Shown here: in pieces, positions 1 to 64,000 of the stretch
How the letters are laid out: each line of letters opens with the position of its first letter
Numbering within the stretch: position 1 is the stretch's first letter
Source of the DNA: Escherichia coli
Lineage (GTDB): Bacteria > Pseudomonadota > Gammaproteobacteria > Enterobacterales > Enterobacteriaceae
Assembly (NCBI RefSeq): GCF_030013205.1
Contig: NZ_CP122648.1
DNA length: 64,000 nucleotides
Direction: 5' to 3' (one strand)
Made by a program: the position numbers and the translations under genes
Notes under the pieces: model-generated
The model's database searches: none
The model's input: the letters and a program-made list of their open reading frames with translations, nothing else
What the model was told of the DNA's origin: nothing

Positions 1-1
1 A

Positions 2-415
2 GTCGAAAATTTGTTGGACTATCTTGAATACCTTTCAGACGAGAAAGAGATTTGCTTTAAGGTCGAGTGCAATCAGCAAATCTTTGCGGATAAAATTTTA
101 CTACAACGAATGTTATCGAATCTTATTGTTAACGCTATTCGATATTCGCCAGAAAAATCGCGCATTCTTATAACCAGTTTTCTTGATACCAACGGCTCTC
201 TTAATATTGATATCGCCAGCCCTGGTACGAAAATTAATGAGCCTGAAAAACTCTTCCGTAGATTTTGGCGCGGAGATAATTCGCGTCATTCCGTAGGTCA
301 GGGACTTGGTCTTTCTTTAGTCAAAGCGATTGCCGAATTGCATGGGGGAAGTGCTACGTATCACTATCTCAATAAGCTTAATGTGTTCCGGATTACGTTA
401 CCGCAAAGAAATTAA
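2..415 (+). CDS. hprS: Two-component sensor histidine kinase, C-terminal HATPase fragment (5' end lies outside the window)
   Basis: ORF 11..415 is open to the window edge; translation has histidine-kinase ATPase motifs (NLIVNAIRYSP, GQGLGLSLV) and sits next to hchA as in E. coli. Confidence 0.7.
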   Translation, partial: VENLLDYLEYLSDEKEICFKVECNQQIFADKILLQRMLSNLIVNAIRYSPEKSRILITSFLDTNGSLNIDIASPGTKINEPEKLFRRFWRGDNSRHSVGQGLGLSLVKAIAELHGGSATYHYLNKLNVFRITLPQRN

Positions 416-521
416 CATAGGGCTTCAGTACGCCATAAATTAACCGTGAAAAACGCAGCCACGTCGTGAGTATTAACGTGGCTGCGATTGATTATGCGCT
501 TACATTACAATGTAACAGGGA

Positions 522-1373
522 TTAACTCGAGTAAGCGGCCAGCATTTCCTGCGCCGCCAGTTTACCCAACGCATTCGCTGCGAAAGGACTGTCGCCGGTG
601 AGAACTTTACGGTCCTTATGTACTCGCCCGGTGATGTCGTCATTAATAATGTTCATGCCCATTTTCTTCAGCTCTTCGCCGAAGTACCAGGTGAGATGAC
701 CCGGCATATAGCCTATCTCTGGCGTTTGTTTGTCTGCGGCGTCTGGGAATGCGCAAATGGAATAACCATTCAGTGGGTTATCGCCGTGGCGAAGTGCCAG
801 AAAAGCCGCCGGACCGTGGCAAAGGGATATAACAAAACGGTCATTTTTGATTGCCCACTGTAAAGCGGCAGCCACGTCCTGGCTTTCTGGTAAACCAATA
901 AGTGCGCCATGACCACCAGGAACAAAGATTGCTGCATATTCGCTGTCAGCGTTGAGGCTGGCGACAACATCCGCGAGTTTATTAGGATTGCGGAACAACG
1001 ATTTATGCTGCTCAAAGAATGGCATTACTTTTTCATCTTTGTGTGGCATAGCCCAGTATTCAAACTTGGTCATCAGACCGGAAATGGTCGCCACTTCGAA
1101 TTCGAAACCTGCAGCATGGAGATGATACAACGGCAGCAACGTTTCAATCGGATGGTTACCGGTCGAAAACAGTTTGCCGTTATCGGTCGGCAAATAACGT
1201 TCGTCCGCGGCGATCACCAGAATTTTATGTTTACCACGATAAGGTTTTGGGTAGTCCACGCCATCAAGATCAGAGACAGGACTAGTATATTGGCTAAGCG
1301 AATATTCTGAAGGGAAGAATGCATTATCTTCAGCAATATCGACCTGCGGATTTTTACTTGTTTGAACAGTCAT
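522..1373 (-). CDS. hchA: Hsp31 glyoxalase/chaperone (DJ-1/PfpI family)
   Basis: 283-aa ORF, MTVQTSKNPQVDIAEDNAFFPSEYSL..., same length as E. coli HchA. Confidence 0.9.
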   Translation of the reverse strand: MTVQTSKNPQVDIAEDNAFFPSEYSLSQYTSPVSDLDGVDYPKPYRGKHKILVIAADERYLPTDNGKLFSTGNHPIETLLPLYHLHAAGFEFEVATISGLMTKFEYWAMPHKDEKVMPFFEQHKSLFRNPNKLADVVASLNADSEYAAIFVPGGHGALIGLPESQDVAAALQWAIKNDRFVISLCHGPAAFLALRHGDNPLNGYSICAFPDAADKQTPEIGYMPGHLTWYFGEELKKMGMNIINDDITGRVHKDRKVLTGDSPFAANALGKLAAQEMLAAYSS

Positions 1374-1884
1374 AGTGTATTCCTTATTGTTGCTTAGTTA
1401 GGGTAGTCACTATATTTGCGACTGAGCTGGTCGCTATTTTTAACCAGGCTGGAAAATTGAGTCAATATATCGAAAGCGGTAGTCGGCGGGTGTAAGTATG
1501 TAATGATGATGCTGCACTGGTGTTGAATATTATTCACGCCAAATTTTCCTTATTGAGCAACGTCGTCGCAAGTGGCCTCAATGATTTTAGACCATTATCA
1601 GAGGTCCGGGGCGGCAGGGAGAGATTTAGTGCTGTGGAATATTGTGGTGCTGATGAATATTTATATCCCGGATTGGTAGAGAAAAAGCTTTTTCCATGCA
1701 CTTTTTTTGCAAATATTTCTGTATGGGAGGCGGTTTTGTTGCAGATTAATTCATAAAGAAATGCATTTGGGTGTTGGCTGGAAGAGTCGCGGGTAGATGT
1801 TATTGTGCCAGCAGGGGCAGGGTAAGGTACTGTATCGATATGCTTTGGCAATTGCATGTGCCGCAGAGGGAGATGAAATGCCAA

Positions 1885-1922
1885 TAAAAAAGCCTGAGTT
1901 CGATGAGGGACGAACTCAGGCT
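1885..1922 (-). terminator. Intrinsic terminator downstream of yedS
   Basis: 12-bp perfect stem (agcctgagttcg/cgaactcaggct) with 8-nt loop; on the minus strand it is followed by TTTTTATTGG, about 45 nt past the yedS stop. Confidence 0.55.
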
Positions 1923-1964
1923 AGTGTTAACTTTTACAGTAACACGCCGCGGCGCGTTGGCTGA

Positions 1965-3158
1965 TTAGAACTGGTAGACTAAGCCCACAGCAACGATATC
2001 ATCGGTAGCGATGCCGTTTGCTTTGTAGAAGTCGTCGTCGTTGTCCAGCAGGTTGATTTTGTAATCAACGTAGGTGGACATGTTTTTGTTGAAGTAGTAA
2101 GTCGCACCAATATCAACGTATTTAACCAGATCTTTATTGGTGTAACGTGGGTCGCCGTTGCCGTCATGAGCCCAACCACCTAAATCCTTACCTTTAGATT
2201 GCAGGTAAGCGATGGACGGGCGCAGGCCGAAGTCGAACTGATACTGAGCAACAACTTCAAAGTTTTGGGTTTTGTTCGCAATACCACCTCTGTCAATGTC
2301 GTTATTGTCTTTTCCGCTGCCATATGCAGTCATATTACGTGTTTCTGCATACATTGCCGCTAAATAGACATTATTCGCATCATATTTAGCACCGACTGTC
2401 CATGCTTCAGCTGTTTCACCACCAGCATATTTATTCGAGCGTTGCTCACCTAAACCAGTAGCACGTTGGTTATCAGTACGGTCAGAGTTTGAATATGCAG
2501 CCCCGAGGCTTAACCCGAAGTCAAAGTCATAGGAAGTGGACATACCGAAACCGTCACCATTTTCTTTAGACAGTTTACGATTATTACCATTACCAGAACC
2601 TTCTTGATCCCAAAGCCCACCCGATCCTTCATTATTACCCTGATATTGCAGAGCAAAGTTCAGGCCATCGACCTGACCAAAGAAGCCATTGTTACGGTAG
2701 GTTGCAACACCATTAGCACGACCGTTCAGGAAGTTGTCGGCACCAGCATAGGTATCGCCACCAAATTCTGGCAGCATATCGGTCCATGCTTCGATGTCAT
2801 ATACGACACCGTAGTTACGACCATAGTCGAAAGTACCATTCTGACCAAAGCCTAAACCTGCAAATGCCAGACGCGTTGCGGTATTACCTTTGTCGCTTTC
2901 AGGACCGTTTGCGCCAATGTTAAATTCCCACTGACCATAACCAGTGAATTGGTCAGCGATCTGAGTTTCACCTTTGAAACCGATACGGGCATATGACATG
3001 TCGCCATCGCTGCCAGCATCATCAGAGAAGTAGTGCAGGCCCGCTACTTTTCCGTACAAATCCAGTTTATTACCATCTTTATTATAGACTTCAGCCGCAT
3101 TTGCTGCGCCAGCAACTAATAACGCCGGGACCAGCATTGCCAGAACTTTTCTTTTCAT
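1965..3158 (-). CDS. yedS: OmpC/OmpF-family outer-membrane porin, intact reading frame
   Basis: ORF 1965..3188; start set at [21 protein letters not shown] signal peptide; porin-like GxxYxF-rich beta-barrel sequence ending ...VGLVYQF. Confidence 0.85.
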
Positions 3159-3470
3159 TATGTATTCCCTTGTGATTATAATCTTCATGAATATATCAAT
3201 AAGTGCCGTTATCCAAAAAAAAGCACATTTGGATACTATTCTATGAAGTTCATTTTATTTTAAAGATTACATGCAACAAATATATTTAAAAGATTTCAAA
3301 ATGTTTCTAATCTATTTAATATAATTCGGAATTATGAATTCTAAATATAAATATTCATGAAAATTATAAATGTATATCAATATGTTATGAGTTGAGCGGA
3401 AACATAGGGGGTATCAATGATTGTTGCGCCAAACGGCTGGTGTGATCACGCGCACATTAATGAAGGCATA

Positions 3471-3558
3471 AAAAAAGCCGGCATCATGCCGGCCCAAAAA
3501 AATAAACAAGACGATAAAAGGCTAATAACGGAAGCATCATGACACAGAATAATAAAAA
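3471..3558 (-). ncRNA. rseX: Candidate small RNA (RseX-like) between yedR and yedS
   Basis: Minus-strand TACAAT -10 near 3565-3570 and a 7-bp GC hairpin (gccggca/tgccggc) followed by T7 at ~3470-3476 give a ~90-nt transcript; RseX maps between yedR and yedS in K-12 (recalled, sequence not verified). Confidence 0.4.
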
Positions 3559-3842
3559 GGTATAATTGTAATCAGTGCTAATATATTGATTGAATGAATT
3601 AATAAAGCCGATATCAAAGATAAATAAAATCGCTCAAAACGATTTTTCCTGTATTCACTGCCGTTGCGCAAAAATTATCTATTTGTTCAAAAAATGATTG
3701 AGTCTTGACTGGCTCATCCAATGTGGAAAAATGTGACTTTTATCACATAATAGTACTAAGTCTGAATTTTCCGGGTTATCTCAAAATGGAATACGGTTCG
3801 ACAAAGATGGAAGAGAGACTCTCTCGCAGCCCTGGCGGCTAA

Positions 3843-4088
3843 TTGGCTTTGTGGGCTTTCTATACATGGTGTGGCTATTTCGTCTGGGCAATGGCGCGTT
3901 ACATCTGGGTGATGAGCCGGATCCCTGATGCCCCGGTGTCGGGATTTGAAAGCGATTTAGGCTCTACCGCGGGAAAGTGGTTAGGGGCACTGGTCGGATT
4001 TTTATTTATGGCTCTGGTCGGGGCATTGTTAGGCAGCATTGCCTGGTACACCCGACCTCGTCCCGCACGTAGCAGACGCTATGAATAA
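3843..4088 (+). CDS. yedR: Small inner-membrane protein YedR
   Basis: 81-aa ORF with two hydrophobic helices; position between yedS and yedJ; start codon (TTG at 3843 or a downstream ATG) uncertain. Confidence 0.65.
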   Translation: MALWAFYTWCGYFVWAMARYIWVMSRIPDAPVSGFESDLGSTAGKWLGALVGFLFMALVGALLGSIAWYTRPRPARSRRYE

Positions 4089-4100
4089 AAACTGCTAAGG

Positions 4101-4715
4101 TTGCGACTCTTTGGCAACGGAGCGCGTATGGACTTACAACACTGGCAGGCACAGTTCGAAAACTGGTTGAAAAACCATCATCAGCACCAGGACGCGGCCC
4201 ATGACGTGTGTCATTTTCGCCGCGTCTGGGCTACGGCACAGAAGCTGGCGGCAGAAGAGACGCGTCGCCTGCTGCGTGAAGAATTCGTGCAATTTCCGGC
4301 GGAGAAAATCGAGGCCGTTTGTCATGCCATTGCCGCTCACAGTTTCAGCGCGCAAATCGCCCCCTTAACAACGGAAGCTAAAATCGTCCAGGATGCGGAT
4401 CGGCTGGAAGCCCTGGGGGCGATTGGCCTGGCGCGCGTGTTTGCTGTTTCAGGGGCATTGGGCGTGGCGCTGTTTGATGGTGAAGATCCGTTCGCACAGC
4501 ATCGCCCGCTGGATGATAAACGCTACGCGCTGGATCATTTCCAGACTAAGTTGCTGAAGCTACCGCAAACCATGCAAACCGCAAGAGGCAAGCAGCTGGC
4601 GCAGCACAACGCGCAATTTTTAGTCGAGTTTATGGCGAAGCTCAGTGCCGAACTGGCGGGGGAGAATGAAGGTGTCGATCACAAGGTGATAGATGCGTTT
4701 TCACCCGCGGGCTGA
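4101..4715 (+). CDS. yedJ: HD-domain phosphohydrolase YedJ
   Basis: 204-aa ORF with an H..HD-type motif region ([19 protein letters not shown]); immediately upstream of dcm; start may be the second Met at 4128. Confidence 0.8.
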
Positions 4716-4781
4716 GCGCGTGGCCCTAAATGGCTGTAATTATGTTAACCTGTCGGCCATCTCAGATGGCCGGTTAAATCT

Positions 4782-6200
4782 ATGCAGGAAAATATATCAG
4801 TAACCGATTCATACAGCACCGGGAATGCCGCACAGGCAATGCTGGAGAAACTGCTGCAAATTTATGATGTTAAAACGCTGGTGGCGCAGCTTAATGGTGT
4901 GGGTGAGAATCACTGGAGCGCGGCAATTTTAAAACGTGCGCTGGCGAATGACTCGGCATGGCACCGTTTAAGTGAGAAAGAGTTCGCCCATCTGCAAACG
5001 TTGTTACCCAAACCACCGGCACATCATCCGCATTATGCGTTTCGCTTTATCGATCTATTTGCCGGTATTGGCGGCATCCGTCGCGGTTTTGAATCGATTG
5101 GCGGACAGTGCGTGTTTACCAGCGAATGGAACAAACATGCGGTACGCACTTATAAAGCCAACCATTATTGCGACCCGGCGACGCATCATTTTAATGAAGA
5201 TATTCGCGACATCACCCTCAGCCATAAAGAAGGCGTGAGTGATGAGACGGCGGCGGAACATATTCGTCAACACATTCCTGAACACGATGTATTACTGGCC
5301 GGTTTCCCATGTCAGCCATTTTCGCTGGCTGGCGTATCGAAAAAGAACTCGCTCGGGCGGGCGCACGGTTTTGCCTGTGATACCCAGGGCACGCTGTTCT
5401 TTGATGTGGTGCGTATTATCGACGCGCGTCGACCGGCGATTTTTGTGCTCGAAAACGTCAAAAACCTGAAAAGCCACGACCAGGGTAAAACGTTCCGCAT
5501 CATCATGCAGACGCTGGACGAACTGGGCTATGACGTGGCCGACGCAGACGATAACGGGCCGGACGATCCGAAAATCATCGATGGCAAACATTTCCTGCCG
5601 CAGCACCGTGAACGCATCGTGCTGGTGGGTTTTCGTCGCGATCTGAATCTGAAAGCCGATTTTACCCTGCGTGATATCAGCGAATGTTTCCCTGCGCAGC
5701 GAGTGACGCTGGCGCAGCTGCTGGACCCGATGGTCGAGGCGAAATATATCCTGACGCCGGTGCTGTGGAAGTACCTCTATCGTTATGCGAAAAAACATCA
5801 GGCACGCGGTAACGGCTTCGGTTATGGAATGGTTTATCCGAACAATCCGCAAAGCGTCACGCGTACGCTGTCTGCTCGTTATTACAAAGATGGCGCGGAA
5901 ATTTTAATCGATCGCGGTTGGGATATGGCCACGGGTGAGAAAGACTTTGACGATCCGCTGAATCAGCAACATCGTCCACGTCGGTTAACGCCTCGTGAAT
6001 GTGCGCGCTTAATGGGTTTTGAAGCGCCGGGAGAAGCGAAATTCCGCATTCCGGTTTCGGACACTCAGGCCTATCGCCAGTTCGGTAACTCGGTGGTCGT
6101 ACCGGTCTTTGCCGCGGTGGCAAAACTGCTTGAGCCAAAAATCAAACAGGCGGTGGCGTTGCGTCAGCAAGAGGCACAACATGGCCGACGTTCACGATAA
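4782..6200 (+). CDS. dcm: DNA-cytosine methyltransferase (CCWGG)
   Basis: 472-aa ORF; C5-MTase motifs FAGIGG, PCQPFS, ENV; same length as E. coli Dcm. Confidence 0.95.
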
Positions 6201-6651
6201 GGCCACACGAAGCAAAAATATGCGCGCAATTGCCACGCGTGATACGGCGATTGAGAAGCGTCTCGCCAGTTTGTTAACCGGGCAGGGCCTGGCGTTTCGC
6301 GTTCAGGACGCGGATCTCCCCGGACGCCCGGATTTTGTCGTTGATGAATATCGCTGCGTGATATTTACCCACGGCTGCTTCTGGCATCATCATCACTGCT
6401 ATCTGTTTAAAGTGCCTGCGACTCGAACCGAGTTCTGGCTGGAGAAGATAGGTAAAAATGTTGAGCGGGATCGCCGTGATATCAGTCGCTTGCAGGAGCT
6501 TGGCTGGCGCGTACTGATTGTCTGGGAGTGTGCGTTACGTGGGCGCGAGAAGCTGACGGATGAAGCGCTTAGCGAGCGTCTGGAAGAGTGGATCTGCGGC
6601 GAAGGTGCCAGCGCGCAGATCGACACGCAGGGGATTCATTTACTCGCTTGA
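6181..6651 (+). CDS. vsr: Very-short-patch repair endonuclease
   Basis: [28 protein letters not shown]... 156 aa inside ORF 6019..6651; overlaps the dcm 3' end in a different frame, as known for dcm-vsr. Confidence 0.9.
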
Positions 6652-7560
6652 TGCGTCCTGAATAACTGGCGCAACTACGGGTTTTGCCGGGAAGAGATAT
6701 TTTCCCAACGTGACCAGTACCACCGCGAAGACAATCACGCCGAGCGCCAGCCATTCAATCTTCGACAGCGTTTCGCCGCCCAGTCCCGTACCCAGCAAGA
6801 CCGCGACCACCGGGTTAACGTAGGCGTAGCTGGTGGCGAGAGCCGGACTGACGTTGCGGATTAAATACATATAAGCGTTAATGGCGATAATCGAACCAAA
6901 CAGCGCCAGATAGCCGACCGCAAGGAAGCCTGAAAGGGAAGGGAGCGCCGTCAGTTTTTCACCCGCAATCATCGACGCGATCATTAACACCACGCCTGCC
7001 GCCAGCATCTCAATTGCACCCGCCATCATCCCTACAGGTAAGGTAATGCGCGAGCCATAAACCGAGCCAAACGCCCAGCTAATCGAGCCGATTAAAATCA
7101 GAATCGCGCCCCACGGATTGCCGCTTAAATTTCCACCGCTATTGAGCATGATGATTCCGGCAAGCCCAATGGCGATACCCACCCATTCCAGTTTGCGCGT
7201 TTTAATGCCAAACAGGCGGCTGAAGCACAGGGTAAAGAGGGGCACGGTTGCAACCACTACGGCGGCGATGCCGGAAGGAACATTTTGATGTTCGGCAACC
7301 GTTACCATGCCATTACCGACAGCCAGCAATAACAGGCCAATCAGCGCGGCATTGAGCAGCGGACGTAGCGGGGGGAGTTTGTGTCCGCGCAGTAGCAAAA
7401 ATGCCAGCAATAAAATACCGGCTGCCAGGAATCGAACGCCCGCCATCATTAACGGCGGCCAGCTTTCCACGCCAATCCGAATGACAAAATAGGTTGAGCC
7501 CCAAATGATATACAACGCAAACAACGCGCCAAAAAGCGGTAACAACTGGCGGAAACGCAT
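6640..7560 (-). CDS. yedA: EamA/DMT-family transporter
   Basis: 306-aa polytopic membrane ORF, MRFRQLLPLFGALFALYIIWGSTYF... Confidence 0.9.
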   Translation of the reverse strand: MRFRQLLPLFGALFALYIIWGSTYFVIRIGVESWPPLMMAGVRFLAAGILLLAFLLLRGHKLPPLRPLLNAALIGLLLLAVGNGMVTVAEHQNVPSGIAAVVVATVPLFTLCFSRLFGIKTRKLEWVGIAIGLAGIIMLNSGGNLSGNPWGAILILIGSISWAFGSVYGSRITLPVGMMAGAIEMLAAGVVLMIASMIAGEKLTALPSLSGFLAVGYLALFGSIIAINAYMYLIRNVSPALATSYAYVNPVVAVLLGTGLGGETLSKIEWLALGVIVFAVVLVTLGKYLFPAKPVVAPVIQDASSE

Positions 7561-7732
7561 AATCCCTCACGGTGGAAATAAAAAGGTGGTTCATAGTAAA
7601 CGTGAAAATCATTCTGCTGGCGAGAGATATAATTGCACTTGATTGTTAAAAAAATGTTGACCTGTGAAGCAAGTATCAGAGCTACCGTTTTTGCTTCATA
7701 CTTACACCCTTCAACAATAAAAATGAGAGGGA

Positions 7733-8650
7733 ATGCTTTTGGCCGGGAGTAGTTTACTGACGTTGCTCGATGATATCGCCACACTGCTGGACGATATCTC
7801 CGTGATGGGCAAACTGGCGGCGAAGAAAACCGCCGGTGTATTAGGGGATGACTTATCGCTCAATGCGCAACAAGTTTCAGGCGTGCGGGCCAACCGGGAA
7901 CTTCCCGTGGTCTGGGGCGTGGCGAAAGGATCGCTGATCAATAAAGTGATTCTGGTGCCGCTGGCGCTGATCATCAGTGCGTTTATCCCGTGGGCGATTA
8001 CGCCACTGTTGATGATTGGCGGCGCGTTTCTCTGCTTTGAAGGGGTAGAGAAAGTGCTGCATATGCTGGAGGCGCGTAAACATAAAGAAGATCCGGCGCA
8101 GAGTCAGCAGCGTCTGGAGAAGCTGGCGGCGCAGGATCCGCTGAAGTTTGAAAAGGACAAAATAAAAGGGGCGATTCGTACCGATTTTATATTGTCTGCG
8201 GAAATCGTCGCCATCACGCTGGGGATTGTGGCAGAAGCGCCGTTGCTTAATCAGGTGCTGGTGCTTTCAGGCATCGCGCTGGTAGTGACCGTGGGCGTCT
8301 ACGGTCTGGTAGGGGTTATCGTTAAGATTGATGACCTGGGGTATTGGCTGGCGGAAAAATCCAGCGCGCTGATGCAGGCATTAGGTAAAGGGTTATTGAT
8401 CATTGCGCCCTGGTTGATGAAGGCGTTATCGATTGTCGGCACGCTGGCGATGTTCCTCGTCGGCGGCGGGATTGTGGTACATGGTATTGCGCCGCTGCAT
8501 CACGCCATTGAACATTTCGCCGGGCAGCAAAGTGCAGTGGTGGCGATGATATTACCGACTGTTTTAAATCTGATTCTTGGTTTTATCATCGGTGGCATCG
8601 TGGTGCTGGGAGTGAAAGCAGTAGCGAAAATGCGCGGTCAGGCACATTAA
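7733..8650 (+). CDS. yedI: DUF808 inner-membrane protein
   Basis: 305-aa [35 protein letters not shown]... Confidence 0.9.
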
Positions 8651-8728
8651 TACTCGCACAGGCTATTATGCAAAATTTGCCATCTTAAACTAAGGTGAAC
8701 AAGTTTCACTCGAAAAAAGGAGGCGAGT

Positions 8729-8911
8729 ATGAGCTTTATGGTTAGTGAGGAAGTTACGGTTAAAGAGGGCGGCCCGCGGATGATTGTCACCGGATACTCC
8801 AGCGGTATGGTTGAGTGTCGTTGGTATGACGGTTACGGGGTCAAGCGGGAAGCTTTTCATGAAACCGAGCTTGTTCCGGGGGAGGGGAGTCGTTCTGCGG
8901 AAGAAGTTTGA
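8729..8911 (+). CDS. yodC: Small protein YodC
   Basis: 60-aa ORF, MSFMVSEEVTVKEGGPRMIVTGY..., with a GGAGG ribosome-binding site upstream. Confidence 0.8.
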   Translation: MSFMVSEEVTVKEGGPRMIVTGYSSGMVECRWYDGYGVKREAFHETELVPGEGSRSAEEV

Positions 8912-9081
8912 AAGGGTATCATTAACACCAGGCCGGATCACATCCGGCCTGGTGTGCCAATGCCTGCAATGAATGATAGTCGCGTCTTATCATGCCACCA
9001 TTATAAAATTATCGCTGTTTTGCGGTACGTTATCGCCGGGTTATGCCAGAATCATAAAAAAGCAGGTTGGGAGTCGTCAGG

Positions 9082-11606
<2,525 letters not shown>

Positions 11607-11785
11607 TTACCAGGATGATTCTCAAAACAGCACAAATTATCAAAGATGATTTTTTCGGGAGCGATCCCGTTGACGCCAGAGCCACCAAGGGGTGACGCGC
11701 GTCACATTTCTATTCATAAGTAGCGTTAATCATTCATATCACGAATATTTTCTTGTCAGCGAAAAAAATTGCGGATAAGGTGATG

Positions 11786-11874
11786 AGCACATCAGATTTC
11801 CTGGTGTAACGAATTTTTTAAGTGCTTCTTGCTTAAGCAAGTTTCATCCCGACCCCCTCAGAGTCGGGATTTTT
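11786..11874 (+). ncRNA. dsrA: DsrA small regulatory RNA
   Basis: Near-exact match to the recalled DsrA sequence (...CACATCAGATTTCCTGGTGTAACGAATTTTTTAAGTGCTTCTTGCTTAAGCAAGTTTCATCCCGACCCCCTCAGAGTCGGGATTTTTTT) including its terminal hairpin and U-tract. Confidence 0.9.
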
Positions 11875-11885
11875 TTATTTTGCAT

Positions 11886-12113
11886 TCAACGATTCACTTC
11901 AGAGACGCTGAAGTCATGAATATCCAGTTCGAAGGCATCCGCCAATTCACGCCAAGTATGATATTCACGTCCATCGACGCTAACGTGTTCAGAATCGTTC
12001 TGGCTGCGATGAACTTCGCTTTCGCTAATTTCATTGATCGCCGCCAGCAGGGCATCGACATCGACGCTGACCTCACGTTTTGCGGTATCGCTGTACTCTT
12101 TTGCGGTTTTCAT
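11886..12113 (-). CDS. yodD: Small stress protein YodD
   Basis: MKTAKEYSDTAKREVSVDVDALLAAINEISESEVHR... 75 aa within ORF 11886..12128. Confidence 0.85.
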   Translation of the reverse strand: MKTAKEYSDTAKREVSVDVDALLAAINEISESEVHRSQNDSEHVSVDGREYHTWRELADAFELDIHDFSVSEVNR

Positions 12114-12185
12114 CATCTTTCCTCGCAACCGTTGCTCTGTTGTTGCCGCCAGTCGTTAAGTCCGCCTGGCATCTCTTAAGTATAG

Positions 12186-12464
<279 letters not shown>

Positions 12465-12507
12465 TCTAATTCAGCCTGACTGGTGGGAAACCACCAGTCA
12501 GAATGTG

Positions 12508-13131
12508 TTAGCGCATGTTGACAAAAATACCATTAGTCACATTATCCGTCAGTCGGACGACATGGTAGATAACCTGTTTATTATGCGTTTTGATCTTACG
12601 TTTAATATTACCTTTATGCGATGAAACGGTCTTGGCTTTGATATTCATTTGGTCGGAGATTTGAATGGTTCCCTGACCTGCCATCCACATTCGCAACATA
12701 CTCGATTCGGTTCGGCTCAATGATAACGTCGGCATATTTAAAAACGAGGTTATCGTTGTCTCTTTTTTCAGAATATCGCCAAGGATATCGTCGAGAGATT
12801 CCGGTTTAATCGATTTAGAACTGATCAATAAATTTTTTCTGACCAATAGATATTCATCAAAATGAACATTGGCAATTGCCATAAAAACGATAAATAACGT
12901 ATTGGGATGTTGATTAATGATGAGCTTGATACGCTGACTGTTAGAAGCATCGTGGATGAAACAGTCCTCATTAATAAACACCACTGAAGGGCGCTGTGAA
13001 TCACAAGCTATGGCAAGGTCATCAACGGTTTCAATGTCGTTGATTTCTCTTTTTTTAACCCCTCTACTCAACAGATACCCGGTTAAACCTAGTCGGGTGT
13101 AACTACATAAATCCATAATAATCGTTGACAT
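12508..13131 (-). CDS. rcsA: Capsule-synthesis transcriptional co-activator RcsA (LuxR-type HTH)
   Basis: 207-aa [42 protein letters not shown]... Confidence 0.95.
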
Positions 13132-13381
13132 GGCATACCCTCACTCAATGCGTAACGATAATTCCCCTTACCTGAATATTTCATCATGACTAAACGGAAC
13201 AACATGGGTCACCTAATGCGCCACTCTCGCGATTTTTCAGGCGGACTTACTATCCCGTAAAGTGTTGTATAATTTGCCTGGAATTGTCTTAAAGTAAAGT
13301 AAATGTTGCGATATGTGAGTGAGCTTAAAACAAATATTTCGCCGCAGGAGTATCCTGGAAGATGTTCGTAGGTATTATTTT

Positions 13382-13395
13382 TCGGATAATCCTTA
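13382..13395 (-). promoter_or_regulatory. Possible RcsAB-box-like element upstream of rcsA
   Basis: Minus-strand TAAGGATTATCCGA resembles the RcsAB-box consensus TaAGaatatTCctA and is embedded in a palindrome (ATCCTTAGGAT); ~250 bp upstream of the rcsA start, so assignment is tentative. Confidence 0.3.
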
Positions 13396-13420
13396 GGATA
13401 ACATGATAAACGTTACGGAA

Positions 13421-39558: not shown

Positions 39559-40307
39559 GTGCCATTGAAGTTAAGAACCTGGTGAAAAAATTCCACGGTC
39601 AGACGGTGCTGCACGGTATCGACCTTGAGGTGAAGCCTGGCGAAGTAGTGGCAATTATCGGTCCAAGTGGTTCCGGCAAAACCACGTTGCTACGCAGCAT
39701 AAATCTGCTGGAACAACCGGAAGCGGGAACCATCACCGTTGGCGATATCACCATTGATACTGCACGTTCATTAAGTCAGCAAAAATCGCTGATTCGCCAG
39801 TTGCGTCAGCACGTCGGGTTTGTCTTCCAGAACTTTAATTTGTTTCCGCATCGTACGGTGCTGGAAAACATTATTGAAGGGCCGGTGATCGTCAAAGGCG
39901 AACCGAAAGAAGAGGCCACGGCGCGCGCTCGCGAGCTGCTGGCGAAAGTTGGGCTGGCAGGTAAAGAAACCAGCTATCCACGTCGTTTGTCTGGCGGTCA
40001 ACAGCAGCGTGTCGCGATTGCGCGAGCGCTGGCTATGCGTCCTGAGGTGATTTTGTTTGACGAGCCAACGTCGGCGCTGGATCCAGAGCTGGTGGGCGAA
40101 GTCCTGAACACCATCCGCCAGCTGGCGCAGGAAAAGCGCACGATGGTGATTGTGACGCACGAAATGAGCTTTGCCCGGGATGTTGCGGACCGGGCGATCT
40201 TTATGGATCAGGGGCGGATAGTCGAGCAGGGGGCCGCAAAAGCGTTATTTGCCGATCCCGAGCAGCCTCGCACCCGCCAGTTCCTCGAGAAGTTTCTGCT
40301 GCAATAA
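39555..40307 (+). CDS. tcyN: L-cystine ABC transporter ATP-binding protein
   Basis: 250-aa ORF with Walker A (GPSGSGKTT), ABC signature (LSGGQQQRVAIARAL) and Walker B (ILFDEPTSALD). Confidence 0.9.
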   Translation: MSAIEVKNLVKKFHGQTVLHGIDLEVKPGEVVAIIGPSGSGKTTLLRSINLLEQPEAGTITVGDITIDTARSLSQQKSLIRQLRQHVGFVFQNFNLFPHRTVLENIIEGPVIVKGEPKEEATARARELLAKVGLAGKETSYPRRLSGGQQQRVAIARALAMRPEVILFDEPTSALDPELVGEVLNTIRQLAQEKRTMVIVTHEMSFARDVADRAIFMDQGRIVEQGAAKALFADPEQPRTRQFLEKFLLQ

Positions 40308-40535
40308 TAAGAAAAAATCAGCCCCGACGATTCACCTGTCGGGGCGGGACGCCATTTCAAGCGTAATAAAAGTGCTTAACAAATCAGCATAACTCATTAA
40401 AACATAAGAGAATGCGATGGCTTGCAAAAGTAATTCATTGCCTGAATAATATAAATTATATATAAATCTTATTTATGTGATAGTTTGAATTATCATTATA
40501 AATGATACTCACTCTCAGGGGCGTTGCGGTTTACT

Positions 40536-41258
40536 ATGCAGGATACGGATTTTTTCAGCTGGCGTCGCACGATGCTGTTGCGTTTTCAGAGGATGGAGGC
40601 CGCAGAAGAGGTCTACCATGAAATAGAGCTTCAGGCTCAGCAGCTGGAGTACGATTACTATTCGTTATGTGTTCGCCACCCGGTACCATTCACGCGACCT
40701 AAAGTGGCTTTCTACACCAATTACCCTGAGGCGTGGGTTAGTTATTATCAGGCAAAAAACTTTCTCGCAATTGATCCGGTGCTGAATCCTGAAAACTTTA
40801 GTCAGGGCCATTTAATGTGGAATGATGACTTATTCAGCGAAGCTCAGCCGTTATGGGAAGCCGCGCGCGCGCATGGTTTACGCCGCGGTGTCACTCAGTA
40901 TTTAATGCTGCCAAATCGGGCGCTGGGCTTTTTGTCCTTTTCCCGTTGCAGCACGCGCGAAATACCCATTCTTAGTGATGAACTGCAATTAAAAATGCAG
41001 TTACTGGTGCGCGAAAGTCTGATGGCTCTAATGCGTTTAAATGATGAAATAGTGATGACGCCAGAGATGAATTTCAGCAAGCGCGAAAAAGAAATTCTGA
41101 AATGGACGGCGGAAGGGAAGACATCAGCAGAGATAGCGATGATTTTGTCAATCTCTGAGAATACGGTCAATTTCCATCAGAAAAACATGCAGAAAAAAAT
41201 CAATGCACCGAATAAGACCCAGGTTGCCTGTTACGCGGCCGCTACTGGCTTAATTTGA
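40536..41258 (+). CDS. sdiA: LuxR-family quorum-sensing regulator SdiA
   Basis: MQDTDFFSWRRTMLLRFQRMEAAEEVYHEIELQ... 240 aa inside ORF 40524..41258. Confidence 0.95.
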   Translation: MQDTDFFSWRRTMLLRFQRMEAAEEVYHEIELQAQQLEYDYYSLCVRHPVPFTRPKVAFYTNYPEAWVSYYQAKNFLAIDPVLNPENFSQGHLMWNDDLFSEAQPLWEAARAHGLRRGVTQYLMLPNRALGFLSFSRCSTREIPILSDELQLKMQLLVRESLMALMRLNDEIVMTPEMNFSKREKEILKWTAEGKTSAEIAMILSISENTVNFHQKNMQKKINAPNKTQVACYAAATGLI

Positions 41259-41285
41259 TCGCTTTTCTTTCTGCGTGCCAGATGC

Positions 41286-41321
41286 AAAAACCGGCTGAAA
41301 GGCACGCTCTCAGCCGGTTTT
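41286..41321. terminator. Probable bidirectional terminator between convergent sdiA and yecF
   Basis: 8-bp stem (ccggctga/tcagccgg) flanked by an A-tract upstream and T-tract downstream. Confidence 0.55.
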
Positions 41322-41324
41322 ATA

Positions 41325-41549
41325 TTACTGACGGTAGGCTTGTTTAATTTGCTTAACCGTTTTGGAAAATACTGCAGCCTGGGTTTCGTCTTCGATCAGC
41401 GCAAGCTGTTTTTCCATCTTTAACATCACGCGGCCCGCGTCAGCTTGTCCCATCGCCTGCAGCATCAGCGTCAGCATCGCTTTCAGGCAGGAGACTTCAT
41501 TTGCCAGTTCTTGATTATTCTCGGCAGTAGAAAAATCAGGCGTACTCAT
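41325..41549 (-). CDS. yecF: DUF2594 small protein YecF
   Basis: 74-aa [37 protein letters not shown]... Confidence 0.85.
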
Positions 41550-42007
41550 TTATTTTCCTCGTCATGTTGCAATGAAAATTTGCGGTGAAAAATGTTAAGG
41601 CGGCGGAGTATACCATAAGCTTTGCTAAAAATAGCAGTGGTTGTTTTTTGAGCGTGATATCGGCAGTGCTATAAAATACGTTAATATAATGACCAATAAA
41701 TATTTTTATCATGAATGTTTTTTGCCCGTATTGTTCGGGTTAATTAATGTTACATATTCAGCGGGCTGATTTTCATTTTTGCTGAATAAAGTCAATTTTT
41801 GTCACATTTCATCGTAGGGCTTACTGTGAAACGATCCCGGAAGCCGTTGGTGACGGGCGTGACCATAACTGTGGACAATCGAATTTACAAAAACGAGAGA
41901 AAAATCGAATACCCACCATTTTTAACGTTTCAAAGTTGCAATAAAAACCGCTAATATACGAATGACTAACTATCAGTAGCGTTATCCCTATTTCTGGAGA
42001 TATTCCT

Positions 42008-42664
42008 TTGATCAACGTTCTACTTGTTGATGACCACGAACTGGTGCGCGCAGGGATACGACGCATTCTGGAAGATATAAAGGGTATAAAAGTCGTCGGT
42101 GAGGCATCGTGCGGTGAAGACGCCGTTAAGTGGTGCCGGGCAAATGCCGTTGACGTGGTGCTAATGGACATGAGTATGCCGGGCATTGGCGGTCTTGAGG
42201 CGACGCGTAAAATCGCGCGTTCCACAGCTGATGTCAAAATCATCATGCTTACCGTCCATACAGAAAACCCTTTACCAGCGAAAGTCATGCAGGCCGGTGC
42301 TGCGGGCTACCTCAGCAAAGGCGCGGCTCCGCAGGAAGTCGTGAGTGCGATCCGTTCTGTCTATTCAGGGCAGCGTTACATTGCTTCTGACATCGCTCAA
42401 CAAATGGCGTTAAGCCAGATCGAACCAGAAAAAACAGAAAGCCCATTTGCCAGTTTGTCTGAACGTGAATTGCAGATTATGCTGATGATCACCAAGGGCC
42501 AGAAGGTCAATGAGATCTCAGAACAGCTCAATCTCAGTCCGAAAACGGTGAACAGCTACCGCTATCGTATGTTCAGTAAACTAAACATTCATGGCGATGT
42601 TGAGCTGACTCACCTGGCAATTCGCCATGGTCTGTGTAATGCGGAGACATTATCAAGTCAGTGA
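42008..42664 (+). CDS. uvrY: Response regulator UvrY (BarA partner, LuxR/NarL type)
   Basis: 218-aa ORF with TTG start, [23 protein letters not shown]... Confidence 0.95.
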
Positions 42665-44493
42665 GTGATCAGTTTGACGCAAAAGCGTTTTTAAAAACCG
42701 TAACCAGCCAGCCAGGCGTTTATCGCATGTATGATGCTGGTGGTACGGTTATCTATGTCGGCAAAGCGAAAGACCTGAAAAAACGGCTTTCCAGCTATTT
42801 CCGTAGCAACCTCGCTTCGCGCAAAACCGAAGCGCTGGTCGCCCAGATCCAGCAAATTGATGTAACGGTTACTCATACAGAAACCGAAGCGCTGTTGCTG
42901 GAACACAACTACATCAAACTCTATCAGCCGCGTTACAACGTTTTGCTACGCGATGATAAATCTTATCCTTTTATCTTCCTGAGTGGCGATACCCACCCGC
43001 GTCTGGCGATGCATCGTGGTGCGAAGCATGCCAAAGGTGAATATTTCGGCCCGTTCCCGAATGGCTATGCCGTACGTGAAACACTGGCGCTACTGCAAAA
43101 GATATTCCCCATTCGCCAGTGCGAAAATAGTGTTTATCGCAATCGCTCGCGTCCGTGTCTGCAATATCAGATAGGGCGCTGTCTGGGACCGTGCGTTGAA
43201 GGACTGGTGAGTGAAGAAGAATACGCTCAGCAGGTCGAGTATGTGCGCCTGTTTTTGTCTGGCAAAGATGATCAGGTGCTTACGCAACTCATTAGCCGTA
43301 TGGAAACTGCCAGCCAGAATCTGGAGTTTGAAGAAGCGGCACGTATTCGCGACCAAATTCAGGCGGTGCGACGCGTCACCGAAAAACAGTTTGTGTCCAA
43401 TACCGGCGACGACCTTGACGTTATTGGTGTGGCGTTCGATGCGGGCATGGCTTGTGTCCACGTATTGTTCATTCGTCAGGGTAAAGTGCTCGGCAGCCGC
43501 AGCTATTTCCCGAAAGTGCCGGGCGGTACGGAACTGAGCGAGGTGGTGGAAACCTTCGTAGGTCAGTTCTATTTACAAGGCAGCCAGATGCGCACCTTAC
43601 CGGGTGAGATCCTGCTCGATTTTAATCTTAGCGATAAAACGCTGCTCGCCGATTCCCTTTCAGAACTGGCGGGACGCAAGATTAATGTTCAAACTAAACC
43701 TCGCGGCGATCGGGCGCGTTATCTGAAACTCGCGCGCACCAATGCGGCGACGGCCTTAACCAGCAAACTTTCGCAGCAATCTACCGTTCACCAGCGGCTG
43801 ACCGCGCTTGCCAGCGTGTTGAAATTGCCGGAAGTGAAGCGGATGGAGTGCTTTGACATCAGCCATACCATGGGTGAACAAACCGTCGCTTCCTGTGTGG
43901 TGTTTGATGCCAACGGCCCGCTGCGTGCGGAGTATCGGCGCTATAACATTACTGGCATCACGCCGGGCGATGATTACGCGGCGATGAATCAGGTGCTGCG
44001 TCGGCGTTATGGTAAAGCTATCGACGACAGTAAGATCCCGGATGTGATCCTTATTGACGGCGGCAAAGGCCAGCTTGCGCAGGCGAAAAATGTTTTCGCC
44101 GAACTGGATGTCTCATGGGATAAAAATCATCCGCTGCTACTTGGTGTTGCCAAAGGAGCAGATCGTAAGGCTGGGCTGGAAACGCTGTTCTTTGAGCCGG
44201 AAGGTGAGGGATTTAGTTTGCCGCCAGATTCTCCCGCGCTGCATGTTATCCAGCATATTCGCGATGAATCACACGATCACGCGATTGGCGGGCACCGTAA
44301 AAAACGGGCGAAGGTCAAAAATACCAGTTCCCTGGAAACCATTGAAGGCGTCGGGCCAAAACGTCGGCAAATGTTGTTGAAATATATGGGCGGTTTGCAA
44401 GGTTTACGTAACGCCAGCGTCGAGGAAATTGCAAAAGTGCCGGGTATTTCGCAAGGTCTGGCAGAAAAGATCTTCTGGTCGTTGAAACATTGA
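42661..44493 (+). CDS. uvrC: Excinuclease ABC subunit C
   Basis: 610-aa ORF with GIY-YIG motif near the N-terminus ([18 protein letters not shown]); overlaps the uvrY stop. Confidence 0.95.
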
Positions 44494-44549
44494 TGTCTCT
44501 GTAGCAACATAGGGGTAATCTTACTGACAACAGATAGTTACCCGTCATT

Positions 44550-45098
44550 ATGCAATTTAATATCCCTACGTTGCTTACACTGTTCCGTGTCATCCTTATC
44601 CCATTCTTTGTATTGGTCTTTTATTTGCCTGTCACCTGGTCGCCGTTTGCCGCCGCGCTCATTTTCTGCGTCGCGGCGGTGACTGACTGGTTCGATGGTT
44701 TTCTGGCACGCCGCTGGAATCAGAGTACCCGGTTTGGTGCTTTCCTTGACCCTGTCGCAGATAAAGTTCTCGTGGCTATCGCCATGGTGCTGGTAACCGA
44801 GCATTACCACAGCTGGTGGGTGACCTTACCGGCAGCAACGATGATCGCCCGTGAAATTATTATTTCTGCGCTACGCGAATGGATGGCGGAGTTGGGTAAA
44901 CGCAGTAGCGTGGCTGTCTCCTGGATTGGGAAAGTGAAAACCACTGCCCAGATGGTGGCGTTAGCCTGGCTGCTGTGGCGTCCGAACATTTGGGTTGAGT
45001 ACGCCGGTATTGCACTTTTCTTTGTGGCTGCGGTACTGACTCTGTGGTCAATGTTGCAATATTTGAGCGCTGCGCGTGCAGATTTGCTTGATCAGTGA
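44550..45098 (+). CDS. pgsA: CDP-diacylglycerol--glycerol-3-phosphate 3-phosphatidyltransferase
   Basis: 182-aa [30 protein letters not shown]..., CDP-alcohol phosphatidyltransferase motif. Confidence 0.95.
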
Positions 45099-45148
45099 TC
45101 GTTTCGGCGCAATTTTCAGCAAACGATCAAAAGTGGTGAAAAATATCG

Positions 45149-45176
45149 TTGACTCATCGCGCCAGGTAAGTAGAAT
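45149..45176 (+). promoter_or_regulatory. Sigma-70 promoter of the glyW-cysT-leuZ tRNA operon
   Basis: TTGACT-N16-TAGAAT with an A-rich upstream element, ~75 nt upstream of glyW. Confidence 0.55.
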
Positions 45177-45249
45177 GCAACGCATCGAACGGCGGCACTG
45201 ATTGCCAGACGATAATAAAATCAAGTGATTAACTGATTGCTTGATGAAT

Positions 45250-45325
<76 letters not shown>

Positions 45326-45379
45326 GTTTAAAAGACATCGGCGTCAAGCGGATGTCTGGCTGAAAGGCCTGAAGAATTT

Positions 45380-45453
45380 GGCGCGTTAACAAAGCGGTTA
45401 TGTAGCGGATTGCAAATCCGTCTAGTCCGGTTCGACTCCGGAACGCGCCTCCA
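45380..45453 (+). tRNA. cysT: tRNA-Cys (anticodon GCA)
   Basis: GGCGCGTTAACAAAGCGGTTATGTAGCGGATTGCAAATCCGTCTAGTCCGGTTCGACTCCGGAACGCGCCTCCA. Confidence 0.95.
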
Positions 45454-45465
45454 CTTTCTTCCCGA

Positions 45466-45552
45466 GCCCGGATGGTGGAATCGGTAGACACAAGGGATTT
45501 AAAATCCCTCGGCGTTCGCGCTGTGCGGGTTCAAGTCCCGCTCCGGGTACCA
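45466..45552 (+). tRNA. leuZ: tRNA-Leu (anticodon UAA), long variable arm
   Basis: GCCCGGATGGTGGAATCGGTAGACACAAGGGATTTAAAATCCCTCGGCGTTCGCGCTGTGCGGGTTCAAGTCCCGCTCCGGGTACCA. Confidence 0.95.
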
Positions 45553-45595
45553 TGGGAAAGATAAGAATAAAATCAAAGCAATAAGCAGTGTCGTG

Positions 45596-45622
45596 AAACC
45601 ACCTTCGGGTGGTTTTTTTGTG
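45596..45622 (+). terminator. Intrinsic terminator of the tRNA operon
   Basis: aaaccaccc/gggtggttt stem with tetraloop followed by TTTTTTT. Confidence 0.7.
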
Positions 45623-45747
45623 CCTGCAACTTGTCGTTACACCCTCCTTAATTTTTAATCACCGGCAAAGCCACTCAAAAAGTATCTCTGTTACGGACCG
45701 ACATGTAAGATAGGTGCTGGCGAGTTGAGATCCACAAGGAAAAGCGT

Positions 45748-46413
45748 ATGAAAACGGGACCGTTAAACGAAAGTGAGTTGGAATGGCTGGACGATATTCT
45801 GACCAAATACAACACTGACCACGCCATTCTTGATGTGGCGGAGCTGGACGGTTTATTGACGGCGGTGTTGAGTTCTCCGCAAGAGATTGAACCGGCACAG
45901 TGGCTGGTTGCCGTGTGGGGTGGGGCTGACTATGTGCCACGCTGGGCGTCAGAGAAAGAGATGACGCGCTTTATGAACCTGGCTTTTCAGCATATGGCCG
46001 ATACCGCAGAGCGTCTGAACGAATTCCCGGAGCAGTTTGAGCCGTTATTCGGCTTGCGAGAAGTCGATGGCAGCGAGCTGACGATTGTTGAGGAGTGGTG
46101 CTTTGGCTATATGCGGGGCGTGGCACTTTCTGACTGGTCAACGTTACCCGATTCGTTAAAACCAGCGCTGGAGGCGATTGCGCTGCACGGTACTGAGGAA
46201 AACTTCGAGCGGGTAGAGAAGATGTCGCCAGAAGCGTTTGAAGAGAGCGTAGATGCCATTCGACTGGCGGCGCTTGATTTACATGCATACTGGATGGCGC
46301 ATCCGCAGGAAAAAGCTGTTCAGCAACCGATCAAAGCAGAAGAGAAACCGGGTCGTAACGATCCTTGTCCGTGCGGCAGTGGTAAGAAATTTAAGCAGTG
46401 CTGCCTGCATTAA
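45748..46413 (+). CDS. yecA: UPF0149-family protein with C-terminal SEC-C metal-binding motif
   Basis: 221-aa ORF ending ...[17 protein letters not shown]. Confidence 0.9.
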
Positions 46414-46462
46414 GAGGTCAAATTGGGTGTCAGCGTTAATTCTGGCACCCAATAAGATCTAA

Positions 46463-47674
46463 TCACCCCACTTCTGGTAACAAGCCTGCTGCAATCAAAA
46501 ATTGCACGCTAATCACAGCAATACCACAGAGAAACACCACCACCAGCGCCGGACGACCACCTTTCACCCGGTAACCCGCCTGAGGATTGTGCTTTCTGCT
46601 TTGCCAGGTCAACAGCGAAGGGATAATCAATGCCAGTACCGCCAGCGCCACACCGGCGTAACCCAGCGCCATCACAAATCCTCGGGGATAAAACAGTGCA
46701 AACGCCAACGGCGGCAGAAAGGTAATTGCACCAGTTTGCAATCGTCCACCAACGGTATTTGAACGCTGAAACAAATCTGCCAGATAATCAAATAAACCTA
46801 ACGCAACGCCGAGAAATGACGTGGCGAGGGCTAAATCAGCAAATAAATGCACCGCCAGCTCAACATGCGGAGAGGCCACCATTTCGCGTAATGCCTGTAA
46901 CAGCCCGTTTAATCCGGCATGATTAGCCAGCAATCCCATAAAGGTTGTTGAATCAATGCTGCCAAGCGTCGCCACCTGCCAGAAAATATATGCCACCAGG
47001 GGGATCGCACTACCGATTATAAACACCCAGCGTAGCTTACGAATGTTGCCATCCATATAGCTGACAATACTCGGCACGCTACCGTGAAAACCAAACGAGG
47101 TAAAAATCACCGGGATTGCAGACAGAGCCAGCCCCTGTTGCAACGGCAGGGTTAAAAGATTCACTTTGTGAATATGCGGTAGCAGCAATACCAGCATCAC
47201 CACCAGAAAAATAATTTTGGCGCTGAACAGAAAACGGTTAAACAAATCGACCAGCGATGTCCCGACACAAACCACGCCACCGGCAACAAAAGTGAACAAC
47301 AGCACGCCAGCGGTTGCCGACATTGAAATACCTGTCCAGTCGCTGATGCTGGAGGCCAACAATTCACCGGCACCGCTGATGTATGCCGCAGTCAGAGCAT
47401 ACATTAAGAACATCATACTGAAGCCCGTCAGCCACTGACCGTAGCGTCCCAGATAGCGTTTTGCCAGCGTGCCCAGGCCGGTATCTGCCGGGACATGCTG
47501 GTACACCTCCAGCAGTAATAGCGCCGTGTAGCACATCAACGCCCAAAGCCCAATCAACAAGATTAACGTGACGCTAAAACCAACACCTGCAGCAGCCAGC
47601 GGCATTGCCAGCATGCCTGCGCCAATTGTGGTTCCCGCCACGATAAAAACACTTCCCAGAGTTCTGTTTTTCAC
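46463..47674 (-). CDS. tyrP: Tyrosine-specific transport protein
   Basis: 403-aa polytopic membrane [36 protein letters not shown]... Confidence 0.95.
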
Positions 47675-47765
47675 GCTTTCTTCTGTCCTGACGATCTTTA
47701 TGAGTGATATCTGCGGCGCAGGTTAAGGCATAACGGCTGCTTCGTCAAACCGGCGTTACATATGG

Positions 47766-47783
47766 TGTAAACATAAATGTACA
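47766..47783. promoter_or_regulatory. TyrR box upstream of tyrP
   Basis: TGTAAA-N6-TGTACA matches the TyrR-box consensus TGTAAA-N6-TTTACA; ~95 bp upstream of the tyrP start. Confidence 0.5.
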
Positions 47784-47865
47784 ATAAAATGCGTTCAGTC
47801 CTGCGCTGGCGCAAAGTCTTGGTAAGCGGCAATCGCTACGCTAGCCTTTTTTTTGAGGAGGAACG

Positions 47866-48105
47866 ATGGACTCTATTCACGGTCATGAAGTGTTAAATAT
47901 GATGATTGAATCAGGTGAGCAATATACGCATGCCAGTCTGGAAGCTGCGATTAAAGCGCGTTTTGGTGAACAGGCACGTTTTCACACTTGCTCGGCAGAA
48001 GGGATGACAGCGGGAGAGCTGGTAGCGTTTCTGGCAGCAAAAGGCAAATTTATACCTTCGGAAGAAGGTTTTTCGACCGATCAGAGTAAGATTTGCCGTC
48101 ACTGA
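47866..48105 (+). CDS. yecH: DUF2492 small protein YecH
   Basis: 79-aa ORF, MDSIHGHEVLNMMIESGEQYTHASLEAAIKARFGEQARFHTCSAEGM... Confidence 0.85.
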   Translation: MDSIHGHEVLNMMIESGEQYTHASLEAAIKARFGEQARFHTCSAEGMTAGELVAFLAAKGKFIPSEEGFSTDQSKICRH

Positions 48106-48142
48106 TTTGAAACGGCGGCAGTAAACCTGCCGCCGGAGAACA

Positions 48143-48640
48143 TTAGTTTTGTGTGTCGAGGGTAGAGAGTTCTTTGTCGATAAAATACAAACCTTCGCCG
48201 CTTTTGCCTGCCAGGCTTAATTTATCAATAATCGATTTGAACAGTTTCTCTTCTTCATGCTGCTCAGAAACATACCATTGCAGGAAATTAAAAGTTGGGT
48301 AGTCCTGATTGGTCATTGCAGCATGAGCCAGTTCGTTAATTTGCTGGGTGATTAATTGTTCGTGTTTATAGGTTTCCTGGAATAATTCATCAAGTGAGGA
48401 ATATTCAGCAAACGGAGATTCAACGGTATTAATACGCGGTAAATTGCCGGTATCAGTCAGATAATCAAACAGACGCTGCATATGCGTCATCTCTTCCTGG
48501 GCGTGACGGCGCAGGAACGCGGCAGCACCTTCGAAGGTATGATAGCTGCACCAGGCGCTCATTTGCTGATAAAGCAGTGAAGAGTACAGTTCCAGGTTCA
48601 TCTGCTCATTAAGTTTTTCAATCATTTCTGGTTTCAGCAT
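48143..48640 (-). CDS. ftnA: Ferritin (iron storage)
   Basis: [34 protein letters not shown]... 165 aa inside ORF 48143..48655. Confidence 0.95.
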
Positions 48641-48811
48641 GATAGTGCTCCACAAAGGTTATATTTGTTGCTGTGGCGTCACTATAATTTGTTATTTTAT
48701 TATTTGCAAAAGGTAAAATATAAACTTCATTTATTAAAAATACGAATGGGAATAAAACGCATTACCGCTATTTATTTAATCAGCGAAGATCCCCCTCGCT
48801 GATTAAAACAT

Positions 48812-49135
48812 TTAGAGAAAGACAGGGAAGGCGGAATGATGGCACTGATATGACAAAGTGAATTCCGTATTCAAACATAAGGAACCCGCAAAGAGGCTAC
48901 AGTTGCCTACTGGCTGACCAAAGGGGATAGCGTGGGTATAGCCTTCCTGCTGGCATGCGCGATCGGCGATCCCGCGACTGACATAACGATCGGTACGGGC
49001 ATGCTGCAAAAAAGCCTGATCATAAACCAACCGAACAATACCTGTTGCCGCGTCAACTTCGCCCACATGAGCCTGGCGAGTAACTGTGCACCCCGCCAGC
49101 GTTATTAATGAAAGAGTCAGAATCAGAAGTCTCAT
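48812..49135 (-). CDS. yecR: Lipoprotein YecR (flagellar-regulon member in E. coli)
   Basis: 107-aa ORF with lipobox (ITLAGC), MRLLILTLSLITLAGCTVTRQAHVG... Confidence 0.85.
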   Translation of the reverse strand: MRLLILTLSLITLAGCTVTRQAHVGEVDAATGIVRLVYDQAFLQHARTDRYVSRGIADRACQQEGYTHAIPFGQPVGNCSLFAGSLCLNTEFTLSYQCHHSAFPVFL

Positions 49136-49396
49136 GGTCCAGCCAGAAGAGTAAAAGAAAGCAGTATTTTACGCGTTACAGCGCTGCGACAATGGCCGGA
49201 AAAGACGCCTGGCAGGCGCTATTTCTCGCCATCTGTATGTGTCAGAAAGGGGGGGCTGCTTTTTGATTATCATTTTTATAACATTAAAGGGGTATTTATG
49301 TGATTTGCATCACATAAAGATTGATTTTTGTGATGGTTGTCATATTATAAGCGCAAAGACAATAACACCTGTATAACAAATGGTCGGAGTGCCGCG

Positions 49397-49483
49397 ATGA
49401 AACTGCGCAAAATCCTGAAAAGTATGTTCAACAACTATTGCAAAACGTTCAAAGACGTACCACCAGGCAATATGTTCCGATAA
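49397..49483 (+). CDS. azuC: Small membrane-associated protein AzuC (28 aa)
   Basis: ATG...TAA encoding MKLRKILKSMFNNYCKTFKDVPPGNMFR, matching the recalled AzuC peptide; too short for the ORF track. Confidence 0.8.
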   Translation: MKLRKILKSMFNNYCKTFKDVPPGNMFR

Positions 49484-49597
49484 CAAAAAACCTGCTCCGG
49501 CAGGTTTTTTTGTGTCCTGGTGACGGTGGATGTGACTATCGCTGAAGATGTGAAGCCGCTACTATAACGGCTTTCAAAATGCTATCAGGAGTTTACG

Positions 49598-49849
49598 ATG
49601 TCCCAGCCGCTGAATGCCGATCAGGAACTGGTTTCTGATGTGGTTGCTTGCCAGTTGGTTATCAAACAAATTCTGGATGTTCTCGATGTAATCGCGCCCG
49701 TTGAAGTTCGTGAAAAAATGTCCAGCCAGCTGAAGAATATCGACTTTACTAACCATCCCGCCGCCGCAGACCCGGTCACCATGCGGGCAATCCAAAAAGC
49801 CATCGCGCTGATTGAACTCAAGTTTACCCCACAGGGCGAATCCCATTAA
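49598..49849 (+). CDS. yecJ: DUF2766 small protein YecJ
   Basis: 83-aa [40 protein letters not shown]... Confidence 0.85.
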
Positions 49850-49928
49850 AAAAACCGCGGCTTCAAAAAGATGAGGCAGCGGTTTCTCAAAAACTTCATC
49901 GGCGCAATGCATTAGCGCCGATGTATGA

Positions 49929-50432
49929 TCAATGCAGCTGATGCGACACGACATTCAGAACATGTTGGTCGGTCTGCACAGGGCACATACCCGCAAGTTT
50001 CGCACTGCGCACTTCATCAAGAATGGTTTGCAGCAACAGGCCATCATGCTGCTGTTCTTTTTCCAGATCGCGCAGGAAATTGACGGTTGAATCATCATTC
50101 AGTTCTTTCGCTTCATCGGCTAACTGCGCCAGCGTGCTTGAACGTTGCTCGTATTCTTCCATCGTTTTTTGGAACAGTTCTTCCAGAGAGTTCAGTTTTT
50201 CACCGGGAACATCAATGGCTTTAACGATGGGGGTAGCGCCGACACTCTTCATAAAGTTAAACATGCGCATCATTTGGGTCACGTTACTCTGTGCCTGGGC
50301 GCGAAGGAAAGTGGCGGTGCCGTTCAGACTCTGTTCAGAACACCAGTTACTCAGGTGAAGGTAGAGATTGGATGCGTAAAACTCGCGGTTCATTTGAGAG
50401 TTGAGTTTGAGAAGCATTCCAGCGGTTGCCAT
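49929..50432 (-). CDS. ftnB: Ferritin-like protein FtnB
   Basis: 167-aa [43 protein letters not shown]... Confidence 0.9.
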
Positions 50433-51228
50433 ACCTAATATCCTTATATCCAGAAGTGGAGAGGTGCAAGATAAATCAAAACACCATAATTACTGTTTGC
50501 AGAATAATTCCTTTCTGCCGGTCCGAAATGTGATCGTGGAGTCAATTCTGACGATGATCTGAAATAAGAATAACGTCTGAGCGGGTATAAGAAAATGCTT
50601 AAATCATCAAGTTTATATATTTTTACATTTCATTGATGAAATCAATGTAACTGCAATGAATTTTAATGATAGTGCTTTTTGTATCTTGTTGATATTAATC
50701 GATGAATTTGAATTCATGATGAAGTGATGATTTTATAAAACGTTTTTTCATTTTTGCGAGATGGCTCTCATTATACGTGTTCTGTTAATTAATGAGCACA
50801 GTGATAATTAATGGCGAAATGAATGACGCGCATTTTCCACATCTTTGAGTTGTGGTTATTACACCATTTCAAAAACTCAACGCCAGGTAATGCGGCCTGT
50901 TGACTGGTTAAAAAGAAGACATCCCGCATGGGTACCAAAGACAACAAGGATTTCCAGGCTAATCTTATGGATTAATCTGCTGTGCACTAGCCAATTTGTC
51001 AGACAAATTGGCTTTTCCTTATGTCTTTTCCCGCTAAATTTATGCACGTTCTCACTGTAATTCTGCGATGTGATATTGCTCTCCTATGGAGAATTAATTT
51101 CTCGCTAAAACTATGTCAACACAGTCACTTATCTTTTAGTTAAAAGGTAATGCTTTGTTTTCCGATTAATTTAACGAATGTCATTCGTTTTTGCCCTACA
51201 CAAAACGACACTAAAGCTGGAGAGAACC

Positions 51229-64000: not shown

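Follow-up and report, generated by a model that had tools for sequence, protein, structure and literature searches.

An intact yedS (ompS1) allele in Escherichia coli of porcine ETEC type, predicted to encode a general-diffusion porin that is probably silent by default

OmpN of E. coli and OmpK37 of Klebsiella, both minor porins of low expression, are the nearest characterised paralogues of YedS. The ompN gene lies at a different locus, where it also adjoins an sRNA gene, micC, and its product has 377 aa against the 397 aa of YedS, in which loops L4-L7 are longer. OmpC has the fold and the constriction residues in common with YedS, as well as a near-identical signal peptide, but it is encoded at a different locus and YedS has about 30 more residues in the external loops. 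The Salmonella porin OmpS1 is quiescent and is controlled antagonistically by H-NS and LeuO (PMC4264507). It has been equated with the E. coli gene as "yedS (ompS1)" (PMC2731931), and the name also appears in the database entry "outer membrane protein S1 [E. coli KTE142]". OmpS1 and YedS, equated by the naming of others, are both long OmpC-like porins with an AT-rich upstream region and low expression. In K-12 strain MG1655, yedS (b4496, formerly b1964-b1966) is annotated as a pseudogene. Two lesions interrupt it, in agreement with the original prediction: a CAG to TAG change at nt 484-486, which places an amber codon at position 162, and, near nt 666, the loss of 1 bp.

The gene described here lies in a 64,000-nucleotide stretch of E. 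coli DNA, referred to below as the window. It is very probably an intact yedS (ompS1) allele that specifies a general-diffusion porin, probably silent by default, in a porcine ETEC/O139:H1 background. Both the yedS gene and the identical protein are present in public databases, and the intact state outside K-12 is already known.

The window gene and its product

The gene order in the window, hprS-hchA-porin-rseX-drpB(yedR)-yedJ-dcm-vsr, is that of MG1655, and the porin gene has the same orientation; its syntenic position in MG1655 is that of yedS. The locus does not have the context typical of ompC (the micF-rcsD side), and no micF lies nearby. The features of the locus are listed in Table 1.

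Table 1. Features of the yedS locus in window coordinates
Feature	Position	Strand	Basis or detail
yedS intrinsic terminator	1881..1922	minus	GC-rich stem, T-run; terminator scan
yedS stop codon TAA	1965-1967	minus	
yedS CDS, 397-aa OmpC/OmpF-family porin precursor	1965..3158	minus	ORF, family scores, RefSeq match
Allele-specific central block, surface loops L4-L6	2279..2629	minus	aa ~177-293; ~70% identical to K-12
Signal peptide codons, 21 aa	3096..3158	minus	predicted cleavage before AEVYNK; alignment to solved porin chains
yedS 5' UTR and promoter region, presumed H-NS target	3159..3469	minus	22-34% GC
Shine-Dalgarno-like AAGGGA	3166..3171	minus	8-13 nt upstream of ATG 3158; read from sequence
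ACATTTTGAAA, candidate OmpR site	3294..3304	minus	exact 11-mer in common with the TTTACATTTTGAAACATCTA element upstream of K-12 ompC
CRP-consensus-like palindrome TGTGATCACGCGCACA	3441..3456		between rseX and yedS; read from sequence
rseX, Hfq-binding sRNA gene	3470..3558	minus	Rfam RF01401, 93.4 bits (gathering score 50), full length

The claim that a complete 397-aa OmpC/OmpF-like porin is encoded here was borne out by an uninterrupted reading frame, with no internal stop or frameshift across the 397 codons, and by family scores well within the porins (below). The protein is 100% identical to RefSeq WP_000824405.1. The minus-strand open reading frame at 1965..3188 runs to 407 aa from an in-frame upstream ATG at 3188, which would add 10 residues and from which some older 405-aa database entries start, and to 397 aa from the ATG at 3158. 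The start was placed at 3158 because the AAGGGA motif, the same in the upstream regions of K-12 and APEC O1, lies 8-13 nt before it and the annotated RefSeq and K-12 starts agree with it. The protein begins MKRKVLAML and ends VYQF with a terminal Phe. Both the signal peptide and the C-terminal aromatic residue had been foreseen. The leader has the hydrophobic core and the cleavage site of the K-12 OmpC leader, and cleavage is predicted between ANA and AE because solved porin structures, in their mature form, align with YedS from residue 22 onwards; the C-terminal VYQF is the usual outer-membrane assembly signal. The predicted terminator was likewise found. Its hairpin (minus strand, 1922..1891) begins 43 nt past the stop codon and consists of a 12-bp stem with 7 GC pairs and an 8-nt loop, followed by TTTTT.

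Downstream, the hchA-yedS intergenic region contains a 116-aa open reading frame (1534-1884, minus strand) for which some RefSeq genomes list a hypothetical protein (WP_072264948.1, WP_107235853.1) and which has no annotation in K-12. The GC skew of this region is unusually high, up to 0.46, and the open reading frame may be a spurious call.

YedS matches the Pfam family PF00267 (Porin_1) with 476.9 bits over residues 27-397, against a gathering score of 23.7, and the NCBIfam OmpC subfamily model NF007841, which is a subfamily model and not an equivalog, with 546.8 bits against a cut-off of 484. The solved structures that it matches best by sequence are OmpK37 (6v78, 493 bits) and OmpK36 (~450 bits), followed by E. 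coli OmpC (416 bits), PhoE (393 bits) and OmpF (387 bits). Comparison with the K-12 paralogues gave identities of 71.1% to OmpN, 66.5% to OmpC and 61.9% to OmpF.

An AlphaFold (AF2) model built from a 24-sequence alignment (pLDDT 70, pTM 0.71) has 16 strands, in line with the antiparallel beta-barrel of general porins, and its low-confidence segments are the external loops. With Foldseek, the model matched OmpK37, OmpC, OmpK36 and OmpF at TM-scores of 0.74-0.79 normalised to query length and 0.85-0.90 to target length. The values for 6v78 (OmpK37) and 2j1n (OmpC) were 0.78-0.79 and 0.88-0.89, respectively; those for 6v78 by itself were 0.79 and 0.88. All six of the OmpF eyelet residues are kept: K16, R42, R82, D113, E117 and R132 correspond to K37, R58, R96, D127, E131 and R147 of YedS. 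The L3 constriction loop contains PEFGGD, and the acidic D127/E131 face the basic K37/R58/R96/R147. No sequence feature of a working general-diffusion porin is missing from YedS, and on sequence and model the window yedS is predicted to encode a classical enterobacterial porin of this kind.

The upstream region and rseX

The prediction of about 650 bp of AT-rich DNA upstream of the gene was close: the interval to drpB (3159-3842) measures 684 bp, and its GC content is 22-37% in 200-bp windows over 3101-3800. The interval is not promoter alone, however, as it contains rseX, which lies directly upstream of yedS in the same orientation and has its own terminator at 3495-3475 according to the terminator scan. 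MG1655 has rseX annotated at the matching place. The yedS-rseX neighbour pair parallels ompC-micF and ompN-micC. Among the best 23 loci of the species scan described below, rseX was seen only in Escherichia (E. coli, E. albertii and E. whittamii), and the Citrobacter yedS orthologues among those 23 loci have no adjoining rseX.

With rseX and its terminator upstream, the yedS promoter must fall within the 311 bp between the two genes. This segment is conserved at 86-100% in all allele classes of the locus. It holds a weak sigma-70-like match (9/12) at 3345-3318. The promoter scan returned 9 sites against 7.2±2.5 in shuffled sequence, that is, no excess, and because the scan did no better than shuffled sequence no yedS promoter is claimed. 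The candidate OmpR site is identical over 11 nt to part of the ompC upstream region of K-12 that we take to be OmpR box C1. By a rough estimate the chance that two AT-rich 300-bp regions have an 11-mer in common is ~0.2, so that the site is kept as a lead only. The K-12 counterpart of the CRP-like palindrome, TGTGAtcaggcGCACA (coordinate 2033766), gave an in vitro footprint that was assigned to yedS (PMC12871828). Wild-type K-12 does not express rseX "and surrounding areas", which are derepressed in hns/stpA mutants (PMC8313858). On sigma-E induction the "yedS (ompS1)" mRNA went down 2.5-fold, along with those of ompC, ompF, ompN and phoE (PMC2731931).

Pairing of sRNAs with the yedS mRNA was examined by RNAduplex, a crude method, in which seed regions were run against positions -80 to +40 of yedS and compared with 300 dinucleotide shuffles. 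Seed regions were used because MicF, MicC and RseX at full length formed long duplexes of no meaning with targets of 210 nt. The positive controls were clear, with MicF-ompF at -27.1 kcal/mol (z=-4.9) and MicC-ompC at z=-4.6. YedS is said by Warner et al. 2013 to be controlled through MicF/MarA. MicF nt 1-33 against positions -80 to +40 of yedS gave -10.2 kcal/mol (z=+0.76), and none of the MicF, MicC and RseX seed regions paired with this segment above chance; a site may lie elsewhere. For yedS, direct control by MicF or RseX was set aside, the duplex test having come out at chance.

Alleles and lesions of yedS in E. coli

The alignment with K-12 revealed neither a stop or frameshift overlooked in the window gene nor an intact and identical gene in K-12. 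Both K-12 lesions are absent from the window gene, and so is the frameshift of O157:H7, which was also looked for. K-12-derived strains are 90.6% identical to the window over the whole gene, and this identity is unevenly spread. The upstream region, rseX, the 5' UTR and the signal peptide are 96-100% identical, and within the gene the 530 nt at the 5' end and the 315 nt at the 3' end are ~99% identical, whereas the 350 nt in between, which encode loops L4-L6, reach only ~70%; repair of the K-12 gene alone would therefore not give the window allele.

Over 25 kb the window matches several porcine ETEC/O139:H1 genomes at 100% identity, and in these the gene is labelled "ompC: porin OmpC" (WP_000824405.1). 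The source of the window is a wild E. coli of porcine ETEC type, not K-12. The original prediction had arrived at a non-K-12 lineage from the intact state of the gene; the lineage stands on the 25-kb match, but an intact yedS-type gene is too common to tell much about the lineage.

The yedJ gene (4128-4715), for an HD-domain phosphohydrolase, has a 108-bp in-frame deletion (junction 4244/4245) between two 11-bp direct repeats (CTGGCGGCAGA). RefSeq still annotates an intact 195-aa "phosphohydrolase", and the enzyme is probably inactive because 36 aa, including the YFHD motif, are removed. The deletion is common to some porcine ETEC genomes (ETEC4079, K_EC180) and absent both from close relatives with a match of 25,108 bp and from CFSAN018748. 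Between fliE and yedL (24442-25864), the identical ETEC4079 record shows a fragment of an integrase together with a DUF5503 pseudogene that carries a frameshift, and the two look like the remnant of a small mobile element.

A megablast search with the window gene found full-length matches (>=80%) in 1,661 of 5,426 complete E. coli genomes, 60 of which carry a full-length yedS that is >=99% identical. When the whole hchA-drpB interval was searched, a porin gene was found in nearly every E. coli genome, in distinct classes. For example, APEC O1, APEC_AN-25 and CFT073 have intact porins of 371, 357 and 352 aa (positions 886-2001, 887-1960 and 886-1944 of the respective locus sequences) that are 59.7-60.2% identical to the window protein. 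None of these three reaches any NCBIfam porin cut-off, and the other-class porins carry LVEWGGD or FVEWGGD in L3 where the window YedS has LPEFGGD. The other classes and the window have essentially the same upstream region, 5' UTR and signal peptide. The breakpoints are sharp: identity across classes drops from 93-100% to ~30-70% just past the signal peptide (~3065) and is back to 93-98% at the stop codon. In an evenly spaced sample of 60 records of the locus, ~35% were of the YedS type, 28% of the APEC-O1/AN-25 type and 20% of the CFT073 type, and 13-15% were IS-disrupted or deleted. About half of E. coli genomes carry one of the porins that are ~60% identical to YedS. At least four porin types occur at the locus, ~60% identical to each other and as distant as OmpC is from OmpF.

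Alleles of the YedS type combine alternative blocks in L2, L4, L5, L6 and L7 in mosaic fashion, and synonymous divergence between E. coli yedS alleles reaches a dS of 0.3-0.55. The central block of the window allele, which falls on low-confidence loop segments of the AF2 model, is >=99% identical in 100 of the 5,426 genomes, and not one genome lies in the 90-99% band. The window allele is a discrete L4-L6 loop variant present in ~2% of complete E. coli genomes. A pig-specific variant was ruled out, the same block being found in human, dog and bird isolates besides pigs.

Loss of the gene is recurrent. The exact context of the K-12 amber codon occurs in 357 genomes, and that of the O157:H7-type 1-bp deletion (at the GDGFGMS codons; Z1813 locus 884-2070) in 298. 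With the amber and frameshift genomes counted off, at most ~1,000 genomes (~18%) have an intact YedS-type gene, an upper bound that takes these two lesions and no others into account. One pig isolate has IS30/IS600 insertions at the locus, and in a chicken-meat isolate an IS1-mediated deletion took out yedS, rseX and drpB and truncated yedJ and hchA. The K-12, O157:H7 and IS-disrupted lineages lost yedS independently of one another, and the gene is therefore dispensable in many niches. In the O157:H7 strain Z1813, drpB next to yedS is also annotated as frameshifted.

One possible but tentative reading of these patterns is that yedS is a cassette-like hypervariable locus, in which a conserved and silenced promoter, 5' UTR and signal peptide would be joined to a different mature porin in each lineage. 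No description of such a locus was found in the papers examined that mention yedS. The cassette-like hypervariability is the only aspect with some potential novelty, and it is a property of the species rather than of the window.

Orthologues, competing explanations and consequences

The species scan covered one genome per species, and neighbourhoods were compared among the matches listed. Among these, intact relatives in the dcm-yedJ-(drpB)-porin context are E. coli E69, E. albertii and E. whittamii at 85-86% identity, and at least a dozen Citrobacter species and Superficieibacter at 77-83%. The next-best of the matches listed (68% or less) are mostly at other loci; the one in Enterobacteriaceae bacterium RIT691 retains the dcm-yedJ-drpB context. 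A syntenic Salmonella yedS locus was not found among the 80 loci listed, the sole Salmonella match there being a non-syntenic 66% paralogue in subsp. diarizonae. OmpC-family porins 66-68% identical to YedS also appear on contigs of a "Collinsella sp." MAG and of "Chryseobacterium sp. 18061", most likely through contamination or mis-binning in the public records.

Compared with its intact syntenic orthologues (E. albertii, E. whittamii, Citrobacter spp. and Superficieibacter), YedS has a dN/dS of 0.03-0.08 in the barrel core, and the ratio rises to 0.15-0.52 in loops L2 and L4-L7. These ratios indicate that YedS has been maintained by selection, with its exposed loops evolving fast.

The core ratios bear directly on the view, which we consider unlikely, that yedS is intact only for want of time to decay, being a cryptic gene never usefully expressed in E. 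coli and of no effect on permeability. Recurrent independent inactivation in K-12, O157:H7 and the IS-disrupted or deleted lineages would fit such a gene, as would an AT-rich upstream region of the type bound by H-NS and the silence of rseX and its surroundings in wild-type K-12 (PMC8313858). The barrel core, however, is under strong purifying selection, which speaks against a cryptic gene that is simply decaying, and intact syntenic orthologues persist across Escherichia, Citrobacter and Superficieibacter. The surface loops, moreover, diversify in discrete blocks, which implies a protein exposed to phage or immune selection, and an effect of YedS on carbapenem susceptibility in a clinical isolate has been reported, as cited in PMC11267920 and PMC4048246.

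That the gene is a second copy or a recent duplicate of ompC is highly improbable, even though its NF007841 score lies above the cut-off and PGAP names the yedS-locus gene ompC in every genome examined. The name follows from the gene passing the OmpC subfamily model, which is not an equivalog, and genomes with two ompC-labelled genes are a trap for automated porin-loss screens. At 66.5% identity to K-12 OmpC, the protein is nearer to OmpN (71.1%) and OmpK37, its position is that of yedS, ~277 kb from ompC in K-12, and 77-86% identical orthologues lie in the same dcm-yedJ-porin context in other genera. A porin acquired horizontally or borne by a prophage (Lc/NmpC-like) and inserted beside hchA is scarcely credible. 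The low GC content of the flanking DNA and the very high dS of 0.3-0.55 between E. coli alleles could be read in this way, and a possible Salmonella origin of the rseX-yedS region has been mentioned (PMC8313858), but the yedS flanks within the window contain no phage or mobility genes, the chromosomal position is the same in three Escherichia species and many Citrobacter species, and the flanks agree at 93-100% identity across all E. coli allele classes.

An intact yedS allele with a functional product is thus the reading preferred here, and the gene is most likely held off by H-NS under laboratory conditions. Its default state would be transcriptional silence imposed by H-NS/StpA on the extremely AT-rich upstream region. 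Expression would need counter-silencing, by LeuO/OmpR as for Salmonella ompS1, or particular host conditions. If made, YedS would presumably form trimers that pass small hydrophilic solutes, including beta-lactams and carbapenems.

An effect of yedS on antibiotic permeability, raised in the original prediction with carbapenems as the example, is plausible in view of published work on another strain. Reportedly, the YedS of a clinical E. coli was linked to carbapenem susceptibility by Warner et al. 2013 (Antimicrob Agents Chemother 57:1935). As cited in PMC11267920 and PMC4048246, the clinical YedS is likewise an intact yedS-locus porin of a non-K-12 strain and is said to influence carbapenem susceptibility. 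The window allele differs in its surface loops.

The strain keeps a spare general porin. If de-repressed, this porin could alter how readily the outer membrane lets beta-lactams and carbapenems through, and it could be another receptor for phages or colicins, or an antigen. Because RefSeq labels the gene "ompC", genome-based searches for loss of ompC among carbapenem-resistant E. coli can take one gene for the other. The pattern at the locus, with its deep allele classes, loop mosaics and repeated loss, may make a population-genetic study worthwhile. If the cassette-like organization is true, it would suggest that phages, colicins or host immunity have long exerted balancing selection on a porin that is thought to be silent.

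Follow-up and report, generated by a model that had tools for sequence, protein, structure and literature searches.

By its covariance-model score, its near-identity to K-12 b4603 and its conserved synteny, the transcription unit of about 90 nt in the drpB-yedS interval of this Escherichia coli chromosome is an orthologue of rseX. The best explanation of the locus, to which we assign a probability of roughly 93%, is that it encodes an Hfq-dependent, trans-acting small RNA (sRNA) that behaves as it does in K-12. Knowledge of RseX dates back to 2002-2006, the K-12 annotation includes it and Rfam devotes a family to it; what is found here is an ordinary strain allele of this known gene in its canonical locus. 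The features discussed below are listed in Table 1 and numbered along the whole 64,000-nt stretch of DNA that was analysed (the window).

Table 1. Features of the rseX locus, other RNA genes in the window and predicted RseX sites on known targets.
Feature	Position	Strand	Remarks
rseX transcription unit	3470..3558	-	89 nt, K-12-annotated +1 through end of U-tract
Candidate rseX sigma-70 -10, TACAAT (positions -12..-7)	3565..3570	-	Read from sequence; same in K-12
Single-stranded pairing ("seed") region, RseX nt 29-51	3508..3530	-	CGUUAUUAGCCUUUUAUCGUCUU, with anti-Shine-Dalgarno CCUUU; from predicted duplexes and conservation
U-rich linker, nt 52-63, preceding terminator	3496..3507	-	Holds the 1-nt strain-specific deletion relative to K-12
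Rho-independent terminator	3470..3495	-	Hairpin nt 64-84, loop UGA, tail of seven U
yedS, ompS1-type porin	1965..3158	-	Intact, 397 aa; ORF and RefSeq annotation of locally identical K_EC180
drpB (yedR), divergent upstream neighbour	3786..4088	+	TAA stop at codon 19 (3840-3842)
DsrA	11786-11872	+	Rfam, 96.3 bits
ES036/CssrF	35325-35366	-	Rfam, 42.9 bits, barely over threshold
tRNA Gly-Cys-Leu cluster	45250-45549	+	Rfam
STnc490	63815-63938	+	Rfam, 146.4 bits
Predicted RseX site on ompA	ompA -22..-7		RseX nt 37-51; -11.9 kcal/mol predicted
Predicted RseX site on ompC	ompC -15..+1		RseX nt 29-44; 14 consecutive pairs; -12.6 kcal/mol predicted
Predicted RseX site on fimB	fimB -2..+22		RseX nt 29-50; -18.0 kcal/mol predicted
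Predicted RseX site on ihfB	ihfB -11..+8		RseX nt 12-31; -14.9 kcal/mol predicted

Identity and genomic distribution of rseX

A scan of the whole window with the Rfam covariance models identified the 89 nt from 3558 to 3470 on the minus strand as rseX (RF01401), in a match that spans model positions 1-94 of 94 and, at 93.4 bits, lies above the gathering score of 50; for the scan of the full window the E-value is 2e-11. When the 1-kb slice from 3000 to 4000 was rescanned permissively, rseX was returned at E = 3e-13 and no competing family rose above threshold. The corresponding ncRNA of K-12 MG1655 (b4603) occupies 2033649..2033739, with drpB (formerly yedR) on one side and a yedS pseudogene on the other, and alignment of 181 nt, flanks included, to this annotated region gave 98% identity. 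Within the RNA itself only two differences from K-12 were found, both of them 1-nt deletions: an A is missing from the U-rich linker, and the tail ends in seven U where K-12 has eight. The RNA is accordingly 89 nt long here and 91 nt in K-12. The minus-strand sequence of 3470-3558 is UUUUUAUUAUUCUGUGUCAUGAUGCUUCCGUUAUUAGCCUUUUAUCGUCUUGUUUAUUUUUUUGGGCCGGCAUGAUGCCGGCUUUUUUU. The original prediction had placed an RseX-like sRNA in the yedR-yedS interval, at 3471-3558, and had proposed alignment to K-12 rseX as a check; it is borne out by the RF01401 score, by the near-identity to K-12 over those 181 nt and by synteny, and its coordinates are correct to within 1 nt.

Of 5426 complete E. coli genomes, 4908 carry the 632-nt drpB-yedS intergenic region, leaving about 500 without it. 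The region is 100% identical to that of the swine isolate K_EC180; window and isolate are identical locally but neither collinear nor identical across 50 kb. RefSeq (PGAP) annotation of E. coli outside K-12 labels neither rseX nor dsrA in the region equivalent to the window, and among the matches listed for the intergenic region the annotated features were "none" in all 30 genomes. Given that rseX goes unlabelled in the RefSeq records of non-K-12 strains, its rediscovery by a scan of the sequence is the correct behaviour. The other Rfam matches in the window fit the K-12 region from dsrA to glyW-cysT-leuZ, reversed.

The surroundings of rseX are also conserved. As predicted, the unit is intergenic and shares the orientation of yedS, whose start codon follows 311 nt past the rseX terminator, and the adjacent porin gene is intact, its product matching Pfam Porin_1 over positions 1-337 of 337 (E = 5.5e-143); in K-12, yedS is a pseudogene split near residue 220. 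Searches with tblastn recovered the order drpB, rseX and porin, with drpB divergent and the other two co-oriented, in five other species (E. albertii, E. whittamii, two further Escherichia lineages and Citrobacter amalonaticus), where rseX scores 70.9-95.2 bits with the Rfam model, and the spacing from rseX terminator to porin ATG is 310-316 nt across the orthologous loci. For Salmonella, a published table has rseX flanked by STM1994 and ompS, with arrows that agree with the order seen here, and lists it among RNAs recovered with Hfq (PMC2515195); an exact-pattern scan of species genomes returned no Salmonella, and the Salmonella link is that of the published table.

Loss of the region has also occurred. 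In E. coli S1-CAM-01-C (locus 3500-5300), an IS3-family element lies between drpB and hchA in place of rseX and yedS. Such an insertion may be one route by which the approximately 500 E. coli genomes came to lack the region, and repeated loss of rseX within E. coli and Shigella has been described (PMC3318445).

Promoter, terminator and transcript ends

The minus-strand TACAAT and the GC-rich hairpin followed by seven T, on which the original prediction was built, are both present. The -10 (3570..3565) lies 6 nt upstream of the +1 at 3558, and the sequence from -30 to +1, -10 included, does not differ from K-12. No good -35 precedes it; the candidates are TCAATC or TTCAAT at 3588-3594, a poor -35 region in which there is one C/T difference from K-12. 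The terminator scan returned a stem at 3495..3475 (minus) of nine pairs, six of them G-C, with a 3-nt loop and then seven T reaching 3470. This stem is the sole helix both in the centroid fold and in the consensus fold of the alignment. The folding z-score of the RNA is -1.5, and one terminator-like site was found in 750 nt where shuffled sequences yield 0.6, which is within chance. Taken alone, these pattern scans fall short of significance; the case for rseX rests on homology.

The promoter and 5' end of K-12 rseX have been mapped by others, according to the summary in PMC8313858. A re-analysis of dRNA-seq data places the native rseX start at 2033678, which is +30 of the annotated RNA (window 3529) and falls right at the seed (PMC7967276 supplement), and shorter forms of RseX, of ~75 nt, are also seen on Northern blots (PMC8313858). 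Taken together, the start at +30 and the ~75-nt forms mean that active RseX may be shorter than, and so differ from, the annotated 89-91 nt species.

RNA anatomy and conservation

In this strain's rseX, the -10, the pairing region and the terminator are all intact. An alignment of 12 sequences from Escherichia and Citrobacter, in which six of the loci had been retrieved by a pattern that itself fixes part of nt 14-46 (nt 30-46 partly), is invariant at nt 12-20 and 29-49, while nt 50-51 differ only in Citrobacter. Variation is found mostly at nt 6-10, at nt 24-28, in the linker, whose length differs among strains, and in the tail. Among eight E. coli strains the pairwise identity is 93% for rseX, 88% for the promoter region and 91% for the DNA past the terminator; when the other species are added, these values become 82%, 59% and 70%, respectively. 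The consensus fold of the 12 sequences leaves the body of the RNA U-rich and unstructured, and one terminator pair shows a compensatory change, from G-C to A-U, in Citrobacter. The elements typical of Hfq-binding sRNAs, namely a U-rich linker, a terminator and a U tail, can be read from the sequence. A U-rich stretch near the terminator is general among Hfq-dependent sRNAs, making the RseX linker a putative Hfq-binding module.

Two further candidate features were rejected. The 5' hairpin of the Rfam model is unsupported because a stem position varies without compensation: position 21 is G, C or U opposite an unchanged U partner, and the consensus fold retains the terminator only. A small peptide of 18 codons, starting from an AUG at nt 19, was likewise set aside, for single-base indels shift its frame between strains; as the frame differs between this strain and K-12, the RNA is taken to be non-coding.

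Known function, silencing and predicted pairing

RseX was isolated as a multicopy suppressor of the essentiality of RseP, and its lowering of ompA and ompC depends on Hfq (Douchin 2006, as relayed in PMC8313858 and PMC7648144); the repression of these two genes, which the original prediction had named, agrees with what those two papers relate. Two further mRNAs, fimB and ihfB, are repressed through pairing with their start regions (PMC8313858). Repression of fepA involves the 3' part of RseX and proceeds via the terminator loop, seemingly with no direct base pairing (PMC11979758). In wild-type K-12 RseX is undetectable; it appears upon removal of H-NS, more strongly if StpA is also removed, and without H-NS both RseX "and surrounding areas" rise (PMC8313858). 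Occupancy by H-NS, and the derepression that follows its removal, have been shown at the rseX locus in K-12 only (PMC8313858, PMC11230228). In the window, G+C over 3150-3750 is 27-33%, compared with about 50% in the flanks, an AT-richness that is consistent with silencing.

As described for K-12 in the literature, RseX is made from a weak sigma-70 promoter that H-NS normally silences, with StpA as a backup. Once made, it binds Hfq, and its single-stranded middle pairs with the translation-initiation regions of ompA, ompC, fimB and ihfB, barring the entry of ribosomes and lowering the target mRNA. The allele of this strain should act like the K-12 RNA, since both of its differences fall outside the seed and outside nt 12-51.

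Pairing was predicted with a home-made windowed duplex search (26-nt windows) that takes into account the energy needed to open each of the two RNAs; it was applied to K-12 target sequences, and its results are to be read as predictions. Whole-sequence duplex folding of RseX against 210-nt targets had given unrealistic long duplexes with huge loops and was replaced by this windowed scan. The background consisted of 57 annotated start regions taken from the surrounding chromosome (mean -9.2, sd 2.2 kcal/mol). In each of the four known targets the best predicted site lies at the Shine-Dalgarno or start region (Table 1), and the duplexes with the start regions of ompC, ompA and fimB are all predicted within RseX nt 29-51. 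All four rank within the top 0-12% of the 57 background genes; ompA and ompC are not outliers, with 12% and 9% of background genes scoring equally well, and the specificity of the scan is modest. The seed is predicted to be complementary to the ribosome-binding regions of ompA and ompC, and the RseX-ompA site is stated as not mapped (PMC8313858).

Does RseX act on its neighbour yedS?

YedS is a porin of the OmpC family and ompC is a target of RseX, and the original prediction had asked whether the sRNA might act on yedS as well. Direct repression of yedS by base pairing, as with ompC, is nevertheless very unlikely by these predictions. The best accessibility-corrected duplex between the two is gapped and reaches -7.5 kcal/mol, which ranks 42 of 57 and lies below the background median, whereas the known targets span -11.9 to -18.0 kcal/mol. 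Across 13 orthologous RseX/yedS pairs the best yedS site jumps among unrelated positions. The target prediction against the yedS 5' region that had been proposed, run here as the windowed duplex scan, thus yielded no stable, conserved pairing, and the suggested action on yedS is unsupported. The 14-bp ompC site, AGAGGGUUAAUAAC, reads AAGGGAAUACAUAA in yedS, where only about five of the pairs are kept. Among the papers searched, none linked RseX to the regulation of yedS.

A second possible contact lies inside the coding sequence. Positions +5..+35 of yedS (codons 2-12; 3124-3154) are complementary, over ~22 bp, to the terminator arm and U tail of RseX (nt 61-89; 3470-3498), and the hybrid-only energy of -30.5 kcal/mol belongs to the top ~0.08% when 30-nt windows are taken across the 64 kb, and comes second among 58 start regions. 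Both partners are invariant across Escherichia, and the terminator loop is known to matter functionally for the control of fepA (PMC11979758). However, after opening of the hairpin the complementarity nets only -4.7 kcal/mol, and with ~70 windows tested it becomes marginal, at roughly p 0.03-0.05. With so small a net energy and so marginal a rarity, it was rejected as evidence of targeting and is kept as a low-probability lead. MicF is said, from work by Warner in 2013, to affect YedS; used as a control against the yedS start region, it gave a best value of -5.9 kcal/mol, equal to the background median, and so offered no usable positive control for yedS. The adjacency of rseX and yedS is probably a matter of shared chromosomal silencing and ancestry, and not of RseX targeting yedS.

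The two genes could nonetheless be connected without any pairing between them. In such a scheme, rseX and yedS would be silenced together, and upon relief from H-NS the cell would make YedS while RseX removes its main competitors, OmpC and OmpA, yedS escaping for want of an RseX site. The conserved gene order described above, which extends to the Salmonella table (PMC2515195), and the steady distance from terminator to ATG speak for this, as do the replacement of the ompC site in yedS, with a yedS score under the background median, the joint rise of RseX and its surroundings without H-NS (PMC8313858) and the genome in which IS3 insertion removed both genes jointly. Precedent is available in micF/ompC and micC/ompN (PMC5745476). 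On the other hand, rseX is unchanged where yedS is a pseudogene (K-12, O104:H4), so its maintenance is independent of yedS, and the adjacency may be mere inheritance. We regard such a porin swap as a tentative idea with the odds against it; it is a plausible extension of the reading of rseX as a K-12-like sRNA and does not replace that reading. Its fuller form is somewhat less likely again: here rseX and an intact yedS would form one H-NS-silenced cassette, yedS would be immune through loss of the ompC-type site, and read-through of the terminator, or the complementarity between terminator arm and +5..+35, may couple the two.

Strains with an intact yedS are the right background in which to ask why a porin-repressing sRNA stays beside a quiescent porin, from Salmonella to Escherichia; K-12 is unsuited to the question, its yedS being a pseudogene. 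Work by Warner in 2013 reportedly linked YedS to carbapenem susceptibility, and if rseX and yedS were co-regulated, the locus would gain some clinical relevance through that link.

Comparison with related systems

RseX resembles MicF, encoded beside ompC, and MicC, encoded beside ompN, in that all are Hfq-dependent sRNAs of about 90-110 nt that have a different porin gene adjacent and act on a major porin mRNA, which they repress by pairing with the ribosome-binding site (PMC5745476). There is no sequence relationship between RseX and the other two, and whereas micF and micC are divergent from the adjacent porin gene, rseX is co-oriented with yedS and upstream of it. MicF is regulated by OmpR, SoxS and MarA (PMC5745476), while for RseX silencing by H-NS is the sole known regulation (PMC8313858). 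Compared with the window, K-12 rseX has the same locus, orientation, -10, +1 context, seed and terminator; it differs in its length (91 vs 89 nt), in the C/T of the poor -35, in the yedS pseudogene and in a drpB without the premature stop. Salmonella rseX is found in the same order and orientation beside the quiescent porin ompS/ompS1 and was recovered with Hfq (PMC2515195); it went undetected on wild-type Northern blots (PMC1804206). Compared with the copy in the window, the Rfam consensus has additional bases both in the linker and in the terminator loop.

A promoter-like site on the opposite strand

On the plus strand at 3539-3566, the sequence ATGACA-16 nt-TATAAT matches 11 of 12 positions of the sigma-70 consensus; no other site in the 64 kb, whichever strand is read, reaches 11/12. 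The site runs antisense to the 5' end of rseX, its -35 being complementary to RseX nt 15-20 and its -10 overlapping that of rseX by 2 bp. Among the Escherichia loci examined it is invariant save in E. albertii (10/12), and in Citrobacter it is degenerate (8/12). A supplement of K-12 transcription starts (PMC7967276) lists no start at this site, only those of yedR further downstream, at 2033449 and 2033469 (window 3758 and 3738), which coincide with the two weaker promoter-like sites of our promoter scan. One possibility is that the opposite-strand site is a promoter, either silenced or spurious, in competition with rseX.

It also bears on a further reading, under which the locus is a silent, non-functional relic whose 5' core has been kept for another reason, such as this promoter. 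RseX is undetectable in wild-type E. coli (PMC8313858) and Salmonella (PMC1804206), the gene has been lost repeatedly (PMC3318445) and is missing, with its region, from the roughly 500 of 5426 genomes, and its -10 varies between species (TAAAAT, TACCAT, TTCAAT, TACGAT) whereas the opposite-strand site is better conserved. Yet the seed at nt 29-49 lies outside that site and is invariant from E. coli to Citrobacter, against 59-70% identity in the promoter and post-terminator flanks, and terminator pairing is preserved by compensatory change. When expressed, moreover, RseX binds Hfq and acts on four mapped or validated targets (PMC8313858, PMC11979758, PMC2515195), and the published K-12 transcription starts (PMC7967276) include none at the opposite-strand site. 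We hold it improbable that the locus is a relic, and the reading of rseX as a functional, K-12-like sRNA is preferred.

Other observations around the locus

In drpB, the codon AAA is changed to TAA (K19 to stop) and the remainder is identical to the 100-aa K-12 protein; RefSeq gives a form of only 81 aa that starts at a TTG at 3843, directly after the stop. Pig-associated O139:H1 and ETEC strains carry the stop allele with 100% identity, and in one further strain drpB is flagged "internal stop". Between hchA and yedS, at 1534-1884 (minus), lies an ORF of 116 aa that is a "hypothetical protein" in K_EC180 and has no Pfam match.

The ~170 nt just upstream of yedS (~3159-3330, minus) are conserved far above rseX or its flanks, with 94% pairwise identity over -160..-1 among Escherichia and Citrobacter, and contain repeats that resemble OmpR boxes, GAAACATTTTGAAATC and TGTTACATGTAATC. 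From -25 to +45, synonymous sites included, yedS is identical in 11 of 12 Escherichia loci, with one substitution in an O55:H7 strain, while at the protein level Escherichia lineages share only about 85-91% identity in YedS. Such a pattern suggests that the yedS 5' region, codons 1-15 (3114-3158) included, is under strong constraint, either regulatory or at the RNA level.

Follow-up and report, generated by a model that had tools for sequence, protein, structure and literature searches.

We analysed the drpB (formerly yedR), yedJ and dcm genes of an Escherichia coli genome (NCBI RefSeq assembly GCF_030013205.1, contig NZ_CP122648.1) in a window of 64,000 nucleotides, which is the whole stretch of DNA under study and supplies all position numbers below. 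Positions 3600–4800 were matched by megablast in 5367 of 5426 complete E. coli genomes, where the features underneath are drpB, yedJ and dcm. The equivalent block of K-12 MG1655 comprises drpB (b1963, formerly yedR, 303 bp, 100 aa), yedJ (b1962, 696 bp, 231 aa), dcm and vsr; on its far flank are rseX, a small RNA, and yedS, a porin pseudogene. The window has the same order around drpB, with rseX at one side and yedJ–dcm–vsr downstream. The features of the locus are as follows.

3470–3558, minus strand: rseX, an intact, Hfq-binding small RNA lying divergently beside drpB (Rfam RF01401 at 93.4 bits, gathering score 50; K-12 annotation)

3723–3725, plus strand: GTG, the historical and wrong YedR start, giving 121 aa (sequence; PMC7648144); 121-aa entries persist in databases

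3724–3751, plus strand: promoter-like −35/−10 pair TGGAAA-16-CATAAT upstream of drpB (from a consensus scan only)

3786–3788, plus strand: ATG (old codon 22), intact here and shown by experiment to be the DrpB start (alignment to K-12 NP_416472.3; Western blot and mutagenesis, PMC7648144)

3807–3809, plus strand: ATG (old codon 29), the usual start in PGAP annotation, giving a 93-aa DrpB (WP_001297704.1 in CFSAN018748 and others)

3840–3842, plus strand: TAA replacing Lys19 (AAA) of DrpB through an A>T change at 3840 (alignment to K-12 and CFSAN018748; 17 of 5426 genomes)

3843–4088, plus strand: drpB remainder, 81 aa from TTG, which retains the two transmembrane helices, the loop in the periplasm and the C-terminal tail (ORF list; NF038392; PGAP WP_001375929.1)

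4101–4103, plus strand: TTG opening the yedJ ORF, neither its start nor conserved (TGG in K-12; PGAP and K-12 start at ATG 4128)

4128–4715, plus strand: yedJ allele, 195 aa, with a normal N-terminus and without residues 43–78 (PGAP, alignments, profile matches)

4245–4255, plus strand: the single remaining copy of an 11-bp direct repeat, CTGGCGGCAGA, which is the deletion junction (two copies in intact yedJ; 108-bp alignment gap; junction search)

4782–6200, plus strand: dcm, intact, 472 aa, downstream of yedJ in the same orientation (ORF list; PGAP and K-12 annotation)

A tight cluster of pig ETEC and O139:H1 isolates, with ETEC4079 and K_EC180 among its members, matches the window at 100% identity across positions 1–25000. 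Over the same positions the closest genome outside this cluster, CFSAN018748 from swine in Denmark, reaches 99.8%, and every other genome falls below 99%. The window thus carries the drpB(yedR)–yedJ–dcm region of this clonal pig ETEC/O139:H1 lineage. Further out, positions 1965–3158 (minus strand) hold an intact porin gene, called 'porin OmpC' by PGAP (WP_000824405.1), where K-12 has the yedS pseudogene.

The reading frames themselves are deterministic properties of the sequence, so that chance is not at issue, and their limits were given exactly in the first-pass annotation: 3843–4088 (plus strand, TTG, 81 aa) for yedR and 4101–4715 (plus strand, TTG, 204 aa) for yedJ. The yedR frame does open directly after an in-frame stop, TAA 3840–3842, which ends an upstream ORF (3705–3842) in the same frame, and the next in-frame ATG lies at 3891, within the first hydrophobic helix. 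Nor can the yedJ frame be opened upstream of 4101, as there is an in-frame stop at TAA 4086–4088 and then no ATG, GTG or TTG before TTG 4101; this TAA is drpB's own stop, because drpB and yedJ share a frame. Alignment also bore out the suspected greater length of the reference proteins, with 100 aa (formerly 121) for K-12 DrpB and 231 aa for YedJ, against maximal lengths in the window of 81 aa for drpB and 195 aa for yedJ (204 aa from TTG 4101).

For drpB, the reference start has itself been revised. YedR was long annotated as a protein of 121 aa from the GTG (Yahashiri et al. 2020, PMC7648144), until mutagenesis and Western blotting of a chromosomal drpB-gfp fusion placed the start at the ATG of old codon 22, giving 100 aa, and the drpB promoter between the GTG and this ATG (PMC7648144). 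Our candidate promoter at 3724–3751 is compatible with the published location. All Shine–Dalgarno duplexes were weak, at −1.5 to −5.8 kcal/mol, and did not tell the candidate drpB starts apart.

Translation from ATG 3786 gives K-12 DrpB in 99 sense codons, with a stop at codon 19 as the sole difference. At the DNA level, codons 19 and 20 read TAA TTG in the window and AAA CTG in K-12 (NP_416472.3), and synteny, promoter region and ATG start are otherwise the same. Consequently, the frame that in K-12 begins at the validated ATG-22 and continues uninterrupted across two transmembrane helices into a basic C-terminal tail is broken here by the TAA at codon 19, and where K-12 makes a DrpB of 100 aa, the window could encode at most 81 aa without the N-terminal cytoplasmic tail. 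The idea of a yedR that is short at the N-terminus, or called from a non-canonical start, thus agrees with the PGAP call (81 aa from TTG) but misses the cause, a nonsense codon below an intact start.

We determined the distribution of this allele among the 5426 complete E. coli genomes using 40-nt allele-specific queries, with each 28-nt seed forced across the variable bases. The counts were as follows.

TAATTG (window allele): 17 of 5426 genomes, all from pigs

AAACTG (K-12 allele): 1808 of 5426 genomes

AAATTG: 1504 of 5426 genomes

TAACTG (the stop on a K-12-type background): 0 of 5426 genomes

The TTG codon is a synonymous leucine variant found in roughly one E. coli genome in four. In CFSAN018748 the allele is AAATTG, and over positions 3700–4770 its only differences from the window are the base at 3840 and 108 bp of yedJ that the window lacks. 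The drpB lesion thus arose by one A>T transversion in a genome where the common TTG was already present. We considered whether TTG 3843 was a compensatory second mutation and rejected this, given how common AAATTG is (1504 genomes) and that the nearest relative already has the TTG.

A second early nonsense allele, W23* (TGG>TGA, window position 3854), lies four codons downstream and is present in 249 of the 5426 genomes, including 042, ST648 and APEC O2-211. Like the K19* of the window it is a natural early drpB nonsense mutation, but it arose independently, on another haplotype. Its stop is not followed by a start codon, and PGAP flags W23* drpB (for example in 042 and ST648) as a pseudogene with an internal stop. 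The window allele, in contrast, is labelled an intact CDS, only because a TTG comes after its stop. The occurrence of W23* in 249 genomes shows that drpB is dispensable in nature.

For yedJ, the first-pass annotation had likewise suggested a shortened N-terminus, and here the alignments contradict it. ATG 4128 is preceded by GGAG 5 nt upstream (−5.8 kcal/mol), and residues 1–42 are identical to K-12 YedJ and to the crystallised protein (3GW7). The loss is internal: 108 bp are absent after position 4244 relative to K-12 and to ETEC4068, the latter being otherwise 100% identical in the alignment. K-12 YedJ (b1962, 3GW7) shares the start, and its residues 1–42 and 79–231 are collinear with the window allele, with three substitutions. 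The deletion is in frame and removes 36 residues, 43–78 (equivalently 40–75).

It could still be held that both genes are merely shorter at the N-terminus, or use non-canonical starts, and carry no lesion at all, since both ORFs open at TTG and PGAP takes the TTG for drpB. We regard this as very improbable: the drpB frame above the stop is intact up to the validated ATG 3786 and identical to K-12, whereas for yedJ, with its unchanged N-terminus and internal length difference, the alignments already refute it. The chance that the stop and the gap are sequencing or assembly errors is smaller still and practically negligible, as many complete and independent assemblies (Belgium, Korea, Japan and elsewhere) share these alleles, with TAA-TTG in 17 complete genomes and the deletion junction in 11, and the exact 81-aa and 195-aa proteins are found on 161 and 180 contigs, respectively, of a larger collection.

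What the nonsense codon does to DrpB depends on whether translation can resume at the codon that follows it. Ribosomes starting at the normal ATG 3786 would stop at the TAA and release an 18-residue peptide; termination is efficient where U follows UAA. The next codon is TTG, which allows gene-calling programs to begin an 81-aa ORF at this point and name it DrpB. This ORF scores 128.7 bits against the NCBIfam model for the DrpB/YedR equivalog (NF038392, cutoff 50), matching model positions 12–85 of 86; K-12 DrpB covers positions 1–85, and the first 11 positions are thus those that the 81-aa ORF lacks. DrpB had no Pfam family match and was recognised only by NCBIfam. Our Kyte–Doolittle scan picked up only the second hydrophobic helix, the first being rich in Trp and Tyr, and the two-helix topology used here is taken from PMC7648144 and not from our own prediction.

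Published experiments in K-12 bear directly on this question; it is also in K-12 that production of DrpB, its localisation to the septal ring and its suppression of a ftsEX deletion have been studied (PMC7648144). Stop codons introduced at old codons 23 or 30 abolish DrpB function and, when GTG-1 and ATG-22 are both mutated, the leftover ATG-29 fails to support function (PMC7648144). As these stop and start mutants are non-functional, downstream initiation on the drpB mRNA is poor. The form beginning at M29 does work, but only with a synthetic Shine–Dalgarno sequence (PMC7648144), so that only the first seven residues of DrpB are known to be dispensable. DrpB is nonessential, and its known homologues are of 85–103 aa (PMC7648144). 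From this, we consider it most likely that little or no DrpB is made and that the window carries a null or strongly hypomorphic drpB allele, a null being tolerated because the gene is nonessential.

The alternative is a functional split gene, in which termination at the TAA is followed by reinitiation, or by de novo initiation, at TTG 3843 to give a working 81-aa DrpB, and PGAP is right. The direct adjacency of TAA and TTG would suit such a mechanism, as would a weak Shine–Dalgarno-like GGCGG 4 nt upstream of the TTG (−4.8 kcal/mol, against −3.2 at the true start). The family-model score stands well above its cutoff, the seven N-terminal residues are dispensable and homologues down to 85 aa are known (both PMC7648144), while the mapped determinants R38, periplasmic residues 48–57 and T89 all lie downstream of codon 20 (PMC11709261). 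The K-12 stop-codon experiments, moreover, were made with CTG and not TTG at the equivalent of 3843. Against this, TTG is a weak start codon and here a pre-existing common polymorphism that did not arise in compensation. A stop placed at old codon 23 in K-12 gave no functional reinitiation at ATG-29, only six codons downstream, and ATG-29 alone was insufficient for function (PMC7648144). The 81-aa product would also lack eleven N-terminal positions of the family model and be shorter than every reported homologue (85–103 aa). We therefore hold the split gene to be possible but doubtful, and favour a null or hypomorphic allele over a functional 81-aa product by roughly two to one. The 17 TAATTG genomes are too alike to reveal whether the 81-aa ORF is still under selection.

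A more specific form of the split gene is a two-cistron drpB, in which an 18-codon leader is translationally coupled to an 81-aa DrpB without the N-terminal tail that functions at the divisome or in Rcs signalling. We think this slightly less probable again. If true, it would mean that the cytoplasmic N-terminal tail is dispensable, and it would be a natural case of nonsense rescue by an adjacent, pre-existing near-cognate start codon.

The sequence of intact yedJ suggests how its deletion arose. The 11-bp CTGGCGGCAGA occurs there twice, at gene nucleotides 118 and 226, which are 108 bp apart, and replication slippage or misalignment between the two copies would lose one copy together with the intervening sequence. 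The reverse polarity, with the 108 bp as an insertion in other strains, is contradicted by the fact that over 5300 genomes, and also distant homologues, carry them. Deletion between short direct repeats without RecA is well known, with the classical hotspots in lacI; the yedJ deletion shows the same loss of one repeat and the intervening sequence and the same junction in independent lineages, and so does not differ in kind. Its particulars are an 11-bp repeat, a 108-bp spacing and the fact that it happens to be in frame.

A 39-nt junction query, which is unable to seed on undeleted yedJ, found the junction, at window positions 4231–4269, in 11 of the 5426 complete genomes. Seven of the 11, the window among them, are pig ETEC, and all seven are nested within the 17 TAA genomes; the remaining four are 08-00022, O55:H7 DEC5B and two Canadian clinical isolates. 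Single-nucleotide polymorphisms at 4208, 4210, 4274, 4283 and 4288, within about 40 bp on either side of the junction, divide the junction genomes into four haplotypes. The same junction on four haplotypes implies that the deletion arose at least four times, reflecting a hotspot rather than shared descent. Spread of the deletion by recombination was rejected on the same grounds, as the flanking polymorphisms on both sides differ among the four backgrounds. The wider protein collection likewise holds several distinct 195-aa YedJ backgrounds. Within the pig lineage, the nesting suggests that the drpB TAA came first (17 genomes) and that the yedJ deletion followed in a sub-clone (7 genomes).

Of the two repeat copies in intact yedJ, the left one (nucleotides 118–128) lies within GCTGGCGG, one mismatch from the Chi octamer GCTGGTGG, and the right one (nucleotides 226–236) lies within CCTGG, a Dcm methylation site; the gene adjoins dcm.

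The residues lost from YedJ include His58 and Asp59, the HD dyad, and the complete H...HD...D metal-binding motif of the HD-domain phosphohydrolases (Pfam PF01966) is thus missing from the window allele. When YedJ is aligned to four solved homologues (3DTO, 3B57, 2PQ7 and 2QGS), the dyad does not vary. Among the structure matches of YedJ is 5DQV, the Bacillus subtilis protein YpgQ, in which H29, H58, D59 and D124 are invariant ligands of a catalytically essential metal (PMC8177086). Compared with K-12 YedJ and YpgQ, the window protein keeps H29 and the C-terminal DADRLE region, but H58 and D59 are gone. The profile matches reflect the gap: the Pfam HD match shrinks from profile positions 4–115 (62 bits) to 34–115 (33 bits) in the 195-aa protein, and the NCBIfam model NF007515/PRK10119 (cutoff 286) matches it with 353.1 bits in two stretches around the gap, against 460.3 bits in one stretch for K-12 YedJ.

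With two of the four metal ligands lost, the 195-aa YedJ would not be an active HD phosphohydrolase; it is most likely catalytically dead and probably destabilised, although the remnant may have a non-catalytic role. Our literature search on YedJ function returned unrelated papers only and no YedJ assay. Other decayed forms of yedJ are present in public data, namely 205-aa internal-start calls, which occur on 145 and 89 contigs, and a Shigella dysenteriae form of 142 aa. The frequency of degraded forms suggests weak purifying selection on yedJ.

Judged by sequence, the two genes are drpB and yedJ by ancestry, each without one defining feature, the uninterrupted ORF in the former and the HD dyad in the latter. 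Taken together, we read the region as carrying damaged, derived alleles of two known genes, within a pig-pathogenic E. coli lineage that is clonal and young, with a probability of about 0.85. This figure covers the joint account, in which a drpB nonsense mutation and a yedJ repeat deletion lead to little or no DrpB and a dead YedJ.

We also asked whether the loss of both genes could be adaptive in the pig-pathogen lineage, for instance through Rcs/Psp envelope-stress signalling or nucleotide metabolism, instead of neutral decay. Two neighbouring genes were struck successively in one clone, the same yedJ deletion occurs in four backgrounds, drpB is inactivated in a separate clade of 249 genomes, and strain 08-00022 has both kinds of lesion, all of which would fit selection. 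However, the recurrence of the deletion is accounted for by the 11-bp repeat hotspot. Among the 249 W23* genomes only 08-00022 belongs to the 11 junction genomes, and in the two others inspected, 042 and ST648, yedJ has its full length. Given that about 5% of genomes have a drpB nonsense allele, finding one double hit in the three other deletion lineages is unremarkable. An adaptive loss is therefore unlikely in our view. The narrower idea that the losses of drpB and yedJ are coupled, prompted by 08-00022, was set aside as a probable coincidence, as the W23* of this strain belongs to the 249-genome clade.

The locus is a case of ordinary lineage-specific gene decay compounded by inconsistent annotation, and holds no start-codon puzzle. 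Both genes, their functions as far as established and the drpB start-site problem are already known and published, and both alleles are named RefSeq proteins. The importance of the locus lies mainly in annotation quality. PGAP starts drpB at ATG 3807 (93 aa, WP_001297704.1) in most genomes, at odds with the experimentally determined ATG 3786 (100 aa), and at TTG 3843 (81 aa, WP_001375929.1) in the 17 pig genomes. Public annotation thus contains four drpB starts (3723, 3786, 3807 and 3843, giving 121, 100, 93 and 81 aa), and the protein cluster of DrpB holds forms of 121, 100, 98, 93, 81 and 79 aa. The yedJ allele is annotated as a 'phosphohydrolase' despite its deleted HD dyad. Beyond annotation, the two alleles are further evidence from nature that E. 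coli can dispense with drpB and yedJ, and the 11-bp repeat marks a deletion hotspot in yedJ. The TAA and the 108-bp deletion are possible clonal markers, the former for the pig ETEC/O139:H1 lineage and the latter for its sub-clone.

Follow-up and report, generated by a model that had tools for sequence, protein, structure and literature searches.

A palindrome between yodC and dgcQ of Escherichia coli is very probably the stump of a y-type REP, at the putative position of an ancestral terminator

Introduction

In Escherichia coli, the small stationary-phase gene yodC is followed on the same strand by dgcQ, the gene for a cellulose-regulating diguanylate cyclase, and the two genes are separated by a stable palindrome. 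What is this palindrome, and what could it do at the end of yodC? A preliminary description, drawn from the window alone (the whole 64,000-nucleotide stretch of E. coli contig NZ_CP122648.1 that was analysed), had favored an RNA stability hairpin or a protein-binding site over a canonical intrinsic terminator, with a possible influence on read-through into dgcQ.

Results

Structure of the palindrome

The yodC coding sequence (60 amino acids) lies at 8729–8911 on the + strand in the list of open reading frames, with its TGA stop codon at 8909–8911, and matching E. coli genomes annotate its product as a YodC family protein. The next gene, dgcQ (diguanylate cyclase), occupies 9082–10776 on the same strand and starts with GTG at 9082, according to the open reading frame list and the RefSeq annotation of matching genomes. 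The 27-bp palindrome ACCAGGCCGGAT-cac-ATCCGGCCTGGT is present in the window sequence at 8927–8953 with the 3-nucleotide loop that had been described, and its pairing runs 2 bp further on each side. The true stem is thus a perfect one of 14 bp and not 12 (8925–8938 with 8942–8955, + strand, around the loop CAC at 8939–8941). Direct reading of the sequence places 13 nucleotides (8912–8924) between the stop codon and the base of this stem and 15 between the stop codon and 8927, while the GTG of dgcQ lies 128 nucleotides after 8953 and 126 nucleotides (8956–9081) after the stem ends.

When folded as RNA in a 71-nucleotide context, the + strand reached −34.2 kcal/mol (z = −5.2; none of 200 shuffles was as stable) and the − strand −30.7 kcal/mol (z = −4.3); the hairpin folded alone gave −26.8 kcal/mol. 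The window contains four perfect stems of at least 12 bp with a 3–8-nucleotide loop, one of them of at least 14 bp, and the yodC palindrome is the longest. No perfect stem of at least 12 bp with such a loop occurred in 30 dinucleotide-preserving shuffles of the window. The yodC–dgcQ palindrome is real and non-random.

The element has the GC-rich stem-loop of an intrinsic terminator and lacks the 7–8-nucleotide U-rich tract that follows the stem of one. Past the stem, the + strand has the tail GCCAATGC and the − strand the tail TAATGATA, neither of which is a T-run, and a consensus scan of 8400–9400 found no terminator-like site on either strand. These tails and the negative scan bear out the earlier statement that no T residues follow the palindrome on either strand, and the missing U-tract excludes a canonical intrinsic terminator. 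A known Rfam RNA family at the locus was also excluded, as a search of 8000–10000 at permissive thresholds returned only sub-threshold chance matches (16–18 bits, against gathering thresholds of 47–100).

Several side observations were made in the same stretch. Across the whole window there are 16 perfect inverted repeats of at least 10 bp (3–8-nucleotide loops), against 0.4 expected from dinucleotide shuffles, and most of them are probably terminators. The 71-nucleotide fold contains an outer 6-bp helix, GGGUAU with AUGCCU (8914–8919 with 8960–8965), which flanks the hairpin across an internal loop and begins 3 nucleotides past the yodC stop; in E. coli FORC_028 the pairing is still possible via wobbles (GUGUCU). 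Each arm of the palindrome holds a Dcm site (CCAGG / CCTGG, 8928–8932 and 8948–8952), and the dcm and vsr genes lie about 2 kb away by synteny with K-12. The variants C8928T and G8952A touch the outer C of the Dcm sites, not the methylated inner C.

Relationship to the REPs of Escherichia

Some E. coli genomes gave a split and longer match to the locus. One of them, FORC_028, carries in an alignment with the window and K-12 a longer hairpin at the same site, CACCCGACCGGATGTGGCGCTCACGTCGCATCCGGTCGGGTG, followed by TTGCCTGATGCGACGCTATCGCGTCTTATCATGCCTAC. This long-allele pair is recognizable as a y-type REP and a z2-type inverted REP. FORC_028 and six other Escherichia lineages (E. albertii, E. 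whittamii, Escherichia sp. MOD1-EC7003, Escherichia sp. E1V33, and the representatives E69 and SCPM-O-B-8794) read ..GGCCGGAT(GT/AA)GGCGTTCACGCCGCATCCGGC.., then GCCTGATGCGACGCTGTCGCGTCTTATCATGCCTAC, and a full y REP, a linker and a full z2 inverted REP stand here in 6 of the 6 other lineages sampled; the orthologous sites in other Escherichia are all REPs. Compared with those lineages, the window allele has lost the 13-nucleotide apex of the y REP and about 11 nucleotides of the 5′ arm of the z2 REP. Beyond the palindrome (8925–8955), the window retains a linker at 8956–8974 (+ strand), which aligns with the linker (..GTGCCAGCGTCTGCATGGAAT..) of the other Escherichia y–z2 pairs, and a z2-type inverted REP remnant (GATAGTCGCGTCTTATCATGCCACC) at 8975–8999 (+ strand, placed by alignment), whose motif CGTCTTATCATGCC at 8983–8996 occurs once in the window. 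The palindrome is, very probably, the stump of a y-type REP, and the segment 8925–8999 a decayed BIME composed of y REP, linker and z2 inverted REP.

The y REP consensus used here is validated by the canonical copy at 35369–35402 (− strand) of the window, which matches it with one mismatch. The canonical y-type REP (GCCGGATGCGGCGTAAACGCCTTATCTGGCCTAC) lies directly downstream of a FliC/FljB flagellin gene, and the 271 bp around it have 2–29 matching places per E. coli genome; this is the equivalent of the fliC 3′ UTR region, where K-12 annotates the small RNA FliX. Of 5426 E. coli genomes, 5425 have at least 24–71 places each that match the 121-nucleotide long allele of the yodC locus, which, because of these many places, belongs to a dispersed REP/BIME family, while the short 31-mer is found at its own locus only, in 4146 of the 5426 genomes. 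The K-12 record NC_000913.3 has zero REP features annotated over 39 kb; the missing annotation at yodC is uninformative because none is given even in the fliC 3′ UTR.

The defining features of REPs have been given as a 20–50-nucleotide palindrome, a GTAG, an AA-GC bulge and high copy number (PMC8266576). The yodC element is a stem-loop palindrome of 31 nucleotides with a 14-bp stem (−26.8 kcal/mol), it is extragenic, and it is followed across a linker by an inverted REP (8925–8955, then 8975–8999, between yodC and dgcQ). Its descent is also that of a REP: the flanks and the stem foot are identical to, and positioned with, the full y REPs of the six lineages and of about 1214 E. coli genomes. 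The position directly 5′ of the palindrome where GTAG is expected reads CCAG (8928–8931, before GCCGGAT), and CCAG, GCAG or ATAG in relatives. The imperfect palindrome with AA-GC bulge, upper stem and loop (35 nucleotides in a y REP) has been lost from the window allele with the 13-nucleotide deletion; E69 and SCPM-O-B-8794 retain ATAAGGCG...CGCCGCAT. High dispersed copy number is absent from the single-locus 31-mer and present in the full-length allele family (at least 24–71 places per genome). On this comparison, REP remnant is the most fitting name for the palindrome. TnpA-REP (RAYT) needs both GTAG and the bulge to recognize and cleave its target (PMC8266576), and since both are absent, the short allele is predicted not to be a substrate.

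The BIME has also changed by gain of sequence. FORC_028 carries a 42-nucleotide duplication, and E. whittamii and E69 have a second BIME unit that bears a true GTAG. In these two lineages (at about 1560–1660 of the respective loci), the tandem BIME consists of a GTAG-y REP and a shortened inverted REP, located between the first BIME and dgcQ. It adds about 120 bp of intergenic sequence, and the GGTTATGCCA block, otherwise conserved upstream of dgcQ, is lost.

The yodC terminator outside Escherichia

A scan for the YodC protein with one genome per species gave 80 loci, and in 66 of the 80, from other Enterobacteriaceae, yodC is followed by dgcQ on the same strand. At about 55 non-Escherichia loci, a perfect GC-rich stem with a run of 4–8 T begins 0–12 nucleotides past the yodC stop, the typical stem being (A)AACGCCCGG-loop-CCGGGCGTT. 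This structure, which by its sequence is a canonical intrinsic terminator, occurs, among others, in Salmonella enterica subsp. arizonae and diarizonae, Citrobacter, Enterobacter, Kosakonia, Phytobacter, Trabulsiella, Lelliottia, Klebsiella grimontii, Cedecea and Buttiauxella. The consensus terminator scanner misses obvious terminators of Salmonella and Enterobacter, as their A-tract/T-tract pairs are absorbed into the stem, and the non-Escherichia terminators were therefore scored by a purpose-written script. Nine loci of the Citrobacter freundii complex have neither a terminator nor a REP after yodC; they share a conserved sequence (..TCTCAACCATTAGTTATATTTATCATTTTGGTGAGAATTATTTACTTGTCAGGC..) and have no dgcQ within 1.2 kb.

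By parsimony across the genera, the terminator would be ancestral and the BIME derived, the BIME having taken the place of the ancestral intrinsic terminator of yodC in Escherichia. The alignments show an ancestral Escherichia element that was, as judged from the sampled lineages, a full-length y REP. E. coli and Escherichia sp. MOD1-EC7003 share a 1-nucleotide insertion and several substitutions in the 3′ flank (GGC-AGTTGTG to GGCCTGGTGT), and because of these changes the stem foot is longer by 7 perfect pairs; MOD1-EC7003 is the closest sampled relative of E. coli with the extended foot. The same alignments show that the deletion of the 13-nucleotide apex came later, within E. coli, and left the short perfect hairpin that is now the majority allele.

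Variation of the hairpin among E. coli genomes

The yodC–dgcQ locus was found in 5361 of 5426 complete E. coli genomes. The perfect 14-bp stem is carried by about 2400 genomes (~44% of 5426), a short allele altered at one or more of the 31 nucleotides by about 1750 (~32%), and the long allele with intact REPs by about 1214 (~22%); the locus is absent or disrupted, for example by IS1, in about 65 (~1%). These shares are approximate, as three short BLAST queries were combined with sampled sequences and BLAST identity bands are a poor guide when a short query has its mismatches close to either end. The short and long alleles thus coexist, in 76% and 22% of genomes, and about 42% of short-allele genomes deviate from the perfect 31-mer.

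Some of the changes keep the stem paired and others do not. The K-12 variant C8928T produces a U.G pair on the + strand, and C8948T a G.U pair; A8942T falls in the loop-closing pair. True mismatches in the short allele result from C8926G, which is common, from A8937T, and from G8932A (A.C). Strain RMDEC465 combines C8928T with G8952A, by which pairing is restored as U-A, and it also has G8954A, a C.A mismatch in the second basal pair. Full compensatory series were seen at three pairs: 8928–8952 (C-G, U.G, U-A), 8932–8948 (G-C, G.U, A.C, A-U) and 8930–8950 (A-U, C-G). Among 16 distinct hand-picked alleles, 91% of cells were paired, compared with 31–37% with slid partners, both-sided change occurred at four pairs (7 cells), a level reached by 2 of 500 shuffles, and the covariation score exceeded that of all 500 shuffles; these counts are illustrative only, because the rows were chosen by hand as representatives of variants. 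Compensatory changes in palindromes can also arise through template switching or REP gene conversion, without selection. An invariant central 10 bp, which was seen in the first five variants, was refuted by A8937T, G8932A and C8948T.

Conservation of the stem had been proposed as a check on the hairpin. It is no more than moderate: about 42% of short alleles are altered, and the stem tolerates true mismatches, even though compensatory pairs are present. The wobble pairs favor the yodC sense strand in most alleles. With C8928T, the K-12 hairpin folds at −24.2 kcal/mol on the + strand (U.G) versus −20.1 kcal/mol on the − strand (C.A mismatch), and the long allele of FORC_028 at −40.0 versus −32.0 kcal/mol; the canonical y REP of the window is biased in the opposite direction.

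Some loci carry disrupted genes. Among the orthologous loci, dgcQ is interrupted by an internal stop in 07B21CPO001 and frameshifted in BN01, and yodC has an internal stop in FDAARGOS_1299. In E. coli KMi029, the match to the window from about 8770 stops 70 nucleotides into the query and is followed by IS1A, ybcL and ybcM; its yodC, hairpin and dgcQ are, as read from this junction, disrupted or rearranged.

Published 3′ ends near the hairpin

In the curated Term-seq data of Adams et al. 2021, the K-12 interval 2,028,000–2,028,499 is free of listed 3′ ends in LB at OD 0.4, LB at OD 2.0 or M63, and the same coordinate search does find the neighboring ends of dsrA and dsrB. As to the 3′-end mapping that had been suggested for yodC, the published K-12 tables place no end at the yodC hairpin, a result that hinges on yodC expression in these conditions. 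The SMRT-Cappable-seq and RepRanger supplements make no mention of yodC or dgcQ, and a literature search found no paper linking transcription of the two genes. At the 3′ end of dsrB (12466–12511 of the window, + strand) there is a hairpin with a 21-nucleotide imperfect inverted repeat (CTAATTCAGCCTGACTGGTGG / CCACCAGTCAGAATGTGTTAG) and no T-run. It coincides with a strong Term-seq 3′ end at K-12 2024594, − strand (Adams et al. 2021), so U-less hairpins in this neighborhood can mark stable 3′ ends. The 126 nucleotides downstream of the yodC stem (8956–9081) contain 26 C and 31 G, and the first 65 of them 15 C and 11 G; because this sequence is not C-rich, a nearby Rho-dependent stop is not evident.

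Discussion

A putative exonuclease barrier at the end of yodC

The REP origin of the palindrome and the replacement of a terminator are the two elements that the present analysis adds and that the earlier reading had missed. The yodC mRNA would include the element as a hairpin of about −27 kcal/mol. Since it has no U-tract, the hairpin would not release RNA polymerase, and some read-through toward dgcQ would be expected. It would block 3′-to-5′ exonucleases (PNPase, RNase II), as other REPs and U-less 3′ stem-loops do, and would protect the yodC segment both in transcripts running on toward dgcQ and in those with an end or a cut at some point downstream. With its base 13 nucleotides past the stop codon, the stem may also slow the termination of YodC translation. 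The hairpin may well be a non-terminating RNA barrier to 3′-exonucleases in the yodC 3′ UTR, an assignment that we hold tentatively. Of the functions proposed earlier, the RNA stability hairpin stays the best guess, in view of the very stable sense hairpin and of the precedent that REP ancestry provides: the REPs between malE and malF are mRNA stabilizers (Newbury et al. 1987, as cited in PMC6061677). The explanation as a whole, a REP stump at the position of an ancestral terminator that acts as an exonuclease barrier, is on balance probable.

The main rival to the exonuclease barrier is that the palindrome is decaying selfish or repeated DNA without a function of its own, its symmetry having come from palindrome mutation (template switching, apex deletions). 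This is possible but rather doubtful. The internal deletions in both REPs of the BIME and the 42-nucleotide duplication of FORC_028 are what decay typically leaves, the stem varies as much as the flanking intergenic DNA, unpaired variants included, long and short alleles coexist in 22% and 76% of genomes, and the published K-12 Term-seq tables have no 3′ end at the yodC hairpin. However, 7 of the 7 Escherichia lineages sampled have retained a hairpin at precisely this position, the E. coli stem became stronger and not weaker, the wobbles favor the sense strand in most alleles, and a hairpin as stable as this one (−27 kcal/mol), in a 3′ UTR that is transcribed, will influence the decay of the RNA whatever its origin. 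The hairpin could also act as a brake on translation: a stem near the stop codon would stall the terminating ribosome, trigger mRNA cleavage and tmRNA tagging, and lower YodC output, as for the nrdAB REP. REPs less than 16 nucleotides from a stop codon are reported to reduce translation (Liang, Rudd and Deutscher 2015, as quoted in PMC12306157). The 13-nucleotide spacing is within the limit quoted there, and the 7-bp foot extension of E. coli and MOD1-EC7003 is what shifted the stem base from about 20 to 13 nucleotides past the stop, but the basal pairs that bring the stem into range are the most variable ones, with C8926G common and a U.G at pair 4 in K-12, and we regard such a brake as unlikely.

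Partial termination was considered as well, in which the hairpin, alone or with Rho, stops some of the polymerases and replaces the lost terminator as insulation of dgcQ. The element does sit at the exact position of the ancestral terminator, BIMEs are reported to attenuate transcription (Espeli et al. 2001, as cited in PMC6061677), and there is a Rho-dependent region inside dgcQ (K-12 2027287). Yet that region is about 850 nucleotides downstream, the sequence after the stem is not C-rich, no U-tract is found on either strand and no terminator-like site in 8400–9400, and the K-12 Term-seq tables list no 3′ end here, which together leave this role very unlikely. Least probable is a site that works as DNA, either an operator for a dimeric dgcQ regulator or a BIME-type site for gyrase, IHF or TnpA-REP. 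A perfect dyad of 31 bp, lying 126 bp before dgcQ, would suit such a site, and genome-structure roles have been reported for BIMEs (PMC8266576). The half-sites, however, are separated by 3 nucleotides in the short allele, whereas the long allele and all other Escherichia have 16, a difference that makes a fixed-spacing protein operator unlikely; the GTAG and bulge needed by TnpA-REP (PMC8266576) are absent; the element originates from a repeat and not from a conserved operator; and genera that have dgcQ and lack the element carry a terminator here. The protein-binding site that had been offered beside the stability hairpin is accordingly weakened, with half-sites 16 nucleotides apart in about 22% of E. 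coli and in the other Escherichia. The influence on read-through into dgcQ that had also been raised is plausible.

Implications for yodC and dgcQ

If the exonuclease-barrier hairpin lets transcription through, then expression of yodC and dgcQ would be coupled in Escherichia and not in Salmonella or Enterobacter, which would matter for comparing the regulation of c-di-GMP and cellulose between these genera. A further reading is that the swap of a terminator for a U-less REP turned yodC and dgcQ from insulated genes into a read-through unit, in which yodC transcription would feed into dgcQ and the hairpin, its pairing preserved by compensatory changes, would in its long or short allele set the ratio of products; this we consider quite unlikely. 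The locus also offers a clean, datable case in which many enterobacterial genera share a conserved intrinsic terminator and one genus has a BIME in its position. This BIME then decays and is remodeled, with a longer stem, a deleted apex and two alleles side by side in E. coli. The palindrome itself is ordinary: because its odd perfection is explained as that of a truncated REP, listing it as a novel operator or regulatory site would be a mistake.

Comparison with known systems

The malE–malF REPs, like the yodC element, are stable U-less hairpins between genes on the same strand, with an expected block to exonucleases that favors the upstream gene. They differ in that the yodC hairpin is known from its sequence and fold, and co-transcription of yodC and dgcQ is a candidate only. 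The protective 3′ stem-loops of Rho-dependent transcripts have the same terminator-like energy and geometry, the same lack of uridines after the stem and the same position directly past the coding sequence; here, unlike in those, there is no mapped 3′ end in Adams et al. 2021 and the downstream sequence is not rich in C over G. The ribosome-stalling REPs near stop codons (as described in PMC12306157) share with this element a stem close to the stop, here 13 nucleotides past the yodC UGA, whereas the basal pairs by which it qualifies vary among strains and the effect on yodC is a candidate only.

In Salmonella, Citrobacter, Enterobacter, Kosakonia and other genera, the intrinsic terminator of yodC (AAAACGCCCGG-loop-CCGGGCGTTTT) is likewise a GC-rich hairpin after yodC and before dgcQ, but it has 4–8 T and an unrelated sequence, and the E. 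coli hairpin has neither. Compared with an E. coli y REP in a y–z2 BIME, the palindrome differs in that it has no 13-nucleotide apex, no AA-GC bulge and no GTAG, and in its perfect stem, its foot longer by 7 bp and its single-copy 31-mer. It has in common with such a REP the foot GGCCGGAT...ATCCGGC, the extragenic location in a 3′ UTR, the z2 element past a linker, and positional orthology with the full y REPs of other Escherichia and of 22% of E. coli.

Follow-up and report, generated by a model that had tools for sequence, protein, structure and literature searches.

The RcsAB-box-like element far upstream of Escherichia coli rcsA is very probably the operator through which the gene is autoregulated

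Results

An RcsAB-box-like element at the fliR end of the fliR-rcsA intergenic region

The window, that is, the whole stretch of 64,000 nucleotides of Escherichia coli DNA that was analysed, carries rcsA and fliR next to each other on the minus strand, both supported by their open reading frames and by the RefSeq annotation of identical E. coli DNA. Downstream of rcsA and running in the opposite direction lies the DsrA small RNA (11786-11872, plus strand; Rfam RF00014, 96 bits), as expected for this locus. In the intergenic region upstream of rcsA, an earlier note made from the sequence alone had flagged a palindromic, RcsAB-box-like element at 13362-13400. The 351 nt around the flagged site can be found in 5219 of the 5426 complete E. 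coli genomes, where the flanking genes carry the names fliR and rcsA. The features that matter for its interpretation are the following.

12508..13131, minus strand: rcsA coding sequence, the regulated gene
13421..14206, minus strand: fliR coding sequence, the upstream neighbour
13382..13395, minus strand (read 13395->13382): very probable RcsAB box of rcsA, 14 bp, TAAGGATTATCCGA, assigned from its sequence, its consensus core, the Salmonella probe and its conservation

The string behind the flag, TCGGATAATCCTTAGGATAA, is an exact match to the window at 13382-13401 on the plus strand and reads TTATCC-TAAGGATTATCCGA on the rcsA strand; the string is thus real, while the range given for it begins 20 nt early and stops 1 nt short. 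Its placement about 250 bp upstream of the rcsA start, beside the fliR stop, holds: the box TAAGGATTATCCGA is intergenic, spans -264..-251 relative to the rcsA ATG on the upstream side of the gene, and starts 25 nt past the fliR stop codon. Direct reading of the sequence also yields two short overlapping palindromes, GGATAATCC (13384-13392; 4+1+4), which lies inside the box, and ATCCTTAGGAT (13389-13399; 5+1+5), together with a direct repeat of GGATAA at 13384 and 13396. These palindromes were checked by eye, as the repeat search did not report them at its thresholds. Only the first is kept outside Escherichia, the second palindrome and the GGATAA repeat being confined to that genus; the description of the element as palindromic is partly correct.

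The RcsAB-box consensus is TaAGaatatTCcta, whose right half is taken to be the half-site of RcsB (PMC4325325). The E. coli element keeps all consensus core positions (T1, A3, G4, T10, C11 and A14) and matches the consensus string at 10 of 14 positions overall, leaving four mismatches; it fits less well than TGAGGATATTCCTA, the majority form of other genera. Compared with the RcsB box, TN(G/A)GAN4TC(T/C)NA, whose TC/GA core is read by RcsB K180 (PMC7913699), it has a single mismatch at position 5, which the Salmonella site shares. In the window as a whole, consensus matches with at most three mismatches number 7 against 4.2 expected, and for the core T.AG.....TC..A there are 18 occurrences where 22 would be expected. 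Taken by itself, the motif match therefore does not exceed chance in the window, and the significance of the box derives from its position, its conservation and published binding data. One further core match in the intergenic region, TAAGCTCACTCACA at 13314-13327, was rejected as a box, its TAAG not being conserved. A full-text literature search with the E. coli box and neighbouring strings returned nothing relevant.

The box is a conserved island in Enterobacteriaceae

For comparison we used the rcsA loci of 80 Enterobacteriaceae species, the best 80 of 234 loci, with RcsA identities of 80-97%; Klebsiella, Erwinia and Yersinia lie outside this set. One of the 80 species, with just 249 nt of sequence upstream of rcsA, is uninformative for the box. 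In each of the other 79, among these best 80 of 234 loci, the degenerate pattern T[AG]AGG[AT][ATC][ATG][ATG]TC[CT][TG]A has exactly one match upstream of rcsA, and elsewhere in the same loci it is found only twice more in 718 kb on both strands. The common form across species (best 80 of 234 loci) is T[AG]AGGAwwwTCykA.

The same picture emerges from an alignment of the best 80 of 234 loci that was anchored on the ATG only and not on the box. Here, conservation is at least 90% at 10 of the 14 box positions and also at the two A residues directly 3' of the box, which are not part of the search pattern, and it falls to 30-70% over the ~12 nt that follow, so that the box stands out as a discrete island. 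In the 80 box-anchored sequences (best 80 of 234 loci), the AA is invariant at 2.0 bits and the TGTCTT flank just 5' of the box retains 1.0-1.5 bits; judging from this pattern, the AA is a possible extension of the operator.

13380..13381, minus strand: two A residues directly 3' of the box, invariant in the 80 box-anchored sequences (best 80 of 234 loci)

As an observation in its own right, E. coli strain G5 (NZ_CM127462.1; positions 340-480 of locus L081) carries an IS1 inserted inside the RcsAB box, with the junction …gagtcattacc/GGATTATCCGA. The insertion parts the left half-site from the right half and rcsA and constitutes a natural disruption allele.

A fixed distance separates the box from the putative rcsA promoter

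Downstream of the box, three features bear on where transcription of rcsA begins; a fourth lies on its other side.

13269..13298, minus strand: putative rcsA core promoter, with -35 TTTACT (13298-13293), an 18-nt spacer and -10 AATTAT (13274-13269)
13231..13366, minus strand: indel-free, highly conserved block of ~135 bp in the alignments (best 80 of 234 loci)
13240-13262, minus strand: first ~25 nt of the putative rcsA transcript, ACTTTACGGGATAGTAAGTCCGCCTGAAA
13423..13440, minus strand: TGAATTGCCATTAATATA, bound by the Rac prophage regulator YdaT; this published operator lies within the final codons of fliR, 27 nt before the box on the rcsA strand, and was placed by locating the sequence from PMC11879457 in the window

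The promoter would set the transcription start near 13262, which gives a 5' UTR of ~130 nt and a box centre at ~-127. The promoter hexamers were not listed by a stringent sigma-70 promoter scan of the region. The start-site estimate agrees with the published YdaT footprint on TGAATTGCCATTAATATA, described as '~170 bp upstream of the rcsA transcription start site' and as overlapping 'the recognition sites for RcsA-RcsB' (PMC11879457).

Spacing between the box and this promoter hardly varies: in 79 of 80 sequences (best 80 of 234 loci), the start of the box is 119 bp from CAAATTAT in the -10 region and 95 bp from ACTTTACTTT. The distance from the promoter block to the rcsA ATG, in turn, ranges from 66 to 231 bp in the best 80 of 234 loci. 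The ~250 bp between box and ATG are thus the sum of a fixed operator-promoter distance and a long 5' UTR of variable length.

Beginning 16 nt past the box, the conserved block takes in the promoter and reaches ~30 nt into the transcript; in the remainder of the rcsA 5' UTR, indels abound (best 80 of 234 loci). A segment of the block, ACATTTACTTTACTTTAAGA..ATTCC.GGCAAATTATAC, is almost invariant across genera in the best 80 of 234 loci; the block also includes CTCACA and a weak box-like sequence, CCAGGATAcTCCTG (13358-13345; CCAGGATA...CTG), with 8 of 14 consensus matches. The first ~25 nt of the putative transcript are likewise almost invariant across genera, which hints at an RNA-level or initiation-region element.

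The orthologous Salmonella site is bound by phosphorylated RcsB

In Salmonella, Casino et al. (2018, PMC5758874) used an RcsAB-box EMSA probe, 'rcsA (-275 to -247)', with the sequence 5'-CCTGTTTTACTAAGGTTTATCCGAAAATA-3', which contains TAAGGTTTATCCGA. RcsB~P bound this probe, and two mutants in DNA recognition, K180A and Q185A, no longer did; according to the authors, RcsA assists RcsB binding and rcsA is autoregulated through the Salmonella box (PMC5758874). RcsB~P alone binds the site weakly, and full binding is reported to need RcsA (PMC5758874).

The Salmonella enterica box TAAGGTTTATCCGA and the E. coli box TAAGGATTATCCGA are identical at 13 of 14 positions with alignable flanks, differing only in the central base at position 6 (A in Salmonella, T in E. 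coli). Each of them occupies ~-264..-251 relative to the ATG, between fliR and rcsA, and an A-run follows in both species. The E. coli 5' flank in addition repeats TTATCC, which creates the second overlapping palindrome, whereas Salmonella lacks it. By sequence and position, the E. coli box is the ortholog of the experimentally bound Salmonella site. The earlier note had been hesitant about its assignment, given the distance of ~250 bp from the start codon, and had proposed a comparison with the published rcsA box: the Salmonella probe agrees in position to within 1 nt, no mismatch of the kind that would speak against the assignment was found, and the doubt over the distance is removed, since the published box occupies the same position.

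For E. coli itself, a 2025 footprinting study locates the sites recognised by RcsA-RcsB on the fliR side of the intergenic region, 'far upstream' of the promoter of rcsA (PMC11879457), and a review names E. coli, Salmonella and Klebsiella as bacteria in which rcsA is autoregulated. The assignment of the E. coli box accordingly builds on its orthology to the Salmonella probe and on these secondary citations.

Discussion

Taken as a whole, position, conservation and the published binding of the Salmonella site support the proposal that the element serves rcsA autoregulation. We put the probability at roughly 0.93 that it is the RcsAB box of the E. coli rcsA promoter, through which RcsA and RcsB activate rcsA. 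As such, it is an already described operator, and the finding is an ordinary one. The definition of the E. coli site is credited to Wehland & Bernhard 2000 and Ebel & Trempy 1999, the former of which presumably lists this same box sequence. What the case does illustrate is that a real, experimentally characterised operator can be recovered from sequence alone by a reader without tools.

How would such an operator work? In the scheme that we favour, the Rcs phosphorelay would phosphorylate the response regulator RcsB, and RcsB~P together with its unstable partner RcsA would bind the 14-bp pseudo-palindrome TAAGGATTATCCGA, the core being read mainly by RcsB K180. Binding would activate rcsA transcription and so create a positive feedback, limited by H-NS silencing of the promoter and by Lon proteolysis of RcsA. 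The sequence, position, orthology, conservation and spacing in this scheme come from the present analysis, and RcsB~P binding, the help of RcsA, autoregulation and the roles of H-NS and Lon come from the literature. Acting at a distance, the box would hold a constant place relative to the promoter, its centre falling at ~-127 and 119 bp separating its start from the -10 region; candidate routes for activation from there are a face-of-helix contact, DNA bending and anti-silencing. The strict 119-bp spacing would argue for a geometry-dependent activation. In capsule (colanic acid) regulation, the rcsA RcsAB box is the point at which positive feedback acts, and the invariant spacing, like the promoter-like site that abuts the box on the antisense strand (see below), is a small addition that leaves the overall picture unchanged. 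Both additions could guide work on the activation of an H-NS-silenced promoter from a site as far away as ~-127.

Other proteins are known to act in the same region, and the element could in principle be a site for one of them instead of RcsAB: a binding or nucleation site of H-NS in a curved, AT-rich silencer, or a site of the prophage regulator YdaT. It is true that rcsA is silenced by H-NS according to the literature, as was confirmed in the 2025 E. coli study (PMC11879457), that a curved region has been predicted upstream of the promoter at -130 to -400 (PMC6070653), and that YdaT footprints in the neighbourhood of the box (PMC11879457). However, the H-NS region is a bendability prediction without a defined site, made in a paper that mentions neither RcsAB nor the start site (PMC6070653), and the YdaT operator is a separate sequence 27 nt upstream of the box. 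Moreover, neither protein explains why the RcsAB consensus positions are conserved column by column in 79 species (best 80 of 234 loci), nor why RcsB~P binds the Salmonella ortholog, and we regard this explanation as very improbable. In the YdaT study, two boxes are described, of which 'box1' overlaps the YdaT operator (PMC11879457). The rcsA box at 13382-13395 may be 'box2' of that study or may lie inside its protected area. A weak box-like 14-mer, TAATATAATTCCGT (13429->13416, 9 of 14 matches), also overlaps the YdaT operator and, going by its location, may be 'box1'.

Still less credible is the notion that the element has no regulatory role for rcsA at all, being either a chance resemblance or a terminator of the fliLMNOPQR operon. 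Consensus-level matches do occur at chance frequency in the window, and the site, with its short palindromes, sits just past the fliR stop codon. Against a terminator, minus-strand RNA from 13440 to 13350 folds with only -7.9 kcal/mol (z = +0.95; 174 of 200 shuffles fold at least as well), and the fliR-rcsA intergenic region yielded no terminator-like site; an intrinsic terminator of the fliL-R operon was rejected, as the minus strand offers no stable GC-rich hairpin followed by a U-run. Chance, for its part, is excluded by the combination of conservation, fixed spacing to the rcsA promoter and published binding.

A different kind of alternative concerns the opposite direction of transcription. 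Next to the box, the promoter scan picked up a site on the plus strand.

13398..13427, plus strand: weak sigma-70-like site ATAACA-18-TATATT, antisense into fliR, 9 of 12 matches

No more than 2 nt separate the -35 hexamer of this site from the box, whose centre would fall at ~-45, and the -10 hexamer overlaps the stop codon of fliR. The box could mainly, or also, serve a leftward antisense promoter into fliRQP as an activator site close to that promoter, so that rcsA and an antisense flagellar transcript would have one operator in common; we hold this reading to be possible yet doubtful. Several observations speak for it besides the abutting site itself. The same register, as (A/G)A(A/G)ACA-17-TATTAT, gives the best antisense-strand site in 37 of the 80 species, Salmonella included (best 80 of 234 loci), the TGTCTT flank on the 5' side of the box is conserved, and RcsB sites usually lie just upstream of a -35 element, as stated in a review. 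In addition, Wang & Harshey 2009 are reported to describe Rcs-dependent antisense transcription of fliPQR in Salmonella from a weak promoter in the fliR-rcsA intergenic region, and low-level activity of an antisense fliQ reporter is on record. The site at 13398-13427 is a candidate for the counterpart of that promoter. On the other side, the antisense site is weak (8-9 of 12 matches), sigma-70-like sites in the region are not more frequent than in shuffles (3 found against 4.1 expected), and the register is not the best antisense-strand site in Kosakonia, Buttiauxella and Cedecea. Part of its conservation may also reflect coding sequence, as the antisense -10 overlaps the end of fliR. A role in antisense transcription would add to rcsA autoregulation and not replace it. 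We thus offer only tentatively the extended idea that the rcsA operator is bidirectional, a distal activator of rcsA and at the same time a promoter-proximal driver (~-45) of a conserved weak antisense fliRQP promoter, in which case the operator would exceed 14 bp and include the TGTCTT 5' flank and the AA 3' flank. If this were true, the Rcs-dependent antisense flagellar transcript of Salmonella would exist in E. coli and many other Enterobacteriaceae as well.

Finally, we would like to place the autoregulatory rcsA box into the context of other Rcs boxes. The RcsB homodimer box of the rprA/osmC type (PMC7913699) shares its pseudo-palindromic layout and its TC/GA core with the rcsA box. It differs in carrying A at position 5, where the rcsA box has G, and in its usual location, as RcsB-only boxes mostly lie just upstream of the -35 (review), whereas the rcsA box is ~95 bp upstream of the putative rcsA -35. 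Relative to its own promoter, the rcsA box hence does not have the features of an RcsB-only box; it abuts a -35 only when viewed from the putative antisense promoter. Another variant is the 'RcsAAB' box of Yersinia hmsC, an RcsAB box with an adjacent repeated half-site (PMC4325325), which recalls the additional TTATCC copy that directly precedes the rcsA box in E. coli. However, the repeated part is the left, putative RcsA half in Yersinia hmsC and the right-half hexamer in E. coli rcsA. Since only Escherichia has the TTATCC repeat, it probably serves no function.

With the rcsA box and the flhDC box, the window holds two RcsAB boxes.

58190-58203, minus strand: flhDC RcsAB box, TAAGATTTTTCCTA, 12 of 14 matches to the consensus, core identical to the Salmonella P1flhDC EMSA probe

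The flhDC box lies 173-186 nt upstream of the flhD open reading frame (58376..58735, plus strand), with uspC on its other side. In E. coli and Salmonella it belongs to the same operator family as the rcsA box and is, with 12 of 14 matches, closer to the consensus. Francez-Charlot and colleagues (2003) reportedly placed it a short way downstream of the flhDC start site, as a site of transcriptional repression. The rcsA box, unlike the flhDC box, is a distal upstream activator site.

Follow-up and report, generated by a model that had tools for sequence, protein, structure and literature searches.

A strain-specific 25-bp palindrome upstream of Escherichia coli araFGH extends a conserved 15-bp dyad that may be a GntR/FadR-type operator

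Within the ara regulon, a textbook system, araFGH, which encodes the high-affinity arabinose transporter, is thought to be under AraC and CRP alone. Two AraC sites, araFG1 and araFG2, have reportedly been described at araFGH, and work by Hendrickson in 1992 is said to have found that deletion of the upstream AraC site affects the promoter only slightly. As published for ParaFGH, AraC is located upstream of CRP, in reversed order compared with pBAD, and the CRP site overlaps the −35 region; the published araI1 sequence, the reference for AraC half-sites in what follows, is TAGCATTTTTATCCATAAGATTAGC.

Repressors of the GntR family normally occupy sites that overlap the core promoter. For the AraR box of Bacillus subtilis, the sequence ATTTGTACGTACAAAT was reportedly given by Mota et al. 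in 1999; AraR is a Firmicute protein, and we know of no enterobacterial orthologue. The published consensus of the FadR subfamily is an A/T-rich palindrome with TKGT and ACMA boxes, in which GT and AC lie 3 nt apart (NyGTM-N0-1-KACNy), and operators of GntR-family regulators have been DNase-footprinted in Pseudomonas for LhgR (TTGTCTGACAA) and AlkR (ATTGTCAGACAAT).

The window, i.e. the whole 64,000-nucleotide stretch of E. coli DNA that was analysed and to which all coordinates refer unless K-12 is named, contains the following features around the araFGH upstream region:

49929–50432, minus strand: ftnB coding sequence, divergent from araF
50989–51013, no strand assigned: perfect 25-bp palindrome with 12-nt arms and a 1-nt centre, a strain-specific form present in about 0.6% of complete E. 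coli genomes
51014–51021, plus strand: T-rich tail TTTTCCTT, the K-12 equivalent of which is TTTCCCTT
51229–52218, plus strand: araF coding sequence

The palindrome, AGCCAATTTGTCAGACAAATTGGCT, lies in the ftnB–araF intergenic region (about 796 bp, GC content down to 0.26) and is composed of the arms AGCCAATTTGTC and GACAAATTGGCT, 12 nt each and 100% complementary, on both sides of a single central A. An earlier note on this DNA had described a perfect palindrome at this position, some 215 bp upstream of the araF start and with ftnB divergent upstream of it, and all of this was confirmed: 215 nt separate the palindrome end from the araF ATG at 51229, and the perfection is that of this strain's form only. 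The palindrome is far beyond chance (0 matches in 100 dinucleotide shuffles of the window), and just one further perfect palindrome with 12-nt arms and a 1-nt centre was found in the 64-kb window, at 27335–27359 (TTCCCGCTGTGG-N-CCACAGCGGGAA). No further copy of the palindrome itself was detected in the window or elsewhere in E. coli genomes, which hold one locus each, the median of 2 places per genome being both strands of one site; being single-copy, it is thus not a dispersed repeat of the REP/BIME-like kind. Scanning of 50300–51400 against Rfam returned noise alone, with nothing near the gathering score, and in the K-12 RefSeq record the dyad carries no annotation. Together with the tail TTTTCCTT, the 12-bp stem has a terminator-like shape on the plus strand only; the RNA hairpin of the window allele was calculated at −13.1 kcal/mol (z = −3.0) and was scored as terminator-like by a simple scan.

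The 797-bp intergenic region was found in 5417 of 5426 complete E. coli genomes. Alleles were classed by their identity to the window 41-mer around the palindrome, for which 5401 genomes gave a match: 33 genomes showed at least 99% identity, 514 genomes 95–99%, 45 genomes 90–95% and 4809 genomes, K-12 MG1655 among them, 80–90%. The perfect palindrome is confined to the 33; about 514 genomes differ by one mismatch in an arm, and about 4800, with K-12, are of the 9-bp-arm type with its weak hairpin and poorer T-run. The K-12 allele, TTCGACAATTTGTCTGACAAATTGGCTTTC, which maps to about 1986344–1986368 in that genome, has 9-nt arms and a poorer T-run, and its hairpin is weak and insignificant (−5.9 kcal/mol, z = −0.8). 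Between the window and K-12 there are 13 differences across the intergenic region, five of them inside the 31 bp at the palindrome, and three of these five raise the likeness to a terminator, two being located in the stem and one being a C-to-T change in the T-run. Two genomes of the 95–99% class were fetched, and both carry CTAGACAATTTGTCAGACAAATTGGCTTTT, with a single mismatch at arm position 10; a further allele is K-12-like with TTTT. The perfect form is the next allele plus the one base that completes the arm. Since intermediate alleles exist, the perfect palindrome was reached stepwise, and a single template-switch event for all five differences from K-12 was rejected on the same grounds and because only two of the changes are templated by the other arm. 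The two stem changes, but not the others, could be put down to quasi-palindrome correction, a mutational bias well established for E. coli. Among the fetched genomes, only that of strain K_EC180 (L001) matches the window at 100% over the intergenic region; araF and araG are annotated there as frameshifted pseudogenes, and both open reading frames are intact in the window.

For comparison, the araF loci of 80 other species were collected and 82 upstream regions were aligned; the conserved part of the palindrome is its inner part:

50994–51008, no strand assigned: core dyad ATTTGTC-A-GACAAAT, predicted operator of a dimeric winged-helix (GntR/FadR-type) regulator

About 50 of the 80 Enterobacteriaceae species carry an exact TTGTnnnACAA whose position relative to the araF ATG is fixed at −231 to −234; these species belong to Escherichia, Citrobacter, Enterobacter, Leclercia, Klebsiella, Raoultella, Phytobacter and others. 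The conserved 15-bp core can be written ATTTGTCnGACAAWT, and the sequence flanking it varies by species; in the 82-sequence alignment the core columns ATTTGTCnGACAAAT are 70–90% conserved, compared with 10–40% for the outer arms and the remaining spacer. Counted column by column on the 70 ungapped sequences, the 12-pair hairpin falls into two parts: the five outer pairs are unpaired in 33–46 of the 70, and the inner seven are invariant or broken one-sidedly (e.g. TTGTA-G-GACAA or TTGTC-A-TACAA), a T/A swap at one position being the sole two-sided change among them. Because changes in the core break its symmetry and do not compensate, they were counted in favour of an operator. The homologous block of Siccibacter, Franconibacter, Mangrovibacter, Cedecea and Buttiauxella reads ATTCATCATACATAT, a conserved but non-palindromic sequence that fits only half the consensus, and in the Citrobacter freundii group the element is replaced altogether by a different sequence. 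There is strong support for the view that this strain has extended, into a perfect 25-bp palindrome, a 15-bp dyad that is conserved in the control region upstream of araFGH; the conserved object is the 15-bp core, not the 25-bp palindrome. Of the conservation in related genomes on which the earlier note had made its proposals depend, that of the core was borne out; neither the outer arms nor the perfect symmetry show such conservation. The same spacer in three loci of the C. freundii group (L047, L049, L054) contains an A7-CGCG-T7-like sequence, CGAAAAAAACGCGTTTTTTT, a palindrome with a T-run.

These patterns bear on whether the palindrome has a function at all. A neutral palindrome, enlarged by chance or by template-switch mutation (quasi-palindrome correction), would be in keeping with the presence of the perfect form in 0.6% of genomes, one arm-completing base away from the next allele, with the known mutational bias of E. 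coli and with outer arms that are unconstrained across species. Neutrality accounts for the outer arms only, however, and leaves unexplained a 15-bp core that has been kept at a fixed position although the flanking spacer is saturated with change, so that a complete lack of function appears quite unlikely.

A second explanation takes the terminator-like shape at face value. An intrinsic terminator or insulator on the plus strand, i.e. a hairpin with a U-run, would stop upstream transcripts before the AraC and CRP sites and araFGH; such transcripts could originate from a weak start at 50971 in E. coli and from a co-oriented DJ-1/PfpI gene in other genera. The window allele indeed scores as terminator-like (11 pairs, a 3-nt loop and TTTTCCTT; −13.1 kcal/mol, z −3 to −4.3), three of its five differences from K-12 give a better stem or U-run, and the weak start is located 18 nt upstream of the palindrome. 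Hairpins that are likewise strong (−12 to −20 kcal/mol, z at most −2.5) and run into T5–T8 were found in three Klebsiella species, in Raoultella, in Enterobacter sp. JUb54 and in three Pseudocitrobacter; outside these non-Escherichia taxa, among the 82 sequences, a strong hairpin with a T-run occurs only in the window E. coli allele. Their outer arms vary and yet stay complementary (GCGCT/AGCGC, GGGCG/CGCCC, GGCC/GGCC and ACGTC/GGCGT, the last with one G·U), and this covariation within the Klebsiella/Raoultella/Pseudocitrobacter group suggests that the hairpin matters there. In the C. freundii group a different small hairpin with T7 is found at the same place, and in most non-Escherichia genera the DJ-1/PfpI gene is co-oriented just upstream.

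A significant hairpin is nevertheless absent from about 70 of the 82 sequences and from about 89% of E. coli, K-12 included, and the presence of a strong hairpin is not tied to the upstream gene, which five such taxa have and four lack, and most carriers of the gene are devoid of a hairpin. In K-12 Term-seq data, which refer to the K-12 allele without arabinose, no 3′ end is present at 19863xx or 19864xx on either strand, and no sigma-70 promoter was found in the intergenic region by consensus scan. A stable G+C-rich hairpin with a U-run is weakly developed in the window allele (−13.1 kcal/mol, four G–C pairs, UUUUCCUU) and not in K-12 (−5.9 kcal/mol, z −0.8); over the 70 sequences the pairs are not kept by compensatory changes, the outer-arm covariation being confined to the Klebsiella/Raoultella/Pseudocitrobacter group; and the top of the stem is conserved in sequence and its base variable, which is the opposite of terminators. 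As a general account, termination is therefore considered unlikely. Strong hairpins with a T-run arose separately in Klebsiella, Raoultella and Pseudocitrobacter and in this E. coli lineage, and a terminator or insulator role is accordingly possible there and not general; termination or insulation is a plausible lineage-specific role, not a conserved one. The idea of a roadblock insulating araFGH, also put forward in the earlier note, is in this sense retained for the rare allele and the Klebsiella clade and dropped for most species and for the 89% of E. coli in which no significant hairpin is present.

Its proposal that the palindrome marks the 3′ end of a small RNA from the intergenic region drew little support. 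The terminator-like shape and the weak transcription start 18 nt upstream would fit, but the RNA would be only about 45–50 nt long, starting from the only start nearby, that at 50971 with its 3 reads; there is no Rfam match and no K-12 Term-seq end, the upstream sequence is conserved only at the AraC sites, and most strains have no hairpin. We regard this reading as hardly credible.

Several observations were made on the surroundings. The DJ-1/PfpI gene (185 aa, PF01965) is situated between ftnB and araF at about −875 to −317 from the araF ATG (L009, L010 and most non-Escherichia loci), is co-oriented with araF and ends about 80 bp before the element. It is carried by Citrobacter, Enterobacter, Klebsiella, Leclercia and others and is lacking in all Escherichia, which have an unrelated AT-rich stretch (about 50630–50944) in its position. 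Homology of the E. coli intergenic region to Citrobacter is limited to the 285 bp next to araF and the 194 bp next to ftnB, and a remnant of the DJ-1/PfpI gene was discarded as tblastn gave no match in the E. coli intergenic region. In the araF–araG spacer, at 52234–52256, there is a perfect palindrome with 11-nt arms, CCCCTCTGCAT-C-ATGCAGAGGGG, and K-12 Term-seq places a 3′ end at 1985131 (about 52226 in the window), on the opposite strand and classed as antisense to araF; antisense transcription appears to be stopped by this hairpin, which may be bidirectional. On the ftnB strand, Term-seq 3′ ends at 50458 and 50501 (K-12 1986899 and 1986856), 26 and 69 nt upstream of the start codon, suggest that transcripts end prematurely, or are processed, within the ftnB leader.

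The position of the dyad was then considered within the araFGH control region, for which these features were assigned:

50945–50982, minus strand: distal AraC-type half-site pair, CAGCAGATTAATCCATA and TAGCCTGGAAATCCTTG, a direct repeat with 21-bp spacing, putatively assigned
50971, plus strand: weak published transcription start, 3 reads, giving a 258-nt leader to araF (Kim et al. 2012 TSS table, coordinates converted)
51020–51057, minus strand: second AraC-type half-site pair, CAGTGAGAACGTGCATA and TAGCGGGAAAAGACATA, conserved and 21 bp apart, putatively assigned
51064–51101, minus strand: promoter-proximal AraC-type half-site pair, probably araFG1
51114–51129, plus strand: CRP-like site TGTCA-N6-TCACT

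If the CRP-like site is centred at −41.5, the araFGH start would lie near 51163–51164 and the dyad centre at about −163. The core dyad sits in the 37-bp spacer between two strongly conserved AraC-type half-site pairs. The distal pair reads away from araF and is conserved across genera, and its first half-site continues as ...ATCCATAAGATTAGC, exactly as in the published araI1 sequence; located at about −219 to −182 from the predicted start, the pair matches the araI1 consensus better than anything else in the region (AGCAGATTAATCCATAAGATTAGC). With the second and the promoter-proximal pair, three candidate AraC dimer sites are thus present (50945–50982, 51020–51057 and 51064–51101), against the two reportedly described; the last is probably the araFG1 of Hendrickson 1992. 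The start at 50971 falls inside the distal AraC-type site, and the consensus scan returned no sigma-70-like promoter in the ftnB–araF intergenic region. The distal AraC site was also considered as the driver of a divergent promoter like pBAD; this was rejected, there being no −10 and conservation ending at the half-site. Readings of the core as a CRP, FNR, IHF, Fis, matS, LexA or mar-box site or as a sigma-70 −35 or −10 element were rejected by eye, each for wrong spacing or poor matches, and no partner hexamer is conserved at 17±1 bp.

Given this neighbourhood, the dyad might itself belong to the upstream AraC-binding region (araFG2) or be an architectural element of the AraC complex, either through weak AraC contact via the B-box-like GACAAA/GACATA or by providing a bend or the right phase between AraC dimers. 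It is enclosed by two conserved AraC-type half-site pairs, its halves GACAAA and TACATA resemble GACATA, the B-box of the adjacent half-site, AGC occupies the A-box position in the minus-strand sequence AAGCCAATTTGTCTGAC, at a distance of 20 bp from the next half-site, and the non-palindromic variant of the distant genera retains ACATA. Presumably, the database positions of araFG2 could overlap the dyad. On the other hand, the AGC of the A-box is not conserved beyond E. coli (columns under GGCT 20–40%), the best register, AAGCCAATTTGTCTGAC, has a spacing of 20 bp instead of 21 and matches the B-box at 2 of 6 positions, and the reportedly slight effect of deleting the upstream AraC site is likewise counted against this reading. 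Inverted B-boxes correspond to no AraC arrangement known to us. The dyad departs from the AraC half-site pattern (17-bp TAGC-N7-TCCATA, direct repeat, 21-bp spacing), which the flanking blocks do follow, and an AraC-associated element of either sort is decidedly unlikely. The statement of the earlier note that the palindrome does not resemble an AraC half-site holds for the palindrome, and the conserved AraC-type half-site pairs on both sides had been missed.

We favour, as a tentative choice whose chances are put somewhat short of even, an operator at which a dimeric winged-helix protein, from the FadR/FCD subfamily of GntR regulators, would bind and modulate the upstream AraC complex. Among the proposals of the earlier note, the operator of a dimeric regulator is the one best supported, by cross-genus conservation and the GntR/FadR consensus, for the inner 15 bp and not for the outer arms, which are not conserved. 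TTGTC-A-GACAA at 50996–51006 is a GT-N3-AC palindrome, the core sequence TTGTCAGACAA fits TKGT-M-N-K-ACMA, and ATTTGTC/GACAAAT combines the TKGT and ACMA boxes with an A/T-rich periphery. Like the phylogenetic footprint of such an operator, the core is conserved upstream of orthologous araF genes. In addition, the core carries 11-mers identical to the footprinted LhgR and AlkR sites (11–13-mers were covered). TTGTMNKACAA has a single occurrence in the window and none elsewhere in the 552 kb of the fetched araF loci. In a 50-kb segment of K-12 this pattern yielded only DgoR-type operators (TTGTACTACAA and relatives, TTGTA[CG]TACAA), located at the dgoR promoter; since known-type operators and nothing else in 50 kb were recovered, the pattern is specific.

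The functional unit would be the inner 15-bp AT-rich dyad ATTTGTC-N-GACAAAT at 50994–51008, placed about 163 bp upstream of the predicted araFGH start in the spacer between two AraC half-site pairs. A protein bound there might modulate the upstream AraC complex, e.g. the cooperativity or looping between AraC sites. RNA polymerase would not be occluded; instead, the high-affinity arabinose transporter would come under a second metabolic input. In the strain of the window, two substitutions in the left arm (positions −12 and −10) have lengthened the dyad to a perfect palindrome with 12-bp arms, and the T-run has become better through a change of C to T. The terminator-like hairpin that results is probably a recent, lineage-specific by-product or add-on.

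The cognate regulator was sought in 350 kb of K-12 with TTGTMNKACAA near dgoR, lgoR, uxuR, glaR, mcbR, rspR, yieP and glcC, where only the DgoR operators were found, and TTGTCnGACAA does not occur near these eight candidate regulator genes. The supplements of two genome-wide binding studies (ChIP-exo and IPOD-HR) contain no entry at the dyad position. Leads from the genomic-SELEX literature to a factor at ftnB/araF proved false, among them an author named Arafah. As the scans gave no cognate regulator, we infer the protein family, like protein binding to the dyad and its effect, from the sequence of the element. The position at about −163 between activator sites counts against a simple homodimeric repressor and is unusual for a GntR repressor, and the asymmetric ATTCATCATACATAT in five distant genera is awkward for the site of a homodimer, the site being palindromic in most genera. 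Upstream of K-12 rspA (L091, 45142–45347), an even-spaced dyad, TTTTGTCAGCTGACACTT, has arms like those of the araF dyad and a different spacing; it may be an RspR operator.

A broader proposal, that a second operator of GntR/FadR type is situated between the AraC sites and was independently extended into terminator-like hairpins in several lineages, is possible but on balance doubtful. If true, the high-affinity arabinose transporter would gain an extra metabolic input across Enterobacteriaceae, and an operator would have seeded a de novo terminator in a small E. coli clade, in Klebsiella/Raoultella and in Pseudocitrobacter. A conserved dyad between the AraC sites would mean that one regulatory input is missing from the araFGH model, and would also supply a target for an orphan E. 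coli regulator. The E. coli allele series, from 9-bp arms via 11/12 to a perfect 12 with a better U-run, could together with the independent hairpins of the Klebsiella clade serve as a small natural experiment on operators growing into hairpins. If the element binds nothing, it would illustrate that a striking perfect palindrome can be a variant of 0.6% frequency, not to be taken for a conserved terminator.

Compared with known systems, the window allele and the Klebsiella clade share with intrinsic terminators a stem of 11–13 bp, a 3-nt loop and a T-run on one strand. They differ in that the window allele has only four G–C pairs and an interrupted U-run, in that no 3′ end was mapped in K-12, and in that most orthologous regions have no hairpin and the stem is conserved in sequence at its top, not at its base. 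With the B. subtilis AraR box the dyad has in common the setting in a promoter of arabinose utilisation or transport, the arms ATTTGT...ACAAAT and the (here predicted) GntR-type DNA-binding domain of the regulator; the AraR box differs by its GT-N4-AC spacing, and the resemblance may simply reflect the family consensus. The dyad lies inside the araFGH control region (araFG1/araFG2, CRP over −35), with AraC-type half-sites in reverse orientation on both sides, but is by sequence itself neither an AraC nor a CRP site. From the LhgR, AlkR and DgoR operators it differs in its location at about −163 between activator sites and not over −35/−10, in having no regulator encoded nearby and in its non-palindromic variant in distant genera. 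It resembles them in the odd-centred dyad, the GT-N3-AC spacing, the TKGT/ACMA boxes, the A/T-rich periphery and the length of 13–15 bp, and the DgoR sites at dgoR differ from the araF core only at the M/K positions.
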